A stretch of 63,249 nt of DNA, the filler included, from Octopus bimaculoides (Eukaryota): assembly GCF_001194135.2 (NCBI RefSeq). It is 5 parts of 5 records of this genome, joined end to end, with 100 filler letters (N's around TTAATTAATTAA, not from the genome) between each part and the next. Parts side by side here need not be neighbours in the genome. Positions count along the whole stretch, not along the records: positions 48,502 to 63,249 come from NC_068985.1; 4 more parts are not named here. The stretch is one strand, 5' to 3'. Below the pieces are notes generated by a model. That model had not been told where the DNA came from. It ran no database searches and was given only the letters and a program-made list of their open reading frames with translations. Of this stretch, positions 1 to 63,249 are shown piece after piece. Made by a program: the position numbers and the translations under genes. The number at the start of each line of letters is the position of its first letter. The first letter of the stretch is position 1.

Positions 1-519
1 TTAATGCATGGGCACATTGGGTAGTTGCCCAGTTCTGATCTATGTATGCTTGGCCTTCTTTTCAATAAATAAATACTAAAGGGCCCAGTTCACTGATTCG
101 CCCAAGAGCCGGCAATGCTACTAAGACGGCCTTGGAAACGTTCCGAAACTAACCAGTTACATATGGTGCAAAACTGATACAGCAGCAAATTTTTAAGCAA
201 TCAAAAGTTATTTAGAAAAAAAAAAAAACGTTTTATCTCTCAAAAGATGAAGAGCAGTGACCTCGAACTATTCGGACTTAAACCTCTCTTTTCCCCCACG
301 ACAACAGAACTTTGAGCCCACTCTGGTTAACGAACATTTCCTATTTAATATTTCCGTTTCTTATAACCAATATTTTAGGTCATGTAATCAGTTTTGTAGG
401 TGTTTCTGTCATCTATAATGGGCAGCGCTTCTCTTAGGACCCCAAACAGAAACGGGTTCAACAAAATATCGCTAGTTGAGAATGGTGCACGGTTCAGTGT
501 CAAAAGAATGTAATAATAG

Positions 520-1070
520 AACGGTTGAGATATTACGGGTTTTTACCAATGCTGACACATTGTGAACAATGTGGTAGTGATCTTACTGAAGGACAAAACT
601 CAAAAGGTGTAGATAAAATTTGCTACAGGTGCACAGCTAGGGAGTGCTGGTCCCATTTGAAAGGGTAGTTTTTTGCGGCGGGAGGATTCTGAAAAGTAGC
701 ATTTAGAACTCTAACAAGTTCTTGGTTTAACCTATTTGTAGGATTCATACATTGAATCATATCGGGGGTTGTCCGAAAACATTTCGTGCATGAGCTCGCA
801 ATTAAGAGCAACAGTACGATGGTTGACTGCAATTAATACTGCGGCGGTGTACCTGTGGAATGCTTTCACCGAAATCCTGAAATAATTGGAGGATCAAGAA
901 TTGTTGAAATTAAAGAATCTTTGTTAGTGTTTGATAAAGAGAAGTGGATCTTTGGAGATTATGAATCTAGAAGAAAAGGTTTCCTGATCCCTGTTGTAAA
1001 TAGAAATGCTGAGTCACTCTTATCGAGGACCATCTTGCCGAATTTATGGGGATCCAGAAACTTGGTGAAG
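520..1070 (+). mobile_element. Decayed Merlin (IS1595/ISXO2-like) DDE transposase
   Basis: Across frameshifts it reads RLRYYGFLPMLTHCEQCGSD...CYRCTAREC (Zn ribbon), KGSFF, STMVDCN*YCGGVPVECFHRNPEIIGGSRIVEIKES...KWIFG..ESRRKGFLIPVVNRNAESLL. The catalytic EIDES motif is altered to EIKES. Confidence 0.8.
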
Positions 1071-3349
1071 ACTCCTTTTTCAATTTTTGGAACTAAGTTG
1101 GCACTTCTGTTTATTCTTTGTTATTCATGACTTTTAACAAATTTCATTTGTCATTTACAACGGACGATGTATTTTGTTAAGACATATTTCACTGTATTTT
1201 CATATTTCTAATAAATTTTACAAGGTTTTCAGTTATTACAAGATTCGCCGCTTTATCTTTTCAATTTTATCACCAGTGGTTTGTTCTTGTGGTCATACAC
1301 TATCTCACTAAAAGGGAGGTCACTCTTCCTAAACAAGAGAATTACATTTCTTTTTAATTTTCCAAAAAAATACAAATTGGATCACCCTGTATTTTAAACG
1401 TATTTCAACTACGGCTATCTCGTATACTCCTTTAAAAACAAAATTCTAAGCATGACTATTTCTTCTTAATCCAAAATCTCTCCAAGCTGCACCTTACTAT
1501 TTTTATTTGAAAGAATACATTAAATAGTGCAGTCCATTATACGCAACCTGAAAAATTTATGAACTTTATTGCTCCAAACAAACTACAAAAGTCTTATATT
1601 GATTGCAATTTTTAGCGCAGGGCCAGTTATTTCGGGGCAGAGATAAATCGATCAAATCGACACCAGAGCTCAATTGGTACTTATTTTATCGACCCCGAAA
1701 GGGCATAGCTACACAAGTGTGCCTCCCCTCCCGATTTTCTTTTCTCATAACTTCCAGAAAAACGTATTTTTTAATGACATTTTCTGCAAATACGCATCAG
1801 ATGGTGCAGATTATAATTATATCGGAATTGAATATGAAAAACTTTTTCTGAGGGGAGTTTTAGAAGATTCACACGAGTTAGCTTTGTTTCCTCACATCTT
1901 TCAGAAAAATAGGTATTTGTTTTGAAATTTCAGAATGTGTAGATTACGGTTATATCGGAATTTAATATTCATTTATTTGTTTCAGTCATTTGACTGCGGC
2001 CATGCTGGAGCACCACCTTTAGTCAAACAAATCGACCCCAGAACTTATTCTTTGTAAGCCTAGTACTTATTCTATCGGCCTCTATTGCTGAACCGCTAAG
2101 TTACGGGGACGTAAACACACCAACATCTGTTGTCAAGCGATGGTGTGCAGACAAGCACACACACACACACACACACACACGCACGCACATACTTCCCGAG
2201 GCAATAGTAGAGGACACTTGCCAAAGGTGCCACGCAGTCGGACTGAACCCGGAACCATCTTGTTCGTAAGCAAGCTACTTATCACACAGCCACTCCTGCG
2301 CCTAAAAAAAAAGAAAAAAGAAAATGGTGGACTCATTGGCATGCATGCTAACACACATCGCAATTATTATTACCATTACTTGGCCTGGTTTCTAGTCTAG
2401 ATGTGCTTCCGAACGTTAACTATTTATCAGAGAGTACTGGGAGCTGATTTTTGCGTGGCACTGGCACCAGTGAAGTCGTCATGTAACTCCCAAGACAATA
2501 AAACTCACCTGAGGGGTGTAGTTTTGAAGCAGGTGGCTTTATACCAGATGGAATGTTACAGTTCACATACATACATGCATTACGTACACACACACTGGAA
2601 AGTTAGTATACACACACACGCCATCATTATCGTTTAAAGTCTGTCCTCCATGGGCTTGATGGTTCAAGAGACTGACGTTTCAAAGGACTAGATACAGCTC
2701 CAATATCTGCTTTGGTATAGCTACTATGACTGGATGCCCTTCCTAACACCAACTACTTTACAGAGTATACTGGGGTCCTTTTTTACGTGACACCAGTGCT
2801 AGAGAAATTGACAAGTAACTTTCAGAACAGAACCCTTTCAACTCAGTGTGGATGCCCCATTGAAGGAAGTGGCTTTGTACCGAGTATTGAGAAGCGTCGG
2901 TGTAGTAGACGGAGATACATGAATGTCCCTGCTGCAAAGGGATAAAGGATGGCAGAGATTAAACGAATAGCCTCAAGGTATATGCATTGAATTTGTTTCA
3001 ATTTGAAGTGTATAAAAATATTTTGTTTGCATATGTAATTAAATGTTCGTCCTTAATAAACTGAAATTTCACATTTTTCAGGAAGTACATTTGTTACTGC
3101 AATTGTATCAGAATATTTCAAAGGGGGATGCAGTGCAGTCTCAGTCCAGAAGATCTATGACCAAAGGTGTTCCAGCCATGTCTATCCAGTCTTAGAACTA
3201 ATGTTTCTAGGTTTAGCAATTATCTTTTATTCAAAATATGAACAGGAATATATTTAACAAAAGAAAAATAAGGGAAAAAAGGGAGAAAGAAAGAAAATCA
3301 AAGCAGCACCAAGTGCTTCAATTGGTCGCATACCACAAGGTTTAACGGA

Positions 3350-3510
3350 ACCTACTGAAGCAAGCATCACCACGGACGATGGCGAAGCTAAGGCGTTGGA
3401 AAAATCAAGCATCCACAAAGGCATCTTCCTTTTGTTTCAAGATGATCTAACAATTCGTTTAAAGGCTAACTCCTTGACAAGTTTTCGTGAAGAAAACCCT
3501 ACAGATTAGC
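3350..3510 (-). mobile_element. Possible CRE/RLE-type C-terminal remnant
   Basis: LVKELA..R and FFQRLSFAIVRGDA resemble the QRIS.AIQRGNA motif. The match is short and frameshifted. Confidence 0.35.
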
Positions 3511-4539
3511 CGAGATTGGTAGTAATGATAGCAGTGGTATAATTATCTTTCAGGTTAATACAGCTGAAACTGCAGTTGCATGAAGTCTTGTGGTTATTGA
3601 AAGAATTTTTTTTTTTATCTATATCTCCAGAAGTAGTCGTTAAAAATTTCTCAAATCAGACACTATTGACCAATGTACTTTTAAATTTACAAAAAGAGGA
3701 CGGGTTTGTTATGACTGAAACGCCTTTGATTGTAAGTCTGTTCAACTAGGATTGACATTAAGCAAAATCACGAAAGTAATTGTCAATCGGTGGCATTGAC
3801 AAGGGAGATCATTCTGAACACCTTAACGGTCTAATTTAAAATGTTTCTTTCAGCAAAATTGTGTTCACAACGCCCAGCATTTATTTTATAGCGTGATTTT
3901 TAAAAATGTTCAAGGCTCGTTGTGAGTTCATATAATATAATTATTTTCGATGTCATATATTCAAGAGGTGGGAAAAAAAACTTAAATATATGATGATGAT
4001 GATCTTTGTAAGATATTTTTTTAAATTCATTATCTCCCCTGCTTCTTTTTCACAAAACGAGGACGTTATATTCTCCTTTCCTTAGCAATTTAGATCTTTA
4101 TGGTACTTATTTTAGGACTTACCCACCAAAAAGGGTGACAACTGTCGGGAATGATACAGTACTGGACCAAAAACTATAGTATTTAGTTACATTAAGTGTT
4201 CCTACGTTGCCAGTTTCAACTCTGCCATCCCTAAGGGGTTGTTAAACTACCATTCAAGTATTATGATAGATTAGAACGATTACATAGACACATGTCGCCA
4301 AGACGTGAGATTGTGCCTGTGTAATGATTTTAATGTTCTTTCGGGGACATGAACAGTAAGTTTTTAACTAAGACCATAAAAAGATGAAACCAAATAGCAT
4401 CTGATATTCAGTCTCTTATTTTACCATTTCTGTTAATTCTCATGACCTTGTCTTAATAGTAATGGATTCTTTTTTTAATTGGGACAGCTAGACTTCTACC
4501 AAAGAAGTTTTTAATTTCGTGAACGCCCGTCTCACAAAA

Positions 4540-4900
4540 TATCAGATGGTGACTAGTACTGGTACAGCATTTAGTCAAATGGGTGTGGTACAGTGGCATT
4601 TTCTTGATATGAATGGTGCTCATGTTGAGAATAGTAAATGATTCAGCTTCAACTCAAGCAGCATTGGTGTGGGATAAATGTGGAAGCAATGAGGCATCAT
4701 AAGTGTTGATTTCATGAGGATAACTTCAGAGAAGGCAGAGTTCAGATATATGCTTTCTAAGCTAGAGGATAGAGGTAGCAGATTTATTTGGGGGAATGGA
4801 ACTTTGAACCAGAGAAGCTGGAAGCCATTGTTGCTGAAATCCAGGAGAGAGAGCTGAAATACAAGCAGAGTGGAGTCTACATATGCACAAACACCACCTT
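4540..4900 (-). mobile_element. Highly decayed CR1/Zenon-like endonuclease fragment
   Basis: Motifs GGVCAYV, FQLLWFKV, SEVIL and HTNAA*VEAESFTILN appear in shifting frames. Confidence 0.45.
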
Positions 4901-5599
4901 CTGGAGAAAAATATGAGTAAATCTTTTCATAAAAATAGTAAATTGGGCACCAGGATAATTGATATTATAAGCCAGAAATTTTAATCAATTAAAATTACAC
5001 CTTTAATGATTAGAACATTCATTTTTCTAAATGACTAATTCTGACAAAAAAAAATATACAAGTAGAGACAACCACAAAATCTTAATTAAATACAAAGTAC
5101 TATACAGTAATTCTCTATGTCAGTACAAATATGTTTTATCCTCAAAAACTGAGATTTCATATTTGACTTAATTATATGATATGGATAATTGGAAATATTG
5201 TTCATTTCAGTAAACAGTGTCATTCTCTATTTATTACAAATCATATCACACTCTTCTTCTTAATAATAATAATATTAATCCTTTCTAAAATAGACACAAG
5301 GCCAGGAACTCTGCAGGAGTGGGTCAGTCCATCCCATCAACCCCAGAACTTAATTGGTACTTATTTTATCGACCCTGAAAGGATGAAAAGCAAAGTTGAC
5401 CTTGGCAGAATTCAAACTCAGAACATAGAGATGGCTGAAATGCTGCTTAAGCATTTTGCCTGGTGTGCTAATGATTCTACCTCTGCTGCTCAATACTACA
5501 GATTTGTTTGTCAATTGTTTCACAACCAGTTGAGCATGTCCCTTGGTGACTGACAATATGTGCCTCTCTGATCACAAGCAGAAGTAGTTGGGGAGCATC

Positions 5600-6035
5600 A
5601 TAGCCACATGTTGAGAGGAATTCTTTGGGATTTGAATAATTCACCTCCAGAAGCATGGGTGTTTCGTTCAAAATCCTTAAACAAATTTTATTCAGGGACC
5701 TTTTGAGTGGGGTGGGCTACTCGACCTGAAGAAAATTTTAACTGGACTCCACCTGCAAGGTCATGCGTTGTTTATCTTATGGTTGTGATGCATATGCCTG
5801 GTGTACCCTTATCAGACAGGTAGTCATGATAGGTATATTGGGCTTTACTCTTTTACTCTTTTGTTTCAGTCATTTGACCGCGGCCATGCTGGAGCACCGC
5901 CTTCAGTCGAGCAAATTGACCCCAGGACTTATTCTTTGTAAGCCTAGTACTTATTCAATCGGTCTCTTTTGCTGAACCGCATTTTACCCCAGTGTCACTT
6001 TGACTGCATGCACTGCTCTCTCACTCAACAATAAT
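5600..6035 (+). mobile_element. AAT-tailed retroposon 3' end (family E), interrupted by a SINE B 3' fragment at about 5850-5980
   Basis: 5760-5847 plus 5982-6035 join up to match the uninterrupted reverse-complement copy at 57468-57649. Confidence 0.7.
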
Positions 6036-8999
6036 AAAAACTCAATGTTTTTTTCATTTTTTCCCTTTATTTGGTTTCCAGCGAAATAAGAAAAGTCGTT
6101 CATACAAAGTCTGTAGGATATTTTTTTTTCCTTTTCACTTAGTGAAAAAACAAAAATAAAAATTGAATTAATAAAAATATTTTAATAATAATAATAATAA
6201 TAAAGGGGAAAAACAATTAAACAGAAACTACATATAAATTGTTCTTTTAAAAATATTGAGAACATTGGAATTTTTTTTTTTTTTTTTTTTNNNNNNNNNN
6301 NNNNNNNNNNNNNNNNNNNNNNNNNNNNNNNNNNNNNNNNNNNNNNNNNNNNNNNNNNNNNNNNNNNNNNNNNNNNNNNNNNNNNNNNNNNNNNNNNNNN
6401 NNNNNNNNNNNNNNNNNNNNNNNNNNNNNNNNNNNNNNNNNNNNNNNNNNNNNNNNNNNNNNNNNNNNNNNNNNNNNNNNNNNNNNNNNNNNNNNNNNNN
6501 NNNNNNNNNNNNNNNNNNNNNNNNNNNNNNNNNNNNNNNNNNNNNNNNNNNNNNNNNNNNNNNNNNNNNNNNNNNNNNNNNNNNNNNNNNNNNNNNNNNN
6601 NNNNNNNNNNNNNNNNNNNNNNNNNNNNNNNNNNNNNNNNNNNNNNNNNNNNNNNNNNNNNNNNNNNNNNNNNNNNNNNNNNNNNNNNNNNNNNNNNNNN
6701 NNNNNNNNNNNNNNNNNNNNNNNNNNNNNNNNNNNNNNNNNNNNNNNNNNNNNNNNNNNNNNNNNNNNNNNNNNNNNNNNNNNNNNNNNNNNNNNNNNNN
6801 NNNNNNNNNNNNNNNNNNNNNNNNNNNNNNNNNNNNNNNNNNNNNNNNNNNNNNNNNNNNNNNNNNNNNNNNNNNNNNNNNNNNNNNNNNNNNNNNNNNN
6901 NNNNNNNNNNNNNNNNNNNNNNNNNNNNNNNNNNNNNNNNNNNNNNNNNNNNNNNNNNNNNNNNNNNNNNNNNNNNNNNNNNNNNNNNNNNNNNNNNNNN
7001 NNNNNNNNNNNNNNNNNNNNNNNNNNNNNNNNNNNNNNNNNNNNNNNNNNNNNNNNNNNNNNNNNNNNNNNNNNNNNNNNNNNNNNNNNNNNNNNNNNNN
7101 NNNNNNNNNNNNNNNNNNNNNNNNNNNNNNNNNNNNNNNNNNNNNNNNNNNNNNNNNNNNNNNAGAAACTGGGCTGTAGAATTGGTTAGCAGGAGACTAA
7201 GTCTTGCTTGTAGTACTCACCACTGATTACCATTTCACATATATATATAATTTCAAAAATTAAGAAAATGCATCAAAAACAAAATATCATGCCAAAAAAT
7301 ATATATACATATGTAGAAATCACTAGAAAAATTGGTCCTTTTTAATTCATTTCCAAATAAAAACAAAAATAATTTTAAATTTTAAAAAAATTAAAAAATG
7401 CACCAAACATACACATGGAGCATATATTATACTACATACTTGACTATTTTACATGTAAAGTAAACAGTAGGATCCAAGCATACTAGTGGTGGTCTACATT
7501 TGCAATTAGCAAGTATAAACAGTTTAATCCAATGAAGGGTATTTTTCAAAATGCAGGACTTCCTCTTCTTCAAGCAAAACAATTTACTTCACTTTTGAAC
7601 TGTAAATTAAACATGGCTAAATCATTGCAGAATACTACTGTTATATCATTTATCGGTCCCAGAGCAAATTTTATTCTGGTGAGGTTAGAGTTAGTATATA
7701 GTAGCTCAAAATTAAATGCTGTAAAGTATATAGTTTTGCACCATTTCTAAACTCACCTTTCTTAAAAGAGGAAAAATAATTTGCAACATTTTCCCTTCTA
7801 TTTTTATAAAGTTCAAATATTCATAAGAATTAAGACAGAGAGTTATATGCAGTAGCATAAGTGGTTATAATTTCAGGGCATAGTTTTGTTTCTTATTGCT
7901 ATAAGAAATATGTAAATGAGTCCAAGAGCTTTAATCAGCTATTTATTATTTATAGCTGAATTTGCTTCAAGACTTATTTACCAATTCTGGTTTAACTTAA
8001 TTAATTATAATGCTACAGAGGTGATCAGCAGCCTCTGAAATAAGATGATAGAATCAAGTAACTAGTAAATTTATTCTATAAAACTATACCTGATAAGACC
8101 CATGGTATTGGGGTAACCAACTGAATCTTTGAGAAAACATTCCAAATATATTAGATGTATTAATTAAAAAAAAATCACATTGCTGCTTCACTGCTTGGAA
8201 GACATGGAAAGCATACTATCCTAAATTTTATAACTGAAAAAAAAAATGTTATCCCTATTTTGAAAACAGTAAAATGTGGATGCAAATTTGAACAAGTTGA
8301 GAGATAACATTGAAACTTTTTGTTAGTTTAGATAAAATAACATGTGATGTGAGGATATTGTCATCTACAGATCCTATCCACTTTGTTGCTGAACCCAGAC
8401 CTTACTGTTTAACAACTGTAGAGTTCACTGTTTGTACATCACTCCAAAGAAAAATTTCCATATTGAAGATTTTCACCTTTTGATTTTGGTCCCAAATATA
8501 ATTGGCATCTAGGCCTTTGACACAAGCTCCCTCATTTGGAAAAATTCTTTCATCACTTTGACAGAGAGTGAACTCAGTAATTTATTACTGAGTGTGCCCC
8601 TACATTAACATATCTCACTCTTGTCTTTGGTCCCATATCTACACCTGCCAATATCTTGTAATAAATATGTCCCATAATCCTTGACATTGAATAATTCTTC
8701 CATTTTCATTTTCACTCATGCTTTGCTCTATTAATAATTGCATAAGTTCCTAAGTTTAAAAAAAAAAAAAAATACCACACCTTTGGTCCCTGATCAGGTA
8801 CTGGCCTAGATTCTTTTGACTACTTACACTTACCCATCTTCCAAGATCTCAAATGAATGAAAATTTCTCCAGATGAATGTCCCCTTCTTTGAGAAAAAGA
8901 AACAAAACAACAAAAAGAAAACACTATTAAACTAAACATGCGTTTAATTCTACAATTTTGACTATATGTAAAAATAAGGATTTCTAACACAGGCACAAA

Positions 9000-10361
9000 G
9001 TCACACATTTTAGGGAGGAGCATATCTGATTTATTGGTCCCCAGTAATTGACTTCTACTTATTTTATTGACCCTGGGAAGATGAAAAGCAAACTTAACTG
9101 CGTGGGATTAGAATTCAAAACATAGAAGGGAAGTAACTTAAAGCCACAACGTAATTTGTTTGTATGACTCTACTGATTCTGCGATACATATAATAATAAT
9201 AATAATGGTTTCAAATTCTGGTACAAGGCCAGCAATTTCAGGGAATGGGGTAAGTTAATTACATTAATTAGTGTGCTCAGCTGGTACTTATTTCATCAAC
9301 ACCAAAAGGATAAAAAGTAAATTCAACCTCAGCAGAATTTCAACTCCAAACGTAAAGACGAATGAAATACTGCTAAGCATTTTGCTCAATGTGCTAACGA
9401 ATCTGCCAGCTCACCACCTTGTATAATAATAATGATAATACTAATTGTTTCAAACTTAGGTACAGGGTCAATAATTTTTGAAAAGAGGAAGAGGATTTAG
9501 TGAATACCAATGTCCTCCCGTACATGAGTATGAGTAATACTTTACTTTATCAACTCCCAGAAGAATGAAAGGAAAAAAACTGACCTCAGTGGAATTTCAA
9601 CTCGGAATACAAAGGAATGTAACTAAATACCACAAGGGATTTTGTCTGATGCTCTCACCATTCAACCAATCCAATAAATAAGGGTGAGCATACTTTTGCA
9701 AAAGAGAAACGGGCATGATACTTAAATTTGCAGAGGATGAAGAAAAAAAAGGAGACAGCATCTACATTTTATATTCAAATATCATCATCATCATCATCAT
9801 CCTCATTATCATCACATTACTCAATTTCACATCCATTTTTCTATACTGGCATGGGTTGTTTGGGTCTTAAGAGCTTGATTTTGAACTGCCTCATGAGACT
9901 GTGGTTGAAGTTTATTGTCCTTTCTGTTTAATGCCATTCACATTGCTAACAATTTTGACAGAGTGACCCTGTTTTTGTTTTTTTTTAAATTTTATTTTTT
10001 GAAATTTTTTTTTTTTTACATTATAACACCAGTAGCACCAGAGAGGACATCTTAAAGGGCCTGAATTTTCTTCACTCCATATTAATTTCAATCACTGAGA
10101 ACGCGCCTAACACAATATACTCTATGTCTGAATACAAAGCAACTACCAAATAAAAAGTGACTCTTTCACCCCCACCTCCACCCAATTATTTTCCCCTTGA
10201 AATTAAAAACCAAACCATTCCACTATTTTTTGGAACCCCCCCCNNNNNNNNNNNNNNNNNNNNNNNNNNNNNNNNNNNNNNNNNNNNNNNNNNNNNNNNN
10301 NNNNNNNNNNGCTATTGTTGACTGTCACCACAAACCAGTATGACCAAACCACAATTTTTGA

Positions 10362-10412
<51 letters not shown>

Positions 10413-11230
10413 TTCTACTATAGGCACAAGGCCTGAAATTTGGGGATGGGTGGGGGCTAGTAGATTACATTGATCCCAGTGCTCAAACTGGTACTTATTT
10501 TATCGACCCCCAAAAAAGGATGAAAGGCAAAGTTGACCTTGCTGGAATTCGAACTCAGAACATAATGAGGTTGAAGAAATGCCACTAAGCATTTTTGCAT
10601 GACACGCTAATGATTCTGCTGGTTTGCCACCGTTTAATAAAAATAAGAAGAAGAAAATAAACAGAAATCATAATGATTCCATCCTTACTGGAGAATAATG
10701 TCAATGTAAACAAAAATTTTCCTATCTATTTAGGGATGCAGTGTACAATGGGCAATCAAAACAGGATGTATCAAATGAAATCAGCACCTCTTTGATTTAG
10801 GAAAAAGTTGAAATAAGCATATAATAATAATAATAAAATCCTTTCTACTATAGGCACACAAGGCCTGAAATTTGGGGGAGGGGATAGTCTATTACATCAA
10901 CCCCTGTACACAACTGGTACTTATTTTATCAACCCTGAAAGGATAAAAGGTAAAGTTGACCTTGGCAGAACTTGAACTCAGAACATGAAGATGGAAGAGA
11001 TGCCACTAAGCATTTTGCCTGGTGCAGTAAAGATTCTACCGACTTGCCACCTTAATAATAATAATCCTTTCTACTATAGGCACAAGGCTTGAAATTTGAA
11101 GGTGGCTGGGACAAGTCGATTACATCGACCCCAGTGTTTCACTGATACTTAATGTATCAACCCTGAAAGGATGAGAGCTAAAGTTAACCTTTAGTGGAAT
11201 TTGAACTCAGAAATAAAGAACCTGAACAAT
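9000..11230 (-). mobile_element. Cluster of six co-oriented family A SINEs separated by (AAT)n
   Basis: Copies at about 9000-9180, 9190-9420, 9440-9665, 10360-10635, 10820-11053 and 11054-11225. Confidence 0.8.
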
Positions 11231-11565
11231 GCAAGTATGTGCTGGCTGCAGCTATTCTTGAGGGAACAGCTTGGAGATGGTTGGGTTCCCCCAGGCAGAT
11301 TTTTCCTAAACTATCTTGCATGAAGACAAGGAAGAGAAACAAATAGAACCAAGAAGGGAAACACATTTTGCTTTTATGAATCAATGATAAAAATTAAAAG
11401 CTTGTACATAATTGTGTGTGTGTGTGTGTGTGTGTGTGTGCATAATTAGAATTTTTAAATAAAATGGCTAAAGTCTTATACAACTAACTTCATGCCAGAC
11501 CATCTGCATTCATCTGTACAAGAAAAGAAAATGTGTATGTGTGCACACACATATATGTAAATGTC

Positions 11566-11610
<45 letters not shown>

Positions 11611-13361
11611 TTATATACATATAGACATGTACATACATACACACGCACTCGTGTGAATGTGTGTGTGTGTATATATGTATATATATATNNNNNNNNNNNN
11701 NNNNNNNNNNNNNNNNNNNNNNNNNNNNNNNNNNNNNNNNNNNNNNNNNNNNNNNNNNNNNNNNNNNNNNNNNNNNNNNNNNNNNNNNNNNNNNNNNNNN
11801 NNNNNNNNNNNNNNNNNNNNNNNNNNNNNNNNNNNNNNNNNNNNNNNNNNNNNNNNNNNNNNNNNNNNNNNNNNNNNNNNNNNNNNNNNNNNNNNNNNNN
11901 NNNNNNNNNNNNNNNNNNNNNNNNNNNNNNNNNNNNNNNNNNNNNNNNNNNNNNNNNNNNNNNNNNNNNNNNNNNNNNNNNNNNNNNNNNNNNNNNNNNN
12001 NNNNNNNNNNNNNNNNNNNNNNNNNNNNNNNNNNNNNNNNNNNNNNNNNNNNNNNNNNNNNNNNNNNNNNNNNNNNNNNNNNNNNNNNNNNNNNNNNNNN
12101 NNNNNNNNNNNNNNNNNNNNNNNNNNNNNNNNNNNNNNTTTTTTTTTTTTTTTTTTAAATTAAAAAAAAAAATTCTGAGACATCCTGGTCTGTCAAGTCT
12201 AAGTAATGAACATCAAAAGACAAAAGGCCCAGTATGGCTTTCCATTTTGGAAAATTGTGGGTCAGAAAAAGGACAAAAAAAGAAAAAGAATAAAAAGAAT
12301 GCATCAGCATGGCCACAGCTCTAAGCTGAAACAATAAAAAAATTAAAAAAAAAAAAAAGGTAATAAAAGAGAATTTGAAAGGGAAAATACATATTTTGTT
12401 TTTATAAAGAATAAACTGAAAGTAATGGGTCTTACAGCAATGAGTCATTATTTGAAAATACAATCACAAATTTATAAAAAGGACTATGACGGTCATAGCC
12501 TTTTCAAGAGCATTAGTGAAATAGCTTCAATCAGCATTGGGTTTGGGGACCTGATTCAACAGAAGCTAACAAAATTTGCTTTACAGCATGCCCACTGCAT
12601 AATAATGATTGAGCACAAGGTCACAACATTTAGGGTGGTCATATAGTCAATTAAATCAATTCCTGTACATAACTGGTACTTATCCTATATCTATCTGGTG
12701 GGGAAGAAAAATATAAAATGTCACCTCTGATGAAATTTAAGTTCAGGATGCAGAGTGAGAAAAAAACTAAATACTACATAACATTTAGTCAAGCTCTCTA
12801 CTAATTCCACTATACTAGTTCTTCAGAGGAAATCTTATTGTGGCTAGAGAGGGTCATTCAACACACTAATTCAAATCAAGATTCTTGCAAACCAAATACA
12901 AAAACCAAGGATTTCTTATTGATTTTTTTTTTTAAATATCAATAAAAAAATGTTATATACAGAATCATATTAATATAAAACATAAACAATTTCTCTTGTA
13001 TGATTTTTATGTAAACCCCCATACTTTATGTAACCTGTCTTCATAATGTTCCTTTCATCCAACATTCCTGTGGCATATTAATATTATTATTATTATTATT
13101 ATTATTGTTGTTGTTGTTGTTCTTGATATTATTATTAACAGAGGTGAAGTTGCAGAAATTGTACAATATTGCATTACTTTTAAAATTTAGTATTGCCCCA
13201 GCGCATGCTATGTAAATTTTCCACCAAAGTGAATTTTGCCCTTTCATAATTCAGGGATTGATTAAAGCAAATACCAGCTGTGTACTGAAGCCAATTCAAC
13301 CAATTTATATATCCGTTCCCCCAAAATCTGTGGACGTGGCATTGAGACAATGTAAAAAAGA

Positions 13362-13398
<37 letters not shown>

Positions 13399-13486
13399 TG
13401 ATAGGACAAGGCAACTGGTAAGAATTGCAAAGCACTAGGTTTAACATCTTTACAATATACAAAATTCAACCTTTTACATTCTGAGT

Positions 13487-13650
13487 TGTGAAGGTGTGTG
13501 GTTCAGCAACTAGGGTGTTGGGCTCTTAATCGTTAGGCTGTGGGTTCAACTCCTGAACTATGCAGTGCATCATGTCCTTGAGCAAGGTACTTCATTTCAC
13601 ACTGTCCCAGTCTACTCAACTGTAAATGAGTGCCAGCCTACTGCTGGTGC
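13487..13650 (+). mobile_element. Old tRNA-head SINE family D
   Basis: TGTGAAGGTGTGTGG..GGGTTCAACTCC..GTCCTTGAGCAAGGTACTTC..CTCAACTGTAAATGAG. A second copy lies at 40855-41068 (-). Confidence 0.7.
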
Positions 13651-14302
13651 AACTCTCTCTCCTTGCAGCTATGACATCATTGATGTTCAGCTGGGTGAAG
13701 TATGGGAAGACAGACAGTGTCAATGTGTCTGCTCACAACTACATGGGAACCTAAAACATATAGCGAAAGCATGGCACAAGCTACCAGGTCAATACTCGCT
13801 TGCAAGTGACAGCTAAACCCAGCACATTCTGAGTTTGAACCGTTTTACATTGCTAGTGAGGGTGATCATGAAAGTAAGTACCAGTCATATTTTATGATTC
13901 AATTAATCAACAATATGGTCCATACCACATTTGCCAAAGAATTAGCTTTGCACCTAGTAAAAATAAATCATTAATTAGAATATCATTATAATTATTATTA
14001 ATATTAATATTAATATCATTAATATTATTACTAATGTGTTTAATTACTCTTGACATGTGGAGTATATGTGTTAGAGAACAAGTTTCAAGTGTTATTTTTT
14101 TTTTCTTTTACTTTTTCAAAATTTTCTTTTCAAATTCTTTCATTTTGGTGAAAAACGATTTCTTTTGAAGCTTAGAAAATAAAATTATCTAACAAAGAAA
14201 AATAGCTTTTTGTGGTTTGCACAAACATTATTTTGAATATAAATAGATACACACATTCATGTGTGTGTATATATATAAACATATACATATATATATATAT
14301 AC

Positions 14303-14350
<48 letters not shown>

Positions 14351-14409
14351 CATTATATATATATACATTATATATAAACATATACATATATATATATATA
14401 CATTATATA

Positions 14410-14509
14410 NNNNNNNNNNNNNNNNNNNNNNNNNNNNNNNNNNNNNNNNNNNNTTAATTAATTAANNNNNNNNNNNNNNNNNNNNNNNNNNNNNNNNNNN
14501 NNNNNNNNN
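14410..14509. other. Assembly join marker: 44 N + TTAATTAATTAA + 44 N (also 28654-28753, 39464-39563, 48402-48501)
   Basis: Four identical 100-bp constructs. The linker is palindromic and has stop codons in all six frames. Confidence 0.95.
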
Positions 14510-15904
14510 TTCTCGGGGATATTCAGCGTGACACAGTGTGGCAAGGCTGACCCTTTGAAATACAGCTACAACAGAAACAGGAAAAAAGAGTGAGAGAAAG
14601 TTGTGGTGGAAGAGTACAGCAGGGTTCGCCACCATCCTCTGCCGGAGCCTCGTGGAGCTTTAGATGTTTTCGCTCAATAAACACTCACAACGCCCGGTCT
14701 GGGAATCGAAACCGCGATCCTATGACCGCGAATCCACTGCCCTAACCACTGGGCCATTGCGTCTCCACACATACATACATACATACATACATACACACAT
14801 AAAGGCAGGCAGGTAGATAGGCAGACAGAAAAACAGACAAAGAAACAGACATACAGACAGACAGTTAGATAGATAGAGAGAAGGATAGAAGTATATGTGT
14901 TTGTGCATATGTGCATATGTTCGAATGCGCGTGTGTGAGTGTGTGCATGCGTATGTATGTGTATGTGTGCGCGCATGTACGTAATGCAAGATAAAAAATT
15001 TGGTCATTCTATTAATAAGAACTCGTCTTACCGAAAGTAAGCGTCTCATTTCAGCTAGGTCGACATTTCCATTCATCAATATTTTTTCCAAGATGATTTT
15101 CCGTAAAGAAGTCATACACTCCACTTTTTCTTGGTACGTCATTTTCGGCTCGACCGCTATGGAACTTGATGACATTATTTCTTCTAGTATTCCCCAACTG
15201 TCAGTCTAAATAGATTGTACAAAATGAATCTAAAATCCCTTAGAAATCATTTATGAATTCAACATTACGATAAGTAAATATAATCCTTTCTACCATAGAC
15301 ACAAGGCCTGAAATTTGGGGGTGGGGAGGGAGCTAGTCGATTAGATCGACCCAGTACGCAACTGGTACTTAATTTATCGAGCCCGAAAGGATGAAAGACA
15401 AAGTTGACCTCGGCGGAATTTGAACTCAGAACGTAAAGACAGACGAAATGACGGTAAGCATTTTCCCCGGCGTGCTATCGTTTCTGCTAACCCTCCGCCT
15501 TCATACGTAAATATAATGAGATCGATAAAATGAATATCAGGTTAGGTTCTGGCGTCAACATAATTGACTTATACTCCTGAAGGTGTAGTTACGAGGAAAT
15601 GTCTGAAACTAGAAAAAGAATTACTGCATATATTTTATGATGTCGAGGATTTGTTAATTACCTATGGGACCATAATTCCAATGTTAGCTACTTGTGTTTA
15701 GGCAATATCTCTTCAAACATCACACACTGCAGTATATGGACACACCTGCACAATTCGCAACACAGAGCCTAATCCTACCAACTGCCTACAGGAAGAATCC
15801 TACCTCTGAAAGGCTGTAGTTTTTATATCTACCTTCATGCTCCAGCATAGCCGCAGCCCTATGATTGAAACCATTAAAAGAATAAAAGAATCTGATGGCA
15901 TCAC

Positions 15905-16575
15905 AAATACTATATTACTATAGCATTAATTTAGGCCCTATCCACTACTGTTCCTCCCTCCACCCTCCACAATGTGAACTTATTCTTTTCCCACTTTTTA
16001 TAAAGACAGCTCCTCGCCACCAGCTCCTCGCCACCAGCTCCTGCTCCATAGATATTTCCAACTACCTCTTTCCACTCTCATTACGAACAGGAATTCCATA
16101 TTTTCCTACTACATTTTCTACATTATCATTTCCCACTCACGCATACAAATTACCTAACACCGCCGCATAACCACTTTCCCCTACCCTATCCACACACTCT
16201 GACAGTCCCTTCCAGAAATCCTCTACTTCTTCTTCACTCCCTGCACCATATGCACTAAAAAAACACTCACATCTCTCCTCTCCACATTATCTAAATCCAC
16301 ATTAACCTTGAAGACACTTCCCTCCACTCAACCACACTCTCCTTCACATGCTCACTCACCAGCAATGCCACTCCCTCATGAGCCCTCCCCTTTCCCACTA
16401 TCGGCACACCTCCAGTCACATCACCAAGCAGGTACTCTCCCTTACCTTTCCTCTTAGTTTCGCTCAGTGCCAGCACATCCATCCTTCTCCTATCTCTCTC
16501 ATCTTTACCTCACTTGTGCTACACCCACGCACATTCCATGACCCTAGTACTAGGGTAAGATTAGTTGTCAACCTT
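15905..16575 (-). mobile_element. 5' part of an RTE-clade LINE: APE endonuclease only, decayed
   Basis: Motifs LGSWNVRG, DVLALSETKRKGKGE, RAHEGVALLVS, SRLMWI, FFSAYG, VLGNLYA*VG and GKYGIPVRNESG. It contains a 14-bp tandem duplication at about 16008-16035. Confidence 0.85.
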
Positions 16576-17521
16576 TCCCCCTTGACCCCTTGTCTTTTTA
16601 GGAATATGAAATTACTAAGGGGAGCGGATTCCCACTCCCTTCACTTCCGCCCCTTTTAGCCGCCTCTTACGCCAAACAGGAAATACGGCGACTGCATTCT
16701 ACCGGTCCCACACCACCAGTCACGGTAGGGTGCTAGTTAACTCATAGCTGGCACCCTTATAAGGTGATACCACTCCGGGCTAAGTGTAGAACTGAGAAGA
16801 ATAGTGGCTAAGAGGTGGTTCCACAGTCCTCAAACCATGAAACCAGGACCCCACGGTCCCACTATCGAGCACAGAAAATGAGCTACGAAAATAACTTAGA
16901 GTAGTCGTTATCGTGTATTTGAACCATATATACGACAGGCTTCTTTGAGTTTCCGTCTACCAAATCCACTCACAAGGCTTTGGTCGGCCCGAGGCTATAG
17001 TAGAAGACACTTGCCCAAGGTGCCACGCAGTGGGACTGAACCCGGAACTATGTGGTTGGTAAACAAGCTACTTACCATNNNNNNNNNNNNNNNNNNNNNN
17101 NNNNNNNNNNNNNNNNNNNNNNNNNNNNNNNNNNNNNNNNNNNNNNNNNNNNNNNNNNNNNNNNNNNNNNNNNNNNNNNNNNNNNNNNNNNNNNNNNNNN
17201 NNNNNNNNNNNNNNNNNNNNNNNNNNNNNNNNNNNNNNNNNNNNNNNNNNNNNNNNNNNNNNNNNNNNNNNNNNNNNNNNNNNNNNNNNNNNNNNNNNNN
17301 NNNNNNNNNNNNNNNNNNNNNNNNNNNNNNNNNNNNNNNNNNNNNNNNNNNNNNNNNNNNNNNNNNNNNNNNNNNNNNNNNNNNNNNNNNNNNNNNNNNN
17401 NNNNNNNNNNNNNNNNNNNNNNNNNNNNNNNNNNNNNNNNNNNNNNNNNNNNNNNNNNNNNNNNNNNNNNNNNNNNNNNNNNNNNNNNNNNNNTATACAC
17501 ACACATATACATATACATACA

Positions 17522-17597
<76 letters not shown>

Positions 17598-18417
17598 ACG
17601 GGCTTCTTTCAGTTTCCGTCTACTAAATCCACTCACAAGGCCTTGGTCGGCCCGCGGCTATAGTAGAAGACACTTGCCCAAGGTGCCACGCAGTGGGACT
17701 GAACCCGGAACTATGTGGTTGGTAAACAAGCTACTTACCATACACCCATTCCTGCGATAGACACCTACGTACATACATACATACAAATATATATTTATAC
17801 ATATCTACTTATACGTACAGACATGCACACACTTCAATATTCTTCTTGTTCTCTCTCTCCTCCTCCTCCTCCTCATCATCATCATTATCATAAACAACAA
17901 CAGTACAGAAAAATAATTCAAAGCAAACTTACTTCTACGCTGGGTGGTCTGCCGTTCCTAATAGAGACCTGCGATGGTTCAGCACTAATACTTATTTCCT
18001 GTACGCCATATTCATCCTCTCGTGATTCCGTTATTTTCGACTCAACGGTAGAATAATTTTTAATAACATTCTTATCAATGTTTATATCGTGGAAATTATC
18101 TATAATGGAGTTCATTCTGCTATGTTATACTTTTTACTTTTCAATGATATTTTATCATCCCTTACTTAAAAATATTCCATTAAATCCTTTCTATTTTCCT
18201 CTTCCAGTTTTTATTTTTCCATGTTTTTTTTTTGTTGTTGTTTTGTTCTTTTTTCTTTGAATAACTATAAACAACTGAGCTGATAGTTCGAATCGTGGCG
18301 AAATCAGGACTGTAATTGGTAGATAAGAACAAGAAAGATTAAATGTTAGGAAAGAAAGATAAATTTATAATACATAATGTGCATAAGGCATCATACAGGC
18401 AAAGACATACATATACT

Positions 18418-18787
18418 ACGGCACTCATTCGATTACGACGACGTAGGTTCCAGTTGATCCAATCAACGGACAGCCTGCTCGTGAAATTAACGTGCAAGTG
18501 GCAGAGCACTCTACAGATACGTGTACCCTTAACGTAGTTCTCGGGGATATTCAGCGTGACAAGGCTGACCCTTTGAAATACAGGTACAACAGAAACAGGA
18601 AGAAAGAGTGAGAGAAAGTTGTGGTGAAAGAGTACAGCAGGGTTCACCACCATCCCTTGCCGGAGCCTCGTGGAGTTTTAAATGTTTTCGCTCAGTAAAT
18701 ACTCACAACGCCCGGTCTGGGAATCGAAACCGCGATCCTATAACCACAAGTCCGCTGCCCTAACCACTGGGCCATTGCACCTCCGCA
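18418..18787 (-). mobile_element. tRNA-head SINE family C
   Basis: Head GCAATGGCCCAGTGGTTAGGGCAGCGGAC...GGTTTCGATTCC. Other copies are 14510-14769 (-) and 19424-19742 (+, CAA tail); the latter forms an inverted pair with this copy across a gap. Confidence 0.85.
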
Positions 18788-20042
18788 CATACATATACTA
18801 ATACACATATAAACAAGTACAAGNNNNNNNNNNNNNNNNNNNNNNNNNNNNNNNNNNNNNNNNNNNNNNNNNNNNNNNNNNNNNNNNNNNNNNNNNNNNN
18901 NNNNNNNNNNNNNNNNNNNNNNNNNNNNNNNNNNNNNNNNNNNNNNNNNNNNNNNNNNNNNNNNNNNNNNNNNNNNNNNNNNNNNNNNNNNNNNNNNNNN
19001 NNNNNNNNNNNNNNNNNNNNNNNNNNNNNNNNNNNNNNNNNNNNNNNNNNNNNNNNNNNNNNNNNNNNNNNNNNNNNNNNNNNNNNNNNNNNNNNNNNNN
19101 NNNNNNNNNNNNNNNNNNNNNNNNNNNNNNNNNNNNNNNNNNNNNNNNNNNNNNNNNNNNNNNNNNNNNNNNNNNNNNNNNNNNNNNNNNNNNNNNNNNN
19201 NNNNNNNNNNNNNNNNNNNNNNNNNNNNNNNNNNNNNNNNNNNNNNNNNNNNNNNNNNNNNNNNNNNNNNNNNNNNNNNNNNNNNNNNNNNNNNNNNNNN
19301 NNNNNNNNNNNNNNNNNNNNNNNNNNNNNNNNNNNNNNNNNNNNNNNNNNNNNNNNNNNNNNNNNNNNNNNNNNNNNNNNNNNNNNNNNNNNNNNNNNNN
19401 NNNNNNNNNNNNNNNNNNNNNNNGAGCGTTGTGAGTGTTTATTGAGCGAAAACACTTAAAGTTCTACGAGGCTCCGGCAGGGAGTGCTGGATGGCGAACC
19501 CTGCTGTACTCTTACTCCACAACTTTTTCTCACTCTTACTTCCTGTTTCTGTTGTGCCTGTAATTCAAAGGGTCAGCCTTGTCACACTGTGTCACGCTGA
19601 ATATCCCCGAGAACTACGTTAAGGGTACACGTGTCTGTGGAATGCTCAACCACTTGCACGTTAATTTCACGAGCAGGCTGTTCCGTTGATCGGATCAACT
19701 GGTACCCTCGACGTCGTAAGCGACGGAGTGCCAACAACAACATATATGCATGTAAATGTACATATCAACGGCTTTTCTTGTTTGTTGTAGAGGACCTGGA
19801 TCTCTTCCTCGGGGGAGATTCTGTCCAATGTATCATAGAATGTTTATGAGGGAGCCTAGCAGTTGTCCCTACATATAATCTCCCCTCTTTATGATACTAG
19901 TGTCGTCCAGGCTAAAGGTCAGGTCAATTTGTCTAGTAATCAACAACTTCAACCACCTCGCTTTCAAAATGCAAAGAAGCAGTAGTCATGCCATCCAAAC
20001 ACTAGCAATCTAACAATTCCTTGACTAGAACTGCTTCTTTAT

Positions 20043-20258
20043 AAGGCGGCGAGCTGGCAGAATCGTTAGCACGCCGGACGAATTGCTTAGCGGTATTTCG
20101 TCTGCCGTTACGTTCTGAGTTCAAACTCTGTCGAGGTCGACTTTGCCTTTCATCCTTTCGGAGTCGACAAATTCAGTACCAGTGAAACTCTGGACTTGGT
20201 GTAATCGACTAGTCCCCTTCCCACAAATTTCAGGCCATGTGGCTATGGTAGAAAAGAA
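20043..20258 (+). mobile_element. tRNA-head SINE family A, best-preserved copy (ATT-tailed)
   Basis: Head GGCGAGCTGGCAGAATCGTTAGC...GAGTTCAAA and body ending GGCC.TGTG.CTAT.GTAGAAA. Other copies lie at about 1603-1715, 5275-5480, 15270-15505, 20620-21180 (three), 38208-38330, 43800-44020, 51760-51990 and 58330-58405. Confidence 0.85.
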
Positions 20259-21728
20259 CTGCTTCTTTATCAATTCAGAAAAACTAGAGACGGTCTCGAT
20301 TGAATTTGAACTCAGAACTCAGAACACAGTTCGTTAGAAGAAAAACTAGTACAAATCAATTTGAGCCCTGTACCCAGTTCTTTTTTTATCATTCTCAAGG
20401 CACTTATTATTGCAAGGATTTCTATTTCAGCCCCTACCCGTCATTTTCCGGTTATCTCTATTTTCAGGTCCTTATATTTGGATTTCTCCATTTCTTTGAG
20501 AGAAGCATAATCTGTTGGGACTCAGATCTAATTTTAATATATATATAAGTTGCATTTGATTTGTACTTATAAATTGTTATATATACTTATATTTCAGTTT
20601 TTAATATTATCTATTTAAAATCAAGCGGCGAGCAAGCGGTTTTGTCAGCACGCTGGGAAAATTGTTTGGAGGTATTTCCGCCGAAGGTGACCTTGCCTTT
20701 CATCCTTTCAGAATCGATAAAATAAGTATCAGTTGAGTAGTGGACTCGCTGTTATCGACTTCCTCCTCCCCGAAATTGCTAGCCTTGTGCCAAAATTTGA
20801 AATCAATATTATTTATTTAAAATAAATCAGTGAACTGGCTGAATCGTTAGCACACGGTGCAAAATGTTTAACTCTATTCTGTCCGTCTTTGCGTCATGAG
20901 TTCAAATTCTGCCGAGGTTGACTTTGTTTTCATCCCCTTTCTGGTTCGATAAAATAAGTACCAGTCAAGCACTGGGGTTGATGCAATCAACTAGGAATAT
21001 TATTTATTTAAAACAGATCTTTTACAATAATATAAATATATTTTTCTATCATAGGCACAAGGCTCGAAATTTTGGGAGACGGTGAGAGCCAGTCGATTAG
21101 ATCGACCTCAGTTCACAACTGGTATTTAATTTATCGACCCCGAAAGGGTGAAAGGTAAAGTGGACCTCGGCGGAATTTGAATATATCGTTTGAGGATTCA
21201 TTTGTTATGTCGTTATTTAAATAATTTGGTAAGTACTAGTTGAAGCTTGTATAGACTATATATCGATCAGAAGAGATTTTTTCTTGATGTTCTGTGACAA
21301 AAGAGATCAGGCTCCCTTGATGTCTTTGTCTACAGGTTTTGAGGACCTTTATTAGTATTAGCCTACCATCTCTTCCATAACTTTCGGTGTATGTAGATCC
21401 CAATTTTGTAAATTTACTTGGTTGAAACTTGGCAACCAAAGACTATGTCGTAAATTGTTTATTCTCTCTGGCCCCGTATTCTGGAGTTACATATGTGTTC
21501 TGCTTCATTATATACTTTTGGCGGTTTCTTTTTTCTTTTAATTTTTTTTTTCTTTAGGTGGGGCAGATTTGATAATGCTGACCAAGACTGGACCGCCAGA
21601 GACTAAAAAGCTTTCTAAATTTTATCCGCTTCCACATACACTGTAGCGATTGTGGTCTAGACCCGTTTCGTGTTATTCAGTAGTTTCAGTTGCGAAAGCT
21701 TTGATTCTGTACTACAATCAAGAATTTA

Positions 21729-21766
<38 letters not shown>

Positions 21767-21904
21767 TATTATTATTATTGTTATTATTATTATTAGTAGT
21801 AGTAGTAGTATGTTTATTATTAATATCATCATCATCGTTATCATCATCATCGTTATCTTCATAATCTTTACTATGATATATAGCGATATATGTAATACAG
21901 CACA

Positions 21905-21975
<71 letters not shown>

Positions 21976-24410
21976 GTGTGCGTGTGGGAAACCTTTAACT
22001 TTTATCTCTCACTTTTTTCAGTCATTCGGTTGTGGCCATGATGAAGCATCGCCTTCAGAGATTTAATCGAACAAATCAACCCCCCAGTATATACTTTTAA
22101 CATTTACATGTGTGTGGGAGGGAGAGGGTATTCGATAGGCTTCCACATTGTTTCCATCAACCAAATCCACCGGTCCGAGGCTATAGTAGAAGACATTTGC
22201 CCTAAGTACCTCGCAGTGGAACTGAACCCCAAAGGACATGGTTGCAAGGCGAGCTTCATAACCACACAATCATACGCCATATGCCAGTCAAGTGTTTTAT
22301 AAAAGCTTTTCTTTTCAGAATACAGTCCGATTACGAACAAAACAACAATGCTTCTTTGAGTCACATCACTTCCAGGATCTGTGAATACGAAAGTGTATAT
22401 TTACATATCTATCAGTGTGTGAGGTTATTCGGCATTGTGTCTACGCAAATGTCTTTGCACGTGTATTATTAGTAACCGGGTGTGTTCAAGTCTAATTACA
22501 TATGTGTATACGTCTTTTCTGTATGTATATATGATGGTGTGTATATATTCCTTTTAAGGACTTGTATTTAGAATATTTAGAATACTTTGAAATTTTTTCT
22601 TTGTATCCGTCAGACAGTTTCTTTTGTTCTTTTATGGAAAACCCAGCTTTTGATGACATTCGTGTAAAATGGTTGTTACCGTTGCCCTCAGCACTTATGG
22701 TAATATTTAAAAATTATAAATGTATAGATAGGATACGATAGCCGGAGGTTTAGATGTATGTTTGTATGTAGCCATGGATGTACGTATATAATTATATGTC
22801 TGCTTATGTACTCATGTATGTATATATGTGTGAGTGTTTTGTGTTTGTGTGTTTGTGCATGTGTATGTATGTGTGCTTGTACATGTGTATGTAAGTGTGT
22901 GTATGTGTGTGTGTGCATTTGTGTGTGCGTGTGTACTCTTCTTGATTAGTGAGTGTCAAGAAACATGTCTCTTTCAATGGATGTAAGACATCAGCTAAAC
23001 GAGAATTCGCCGCCATTTCCTTTCAGTTTGATGTTTCTCCTTTATTTTTTTTTTTGCTCCGTCCCCTACTCTCATACAAAAATAATGACAAAAATAATAA
23101 AAATGAGCAAGCACCAGAACTTATGATGTCGTTATATACTCCCTTCTATTAAGTAAAGTGTTCGGCAACTCTCAACAAAAAAAAAAAGGCTTGAAATTTT
23201 CAAAATATATTTATAAGCACTAAATAAGGATTGTTATGAAAATATGTAAACTATATATGAAATATTTACTTCTTGCAACGAAAATTGTATCCGAATTGGG
23301 TAAATTTACACCGGCCTGAAAATTACTATAACAAAACAATTTTCAGGGGTAATAGGTGTTTGTTGAAACGGAAGGTTGTGGATTTTTTTCTTATCGAAGT
23401 ACGATAAATTGAAAAGAGTTCTTTATATTTAACGGTAGAGTACTAGGGTTGCCGGGTATGCGAATAAGAATACAAAAGTTAGGGAATGGAGTGGATAAGA
23501 TCCGGGTTACATATGCTTCATAGCGAGCGGAGCCTCGGAAGTGGTAAATATCCAAGTGAGGTGTGTACCAGAGGCTACTCTTCAGGCCAAGGATATCTTG
23601 ATTAAATGAAAGTTTACATTGTCGCCAGAAGGTTCGTGTTAACACATGGAAGATTCAATCAGAATGTGTCGTGCAAACATTTTTTTATGTGTGCATGTAT
23701 ATATGTATGTTATGTATGTATTTATGCATGCATATATGTATGTATAATGTAGGTAGGTAGGTAGGTAGGTAGGATTCACAAAAAAACAACAGATGAAGAC
23801 AGGTGGTGTAAACAACAGATGGATCTATTAGTATAACGCTCGGTAATTGAGAAAGTCTTTAACGTTTCGAGCCTACGCTCTTCCACAGAAAGGAACACAG
23901 AAAGAAACAAGAAGAGAAACAAGGAGAGAAAAAAATGTGTGTATCTATCATGATTGTATGTATTTATGTATGCATGTATGCATGTAAATATCTATATCTG
24001 TATGTCACGTATGTATGTATGCATGCATATATGTATGCATGTTTGTATGTGTGTGTATGTATGTTTGTACGTATATAGATGCATGTATATAATCCCTACA
24101 AGGTATTGAAACATCGGGTCGTTGATCACTAAACCAGAAATATCACTAACACTGCTTGATGAAGGTTTTCATATATCATGAAGGATGAAAATCGATGCCT
24201 ATCAAATACCGGACTCTCTAACGACTCTACCTGGGTCATTTCATGCATTTTCTGTATTTCTGTGGCTGGATTATTGCAAAAATGACTTAATTTATTTATG
24301 TAATAAACTACATCGGATTATAATAAACTTTTGTAAAATATAGCTAGATTTAGCAGATATTTAGAATGTAGACCAGTGGCTGCTATATTTATTAAATGTG
24401 TCCAGCACAT

Positions 24411-24815
24411 ACTCTTACTCTTTTACTCTTTTACTTGTTTCAGTCATGTGACTGCAGCCATGCTGGAGCACCGCCTTTAGTCGAGCAAATCGACCCCAGG
24501 ACTTATTCTTTGTAAGCCTAGTACTTATTCTATTGGTCTCTCTTTGCCGAACCGCTAAGTTACGGGGACGTAAACATACCAGCATCGGTTGTCAAGCGAT
24601 GTTGGGGGTATAAACACAGACACAAAAAACACACATATATATACATATATATGACGGGCTTCTTTCAGTCTCCGTCGACCAAATCCACTCACAAGGCTTT
24701 GGTCGGCCCGAGGTTATAGTAGAAGACACTTGCCCAAGGTGCCACGCAGTGGGACTGAACCCGGAACCATGTGGTCGGTAAGCAAGCTACTTACCACACA
24801 GCCACTCCTGCGCCT
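24411..24815 (-). mobile_element. tRNA-head SINE family B, full length (internal microsatellite, TAAAAGAG tail)
   Basis: Box A TGGCTGTGTGG, box B GGTTCAGTCC, and CORE-like CCTTGGGCAAG. Other copies or fragments lie at 1977-2303, 5850-5980, 16938-17078, 17597-17745, 22010-22275, 33642-33797, 33925-34175, 38960-39325 and 46850-46980. Confidence 0.88.
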
Positions 24816-24950
24816 ATCTCCATATTACTTTCACTTCACCTATTTGATCTTCAATTGCTAATTTGTTAGACTTGCGATAGTCTTTAAAGCATTAGTGTAT
24901 ATATGTATATAAGTTTGTTATTTACGATTGCATATGAATGTATACATACA

Positions 24951-24984
<34 letters not shown>

Positions 24985-26454
24985 GCTACACATAGACAGA
25001 CATNNNNNNNNNNATATATATATATATATATATATACATACATTCATATGTATACATATATGCACATACATATATTCATATTTATCTATACATGTATGTG
25101 CATAGATACATGTGTATAGATAAATATAAATATAGGTATGTACGTATGTGCCTATTTGTATACCTATAAGCGTGTATGTATATACATATATAAATACACA
25201 TGTATGTGTTTATATGTATACACAGATATCTTCATACTTATATTAGGATATGTATGCATATAGTGAATACATTTGTTTGTATTTATAAATGATACATGCA
25301 AACAAATGTATAAATATCAATTTGTAATTTTTGTTTTCAGAAAATATACAAAACATTATGAATTTGAAATGTGGATATAGGAAACCATGATAATGCAAGA
25401 TATTATTTTCTAATATAATAAATATTATTTATATTCTTAAAAGTAAATATCCCATTGTCATGGCTTCTTTCATTTTAATTTCAAATTAACAATACGACAT
25501 TATTTCTTTTTAAATATAAATATTCAACGGCATATATTAATCTAGGATTCAGAAAAAACACCCGGGTAAAACCAAAGCTGATAAGAAATAAAACTTGAGT
25601 AAAGTGACAGGCACAGTTTGAGAATCTTAATTCATTCNNNNNNNNNNNNNNNNNNNNNNNNNNNNNNNNNNNNNNNNNNNNNNNNNNNNNNNNNNNNNNN
25701 NNNNNNNNNNNNNNNNNNNNNNNNNNNNNNNNNNNNNNNNNNNNNNNNNNNNNNNNNNNNNNNNNNNNNNNNNNNNNNNNNNNNNNNNNNNNNNNNNNNN
25801 NNNNNNNNNNNNNNNNNNNNNNNNNNNNNNNNNNNNNNNNNNNNNNNNNNNNNNNNNNNNNNNNNNNNNNNNNNNNNNNNNNNNNNNNNNNNNNNNNNNN
25901 NNNNNNNNNNNNNNNNNNNNNNNNNNNNNNNNNNNNNNNNNNNNNNNNNNNNNNNNNNNNNNNNNNNNNNNNNNNNNNNNNNNNNNNNNNNNNNNNNNNN
26001 NNNNNNNNNNNNNNNNNNNNNNNNNNNNNNNNNNNNNNNNNNNNNNNNNNNNNNNNNNNNNNNNNNNNNNNNNNNNNNNNNNNNNNNNNNNNNNNNNNNN
26101 NNNNNNNNNNNNNNNNNNNNNNNNNNNNNNNNNNNNNNNNNNNNNNNNNNNNNNNNNNNNNNNNNNNNNNNNNNNNNNNNNNNNNNNNNNNNNNNNNNNN
26201 NNNNNNNNNNNNNNNNNNNNNNNNNNNNNNNNNNNNNNNNNNNNNNNNNNNNNNNNNNNNNNNNNNNNNNNNNNNNNNNNNNNNNNNNNNNNNNNNNNNN
26301 NNNNNNNNNNNNNNNNNNNNNNNNNNNNNNNNNNNNNNNNNNNNNNNNNNNNNNNNNNNNNNNNNNNNNNNNNNNNNNNNNNNNNNNNNNNNNNNNNNNN
26401 NNNNNNNNNNNNNNNNNNNNNNNNNNNNNNNNNNNNNNNNNNNNNNNNNNNNNN

Positions 26455-26666
26455 GTGGATGTTACTGTTGCTTTTAGCCCCAGGAGGACATCTCCTCCAG
26501 CTGGCTTATCGACACAGTGTCGATAAGCCAGCTGGAGGAGATATCCTCCTGGGGCTAAAAGCAACAGTAACATCCACCCCTAGGGGTCAGCCACACTTAA
26601 GTGGCAATATACTACACTTTATCGTGTAGTTACTTTTAATACTTCATTTAGAGAATTAACATTGCT
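26455..26666 (+). repeat. Second copy of the structured repeat, starting with a 61-bp-arm fold-back palindrome
   Basis: Arms 26455-26515 and 26517-26577, 1-nt spacer, one mismatch (26489/26543). The downstream sequence matches 48669-48790. Confidence 0.85.
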
Positions 26667-27082
26667 ATATATATATAATTTAGAGAAAAGAACCAAAGTT
26701 CATGAACTCGTCCATGAAAATCCACACTCACATAGAAAAATTTAATAAATAAATACACTAAAAAGAACTATAATAAAATGCAAAGTAATAATCATTCAAA
26801 TAATAAAACCACTACACGCGTTTCGTAACCAAATTTTTAAATAGAAAATAATATATATATATATATATAATAAAAAAAGAATATATATATATATTGTGTG
26901 AGTGCATGTGTGTGTGTATGTGTGTGTGTGTGTGTGTGTAGACACACAATCGCGCTCAAATTCGTTTATCTACATATTTTTGATAACCAAAAATTGAAAC
27001 TACGTAAAGCACAGTATATAAAATTTGGTTATTTTCAGCAAATACCATATATATATATACATGCACGCATACATACATACAT

Positions 27083-27129
<47 letters not shown>

Positions 27130-40126: not shown

Positions 40127-41479
40127 ATATATGTATGTATGTGTACATATACATGTACATATATGTACATCTATATGTACAGTTATGTGTGAGCAAAAGA
40201 AACATACATACATGAGTATGTGGACGGGTTTAGAATATCTTGTTTACTCAACTACAAAGCTACCAACTTATTCTCATACTTTCTGCCTAGCAACCTCTCT
40301 GTCTACCTATCAACTTATTTACATACCTAGCGACGTATCTACATACTTACCTACTTAGCCATCTATCTGTTTCTCTATCTACCTATCTGCACATACACAC
40401 ACACGCATACGCACACACACATGCATACGCATGCACGCACACAAACACACACACGCACATACACACACACATATATGGAACTGCAATCGACTCGACTTTT
40501 TTGCCCTGCAATTCCTTCACATCTTGCCTCATCCAATCTCGATCCTTTTTGCTTGTATCCGCTTCCACCGCAACACCAGTCCTTCGTCAAAAGCTCTCTG
40601 CCGTATACAGAAGTAGTTCATCACTCCACACAGGAACTGCTTCATCTAGATGTCAAAACATGTCACCTAGAGCATGATAAGTGAAATTTATGGTTTACTG
40701 CACGTAAGAAAATCTTGTTGAAGACTGGTTTATCGTTTTAGAAAACCTTATTCACCATCCTTTGATGTAGCTGAACAACCAATCTCAACCAGTCGGGATT
40801 CACGATATGGGTTGTACTATTCATCCTTTAGATTGTTAAATACAAAACGTGGCTCGCGACTCCTCCGTTGGGTAAGTTTCCTGAGTCCCTATCTCACCCT
40901 TGTACGCCAATCTATCGCAGGGTTACCCATTTACAGCTGAGCAGATTAGAGTACCGTGAAAGGAAGTGTTTTGCTCAAGAACACAATGCACAGCCCGTTT
41001 GGGAATTGAAACCATGATCGCGTAATCATGAGTGCGATACCCTAACAACTAGGTCTCACGCCTTCACACATTATTAGACAGGTCTTGTTTTTCATCCCAC
41101 GGGCTGTCCAAATATCATTCTCCACACCAAGCGAGCTTGGTAGGGTTACCAGCTTTGTCACCGATAACCCGCTCAAATGACAGGTTGTACCAGTAGCGCA
41201 CAAGAATGACCACATTAAGAGATCCAATGCAGCAACACCAGATGATTTAGTTGTGTCGTCTGCCATTTTAATTTCTCAGTCTGCTTTGTCGTGCATCTCA
41301 CAGTTCATGAGTTTATATTACTGCATGGTACTCTCATTTTCTGGTTTTGTGGTGAACAGCAGTTAATTTCCTACAACTGCCCCTGCTGCTACCAACGGCT
41401 GATTTATTCTTAAAACATCCCACCACAAACGCACGCACACATAAAATCCCATGTATGCATTCGTCTCCTCTACTCATTT

Positions 41480-41790
41480 TATTATGGCTATGGGGTCGGG
41501 TCTTTCAACATCAGATACGTTCACTTAATTGACCCTGCGGAGGTTGAACAAACCCCAACTTGCATTATAGTTACAGCAAACAAGCGGTCTGCTCTCTTTA
41601 TCTAAAGCCACCGAGTGGCCTTCTCTGTTGCTTCTGCAATGGAATTTATAACCCTTTTCTTTGCTACACCAGTGATTCCAACCCCGGTTAGAGCTTTAGA
41701 GGATGCATCTCTTGACTATATATACACAATAAGCATAGATCTGCATAGCAGACCAGGTCTAACGCTTTGAACCTGCGGTAAAAGTCATCA
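41480..41790 (-). mobile_element. RLE-type (HERO/NeSL-like) non-LTR 3' fragment
   Basis: Translates SKALTGVGITGVAKKRVINSIAEATEKATRWL*IKR, resembling the ..GITG..R.RAI....EAAEKASRWLWIKR terminus. Confidence 0.6.
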
Positions 41791-41889
41791 TAGAAAATGG
41801 ATCTGCAAAGACAATGTCTATAATAAATGGGTTCTTTCTCAGCTAAATTCTAAGACACAGGCATAATAGTGGTTTTGGTTAACAGCTGA

Positions 41890-42860
41890 TTAATCAGCAT
41901 GTCTGAAGCTGTAGGCGCTCGATCCAGACAGTGTCAAAGACGTTCAGTTCACAAGATACTAGACAGGCTGTGTTCCTTCTATGATAACCAACAACTTTTA
42001 TATCATAAGTGAATTCATGAAGTATTTGGTGCTTGCCTCTTGATGCATTCCTTGACGCTGCTGCGGTTAGCTTGTACTTGAATAAACCAACTGGCTTCCA
42101 GCTATGAGTTGATGCAATTGTAGAGTCTGATACTGCATCAAGTTGTAAAGTGATCACTTTTTCGTTCATTTATAATTTCACATATTTTTTGGCGTGCGTC
42201 GAAATTATCACCATTTGTTCGAAACACCGTATTAAGTTAAGAAATTGCGTTTCGCCGACAGCTCGATCTCCGATTTATTCAACTTCCTTGCTCGGCTCTG
42301 GTTTTCCTTGTGTCTACGACGTTTATACACTGAGCGTTGGTCGGTTTTTGTAGGGACACCACCCAGCATATTGCCATTCACTGCACTGGCAGCAGACCAA
42401 TGATCATTTTGATTCCTCAGTTCCTCCGAGAGATGGAGACCGCTGGAAGACATCTTGGAGGTATTCAAGGTGGAGTTAAGGTGGCGGGCTGATAGAATCT
42501 TTAGCATGCCGAGCAAAATGCTCAGTGGCATTTCGTCTGTCTTGTGTTTCATTTTGATTTTTAAAATATCTTCGAATCGTTCAAACCACGAGATGAAAAA
42601 CATACCAGCATCAAGATCGTAATGGAACTCCGTGATACTTTTTATATTCGTGTTGAATCAGTGATTTAACTTGAACTTGATGACTGAACTGTCATTTGCT
42701 TGAACAATACTTTGATCAGCTGTATTTGAACCGCTTCGAACTGGGACTGTCGCTGTTTCAAAACTTCCCCTAATTCTTCAGCAGCCATTAATACGTTGAC
42801 TCCTTTCTTCTGTTGGTAATTTCTTTCATCCTTTTGTAAGTTCTTATCCAGCAAATTTTA
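41890..42860 (-). mobile_element. Decayed Ty3/gypsy (K02A2.6-like) gag-protease with internal deletion
   Basis: Translates MAAEELGEVLKQRQSQFEAVQIQLI, KSITEFHYDLDAGMFFISWFERFED, a decayed Zn knuckle (RSVYKRRRHKENQ), and retropepsin-like VITLQLDAVSDSTIAS.HSWK...RNASRGK.QIL.EF..DIK...VFDTVWIERLQL. Confidence 0.7.
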
Positions 42861-44030
42861 AAAAAATTTTTTTTTTTAATTTTAATCTTAATTTTTTTTT
42901 TATGTTTTTAGAAATATTGGAATTTGTTATTGTCGGTCACGATGCTTTCGCAGATTCCTATGACTCTCTGTTGCAATCCAATTCCATTATTATGAATTTG
43001 AATTGACAGCTTGAGTCATAGTGAATCTTTCATTAGTTGATTACACAACCATTGACGCTGCCCCTATGGATGTGTTGCAGTTACCCTCTTGATAGAGCTT
43101 GGTAATCTTAACTGTCGATCTTCTTGGATCTCTCTGCTCGTCATCAATGTAAGAAGCTCTGTTGGCTCAGCTGAGCTCTTCCACTACCTCTTCACAATCC
43201 TGTTTCAAAACTGTTGCTGTTTCAAAACTTCCTCAAATTCTTCAGCAGCCATTAATACGTTGACTTCTTTCTTCTGTTGGTAATTTCTTTCATCCTTTTG
43301 TAAGTTCTTATCCAGCAAATCTGCAGTCCCATGACTTCACTGTATCCCTGGCAGGGTGGCTGAACAGGTGCTGTGCTTTGCCAAAGGGCAGCCCGTAAAT
43401 ATGCAGGGTACATCAGTCACTCCGTGAGGTATTTCTAAACTACCCCCTTAGTTATCTATTAGATAATTTACTTCATATGCTTAGTAGCTTTAGATAATTT
43501 CGTCTTCATCTCGTCTCATGAGGAAAAGAGTTGTTCTTATTGATGAGAAACGAATCGAGTCAAATGGTAATCAAGAGAAAAGCTTTCTAAACAACACACC
43601 ATTTATAGAAATGAGCAGAAGTGCTCCTTCGCCAACAACATATGCTAGGTTTTTATATCATATTCTTTGAATAGTCAATTATTTGGGTTAGCTTATTTGT
43701 TGCATAACTTTTAACTTCCAATTGAACAGTAGTAAGCAATGCTTGACCCAAAGCATTTAGGATTCAAATTCATCCATTATAACTCTGACCTACCTGACGA
43801 AAAGAATAATTTTAAATTTTGGCACGAAGCCAACAATTTTTTGGGGGGGCTGGGTAAGTCGATTATAATGACCCCAGTACTCAACTGGTACTTATTTTAT
43901 CGACCCCGAAAGGATGAAAGACAAAGTCGACCTTGGCAGAATTCGGACTCAGAGCGTAGAGACGGATGAAACCTGCAAGATATTTTGTCCCACATGCTAA
44001 CGATTCGGCCAGCTTGTCACCTTTATAATG

Positions 44031-44067
<37 letters not shown>

Positions 44068-44125
44068 CAACAACAACAACGACAACAACAATAATAATAA
44101 CAACAAAAACAACAACAACAACAAC

Positions 44126-44176
<51 letters not shown>

Positions 44177-44179
<3 letters not shown>

Positions 44180-44570
44180 GACATAGTCTTAATTGAGAAA
44201 GAAAGCAAACTATGCTGGATCATAGATATAGCATGCCCAGCTGACAACAAGGTATGCGATAAGGAAAAAAGAAAAGTTAAGAAATATAACAGGTTAGCTT
44301 GGGAGGTTAAGCAGTTGTGGCCGATGAAAAAGGTGGTAGTAGTACCAATAACTGTCGGAGCCCTGGGAACAGCGAGTAAAAATCTTGAGAAGTTCATGGA
44401 ACAAATAGGGGCTGCAATAAGGGTGGAGCACTTGCATAAAATAGCACTACTTGGAACCGCTCGAATACTCTGGAAGGTGCTCGAAAAATAAGAGGTGTTA
44501 CCTTAGTTCATTGGTAATGAACAGCTGGCACCGTAGTATATCTCCAGCGTTAGAAGCTGTGCAAAGGCAA
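44177..44570 (+). mobile_element. 5'-truncated R4/Dong-type non-LTR element (restriction-like endonuclease C-terminus + 3' UTR) inside an (AAT)n array
   Basis: Translates (P)DIVLIEKESKLCWIIDIACPAD...KVKKY..L..EV..LW...VVVPITVGALG...ALLGTARIL, stop at 44489-91. (AAT)n lies on both sides. Confidence 0.85.
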
Positions 44571-44572
44571 TA

Positions 44573-44618
<46 letters not shown>

Positions 44619-44662
44619 NNNNNNNNNNNNNNNNNNNNNNNNNNNNNNNNNNNNNNNNNNNN

Positions 44663-44758
<96 letters not shown>

Positions 44759-44851
44759 ATGATGATGATGATGGTGGTGGTCTTTCCCACAACTATTTAT
44801 AATCCTTTCTACTCAATATTGATACTACTACTACAACTAATAATAATAATA

Positions 44852-44885
<34 letters not shown>

Positions 44886-45113
44886 CTTTTATTAGCCACA
44901 GGGGCTTCGTGTATCTTTAGTAATTACTGTTCGCCCAACAACTAATGATAAATGTGCATTGTGCATTAGGAACCTTGAAGCGGAAGGTATCGAGAAGGAG
45001 AACAGGTTTTCTGCTCTCTATTATTACATGTTCTGCAATTCTTTTGGCATTTTGACTTACAGAAAGAACGACAAAAAAAAATAATAATAATAAATAAATA
45101 AAAAATAAAAATA

Positions 45114-45186
<73 letters not shown>

Positions 45187-45267
45187 GGAACTGAGAGAGA
45201 ATTATTAAAAGAAATTTGAGTGTAAGGGTGTAATAAGCCTTATAAAGACCACGAGGAAGGATTGCGT

Positions 45268-45268
45268 T

Positions 45269-45307
<39 letters not shown>

Positions 45308-45342
45308 GTCATTACTATCATCATCATCATCATCACCATCAC

Positions 45343-45376
<34 letters not shown>

Positions 45377-45431
45377 GTCGTCATCATCGTCGTCATCATC
45401 GTCATCATCATCATCATCATCTTCATCATCG

Positions 45432-45470
<39 letters not shown>
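45268..45470. repeat. Imperfect (CAT)n microsatellite, one of many (CA, TA, CT, AAT, TAG, GATA, CATA arrays across the window)
   Basis: Read directly from the sequence. It generates the poly-His and poly-Met pseudo-ORFs. Confidence 0.97.
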
Positions 45471-45471
<1 letters not shown>

Positions 45472-47436
45472 TATTGTCGTTGCTGTTGTTGTTGTTGTTG
45501 TTGCCATCATCCTTCCTATTTGCGTAGTTGTTGGGTTTTTGTTTTGTTTTTCTTTATTCTCCAGCACATACCACCCCTTCCTAAACCCCTTTCCCCCCAT
45601 ACACACACACACACGCGCGAACCTTTCTTCGATATGATTATATATTCTGCTGTAGCATTAGTGTGAACGCTGACATTTCGGACAAACCATTAACAGATTC
45701 TTGGTGAAAGTAGAGATGTGTGTTTGGTTGTGTGTGTGTGTGTGTCCGAGCTCGAACACCTGCATGCAAGTTCGCGCGCACGTGTGTGTATGTGTGCGCG
45801 CGCGCATGTGCATGTGTGTGTGCGTCATTCCATAGAGAAAATGGTCAGGCTGAAGAATTATTCTTTCAAATCACTCACTAATACATATACATACACACAC
45901 ACACACACACACACATACACACGCATACGTACTTATATGTATATATCTATCTATCTATATATATATATATATATGTCTGTGTGTGTGTGTGCGTGTGTGT
46001 GTGTAAAAGAAAACAAAGAATGGAACAAGAACGTAACAAGCGACAACAAAACATCCGGACAGTTAGACGATACAAAAAGGGACAGGAAAAAAACAAGGAC
46101 GGGTCATTCGGAGCTTCCTATCCTCAGTCGAGTACCAGGTCATCGTTGCAGTTTCGGCCGGTTACACCCGAGACTGCTCCAATCTGGCCGGCTAAGAGCA
46201 CTAGACTCCTTGAAGAAAGCAAGCGAATGTATATGAAAACAAGGACGAAAAAAACGGAGAAATGGTACACAATTACAAATACAAACAACAGAACATTAAC
46301 AAAAGGTTTCTTTCGACTGAGGACGAACTAAATTAAGCTGGCGTGTGTGGAAGTGAAGCCTTACGGCAGGAACATAGAAGATGAAAGTCGTGGGAAGGAA
46401 TATAAGATATATATATATATATATGATGATGATGATGATGATGATGATGGATTCTTCTTTGAACAACAAACGAGAGTTCATTGATCATGTCCTATGGTCA
46501 TGCATGGGTCTCTTGAGGCCTGCTGGTGCCTTGCAAATACATATACAGAAAATCACTTTGAATTTAATTAATTTCGGATCACCTTGAAAACTTGCTAACA
46601 TATAACTTTGGAAATATTAATTCCAATATTTTCTGTCTCTAAATGTGTTTAAACAACAGAAACAGTTGTCGGTTTTGTAGAGTGAATTCTACAATTAAAG
46701 AGGTGATTTTCTCTTTATTTATTTTCGTTGTCAAATACTCTGAATTTCTCGAAATTCTTCTAAATGATATTTGGATCTACTTGTCAAACATGAGGAATTA
46801 CCTTGGATGTGTATTCGACTTACATTTATTGGTGTATATACGTATATATATATATTCCCGTCACAAAGTTTTGGTTGGCCCGGATTGAAATGGAAAGCAG
46901 TTACCCAAGGTGGCATACAGTGGGACTGAACCCATGGCCATATGGATGGCAAGGTAAGTTTCTTAACCACGCAGCCACGTTTTTGGGTTAAAACTGTAGG
47001 CTGAAATACACAGCCATTAAAAGTTCAGTTCGATGGTGATGGAGTAGTTGTAGTAGTAGTAGTAGTAGTAGTAGCAGCAGCAACAACAGCAGCAGTAGCA
47101 GCAGCAGCAGTAGTAGTAGTAGCAGTAGTTCATAGAAACAAAACATTAAAACATCAAGTAAATGGCTACGAAATTAGTCGGAAGGCAGTGATTAAGAATA
47201 CCTTAAACAACGGTGTTATCAGACCAACAACTCCATAATGGTATGTAATACATTGGTGTCACGGCATACATGCATACATACATTAATACATACATACATG
47301 CATACATACATACATACATTAATACGTTCATACGTACATACATACATACATACAAGCATGCATGCGGGCATTGACATTACGCTGTCTGTCTATCTCTCCT
47401 CCCGCCTTCCCTCCTCCCTCCCTCCCTCCTTCATTC

Positions 47437-47476
<40 letters not shown>

Positions 47477-48349
47477 NNNNNNNNNNNNNNNNNNNNNNNN
47501 NNNNNNNNNNNNNNNNNNNNNNNNNNNNNNNNNNNNNNNNNNNNNNNNNNNNNNNNNNNNNNNNNNNNNNNNNNNNNNNNNNNNNNNNNNNNNNNNNNNN
47601 NNNNNNNNNNNNNNNNNNNNNNNNNNNNNNNNNNNNNNNNNNNNNNNNNNNNNNNNNNNNNNNNNNNNNNNNNNNNNNNNNNNNNNNNNNNNNNNNNNNN
47701 NNNNNNNNNNNNNNNNNNNNNNNNNNNNNNNTATATATATATATATATATATCGATATATACGTATACATGTATGTATGTGAGTATTTGTGTGTATCATA
47801 TGTATATATATGTACATATATTCAGAGGGAGAGAAAGAGAGAGAGAGAGAGAGAGAAAATAGATAGATAGATACATACATACATACATACATACATGCAC
47901 ACATATATATATATATATGTACATTCACCCACATATACATAACATACATACATACACAAAAAAGCATCATACAGACAGACATAACATAATATTGATACAA
48001 ACACGACATACATACAGACAGACATAATGCATACATAAATCGTTACATATATCACATACATAACATAAACACATACATTATACACATACATACCACACAC
48101 TAACACACACACACACACAGTGTGTGTATATGTGTGTCGTCTTTTAATCCATTTTTTTATTTATATTTCTTTGTTTTAAACGCCTTCATTTTATTCTTAT
48201 ATTCTCCTTATTTTTGTTTTTGTTACATGTTTATTGCATCTCCTCGTTTCTTGTTTATTTTCTCCGTCTGTTTATGTTTTTATCATTTGCTTGTTTATTT
48301 GTTCGGGTTTCTTTTCTGTTTTTCTGTCCGCGTGCGTGTGTGTATGTGT

Positions 48350-48401
<52 letters not shown>

Positions 48402-48501
48402 NNNNNNNNNNNNNNNNNNNNNNNNNNNNNNNNNNNNNNNNNNNNTTAATTAATTAANNNNNNNNNNNNNNNNNNNNNNNNNNNNNNNNNNNNNNNNNNN
48501 N

Positions 48502-49010
48502 CGTACGACAATCGCCGACCTTCGATGCGAAAGACATCCCTTGGCAAATATATGTAACTTTCTCCAGTGAAATTATTCACTGATATCGAAAAAGTGAAAA
48601 CAAGCAATGTTAAATCTCTGAACGAGGTATTAACAGTAACTGCACGATAAAGTGAAGTATATTAGCCCCTCCTGGGGCTAAAAGCAACAGTAACATCCAC
48701 CCCTCGGGGTCAGCCACATTTAAGTGGCAAATATACTTCACTTTATCGTGCAGTTACTGTTAATACCTCGTTCAGAGATTTAACATTGCTTGTTTTCACT
48801 TTTTCGATATCAGTGAATAATTTCACTGGAGAAAGTTACATATATTTGCCAAGGGATGTCTTTCGCATCGAAGGTCGGCGATTGTCGTACGCTGAAGAAG
48901 GGGAATAACCCTGAAACTCGGGTACGTACGTATCGTACATCAAGATGGGAAAGATAACTTCCCTTGGCAAATACAGTCAGGGCACAGATGTGTGTCGATA
49001 GCCACACATT
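48502..49010 (+). mobile_element. Structured hammerhead-containing repeat (PLE pLTR / retrozyme-like) with a 162-bp inverted 5' arm
   Basis: 48502-48663 is the exact reverse complement of 48730-48891. 48669-48790 is homologous to 26546-26666. It contains the hammerhead above. Confidence 0.7.
48879..48935 (+). ncRNA. Type I (minimal, probably dimer-forming) hammerhead ribozyme motif
   Basis: Stem I CGAU-ugu-CGUACG / CGUACG-u-AUCG; core CUGAAGA (48892-98); stem II AGGG/CCCU with loop GAAUAA; GAAA (48913-16); stem III ACUCGGGU, self-complementary with G-U pairs; GUA cleavage triplet (48922-24). All conserved core nucleotides are present. Confidence 0.8.
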
Positions 49011-49122
49011 TTATCTATAAAGCTCAATTTAATTTTGATTTTTTATAAGTTGATTTTAATTGAGTTTTTACCTGTAATTTTGGATTTTGTCCCTAATATA
49101 TATATATATATATAATATGTAT

Positions 49123-51375
49123 TGTTGTGTCTGGAGAGAGTCATTCTCTTTTAGTGCCTTTATAATTAAAAACACTCACCGGAAAAATTTCCACTCATTT
49201 ATTTATTTATTTTTCTAAATTTTTCGTTGCATCTTGCAACCTTTTCAGTAGCTGTTGACTCTGTCCATTATTCAAGCTGCGTTCCTTTTTTTTGTGCGCA
49301 TTTGCGTGGGTCAGTGTGTCTGTATGTATGGATGTGCATCTCCGTCTGTGTGGACGTGTGTCTCCATATATGTCCTTGTGTGAAGTGTAGTATGTGTGTG
49401 TATGGTCATGTGTTTCAGTTTTCATTTGCGCATGTAAGTGTACGTGTGCTTGTCTGTTCATATTACCTATGTACCTATCCGTCTGTATATTTGTCTGTTT
49501 ACTTTCATATCCATTTGCCTACATACATGTGCATATAGATATATATATATATACACACACACATACATTCATCTTCATAACAGCCCACTAACTATTCTAT
49601 CTGTATATAAATATAAACTGTGGGTATGGGTATGATTATCTACTACGTATATTTCCTATTTAGTACTGGAGATGTTTCATTTATGAGGACGTACTCCTGT
49701 ATTTGTCTGAGTGTTGGGTCCTTTGGGTGCTTGGATAAAATTCGGATGTCAAGTTGACCCAAGTTGCCTCCATGTTGATCTATGGCATGTTGGTAGAGCA
49801 TGGAGGACTGTTTTTTGTCGTCATATTGTCTCAGATGTTCATTTAGTTTTTTCGCAATGCTCCGAGATGTCTCCCCTGTGTACGTCATGTTCATGTCTTT
49901 ACAAGCACCTTCTATGAATCTTATGCTGTAAACTACATTTCTAGTTCTACAGTTAGTGCCTGGGCTAATCCTACATACACTGCAGTTATCATTGGTGCAT
50001 ATGATATTCTCAAATCTATATTCTCACATAGTTGTGATCCGATGGAGTTCCCTGGCTTTTCAGCAATCTTAATGTTGAGTTTGGTCTCCATCAGAGCTTT
50101 CCAAAATCTACGGGCTAGTTCTCTATGGGCTGTGGCCTCTACAAACATCACTCCTTGATATTTGTCGGTTTTATACCACATGTTCACCCTGTTTGCTTTG
50201 TCACAATATCTTTGTATCCTATTCTAGTCTTTGCTCCTATATCTAGAGCAGGTACCACTGGTTTCATTACATATAATGTTATCTAACTTCTTTCTAGCAC
50301 CCCTATATACTCGAACCCTATCTTTCTGATCATATCCCGAGAATTGCATGTGGTGCATGAAGTTCTGAACATGTTTCCTCGTTTCATAGGGTTTGCATAT
50401 AAGGAACACGTTATTAATTATCCTAACTAAGTCTGCTATCAGTATGTTAATTTTCATGTTGTGTGACAAAGCTGAGTTCTTGTGAACAACATATTTCGAA
50501 GCTATGGGTTTCATGTAATAGGAATGGAGGAGCTGCACTCTGTTCACAGTCTCTAACCAAAGTTCAGTATCAAGGACGAGGAGTCTATTGTTAGGGTGCA
50601 TAGTGGGGTAATCTATAGTTACCTTGATACTTTGGTGGAAGGAATTAGCTACTTGCTGGATGCTCTTCATTATGTTCTTCTCAGTTTCTACATTACCGTC
50701 ACTAGAGTTGGTTTTAACTAGGATATTAACGTCATCTACATATCTACTATAAAGTAGAAGAGTTGTGGACTGTTCTGCTATGGATTGCTTAAGTTTTCTG
50801 TCCCACCAGATCATGAAGAGGTTGGCCACATCTCCAGCTATACCGACACCAATGGCTGCACCTCGAACCTGCATGTATAGTTTCTTGTTAAACTTTACTA
50901 TGTGATTCTTGAAGGGCTTCTTACGCTAGCCCTTATTGCATGTGCAATCATTCCTTTCACCTGATTATTATTCTCAGGGTCCTGGGTGGGTACGGTCCAG
51001 CCATTCCACCGCTCTGTAGTGCTTTTCTTCGCTGCTGAAGTGATGGTGGGTGGTCTTCCCCTCTGTGACCCGGTGGGGCAGAATCTACTGAAGTCATGTT
51101 CGTCTAAACAGATACTGTCGTAGCTTAGTCTAAGGATGAGGCCCAGTTCCCTCGTGTTGACCTTACGGAACTCTACTTCACTCTCACAGATTATCTCAAT
51201 GCGTTTCTCCACAGCAAAATGTTTGTCTGTAGATGGGTAGTGTTAAATCACATTCATGTTACCTACTACACAATCTGCAAGTACTGATTTTACTGAGATC
51301 TTCCGTGCTCACACAGAACTCTAGGAACATTTCTATGAGAGGTCGTAAAACCTGTGAGAAGAAGTAGGACAGTCT
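49123..51375 (-). mobile_element. Penelope-like retroelement copy 1: 5'-truncated, frameshifted RT + GIY-YIG endonuclease + 3' terminal region
   Basis: RT motifs VVGNMNV..YPS, QVRGAAIG and LYSRYVDD (50224-50874 ORF). The GIY-YIG part reads MTYTGETSRSIAKKLNEHLRQ (49643-49894). The 3' non-coding region is homologous to copy 2. Confidence 0.92.
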
Positions 51376-52049
51376 ATAATGTGTGATACATACATATATA
51401 TATGTATGTATCACACATGCTCGAGCTCCAGCGCGCGTTCACGCACATACACACACGCACTCATAGACACACGTACACACACATGTACACAAATATACAC
51501 GAGCATACACAGAAACAAAACACAGCTTTTAAACTACTTATGGTAATAACTTTGTTTACAACTCAACGGAGATATATATTTTACCATTCTCTTTTCACAT
51601 TTCACGACCTTAAATTATATTCAAGAAATAATTTTCCACTTGTCAAGATGAATGGGCGACTACTTTCAAAGGCGTGAAACATTTCAGGGGAGATAACTTA
51701 ACACAACCTACTAATCCTGTCAGTACGAAATCGTTTTTATTACAACACATAATAGTAAGTAGGCGAACTTGACAGAATCGTTAGCTTTGCGGCATTTTGT
51801 CCGCCTTCACGTTCTGAGTTCAAATTCCTCTGAGGTCGACTTTACCTTTAATCCTTTCTGGGTCGATAAAATAAGTACCAGTCGAGCACTTTCGGAGTCG
51901 ATAAAATAAGTACCAGTTATGCACTGGGGTCGATGTAATCCACTGGCTCCCTCTCCCAAAATTCAGCCTGTGTGCCTATAGTAGAAAGGAATGTGAGAGA
52001 AGATAAGATAAGATAAGAGTAAAGCTGTATTTGCTTCTGATGAAAGATT

Positions 52050-52055
52050 TTTATT
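52050..52055 (-). promoter_or_regulatory. Candidate polyadenylation signal AATAAA of the GST gene
   Basis: Plus-strand tttatt reads AATAAA on the minus strand, about 25 nt after the stop codon. Confidence 0.6.
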
Positions 52056-52079
52056 TCAAATACTTTTACATATCATCGT

Positions 52080-52223
52080 TTAGAACCTTGATTTTGGACG
52101 TCTCTCCAAATATGCGGCAATGGATGGTCGTTTAGCAACATTTTCTCGAAGATTAGCCAAATTTTGGTAGTTTTTCAGCAAATTAGGATCTTCCTGGACC
52201 GGGGATTCCAATACGATGAAACA
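52080..52223 (-). CDS. Terminal coding exon of the same GST / S-crystallin-family gene (5' end lies in the N gap)
   Basis: Translates CFIVLESPVQEDPNLLKNYQNLANLRENVAKRPSIAAYLERRPKSRF*, matching the GST-sigma C-terminus pattern (C..LE.P....P.LL..YP.L..LR..VA..P.IAAYL..RP...F*). Stop TAA at 52082-52080. Confidence 0.88.
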   Translation of the reverse strand, partial: CFIVLESPVQEDPNLLKNYQNLANLRENVAKRPSIAAYLERRPKSRF

Positions 52224-52683
52224 NNNNNNNNNNNNNNNNNNNNNNNNNNNNNNNNNNNNNNNNNNNNNNNNNNNNNNNNNNNNNNNNNNNNNNNNNNNNN
52301 NNNNNNNNNNNNNNNNNNNNNNNNNNNNNNNNNNNNNNNNNNNNNNNNNNNNNNNNNNNNNNNNNNNNNNNNNNNNNNNNNNNNNNNNNNNNNNNNNNNN
52401 NNNNNNNNNNNNNNNNNNNNNNNNNNNNNNNNNNNNNNNNNNNNNNNNNNNNNNNNNNNNNNNNNNNNNNNNNNNNNNNNNNNNNNNNNNNNNNNNNNNN
52501 NNNNNNNNNNNNNNNNNNNNNNNNNNNNNNNNNNNNNNNNNNNNNNNNNNNNNNNNNNNNNNNNNNNNNNNNNNNNNNNNNNNNNNNNNNNNNNNNNNNN
52601 NNNNNNNNNNNNNNNNNNNNNNNNNNNNNNNNNNNNNNNNNNNNNNNNNNNNNNNNNNNNNNNNNNNNNNNNNNNNNNNNNNN

Positions 52684-52740
52684 TACACGACTGCGCCTAC
52701 ACGACTGCGCCTACACGACTGCGCCTACACGACTGCGCCT
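52684..52740. repeat. 14-bp minisatellite (TACACGACTGCGCC)x4, continuing into the gap
   Basis: Read directly from the sequence. Confidence 0.95.
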
Positions 52741-52875
52741 TACAAAGAAATAAAAAAAGAACAACCAGCTCAAAACTACCAGAAATACCACTACCCTAAC
52801 CAACATCAAGACCCTTCTTTTAACTAATACCCTAATACAAATACTAGTTTCTTTGTAAGCCTAGTACTTATTCTA

Positions 52876-55212
52876 CAGGTTGTGCAGTGGGTAGTATGGA
52901 TGTGATTTCACTCTACCTATCTATAGACAGATTTTGCGGTGGAGAAATGCATTCAGGTAATCTGTGAGAGTGAGGTGGAATTCTGTAAGTTCAACACGAG
53001 GGAACTGGGCCTCCTCCTCAGACTATGCTATGACAGTAACTATTTAGAAGACCATGACCTCAGTAGATTCTGCCCCACCAGGTCACAGAGGGGAAGACCA
53101 CCCACCATCACTTCAACAGTGAAGAAAATCACCAGAGAGCGGTGGAGTGGCTGTACCGCACCCACCCAAACCCTGAGAACAACAATCAGGTGAAAGAAAT
53201 GATTGCACATGCAATAAGGGCCAGTGTAAAAATAACCTTGAAAAACCACAGTAAAGTTTAACAAAAAATTATACATGCAGGTTCAAGGTGCAGCCATCGG
53301 TGCAGCTGGAGATGTGGCTGGCTTCTTCATGACTTGCTGGGCCAGAAAACTTAAACAAATGTTAGCAGAACAATCCACAACTCTTCTACTCTACAGTAGA
53401 TATGTAGATGACATTAATACCTTAGTTAGGACCAACTTTAGTGACGATAATGTAGAAACTGAGAAGAACGTAATGGAGAGCATCCAGCAAATAGCTAACT
53501 CCATCCACCAAAGTATCAAGGTAACTATAGATTACTCCACTAAGCACCCCAACAATAGACTCCCTGTACTTGATACTGAACTTTGGTTAGAGACTGTGAG
53601 CAATAGAGTGCAGCCCCTCCACTTCTATTACATGAAACCATTAACTTCAAAATATGTTGTTCACAAGAACTCAGCTTTGTCACACAACATGAAAATTAAC
53701 ATACTGATAGTAGAATAATGAACAATGTGTCCCCACTATGGGAATCCTATGAAACGAGAAAACATACAGAACTTCATGCACCGCATGCAGTTCTCTGCAT
53801 TTGATCAGAAAGATAGGGTTCGAGTATACAGGGGTGCTAGAAAGAAATTAGACAACATTATACGTAATGATACCAGTGCTACCTACCCTAGATATAGAAA
53901 CAAAGAATGAAATAGGATACAAAGAACTTGTGACAAAGCGAACACGTGGTATAAAACCGACAAATATCAAGGAGTGATGTTTGTAGAGGCCACAGCCCAT
54001 GGAGAACTAGCCCGTAGATTTAGAAAAGCTCTGAAGGAGACCAAACTCAACATAAAGATTGCTGAAAAGCCAGGGAACTCCGTCAGATCACAACTATGTA
54101 GGACGTACCCCTTTGAGAATACCATATGCACCAATGATAACTGCATGGTATGTAGGATTATCCCTGGCATTAACTGTAGAACTCGCTCGAAATATAGTTT
54201 ACCGCATAAGATGCATAGAAGGGGCTTGTAAAGACATGAACATGGCGTACATAAGTGAGACATCTAGGAGCATTGCGGAACGACTAAATGAACATCTGAG
54301 ACAATATGACGACAAAAACCAATCCTCCATACTCTACCAACATACCAAAACCACCATGGAAGCAACTTGGGTCAACTTGACATCCACATCTTATCCAAGC
54401 ACCCAAAAGACCCAACACTCAGACAAATACAGGAGCACATCCTTATAAATGAAACTTCCCCAGTACTAAATAGGAAATATACATAGTAGATATCATACCC
54501 CCATACTCACGGTTTACACAGGTAGAGTAGAATAGTTAGTGAGCTGTTATGTAGATCAATGTATGTGTTTGTGGGGGTGTATATGTGTGTGTGCACATGT
54601 ATGTAAGCATATAGATATGAAAATAAACAGATCAATATACAGACGGATAGGTACATAGGTAATATGAACAGACAAGCACACATACGCAAATGGAGACTGA
54701 AACACATGACCATATATACACACACACTTTACTTCACACAAGGACACATATGGAGACACGTGTCCACACATATGGAAATGCACACCCATACATACAAACA
54801 TGGTACATAGTTGCAAATCACACGCACGCACAGACATGCACACACAAGGGAACAGAGGTACATACATATACAAGCACACGCTCACACACACACATACAAA
54901 ATACACAAACACGGACATACAAGCACATGAATATGCAGAATACATACATACAGATGCACACATGTATACATTCATACATGCATGCATAGGCACACACACA
55001 TACAAACACACACACACTGACCCACACACATGCGCACAAACAAACAAAAAGGAACGCAGTGTAAATAACGGACAGAGACAAGACTATTGAAAAGGTTGCA
55101 AGACGCAACGATAATTTTAGGAAAATAAAAATAGGAAATAAGTGGAAATTTTACCGGTGAATGTGTTAAATTATAAGGCACAAAAATAAAATGACTCTCC
55201 CCAGACACAACA
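52876..55212 (+). mobile_element. Penelope-like retroelement copy 2: 5'-truncated, frameshifted RT + GIY-YIG + 3' terminal region; lies in the GST intron, antisense to the gene
   Basis: Motifs VGSMDVISLY, QVQGAAIG, LYSRYVDD and NIVYRIRC...AYISETSRSIAERLNEH. It is the reverse complement of copy 1 out to CCAGACACAACA (55212). Confidence 0.92.
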
Positions 55213-56408
55213 GAATATGCTTCAACACACGAACTCACATAAAGAATCTTGCAAACCAAATCCAAAAACGAAATATATATATATATATATATATATATAT
55301 CGTCATAAATATACAGGGATTAGCATTGAGTTGCTTCTCCAACATACTGAAAATTTAGAAATAGCAGTCAAAGAACTACTGATTCTAGACTACAAATTTT
55401 TCTCTAAACGGATGGCGATATTTATGGCACACATAGAACAAAAAAGCGGAGGGAAAAGCGTAAACAAAACAAGTCTTTAGTTAATTGGGTACGAATCGTT
55501 TCATGGTTAAGCGAATGAAAATTTCACTATTCCAATCTTCAGTCCAAATATTCTGATAAATTTGAAAGTGTCTCTAAAAAAATTCACGGTAATTTTTGGC
55601 CATGCGACACCATATCCAAGAAAGTTAGGGGTTGTGAATCCAACCCACTAAGGAATAATATCTATCCAATATACTGCTGGAAGAATACCCCNNNNNNNNN
55701 NNNNNNNNNNNNNNNNNNNNNNNNNNNNNNNNNNNNNNNNNNNNNNNNNNNNNNNNNNNNNNNNNNNNNNNNNNNNNNNNNNNNNNNNNNNNNNNNNNNN
55801 NNNNNNNNNNNNNNNNNNNNNNNNNNNNNNNNNNNNNNNNNNNAAAAATAGGAAATAAGTGGAAATTTTACCGGTGAATGTGTTAAATTATAAGGCACAA
55901 AAATAAAATGACTCTCCCCAGACACAACAGAATATGCTTCAACACACGAACTCACATAAAGAATCTTGCAAACCAAATCCAAAAACGAAATATATATATA
56001 TATATATATATATATATCGTCATAAATATACAGGGATTAGCATTGAGTTGCTTCTCCAACATACTGAAAATTTAGAAATAGCAGTCAAAGAACTACTGAT
56101 TCTAAACTACAATTTTTTCTTTAAACGGATGGCGATATTTATGGCACACATAGAACAAAAAAGCGGAGGGAAAAGCGTAAACAAAACAAGTCTTTAGTTA
56201 ATTGGGTACGAATCGTTTCATGGTTAAGCGAATGAAAATTTCACTATTCCAATCTTCAGTCCAAATATTCTGATAAATTTGAAAGTGTCTCTAAAAAAAT
56301 TCACGGTAATTTTTGGCCATGCGACACCATATCCAAGAAAGTTAGGGGTTGTGAATCCAACCCACTAAGGAATAATATCTATCCAATATACTGCTGGAAG
56401 AATACCCC
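55124..56408. repeat. ~565-bp near-identical tandem duplication across an N gap (55124-55691 vs 55844-56408), probable assembly or haplotype artefact
   Basis: The copies differ at only a few bases and flank the gap at 55692-55843. Confidence 0.75.
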
Positions 56409-57437
56409 ATTATTATTACATTAGTGTTTTCCCTTTGTATTACCAAGTGCAATAAATGGGTGCGGGTAAAAGGATATTTTACCCTTAATTTATATAGCAA
56501 TAAGAAAATGGAGGGGAATAGGTGGTATTCATCAACTTGCAGACATGGAATTGTGTCAATTTACCTGTTTATTTGTTAACTAAGAGGACAATAATAACAA
56601 TATACAAACGTCGCATGCATACATACATACATACATACATACATACAAACACACACACACATACATATATATAATATATGCATATATATATGTATATGTT
56701 TATAAATATATATATATATGTGTGTGTGTGTATATGTAGTTATATATATATATATATGGGCGTGTGTGTATGCATGTGTGTGTGTGTGTGTGTGTGTAAA
56801 AGTGAGTTAGAGAACAAGAGAAGGAGAAAGAGCGATACAAAGAGCGAGAAAGGGAGAGTTTGGGAGAGAGAGAGGGAGAGAGAGAAATGAACTGAGTAGT
56901 GACGGCGAGCTTGAACATCAACGATGTGATTGAGAGAAAATGCCACAGGTGAGCGTGTTTTACTGAACAGAAATACAGTAAGGTCTCATCTATGTGATAT
57001 AATGCCTGAAATATACCTGCTGCTTTCAGCTGTAAGCTTTAAAGATTAGGTTAACTCTAATATTCATTGTTTACACGGTTCAAAAATGTTAATATGCGCA
57101 TGAGACTTATTGAAGTTATCTCCTATTACTTCCTGTGTTTAAATCTTAAACATTCATAGGTGGGATTCTCTACGAATTATGTGGATAATTTTAGTTGATC
57201 GAAGTCTTTGAGCTCAAAATGTTAAATCGGTCGTTGGAAAAAGTCGTCGCTCAGATGTGTGTGAGGAACAACTTTTACCAACCACCGTTTTTTCTAAATG
57301 TCCTGATGAAGGAGTCTTCACCCCAAAATATAGAAATACAAGGTAAAACTGCATCTTTGTTTTGTTTTATTTTCCTTCTGTAATTTACTTTGTGCCTTCT
57401 CGTATTATTCCGGCCTTACACAACAATCTTCTTTAAA

Positions 57438-57468
<31 letters not shown>

Positions 57469-57670
57469 AGAGAGCAGTGCATGCCATCAAAGTGACACTG
57501 GGATAAAATATACGAAGCCCATTATACCCATCATGACTACCCTTCTGATAAGGGTACACCAGGCACATGCATCACAACCATATGTGTGTGACATTGTGAT
57601 CTCATATCAAGATAAACAGCGCATGACCTCGCATGACCTCGCATGACCTATGTATGTATGTATGTATGAA

Positions 57671-57721
<51 letters not shown>

Positions 57722-58173
57722 ATATGTATGTATGTCTGTTTATTCTAGTATTATGATAAAGAGTAACATATTTATTTAATTAACGCTTTAATTACTGCTT
57801 TGCTGATAATGCATTTTCCGTGCATTTTCCCACGGGTACGAATTAGTTTTAAATATTCTAAACTGAGTATGCATCCCAGATAACCACCATTTCTCTGCAG
57901 TGAGAGGTCACAGCTCCAGTACTATGGGCATGTGATTAGATTCTTCAAGTCGAATAAACCGGCAGGAGACCTAAGCGAGATGAATAATATCCGTAGTCTC
58001 AGTTGGTCACGTTTGGGAATCCCACCGGAAAGTGTAATGATAGCTGCTTCTGCTAGAACCTTGTGAAGGAGTTGCATGACGACTCTACTCCGACGAGCGA
58101 CCTCTCTTCACGCATTAGGAATAGTAGGTGGAGAAGTTGGTTGGCTAATGGATATTTTAACCATCAAACTTAC

Positions 58174-58272
58174 GGAATTCCCCACTATGTACAGCTGGCC
58201 AGGTTCCAGCTTGCTTTCCACATATTCAAGAACTCTTTCACAAACTTCATTGTATCTTTCTGTCACTTTCTT
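58174..58272 (-). CDS. Internal (penultimate) exon of a sigma-class glutathione S-transferase / S-crystallin-family gene
   Basis: 99-nt phase-0 exon translating KKVTERYNEVCERVLEYVESKLEPGQLYIVGNS. It has a poly-pyrimidine tract plus AG acceptor at 58274-58273 and a GTAAGT donor at 58173-58168. It resembles the segment of cephalopod sigma GST that ends in ..FFVGNS. It is absent from the ORF track. Confidence 0.85.
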
Positions 58273-59117
58273 CTAAAAAAAAAAAAAGAAAAAAAATTAA
58301 AAACATAATAGAAATTAAACTGAATATTATACATGCAGGGTAAAGTAGTGAACTGACAGAATGGTTAACTCGTCGGAAAAAATGCTTAGCGGCATTTCGT
58401 CCGTCTCTATAATCCTTTTTTTTTTACTAGTTTTAGTACGTTAATTGCGTCACTGCAATTATATACGGGNNNNNNNNNNNNNNNNNNNNNNNNNNNNNNN
58501 NNNNNNNNNNNNNNNNNNNNNNNNNNNNNNNNNNNNNNNNNNNNNNNNNNNNNNNNNNNNNNNNNNNNNNNNNNNNNNNNNNNNNNNNNNNNNNNNNNNN
58601 NNNNNNNNNNNNNNNNNNNNNNNNNNNNNNNNNNNNNNNNNNNNNNNNNNNNNNNNNNNNNNNNNNNNNNNNNNNNNNNNNNNNNNNNNNNNNNNNNNNN
58701 NNNNNNNNNNNNNNNNNNNNNNNNNNNNNNNNNNNNNNNNNNNNNNNNNNNNNNNNNNNNNNNNNNNNNNNNNNNNNNNNNNNNNNNNNNNNNNNNNNNN
58801 NNNNNNNNNNNNNNNNNNNNNNNNNNNNNNNNNNNNNNNNNNNNNNNNNNNNNNNNNNNNNNNNNNNNNNNNNNNNNNNNNNNNNNNNNNNNNNNNNNNN
58901 NNNNNNNNNNNNNNNNNNNNNNNNNNNNNNNNNNNNNNNNNNNNNNNNNNNNNNNNNNNNNNNNNNNNNNNNNNNNNNNNNNNNNNNNNNNNNNNNNNNN
59001 NNNNNNNNNNNNNNNNNNNNNNNNNNNNNNNNNNNNNNTCTCCTCTCGGTGAAGTATAGCCTGATCTAAAGATCTTTGTAAGTTGCCGAATTTCACAGAT
59101 AATGACATAATTACCTC

Positions 59118-59400
59118 GTGCTACGGATGAAAGCAAAGCAACAGTTAAGGAGTGGCATATTTTACCACGACAGACACGTACACAGCATCGAATACCACGA
59201 TGTGAGTGAAAGCTGCTCTCACTGTATTGTCCGGTGTCTGGTAATCCCTTCGATACCGACATCAAACCAAAAAAAGAATCCTGACCACAGAGTGTGGGTA
59301 ATTATGTCAAAGGTCACTGGCAATGTGCATTCAGCTGATTGCAACTGTTAAAGCAAGTCACTGAGCATGCGTACATGTCATACGGGAGAGTTTCAATCAG
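59118..59400 (+). pseudogene. Fragment of a SWIM zinc-finger protein, probably transposon-derived
   Basis: Translates YHDVSESCSHCIVRCLVIPS...PDHRVWVIMSKVTGNVHSADCNC; after a 1-nt frameshift KASH*ACVHV completes a CxC...CxH motif. Confidence 0.55.
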
Positions 59401-59761
59401 GGGTGGATAACAACCTTATAGGAACCCCCTATATTTCGATGACATATCCGATACTAATTTATTCAAACGTGGTATGGTGCAATAAACATGATTATTTAAT
59501 AAAGGAAATTATACTTTATCAAAAAAAGTTCTTGAGAATACTGGAAGGAACACATCGCTCAGTACATATCAGTTCGCTTTTTCAAAGAATAAAAATAAAA
59601 ATACAAGATTTCAAATATCTTCCAAATCATTCATTACGAAAAAGCTATCATTGTTTGCTCATAAACGCTAACTTGATATGTATGCAATGACCAACTTCGA
59701 AATGAATAGTAAGGAAAATAGAAATCAGAACAAAATATTCATTGATAGGATTAAACTAAAT

Positions 59762-59996
59762 CAGTGGTTCTGAACCAGTTTTTGTTTATGGACCCCTTGG
59801 ATTCATATCTTACTTTACTGGACTTCCATAGCTTTTCAAAGTATAATAAACAAATTCCTACTGCATTATTATAATTAGATATTATTAGGAACTGTATAAA
59901 AATTATAATATCTAGTATATTGTAGAACTACAAGCAATTTACTGCACATAAATATTAACACCAAAATTTCATATGGATTCCGGTTGAGAACCACTG
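59762..59996. mobile_element. Non-autonomous hAT (Charlie-like) MITE
   Basis: 15-bp TIRs CAGTGGTTCTGAACC / GGTTGAGAACCACTG with one mismatch. No clean 8-bp TSD. Confidence 0.75.
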
Positions 59997-60774
59997 GTCT
60001 TCTAAATAGATCGAAGAAAATGTTAGATTTTGTTGGATGTTCTGCGTACAATGGTTTGCCTGATGATATCAAAGCTACACAAAATAGAATACTTTTTAGC
60101 GAAAGCTAGGGAAGAATATTGATAATGAGATGGAGAATGCAGTGTAGGGTCAAGGTTTGTTGATCCCGCCTTGAAGTTGAATATTTTCTTTGTCCACGTG
60201 CCATTCTTTCACTAGGAATAGTAACGTACATTGTTCTATTTTCTTATTGATTAGAATAAACTTTATTACTTCTACTCAGGTGTCGTCAATAAGGTAACAA
60301 TTAAGTTATAATGTTCACAGAATATATTATGGTTATAGTTGTACACATGATTGTCTCTGGCCGATAGGCTGAACACCAGTAGGCGTCTCTAGCCTAACTA
60401 AAATAACAATAACTTATGTGCACCAGTAGACGTCATAGCCTGTTTAGAAGTGGTTGTAAATACTGAAGTGAGGTAGATATTGGACATAACGGAAGATGGT
60501 CCATGGTAGATGGCTGATGGGGTGGGTAGGGCAGGTGCATCACCGCCGACAGAAGGTGCCTATTGCAGCGCTCCTTACTACCCAAACAGAAAAGGATTCT
60601 GTTGAGAAATAAATTAAAAGTTGCAGAGACACGTCATATATTTTTTAGTTATATCTTTGTATTATATTAGGATCATAGCTTATGGTGTTTTGACTGGGAC
60701 TCTCTTAGTTGTAAATAAATATCCAGCATGGTTCTAGTAGGAATTAAAACTGGTGCTTTGAAGAGAGAGAGATG

Positions 60775-60832
<58 letters not shown>

Positions 60833-62199
60833 GTTATTATTATTATTGTTGTTGTTGTTGTTGTTGTTGTTGTTATTATTATTGTCGTTGTTATATCTGA
60901 ATAATTTCTTTTTCTGTACACCAGTTTTGTTTTATTTGATTTTTAATAAACCCAAGATGATGGTGGTACGGGGTCGAAAATTTTTTGGGGGGAAAATCAT
61001 GTAAGGGTGTCTGCACAAAGTAGTCTTTGCAGTCACGCTTCTAAGGGATCTAGCTTTTTTCATTCGCAAAATATGCATTTTTTAAAAGGAAGTAAAAAAT
61101 CTGAAAATCGGCTATAATAATGTAGTTTTTCAGTCTCATTGCTATGAAGGTGTGATGTTGTGGACAAAAAAATGGAGGAAAAATTACAGAGGTTTAAAAA
61201 TCTGAAAAACTCTGTATTTTCAGCTAATAGTGTGACAGAAATTTTGTGCGTTTAGCGGAGCGGTGTCAACTTTAAGGTTGTGCCCTGTGAAATTTATAGT
61301 TTAGCATCTGTGATAGGAACTGTTCATTGTAGGTTTCTAAATAAACAAAAATACATAATGAGATCAGCATGCATCATCTTACTGATACATAATGAGATCA
61401 GCATGCATCATCTTGTGAACCACAACACACTTTAAGTCCAAATAACATCAGATTCCTTAATTTACGAGATAAAATAATTGGTTGTACGAAATCAAAATTC
61501 AGAGTTGCATCGATACACCAAAATTGAAAGCAATCTGAGCAAAATTAAAGGTGGCTCATTTTGTAAATGAAAAAGACTAGATCTGTTCTAAGTAATAATG
61601 TGTGAACTGTGGAAGGGTTAGTATAATGAATATATTCAAAAGTAAGATTCCTACCTTCAAACTTTCCGTACAGGTTTCTAGTTGAATAAGAGCGTTCAAA
61701 ATATGCATTACACATTCTACAACTTCATCAATAACGTATTCTTCATAAACGGTTTTACCGTAGAAACCTGGTAATAGGCAAAGAAATATATGAAATAAAA
61801 ATTATTTCAAAACGTAAAAAACAGAAGTACAGGGCGGTGAGTTGAAAATTACTCTAAATCAAGTCAAATGTCTTAACTTAAAGAAATAGAAGTCACATAT
61901 CACTCAAACCACACTCCATTGTCTTAGAAAAGTATGAATTACAGCCAGCTGTTATTCTAAAGCAGATATGATCTGGTGTTGTGTGCCGTCATTTCTACTA
62001 TTGTTTTGGGCACCTAAATAGTTGCGAGCAGATATAAACATCCGCTCACCCCTCATCCTTTATATTTGATCCAAAGGATCATTATGAATGTGACAGCTGG
62101 AGGTAAACAGAGCTGCACTAGCACATGGTTCAAATACAAAACGGTTGTCCGGCCACGGAATTGGACCGACGACTTTACCAAACCACTAGGCCACGTAGA

Positions 62200-62500
62200 T
62201 CCAGCCTGAGAAAAGGACGCATTAGAAATTTACTTTGGTTGGGCCATGTACACAGGATGGACAACAACAGGCTCCCCAGACAAATCCTTTACACCCAACT
62301 GTGTAAGGGGAAAAGAGACCAGGGAAGAACTAGACTAAGATTCAAAGATACTGTAAAAAGGAACATGAAGTGGAAAGGAATTGATCATAATAAATGGCAA
62401 ACTCAAGCAAAAACCCGACCAGTATGGAGAAAGCCAACCAAGTCATGCCAAAACTATCAACAGGCATAATCGTGACGACTGACTGCAGATGATAGATAAT
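62200..62500 (+). mobile_element. 5'-truncated RTE-clade LINE 3' end
   Basis: Translates LLWLGHVHRMDNNRLPRQILYTQLCKGKRDQGRTRLRFKDTVKRNMK...W, a typical RTE ORF C-terminus. Confidence 0.88.
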
Positions 62501-63204
62501 GAGTTTTAGAGTCGAGAGTTTGCTCTTACACTTCCTCATTCCCTTCCCTTTATCTCCTTCAGCCATGTATCTCCTCTATAGCAAGATATCTGCGCTTGTC
62601 TCTCTATCATACTTTAACCTTTTGGTGCCTGGCATAAAGCCACCCACCTCCGCTTTGCCTCTCGAATACTCCTCTCTTAGCTTTTTCCTTATTCCCTGTT
62701 TTTATTTACTTATTTATTTATTTATTTTTATCTTACATGTTACACGGCAACCTAACTAGTAGCGGTAGCACGAAAAAGGCACCTAATTGTTTCCCTATGC
62801 ACAGGAAAAAGACTGAATGGTTACGGTTCGACTGCTTTTGATCACAGATCTCTTCAATCAAAGCTAACAATAAGCTTAAACAACAGCAACGTATACGACG
62901 AGAAAAGTAACAGCTACAATTTGTGTTAGAATGAGTGCCGACACATTTAATACTTGCCATATAACCTTCCTAAATAACGAATGATCGCCATGCTCTGACT
63001 CAAAACTGTAGTGCCGTCAATAATGAGTACGGGAATTGCTTTAGAAGGTATACCTATAGATAAACCACATTTTCAAGTTAATTAGAAATATAGAGGAAAC
63101 AAACAAAGGCGGTTTTATCGTTCGTCCTATATACATACACAGACATCCTAAAAGTAAATAGACACCTCTTCTTTTATATATATGTATATGTGTGTGCATA
63201 TTTG

Positions 63205-63249
<45 letters not shown>

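What the first reader, a model, noticed from the sequence alone, without database searches (positions are those of the whole stretch)
48669..49010. Intact type I hammerhead ribozyme at the tip of a long RNA rod: candidate cephalopod retrozyme
Seen: a complete hammerhead core (CUGAAGA / GAAA / GUA) with stems I and II and a short self-complementary stem III (ACUCGGGU). The flanks extend stem I: TATTTGCCAAGGGA (48843-56) pairs perfectly with TCCCTTGGCAAATA (48960-73), and 48857-69 pairs with 48944-56 with one mismatch. Established: minimal type I hammerheads with palindromic stem III occur in Penelope pLTRs and in small non-coding metazoan retrozymes that yield self-cleaving monomer and circular RNAs. 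Inference: this non-coding, highly paired repeat, about 100 bp from a PLE end, is a retrozyme-like or pLTR-derived element mobilised by PLE machinery and cleaving after A48924, possibly as a dimer.
Basis: partly seen in the sequence, partly recalled or inferred. Interest (0 to 1): 0.9.

Follow-up and report, generated by a model that had tools for sequence, protein, structure and literature searches.

The report
Solo hammerhead ribozyme beside Penelope retroelement
A real hammerhead self-cleaving RNA motif sits in a short non-coding retroelement copy inserted next to an old Penelope-like retrotransposon in what looks like a cephalopod genome; this is an expected kind of element, not a new one, and this copy is probably inert.

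Summary
The motif is there. 48886-48930 (+) holds a complete type I hammerhead: helix I CGUACG/CGUACG, CUGAAGA, 4-bp helix II, GAAA, helix III ACUCGGGU, GUA, with the cut predicted after A48924. Its flanks pair for about 31 more bp. Chance cannot explain the core plus flanks.

Three caveats. Helix II closes with A-U instead of the conserved G10.1-C11.1. Rfam calls no hammerhead here, though it also misses a clear PLE hammerhead used as a control.

Context. A decayed Penelope-like element lies tail-to-tail about 105 bp away on the minus strand. It has its own, different, decayed hammerhead about 100 nt from its 3' end. The finding's element has the same layout: cut site, 86 nt, AC-rich hairpin, then AT-rich DNA and (TA)n.

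Best reading: a solo, non-coding, PLE-mobilised hammerhead element, either retrozyme-like or pLTR-derived, with an inverted duplication made at or after insertion. Only one hammerhead is visible, so a tandem retrozyme or a circular RNA is not shown. No other copies could be retrieved, so conservation and covariation are untested.

Verdict: new member of a known kind, low to moderate interest.

The parts
48502..48669 (+). Left arm of the inverted repeat. It is the exact reverse complement of the sequence just 5' of the hammerhead core. It starts at the first base of the piece (scaffold edge).
   Evidence: 0 mismatches in 168 nt against 48674-81 plus 48732-48891; 2 mismatches in 169 nt against 48723-48891
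48670..48731 (+). Centre of the inverted repeat. It holds the 4-nt turn TCCT, GGGGCUAA (the 3' strand of a local 8-bp hairpin) and a 50-nt segment (48682-48731) present only in the right arm. The 50-nt segment folds into two small hairpins.
48732..48885 (+). Right arm, the non-coding body upstream of the hammerhead. Its 3' part (48843-48885) is also the 5' strand of the extended helix I.
48886..48930 (+). Type I hammerhead: helix I 48886-91/48925-30; CUGAAGA 48892-98; helix II 48899-48912; GAA 48913-15; helix III 48916-23; A17 at 48924. Predicted cleavage between 48924 and 48925.
48931..48973 (+). 3' strand of the extended helix I. It is an imperfect complement of 48843-48885, with an internal loop next to the 6-bp helix I where loop 1 sits in canonical type I hammerheads.
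   Evidence: (I7)
48988..49009 (+). Hairpin AUGUGUG / CACACAU with an AC-rich 3' strand. Inferred 3' end of the element and start site of reverse transcription, 64-85 nt 3' of the cut site.
   Evidence: GC falls from 45% to 21% at about 49010; analogy with PMC11167929
49011..49117 (.). AT-rich DNA (79% A+T) ending in (TA)n at 49096-49117. Inferred shared insertion target between the two retroelement 3' ends.
   Evidence: PLE target preference in PMC8557442 and PMC11167929
49118..51277 (-). Decayed, 5'-truncated Penelope-like element, copy 1. RT fragment with YVDD at 50224-50874. GIY-YIG fragment at 49643-49894. 3' end in AC-rich sequence at about 49113-49123.
49221..49248 (-). Copy 1's own decayed minimal hammerhead (CUGAAAA-G-GUUGCA AGA UGCAAC-GAAA, with G8 changed to A), about 100 nt from the element's 3' end.
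52876..55212 (+). Penelope-like element, copy 2. It is inverted relative to copy 1 and 85% identical to it. It carries a decayed hammerhead at 55086-55114 and about 60 nt of extra tail before (AT)14.

Best explanation
48674-49010 is one genomic copy of a short, non-coding retroelement that carries a hammerhead and depends on a Penelope-like element (PLE) for movement. It is either a solo pLTR-type fragment of a second PLE family or a retrozyme-like non-autonomous derivative.

Shown:
- The hammerhead has the canonical metazoan type I layout: helix I 6 bp followed by an internal loop, helix II 4 bp with a 6-nt loop, helix III 2 bp with a 4-nt nearly palindromic loop.
- The element is non-coding.
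- A decayed PLE lies tail-to-tail about 105 bp away.

Inferred:
- In a transcript the hammerhead would cut after A48924. It would do so efficiently only as a double hammerhead with a second copy, because helix III is too short in one molecule.
- The element was inserted by a PLE reverse transcriptase and GIY-YIG endonuclease. Reverse transcription would have started in the AC-rich hairpin 48988-49009, on nicked AT-rich/(TA)n DNA, the same target stretch used by the neighbouring older PLE.
- The 168-nt left arm (48502-48669) is a secondary inverted duplication made at the cDNA or DNA level, the kind of inverted structure PLE insertions often show. It is not an evolved RNA rod.
- In this copy the left arm occupies the 5' strand of helix I. 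With only one hammerhead visible, this locus is most likely an inert insertion and not a gene for a circular RNA.
For: - Complete core and three helices.
- Helix sizes of 6, 4 and 2+4 match the 'canonical' metazoan type I description in PMC4209133.
- About 31 further bp extend helix I, z = -8.6.
- The 3' partner 48925-73 keeps an internal loop beside helix I, whereas the left arm pairs perfectly. This argues that 48925-73 is the native partner and the left arm a mechanical copy.
- The neighbouring element is a PLE. It has an RT fragment with YVDD; a profile of it and its relatives hits a solved reverse transcriptase at 7e-5. A GIY-YIG fragment lies downstream in both copies.
- That PLE and its relative in L001 carry hammerheads 80-100 nt upstream of their 3' ends, which stop in AC-rich sequence abutting AT-rich DNA. 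PAc starts reverse transcription in an AC-rich stem-loop about 85-92 nt 3' of its hammerhead cut site and targets AT-rich DNA (PMC11167929). The finding's element shows the same spacing (86 nt), hairpin and composition step.
- Inverted 5'-truncated copies, and paired hammerheads on opposite strands 100-700 bp apart, are described for PLEs (PMC8557442; PMC4209133). L001 also shows a head-to-head PLE pair.
- The double hammerhead is 14.7 kcal/mol better than two monomeric hammerhead folds.
- With the left arm present, helix I has probability 0 in the ensemble.
Against: - No second copy of the element could be found. Its boundaries, family membership, and conservation or covariation of the helices are therefore untested.
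- The 3' end at about 49010 rests on composition and analogy alone.
- Rfam reports no hammerhead. The control with an intact PLE hammerhead also fails, which weakens this negative.
- The A-U closing pair of helix II departs from the 'highly conserved G10.1-C11.1' (PMC4209133).
- A competing fold (CUGA with UCGG, plus a shifted helix I) is 8.6 kcal/mol more stable than the monomeric hammerhead fold.
- The scaffold begins exactly at the outer edge of the inverted repeat. This suggests the repeat ends there. A simple twin inverted insertion, which should continue into a reverse-complement hammerhead, does not predict that.
- The 50-nt segment found in only one arm is not explained by simple snap-back copying.
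Confidence: 0.55

Rival explanations
1. It is a true tandem non-LTR retrozyme. The 423 nt from 48502 to 48924 would be one full cut-to-cut unit: 5' arm, tip, 3' arm, hammerhead. The array would continue to the left, beyond the scaffold edge, and 48925-49010 would be a diverged, truncated last unit. Transcripts would self-cleave at successive hammerheads and the monomer would be ligated into a circle of about 423 nt.
For: - The piece starts at CGUACG, exactly the position equivalent to the first base after the cut site. That is where a repeat-induced assembly break would be expected.
- 48925-48973 resembles 48502-48550 (score 35, 0 of 2000 shuffles reach it).
- The unit length and 41% GC are close to the metazoan retrozyme description of about 170-400 nt and under 45-50% GC (PMC7229834).
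- The hammerhead has the canonical type I layout typical of retrozymes, not of PLE minimal hammerheads.
Against: - Only one hammerhead and no tandem repeat are visible.
- The similarity of 48925-73 to 48502-50 is explained by both being complements of 48843-91. It is patchy (6/6, then none, then 27/30) and stops at 48973.
- A perfectly paired 168-bp arm would abolish the internal loop next to helix I.
- Known retrozyme rods are imperfect (own knowledge).
Confidence: 0.2
2. The left arm (48502-48669) is an assembly artefact at the scaffold end, such as a fold-back or chimeric join. Only 48674-49010 would be real. The hammerhead module stands, but the long 'rod' does not exist in the genome.
For: - The arm is a 0-mismatch copy lying at the very first bases of a gapped, short-read-style scaffold.
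- PLE structures are known to upset whole-genome shotgun assemblies (PMC8557442).
Against: The two arms are not symmetric. A 50-nt segment is present in one arm only, and the turn falls at a native-looking 8-bp hairpin. A simple fold-back copy of the adjacent DNA would include the 50 nt in both arms.
Confidence: 0.1
3. It is a chance hammerhead-like motif inside an unrelated fold-back or MITE-like inverted repeat, with no ribozyme ancestry and no link to PLEs.
For: - Relaxed hammerhead descriptors hit about 900 times per Gb of random sequence.
- Rfam finds nothing.
- Helix II has a non-consensus closing pair.
Against: - With the observed helix lengths there were 0 hits in 40 Mb.
- The core sits exactly at the apex of a separate, imperfect hairpin of about 37 bp formed with 48925-73, and has an internal loop in the canonical place.
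- Helix III is nearly self-complementary.
- The spacing to an AC-rich hairpin and AT-rich DNA copies the PLE layout, next to a PLE 3' end.
Confidence: 0.05

Closest known systems
Canonical type I hammerheads of metazoan non-LTR retrozymes (Cervera & de la Pena 2020, PMC7229834; newt satellite 2 and Schistosoma Sm-alpha type)
   Same: Open helix I of 6 bp followed by an internal loop. Helix II of 4 bp with a 6-nt loop. Helix III of 2 bp with a 4-nt nearly palindromic loop, which implies action as a dimer. Non-coding, low GC (41%), strongly self-paired flanks.
   Different: Only one hammerhead is visible and there is no tandem array. Helix II closes with A-U instead of G-C. N7 is A and H17 is A. 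The upstream arm is a perfect 168-nt inverted duplication, not an imperfect rod. No expression or circle data.
Minimal hammerheads in the pLTRs of Penelope-like elements (Cervera & de la Pena 2014, PMC4209133)
   Same: Lies next to a PLE. Appears as a single dispersed motif, as most PLE-derived hammerheads do. The element ends about 86 nt 3' of the cut site at AT-rich DNA. An inverted duplication is associated with it.
   Different: It is not in a repeat flanking an RT-EN ORF, and it is on the opposite strand to the adjacent PLE. It has a real helix III and a short 4-bp helix II. The adjacent PLE family and its L001 relative have the typical minimal form: a 6-bp helix II, a bulged G after A9 and no helix III loop.
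Poseidon PAc of Anolis carolinensis (Mob DNA 2024, PMC11167929)
   Same: Order and spacing: hammerhead cut site, then roughly 85-92 nt, then an AC-rich stem-loop where reverse transcription starts, then joining to AT-rich target DNA. Hammerhead activity is weak without help.
   Different: PAc is an autonomous element whose ORF starts inside the hammerhead. No ORF is attached here. The start site here is inferred from sequence only.

Membership tests
Hammerhead ribozyme, type I | Conserved core: C3 U4 G5 A6 N7 G8 A9, G12 A13 A14, A15.1-U16.1, H17 not G | tested here: met
   CUGAAGA 48892-98, GAA 48913-15, A48916-U48923, A48924
Hammerhead ribozyme, type I | Three helices around the core, with helices II and III closed by loops and helix I open | tested here: met
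   Helix I 6 bp, helix II 4 bp, helix III 2 bp plus a 4-nt loop
Hammerhead ribozyme, type I | G10.1-C11.1 closing pair of helix II (highly conserved, PMC4209133) | tested here: not met
   The closing pair is A48899-U48912, and G-C is the next pair in. It can equally be read as the usual extra nucleotide after A9 plus an extra U before G12.
Hammerhead ribozyme, type I | Score above the gathering threshold of an Rfam hammerhead covariance model | tested here: not met
   No hammerhead family at E<=10 on 14.7 kb, 141 nt or 60 nt. In the control, the intact PLE hammerhead of L001 gets only 16.2 bits from RAGATH-1-hammerhead against a threshold of 56.3, so the test is insensitive for this class.
Hammerhead ribozyme, type I | Helices conserved and covarying among homologous copies | not testable with these tools
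   No other copy in the piece, in the metagenome contigs or among predicted proteins via a pseudo-ORF. No eukaryotic genome collection was available.
Hammerhead ribozyme, type I | Mg-dependent self-cleavage at H17 | not testable with these tools
   Needs in vitro transcription. Energy models put the monomeric active fold 8.6 kcal/mol above the MFE, and the double hammerhead within 2.5-5 kcal/mol of the best alternatives.
Metazoan non-LTR retrozyme | Head-to-tail tandem units of about 170-400 bp, each with a type I hammerhead | tested here: inconclusive
   One hammerhead only and no tandem repeat in the visible sequence. The left neighbour is cut off by the scaffold edge exactly at a unit-like boundary.
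Metazoan non-LTR retrozyme | Non-coding, low GC (under about 45-50%) | tested here: met
   41% GC. No Pfam hit or PLE-like coding similarity.
Metazoan non-LTR retrozyme | Expressed as self-cleaved linear and circular RNA | not testable with these tools
   No transcriptome data available.
PLE pLTR hammerhead | Hammerhead lies in repeats flanking an RT/GIY-YIG ORF, in the same orientation | tested here: not met
   The hammerhead is on the + strand and the adjacent PLE on the - strand. The element is absent from the flank of copy 2. No ORF is attached.
PLE pLTR hammerhead | Insertion ends about 80-100 nt 3' of the cut site, in AC-rich sequence or a stem-loop, joined to AT-rich DNA | tested here: inconclusive
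   The spacing of 86 nt, the hairpin at 48988-49009 and the GC step from 45% to 21% fit and match copy 1, copy 2, L001 and PAc. The true end cannot be fixed without a second copy.

The most novel reading that the evidence does not exclude
The 423-nt cut-to-cut stretch 48502-48924 is a functional unit of a retrozyme variant. Its RNA would be an almost perfect 168-bp double-stranded hairpin trimmed by a hammerhead. That would be a natural 'long hairpin plus ribozyme' cassette, yielding defined dsRNA or circles that feed Dicer or ADAR pathways in a cephalopod, for example to silence the element family.
Probability: 0.06. Interest if true: 0.65.

Novelty: new member of a known kind. Interest (0 to 1): 0.3.

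Why it matters
Hammerheads in PLE repeats and in small retrozymes are well documented across animals, including molluscs. The literature I could search describes PLEs in cephalopods, but the papers I checked do not mention cephalopod hammerheads or retrozymes. This locus therefore extends a known class to another lineage.

Its modest added value is the arrangement. Two hammerhead-bearing elements with different hammerhead architectures are inserted tail-to-tail in one AT-rich/(TA)n stretch, and both have the same spacing from cut site to 3' end. This fits the recent view that animal retrozymes are non-autonomous passengers of PLE machinery (bioRxiv 10.64898/2026.07.22.740005).

If the family turned out to be abundant and expressed, it would give a cephalopod source of ribozyme-processed RNAs. 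The perfect 168-bp hairpin would then be worth checking for siRNA production or A-to-I editing.

Tried and rejected
- Rfam cmscan at three scales found no hammerhead. I ran a control on an intact PLE hammerhead, and Rfam missed that too. The miRNA-family hits in the piece are microsatellite artefacts.
- A scan of metagenome contigs for the core-plus-helix II pattern gave 8 hits. All were unrelated chance matches with no homology to the element.
- A protein-database search with the 65-aa pseudo-ORF that covers the hammerhead found nothing. The exact look-up of the RT ORF also found nothing. The source genome seems absent from these collections; the best RT relatives are only about 50% identical.
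- Coding potential upstream of the hammerhead: none by tblastx against the PLE copies and L001, and none by Pfam.
- tRNA or SINE origin: no tRNA-like gene.
- I tested whether the central segment (48662-48731) is homologous to the 3' tail (48974-49030), which would make a partial tandem. It is not significant: 89-262 of 2000 shuffles do as well.
- I considered a 240-nt permuted unit bounded by UGGCAAAUA at 48725 and 48965. It rests on a 9-nt repeat and weak pairing, so I dropped it.
- I rejected the idea that the element is the pLTR of the adjacent PLE. It is on the opposite strand, it has no counterpart beside copy 2, and that PLE has its own, different hammerhead.

Full report

Yes. Reading the sequence and scanning with my own hammerhead descriptor give one hit in the 14.7-kb piece, on the + strand:

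- helix I CGUACG 48886-91 with CGUACG 48925-30
- CUGAAGA 48892-98
- helix II AGGG/CCCU with loop GAAUAA, 48899-48912
- GAA 48913-15
- helix III ACUCGGGU 48916-23
- A17 at 48924

The flank pairing is also real. 48843-56 pairs perfectly with 48960-73. 48857-69 pairs with 48944-56 with one mismatch and one G.U. 48879-82 pairs with 48932-35. The 131-nt stretch folds with z = -8.6.

On chance: a relaxed descriptor is expected 0.003 times in the piece but about 900 times per Gb. With the observed helix lengths I saw 0 hits in 40 Mb of random sequence. The bare core would occur by chance somewhere in a large genome. The same core at the apex of a roughly 37-bp hairpin, with an internal loop where canonical type I hammerheads have loop 1, would not.

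**2. Caveats on 'intact'**

- Helix II closes with A-U. The PLE and metazoan hammerhead literature stresses a highly conserved G10.1-C11.1 (PMC4209133). From my own knowledge of mutational work I expect this to lower activity, not necessarily abolish it.
- Rfam 15 reports no hammerhead family at any scale. As a control I ran the same search on an intact PLE hammerhead that is conserved in three copies of locus L001. It too gets only a sub-threshold RAGATH-1-hammerhead hit of 16.2 bits. The negative is therefore weak evidence.
- In nearest-neighbour energies the monomeric hammerhead fold (-53.9 kcal/mol) loses to a fold that pairs CUGA with UCGG and shifts helix I by four bases (-62.5 kcal/mol).
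- The domain-swapped double hammerhead, with an 8-bp helix III, scores -122.5 kcal/mol. Two monomeric hammerhead folds score -107.8 and two inactive monomers -125.0.

**3.

48502-48670 and 48723-48891 form a 169-nt inverted repeat with two mismatches. Realigned, 48502-48669 is complementary without any mismatch to 48674-81 plus 48732-48891. That alignment has a 4-nt turn (TCCT) and a 50-nt segment (48682-48731) present only in the right arm.

The outer edge of this repeat is the first base of the piece. On the other side it is the last base before the hammerhead core. In a transcript that includes the left arm, the 5' strand of helix I is paired to 48502-07 with probability about 1, and helix I has probability 0.

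The 3' partner 48925-73 resembles the left arm only because both complement 48843-91. The resemblance is patchy and it preserves an internal loop next to helix I. I therefore take 48925-73 to be the native helix I strand and the left arm to be a mechanical copy.

**4. Surroundings**

- 49118-51277 (-) and 52876-55212 (+) are two 85%-identical, 5'-truncated, frameshifted copies of a Penelope-like element (PLE) in head-to-head orientation.
- Each copy has an RT fragment with YVDD. A profile built from it and its relatives hits a solved reverse transcriptase at 7e-5, and RVT_1 matches weakly.
- Each copy has a GIY-YIG fragment downstream, at E = 4e-4 and 2e-3, just under the Pfam cut-off.
- The 3' end of copy 1 faces the finding's element across about 105 bp of AT-rich DNA that ends in (TA)n.
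- A GST-sigma/S-crystallin-like last exon at 52080-52223 (-) best matches squid GST and Octopus S-crystallin in the PDB. This fits a cephalopod source.

**5. The neighbour has its own hammerhead**

A relaxed core scan finds CUGAAAA-G-GUUGCA AGA UGCAAC-GAAA at 49248-49221 (-), with a more decayed version in copy 2 at 55086-55114. This aligns with intact minimal hammerheads in a related PLE from another organism (L001): CUGAAGA-G-GCCGCC GAAG GGCGGU-GAAA AUUU|UGAG. In L001 it is present three times, two of them 3.5 kb apart flanking the ORFs. Helix II is fully different in sequence yet still paired.

These are the classic PLE minimal hammerheads: a long helix II, a bulged base after A9 and no helix III loop. 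The finding's hammerhead is of the other, 'canonical type I' architecture (PMC4209133). The finding's element is on the opposite strand and has no counterpart beside copy 2. It is therefore not the pLTR of this PLE.

**6. Shared layout**

- Copy 1, copy 2 and the L001 copy all end 80-100 nt 3' of their hammerhead cut site, in AC-rich sequence that abuts AT-rich DNA. Copy 2 has about 60 nt of extra 'tail'.
- The biochemistry of the Anolis PLE PAc shows reverse transcription starting in an AC-rich stem-loop about 85-92 nt 3' of the hammerhead cut site, on nicked AT-rich DNA (PMC11167929).
- In the finding's element the hairpin AUGUGUG/CACACAU (48988-49009) ends 85 nt after the cut site, and GC drops from 45% to 21% at about 49010.

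By inference, the element ends there and was inserted by PLE machinery into the same AT-rich/(TA)n stretch as the older PLE.

**7. The inverted arm**

PLE insertions often carry an adjacent inverted 5'-truncated copy. Paired hammerheads on opposite strands 100-700 bp apart have been described (PMC8557442; PMC4209133). PAc extends both strands of the target. L001 shows a head-to-head pair. An inverted duplication made at insertion is therefore the simplest origin of the left arm.

Two things do not fit neatly:

- The 50-nt segment is present in one arm only.
- The scaffold begins exactly at the outer edge of the repeat. The piece looks like a whole scaffold: it contains N gaps and its right end lies in a (TA)n run. 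A start exactly at the repeat edge suggests an assembly-graph fork there. That would mean the repeat does not continue into a reverse-complement hammerhead.

What lies to the left (a same-sense hammerhead, unrelated DNA, or nothing real) cannot be seen. This keeps the tandem-retrozyme reading and the assembly-artefact reading alive.

**8. Comparison and verdict**

- The hammerhead works like the canonical type I hammerheads of metazoan retrozymes, and the insertion looks PLE-mediated.
- Membership as a retrozyme is not shown: no tandem units and no RNA data.
- Membership as a PLE pLTR fails on orientation and on the absence of an ORF.
[quoted passage not shown] The two labels may therefore be ends of one continuum.
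- PLEs are abundant in cephalopods (PMC8967140, PMC13282606). The cephalopod repeat papers and retrozyme papers I checked do not mention cephalopod hammerheads.

I rate this a new member of a known kind, of low to moderate interest. This particular copy is probably inert. No copies could be retrieved to test conservation or covariation. That test remains the decisive missing one.

Noticed in passing
window 49221-49248 (-) and 55086-55114 (+); L001 7483-7510 (+), 3562-3589 (-), 52-77 (-): The neighbouring PLE family carries its own minimal hammerhead. It is decayed in both window copies (G8 changed to A in copy 1; core and GAAA mutated in copy 2). It is intact in a related PLE from another organism, where helix II has a fully different sequence but still pairs.
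   Followed up: yes
window 49118-51277 (-) and 52876-55212 (+): Two 85%-identical, 5'-truncated PLE copies lie head-to-head around an N gap. L001 shows the same head-to-head arrangement together with a pLTR-ORF-pLTR unit of 3.5 kb.
   Followed up: partly
window 55213-55300: Copy 2 extends about 60 nt beyond the 3' end it shares with copy 1. The extra stretch is AC-rich and precedes (AT)14. It looks like the optional PLE 'tail' that results from a second reverse-transcription start site.
   Followed up: partly
window 52080-52223 (-): Last-exon-like fragment of a sigma-class GST / S-crystallin (Pfam GST_C_3 at 3e-6; best PDB hits squid GST 1gsq and Octopus S-crystallin 5b7c). It lies between the two PLE copies at the edge of an N gap and supports a cephalopod origin.
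   Followed up: partly
window 55127-55691 and 55844-56408: A 565-nt stretch is repeated at 99.5% identity directly across the N gap 55692-55843. It is probably an unmerged contig overlap from scaffolding, though a real 717-bp tandem duplication is possible.
   Followed up: partly
window 52684-52740: Perfect 14-nt x 4.1 tandem repeat (TACACGACTGCGCC) immediately after an N gap.
   Followed up: no
window 59118-59690 (+) and 62125-62469 (+): ORF fragments that look, from my own knowledge, like the C-terminal part of non-LTR (LINE) ORF2 proteins. The two fragments scanned (59367-59690 and 62125-62469) have no Pfam hit.
   Followed up: no
window 56610-56736, 63176-63248, 49516-49572 and others: Sub-threshold Rfam hits to mir-3149, mir-297 and similar families all fall on TA/TG microsatellites. 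They are artefacts.
   Followed up: yes
window 48922-48931: The GUACGUACGU run around the cut site allows helix I to slip by four bases. Combined with CUGA:UCGG pairing, this gives an inactive fold predicted to be 8.6 kcal/mol more stable than the monomeric hammerhead fold. It could act as a conformational switch or be an accident.
   Followed up: partly

What the first reader, a model, noticed from the sequence alone, without database searches (positions are those of the whole stretch)
49123..55212. Two PLE copies form a ~2.2-kb-arm inverted repeat bracketing the GST last exon
Seen: copy 1 (-) and copy 2 (+) diverge from a 1.5-kb spacer holding the terminal exon and poly(A) signal, and the arms are roughly 85% identical by eye. 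One arm is in the last intron; the other starts about 700 nt past the poly(A) signal. Established: coleoid cephalopods have extensive ADAR editing, and long flanking inverted repeats form dsRNA that can alter splicing. Inference: read-through pre-mRNA could loop out the last exon, affecting editing, splicing or 3'-end choice. The arms could also promote inversion or deletion of the exon.
Basis: partly seen in the sequence, partly recalled or inferred. Interest (0 to 1): 0.7.

Follow-up and report, generated by a model that had tools for sequence, protein, structure and literature searches.

The report
Two dead retrotransposon copies flank GST exon
Two decayed copies of one Penelope-like retrotransposon sit in opposite orientation on either side of the last exon of an octopus glutathione S-transferase gene; the repeat is real, but it looks like ordinary transposon clutter, the related Octopus vulgaris lacks it, and nothing here shows that it does anything.

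Summary
Window 49123-51277 and 52876-55212 form an inverted repeat, 86-87% identical over about 2.1 kb. Both arms are 5'-truncated, frameshifted Penelope-like elements (reverse transcriptase followed by a C-terminal GIY-YIG endonuclease), placed head to head.

The spacer holds the terminal exon of a sigma-class GST gene on the minus strand (52223-52080), with a conserved AATAAA at 52055-52050.

The gap 52224-52683 is a sound join. The gapless Octopus vulgaris orthologue is collinear across it (508 bp there against 460 N here). The gap hides the rest of a 14-bp minisatellite, some intron, the splice acceptor and about 21 nt of the exon.

The two copies are independent insertions:
- Their 5' truncation points differ.
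- No host flank is shared between them.
- The intronic copy is an outgroup to the two orthologous downstream copies (K2P 0.148-0.155 against 0.093).
- The intronic copy is absent from O. vulgaris, which carries a LINE and a SINE in that stretch instead.

The arms could pair as RNA only in transcripts that run 0.8-2.9 kb past the conserved poly(A) signal. The longest perfect match between the arms is 61 bp, so recombination between them is unlikely. This is an ordinary instance of a known kind, and no function is shown.

The parts
49123..51384 (-). Downstream (left) PLE copy. It is 5'-truncated and decayed. The inverted-repeat arm is 49123-51277. Landmarks: RT motif C 'YSRYVDDVN' at 50751-50725; GIY-YIG endonuclease about 50014-49646; low-complexity CA-rich 3' region 49123-49645; (TA)n at 49096-49122 abuts the 3' end.
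   Evidence: tblastn with P0002, an 803-aa O. vulgaris PLE ORF, covers residues 280-801 in four pieces with three frame changes and in-frame stops. Weak Pfam RVT_1 and GIY-YIG hits appear in the expected order. The endonuclease alignment keeps the conserved C..C..C, R..Y, Y.GET.RS, H..H, RQ..E and N positions. An orthologous copy is present in O. vulgaris at L001 24132-26571.
52854..55212 (+). Intronic (right) PLE copy, antisense to the GST gene, 5'-truncated and more decayed than the left copy. The inverted-repeat arm is 52876-55212. Landmarks: RT motif A 'GSMDVISLY' at 52890-52916; motif C at 53392-53418; GIY-YIG about 54194-54483.
   Evidence: tblastn with P0002 starts at residue 316-322 and runs through many stops and frameshifts. 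There is no orthologous copy in O. vulgaris. The only hit is a paralogous one to the downstream copy at 81.6%.
51278..52875 (.). Spacer between the arms. It is host DNA, orthologous to O. vulgaris throughout except for the unread gap.
52080..52223 (-). Terminal exon of a sigma-class GST gene, cut at its 5' end by the gap. The stop codon TAA is at 52082-52080.
   Evidence: GST_C_3 27.7 bits. 81% identical to residues 91-137 of O. vulgaris 'glutathione S-transferase 1-like' P0001. The best solved relatives are squid sigma GST 1gsq and octopus S-crystallin 5b7c.
52050..52055 (-). AATAAA poly(A) signal, 25-30 nt after the stop codon.
   Evidence: Found in the pattern scan and identical, with its context, in O. 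vulgaris.
52224..52683 (.). Assembly gap of 460 N. It corresponds to 508 bp in O. vulgaris: the rest of the minisatellite, a SINE-like repeat, the end of the intron, the acceptor and 21 nt of the exon.
52684..52744 (.). 14-bp minisatellite (GCGCAGTCGTGTAG)n running into the gap. O. vulgaris has 16.8 copies at the same place. This is the likely cause of the assembly break.
51784..52000 (-). SINE-like repeat in the 3' flank of the gene, orthologous in O. vulgaris at 94.9%.
   Evidence: A related copy sits at L001 22490-22560.
58174..58272 (-). Penultimate GST exon. Its GT donor is conserved. The intron from here to the gap is the 'last intron' that holds the right arm.
61724..61767 (-). GST exon, 44 nt.
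62958..63053 (-). GST exon with the 'SQSMAIIRYL' motif of the N-terminal domain. Its apparent donor is GC.

Best explanation
These are two separate insertions of the same family of canonical (C-terminal GIY-YIG) Penelope-like retrotransposon. Both were 5'-truncated on arrival and both are now dead. They landed in opposite orientation on either side of the last exon of a sigma-class GST gene in an Octopus genome. That genome is about 9% diverged from O. vulgaris, which fits O. bimaculoides; the species assignment is an inference.

The downstream copy, which is sense to the gene, predates the split from O. vulgaris. The intronic copy, antisense to the gene, is not present in O. vulgaris.

The inverted repeat is a passive by-product of transposon accumulation in a genome that is about two-thirds repeats. 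It is not a selected device.

Shown: structure, identity, orientation, the gene model, soundness of the gap join, non-conservation of the arrangement, and in-silico pairing. Inferred: that the repeat has no function. Its only plausible molecular effect is formation of a long imperfect duplex, with ADAR hyper-editing, in the minority of transcripts that run more than 0.8 kb past the conserved poly(A) signal.
For: - The arms are real and are PLEs.
- The 5' truncation points differ: P0002 residue 280 at 51384 against residue about 316-322 at 52854-52876.
- Homology stops at the element ends, so no host flank is shared.
- The spacer is host DNA orthologous to O. vulgaris and contains the exon.
- Three-way distances are 0.093 between the left copy and its O. 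vulgaris orthologue, 0.148 between right and left, and 0.155 between the right copy and that O. vulgaris orthologue. The right copy is therefore an outgroup and not a recent local duplicate.
- O. vulgaris has no inverted partner within 33 kb. Between the shared anchors it carries a LINE with 373- and 549-aa ORFs plus a SINE.
- Both copies end next to (TA)n or (CA)n microsatellites. This matches the microsatellite insertion bias and frequent 5' truncation reported for PLEs (PMC8557442).
- 66% of the O. vulgaris genome is repeats, with an old PLE expansion wave (PMC13282606).
- Nearby inverted repeat copies are the generic source of hyper-edited dsRNA, and O. bimaculoides is exceptionally rich in them (PMC5625713).
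Against: - No RNA data could be consulted, so a real effect on editing or 3'-end choice cannot be excluded.
- The direction of the difference between species is unresolved. Between the two anchors (52851 with L001 22610, and 56685 with L001 16898) the species share nothing, so the intronic copy could be either a lineage-specific gain or an ancestral copy lost in O. vulgaris. A K2P of 0.148 between the arms would even fit two insertions from one master before the species split.
- Only one other species was available for comparison.
Confidence: 0.82

Rival explanations
1. One reading: the inverted repeat is functional. Read-through pre-mRNA folds the two arms into a roughly 2-kb duplex that loops out the terminal exon and changes editing, splicing or 3'-end choice of the GST transcript.
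For: Arm segments co-fold at -241 to -474 kcal/mol, against -63 to -145 for shuffled partners, with 90-97% of positions paired between the strands. Octopus shows massive hyper-editing tied to inverted repeats (PMC5625713). AATAAA motifs at 49198-49211, at the 3' end of the sense-oriented downstream copy, could serve a distal 3' end.
Against: - The arrangement is absent from O. vulgaris.
- The conserved AATAAA lies 25-30 nt after the stop codon, so the downstream arm is beyond the normal 3' end.
- A terminal exon lacks a donor, so looping by back-splicing is impossible (established knowledge).
- The substitutions between the copies show no A>G excess.
- There is no expression evidence of any kind.
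Confidence: 0.08
2. Both arms come from a single PLE insertion event. PLEs are known to integrate as complex units in which an inverted 5'-truncated copy sits next to the main copy.
For: This architecture is documented (PMC8557442). It was also seen here in O. vulgaris at the P0002 locus: L002 1-3992 against 9319-5329, inverted and 99.9% identical, with a spacer made of partial PLE copies. The distance between the arms (0.148) exceeds the orthologue distance (0.093), so a common origin before the species split is not excluded by the clock.
Against: In the known architecture the copies are adjacent or separated only by PLE sequence. Here, about 1.47 kb of host DNA lies between the ends of the two elements, including an exon, its 3' flank with an orthologous SINE, and an intronic minisatellite. 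O. vulgaris keeps the downstream copy and the whole spacer but has no trace of the intronic copy.
Confidence: 0.03
3. A local inverted segmental duplication copied the downstream PLE into the intron.
For: Same family, with arms of similar length.
Against: The right copy is about equally distant from both orthologous left copies (0.148 and 0.155, against 0.093 between them), so it split off before the species did. Homology ends at the element termini with no duplicated host flank, and the right copy starts at a different element position.
Confidence: 0.03
4. Assembly artefact: the right arm is mis-scaffolded across the gap, or was joined to this intron by a chimeric short-read contig.
For: This is a gapped assembly. 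One neighbouring gap (55692-55843) is flanked by a 565-bp 99.5% duplicate, which shows imperfect merging. PLE inverted structures are known to trouble short-read assemblies (PMC8557442).
Against: The contig that carries the right arm begins with 168 bp orthologous to the O. vulgaris last intron, at the expected place and in the expected orientation (52684-52851 with L001 22777-22610). Its other end overlaps the contig that carries the penultimate exon. At 87% identity the arms are too different to be collapsed or swapped by an assembler.
Confidence: 0.04

Closest known systems
Inverted pairs of transposon copies in or near one transcription unit (for example inverted Alu pairs in primates), the generic substrate of ADAR hyper-editing
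   Same: Two copies of one retroelement family lie in opposite orientation within a few kb and can form a long imperfect duplex if co-transcribed. Octopus is reported to be especially rich in such loci (PMC5625713).
   Different: The arms are about 2.2 kb of PLE rather than about 300-nt SINEs. One arm lies beyond the gene's conserved poly(A) signal, so co-transcription is not assured. No editing data were available.
Canonical complex PLE insertions: partial tandems (pLTRs) with an adjacent inverted 5'-truncated copy (Evgen'ev and Arkhipova; Craig et al. 2021, PMC8557442)
   Same: Head-to-head 5'-truncated PLE copies with microsatellite-associated ends.
   Different: The copies are separated by about 1.47 kb of orthologous host DNA that includes an exon. 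They are 13% diverged, and one is missing in the sister species. The true complex architecture seen at O. vulgaris L002 has 99.9% identical arms and a PLE-only spacer.
Exons flanked by intronic inverted repeats that promote back-splicing (circRNA biogenesis)
   Same: Complementary repeats bracket an exon.
   Different: The bracketed exon is terminal and has no downstream splice donor. One repeat is outside the transcription unit proper. The mechanism cannot operate as such.

Membership tests
Penelope-like element, canonical EN+ type (RT followed by C-terminal GIY-YIG) | Reverse transcriptase domain with motif C YxDD and PLE-type homologues | tested here: met
   'YSRYVDDVN' at 50751-50725 and 'YSRYVDDIN' at 53392-53418. 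RVT_1 is weak (E=0.013, below cut-off). The homologue search gives 32 hits down to E=1.8e-170, the best being an O. vulgaris 803-aa 'reverse transcriptase domain-containing' protein.
Penelope-like element, canonical EN+ type (RT followed by C-terminal GIY-YIG) | GIY-YIG endonuclease C-terminal to the RT, with a Cys/His zinc-finger-like motif | tested here: met
   Pfam GIY-YIG E=4.4e-4 (left copy) and 1.8e-3 (right copy), both just below cut-off. An alignment with 14 homologues keeps C..C..C, R..Y, Y.GET.RS, H..H, RQ..E and N. The left copy has lost one conserved Cys and the ER pair.
Penelope-like element, canonical EN+ type (RT followed by C-terminal GIY-YIG) | Frequent 5' truncation and insertion next to microsatellites | tested here: met
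   The copies start at P0002 residues 280 and about 316-322 of 803. (TA)n and (CA)n runs flank the ends. The expectation comes from PMC8557442.
Penelope-like element, canonical EN+ type (RT followed by C-terminal GIY-YIG) | Pseudo-LTRs from partial tandem insertion | tested here: not met
   No direct repeat of PLE sequence flanks either copy. The only one, 55844-55929, belongs to the 565-bp duplicate at the gap. This is expected for 5'-truncated solo copies, so it is not disqualifying.
Penelope-like element, canonical EN+ type (RT followed by C-terminal GIY-YIG) | Hammerhead ribozyme motif in the terminal repeat | tested here: not met
   No Rfam hammerhead at E<=1 in the piece. No CUGANGA...GAAA core inside either arm. 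None either in the intact O. vulgaris relative L002 at E<=0.1. Minimal PLE hammerheads may escape these models.
Sigma-class glutathione S-transferase gene (terminal exon) | GST C-terminal domain, with orthology to an annotated GST | tested here: met
   GST_C_3 27.7 bits against a cut-off of 21.6. All four exons are collinear with O. vulgaris 'glutathione S-transferase 1-like isoform X1'. The top solved relatives are squid sigma GST 1gsq (1.2e-22) and octopus S-crystallin 5b7c. Whether the product is an enzyme or a lens crystallin was not tested.
ADAR-edited inverted-repeat dsRNA locus | Both arms present in one RNA molecule, with clustered A-to-G mismatches | not testable with these tools
   No RNA-seq was available. 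Only the pairing potential was computed.

The most novel reading that the evidence does not exclude
In this species, but not in O. vulgaris, the intronic antisense PLE pairs with the downstream sense PLE in read-through GST pre-mRNA. The resulting roughly 2-kb duplex is hyper-edited and shifts 3'-end processing of the gene, for example toward the AATAAA motifs at 49198-49211 at the end of the downstream copy. That would be a lineage-specific, transposon-made change in the regulation of a GST or crystallin-family gene.
Probability: 0.05. Interest if true: 0.4.

Novelty: new member of a known kind. Interest (0 to 1): 0.15.

Why it matters
It matters little in itself. Inverted transposon pairs near genes are common in repeat-rich genomes, and they are already known to be the main source of hyper-edited double-stranded RNA, in octopus included.

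The useful results are practical:
- The assembly gap inside the finding is a sound join.
- The gap removes the acceptor and about 7 codons of the GST terminal exon, which matters to anyone building a gene model here.
- A neighbouring gap is flanked by an uncollapsed 565-bp duplicate.
- The locus offers a clean between-species contrast, with and without the inverted partner, that could serve as a natural experiment if octopus RNA-seq is examined.

Tried and rejected
- Rfam scans of the piece and of the intact relative L002 found no hammerhead ribozyme. They returned only sub-threshold miRNA-model hits on TA/CA microsatellites, which I dismissed as low-complexity noise.
- A hammerhead core pattern search found four hits, none inside an arm.
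- I looked for an empty site or target-site duplication for the intronic copy by aligning its flanks to O. vulgaris. The alignment breaks at 52851 and resumes at 56685, with unrelated sequence in both species. Gain versus loss could not be polarised.
- I looked for an A>G bias between the copies as a footprint of editing before retrotransposition. There is none.
- The first GST homologue search returned a single protein, so no third species could be brought in.
- Translating whole arms in one frame for Pfam failed because of the many stop codons. ORF pieces were used instead.
- I did not try to assign the element to a named PLE clade (Penelope/Poseidon, Neptune or Nematis), because no reference sequences were at hand.


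Full report
**Observation**

A self-comparison of the piece 48502-63249 finds one long inverted repeat. Window 49317-51277 pairs with 54800-52876 at 85.7% over 1975 columns, and the pairing continues as 49123-49336 against 55212-54997 at 82.7%. Ungapped blocks are 85-93% complementary. A MAFFT alignment gives 86.7% identity and K2P 0.148 over 2092 shared columns.

**What the arms are**

- Both arms carry decayed coding sequence in the order reverse transcriptase, then GIY-YIG endonuclease. Pfam gives weak RVT_1 and GIY-YIG hits in that order.
- A composite translation finds 32 homologues. The best is an 803-aa Octopus vulgaris protein, P0002, at E=1.8e-170.
- An alignment of the endonuclease region with 14 homologues keeps the conserved Cys cluster, R..Y, Y.GET.RS, H..H, RQ..E and N positions.
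- RT motif C (YVDD) lies at 50751-50725 in the left copy and at 53392-53418 in the right copy.

This is the domain order of canonical EN+ Penelope-like elements, as described in PMC8557442. The left copy reads on the minus strand and the right copy on the plus strand, so their 5' ends face each other. Both are dead. The left copy needs three frame changes and has in-frame stops, and the right copy has more. No hammerhead ribozyme was found in the arms or in an intact relative, and there are no pseudo-LTRs. Neither absence is surprising for 5'-truncated solo copies.

**The gene**

The GST gene lies on the minus strand. Its exons are at 63053-62958, 61767-61724, 58272-58174 and 52223-52080, and they are collinear with O. 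vulgaris 'glutathione S-transferase 1-like isoform X1', P0001. The last exon scores 27.7 bits on GST_C_3 against a cut-off of 21.6. The closest solved relatives are squid sigma-class GST 1gsq and octopus S-crystallin 5b7c. An AATAAA sits at 52055-52050, 25-30 nt after the TAA stop, and is conserved with its context in O. vulgaris. The right copy is therefore antisense in the last intron. The left copy is sense and starts 666 nt past the poly(A) signal, with the arm boundary at 773 nt.

**The gap**

The O. vulgaris locus (L001, chromosome OX597818.1, gapless) is collinear across the gap. Window 49103-52223 aligns to L001 26571-23286 at 89%, and 52684-52851 aligns to L001 22777-22610 at 91%. O. 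vulgaris has 508 bp where the window has 460 N.

On the high-coordinate side the contig ends in a 14-bp minisatellite, which has 16.8 copies in O. vulgaris. That explains the assembly break. In O. vulgaris the acceptor is at L001 23263/23264, and the first 21 nt of the exon (LSLADIA) precede the point where the window sequence resumes. The gap therefore hides the acceptor and 7 codons. The sequence on its far side is intron, so there is no frame to test across it.

The far end of the right arm is anchored too. Sequence 55127-55691 is repeated at 55844-56408 at 99.5% on either side of the gap 55692-55843. This looks like an unmerged contig overlap, and it ties the arm to the contig that holds the penultimate exon. 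Mis-scaffolding is thus unlikely.

**Origin of the arrangement**

Five results point to two independent insertions.
1. The left copy starts at P0002 residue 280 (window 51384; its orthologue starts at L001 24132). The right copy starts at residue 316-322 (52854-52876).
2. Homology stops at the element termini, and no host flank is shared.
3. The spacer is host DNA orthologous to O. vulgaris.
4. The distances are 0.093 between the left copy and its O. vulgaris orthologue, 0.148 between right and left, and 0.155 between the right copy and that orthologue. The right copy is therefore an outgroup to both and not a recent local duplicate.
5. O. vulgaris has the downstream copy but no inverted partner within 33 kb.

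Between the shared anchors (52851 with L001 22610, and 56685 with L001 16898) the two species share nothing. O. vulgaris has a SINE at the junction and a LINE with 373- and 549-aa ORFs in that stretch. I could not decide whether the intronic copy was gained in this lineage or lost in O. vulgaris.

The orthologue distance of 0.093 fits the 13-33 My split quoted for O. vulgaris and O. bimaculoides (PMC13282606). The species assignment itself is an inference.

**The single-event rival**

PLEs are known to insert as complex units with an adjacent inverted 5'-truncated copy (PMC8557442). I found such a unit at the P0002 locus in O. vulgaris: L002 1-3992 against 9319-5329, inverted and 99.9% identical, with a spacer made only of partial PLE copies. 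The window's arrangement differs in the ways that matter. About 1.47 kb of host DNA, including an exon, lies between the copies, and one copy is missing in the sister species.

**Function**

- If both arms were in one RNA they would pair strongly. Segments co-fold at -241 to -474 kcal/mol, against -63 to -145 for shuffled partners.
- Inverted repeat copies are the generic hyper-editing substrate, and O. bimaculoides is unusually rich in them (PMC5625713).
- Co-transcription, however, requires read-through of 0.8-2.9 kb beyond a conserved poly(A) signal.
- A terminal exon has no donor, so looping by back-splicing cannot apply.
- The arrangement is not conserved.
- The substitution spectrum shows no A>G excess.
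- The longest perfect match between the arms is 61 bp. From my own knowledge, this is well short of the identity normally needed for efficient ectopic recombination.

**Verdict**

The inverted repeat is real and correctly described. It was made by two independent insertions of dead Penelope-like elements around a GST terminal exon. It is an ordinary instance of a known kind, with no evidence of function. The gap inside the finding is a sound join.

Noticed in passing
window 55127-55691 and 55844-56408 (gap 55692-55843): A 565-bp direct duplicate, 99.5% identical, lies on either side of a 152-N gap. It is most likely an unmerged contig overlap, perhaps from two haplotypes. If so, the gap and one of the two copies (717 bp in all) are artefacts, and so is the apparent third PLE 3'-end fragment at 55844-55929.
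   Followed up: partly
window 48502-48891: A 390-nt near-perfect palindrome: arms 48502-48670 and 48723-48891 are 99% complementary with a 52-nt loop. It begins at the very first base of the piece, so it may be longer. It has no match in the O. vulgaris locus. It could be a foldback element or an artefact at a scaffold end.
   Followed up: partly
window 52684-52744; L001 22723-22957: A 14-bp minisatellite (GCGCAGTCGTGTAG)n in the last GST intron is conserved in position between the two species. O. vulgaris has 16.8 copies. In the window it is cut by the gap after about 4.4 copies.
   Followed up: yes
L002 1-9926 (O. vulgaris OX597831.1, 50364320-50378602 reversed): A young PLE complex of a related family. 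Two nearly full-length copies with intact ORFs of about 800 aa lie head to head (3992 nt, 99.9% identical), with partial copies between them. This is the textbook inverted/tandem PLE insertion architecture. Rfam detects no hammerhead in it.
   Followed up: partly
L001 18997-21746 (O. vulgaris, last GST intron): A LINE-type retrotransposon on the minus strand with long open frames of 373 aa and 549 aa (the latter carries RT motifs). It is absent from the window and sits in a (TA)n-rich stretch.
   Followed up: no
window 62958 (donor of exon 63053-62958): The exon appears to end in TATATG followed by GCAAGT, which would be a GC-AG intron. The reading frame into the next exon requires this junction.
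   Followed up: no
window 51784-52000; L001 23508-23724: A SINE-like repeat directly after the GST 3' end is 94.9% identical between the species, noticeably more than the 89-91% of surrounding non-coding DNA. It may lie within a conserved 3' UTR or downstream element.
   Followed up: no
window 63053-62958 and P0001: The O. vulgaris model P0001 is only 137 aa. It lacks the usual sigma-GST N-terminus with the catalytic Tyr and about 25 residues in the middle. Upstream exons would lie beyond the end of the piece. The gene may be a truncated or divergent GST/S-crystallin family member.
   Followed up: no
window 60776-60892: A short tandem duplication with a period of 36 nt, 87.7% identical, in a GST intron.
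   Followed up: no
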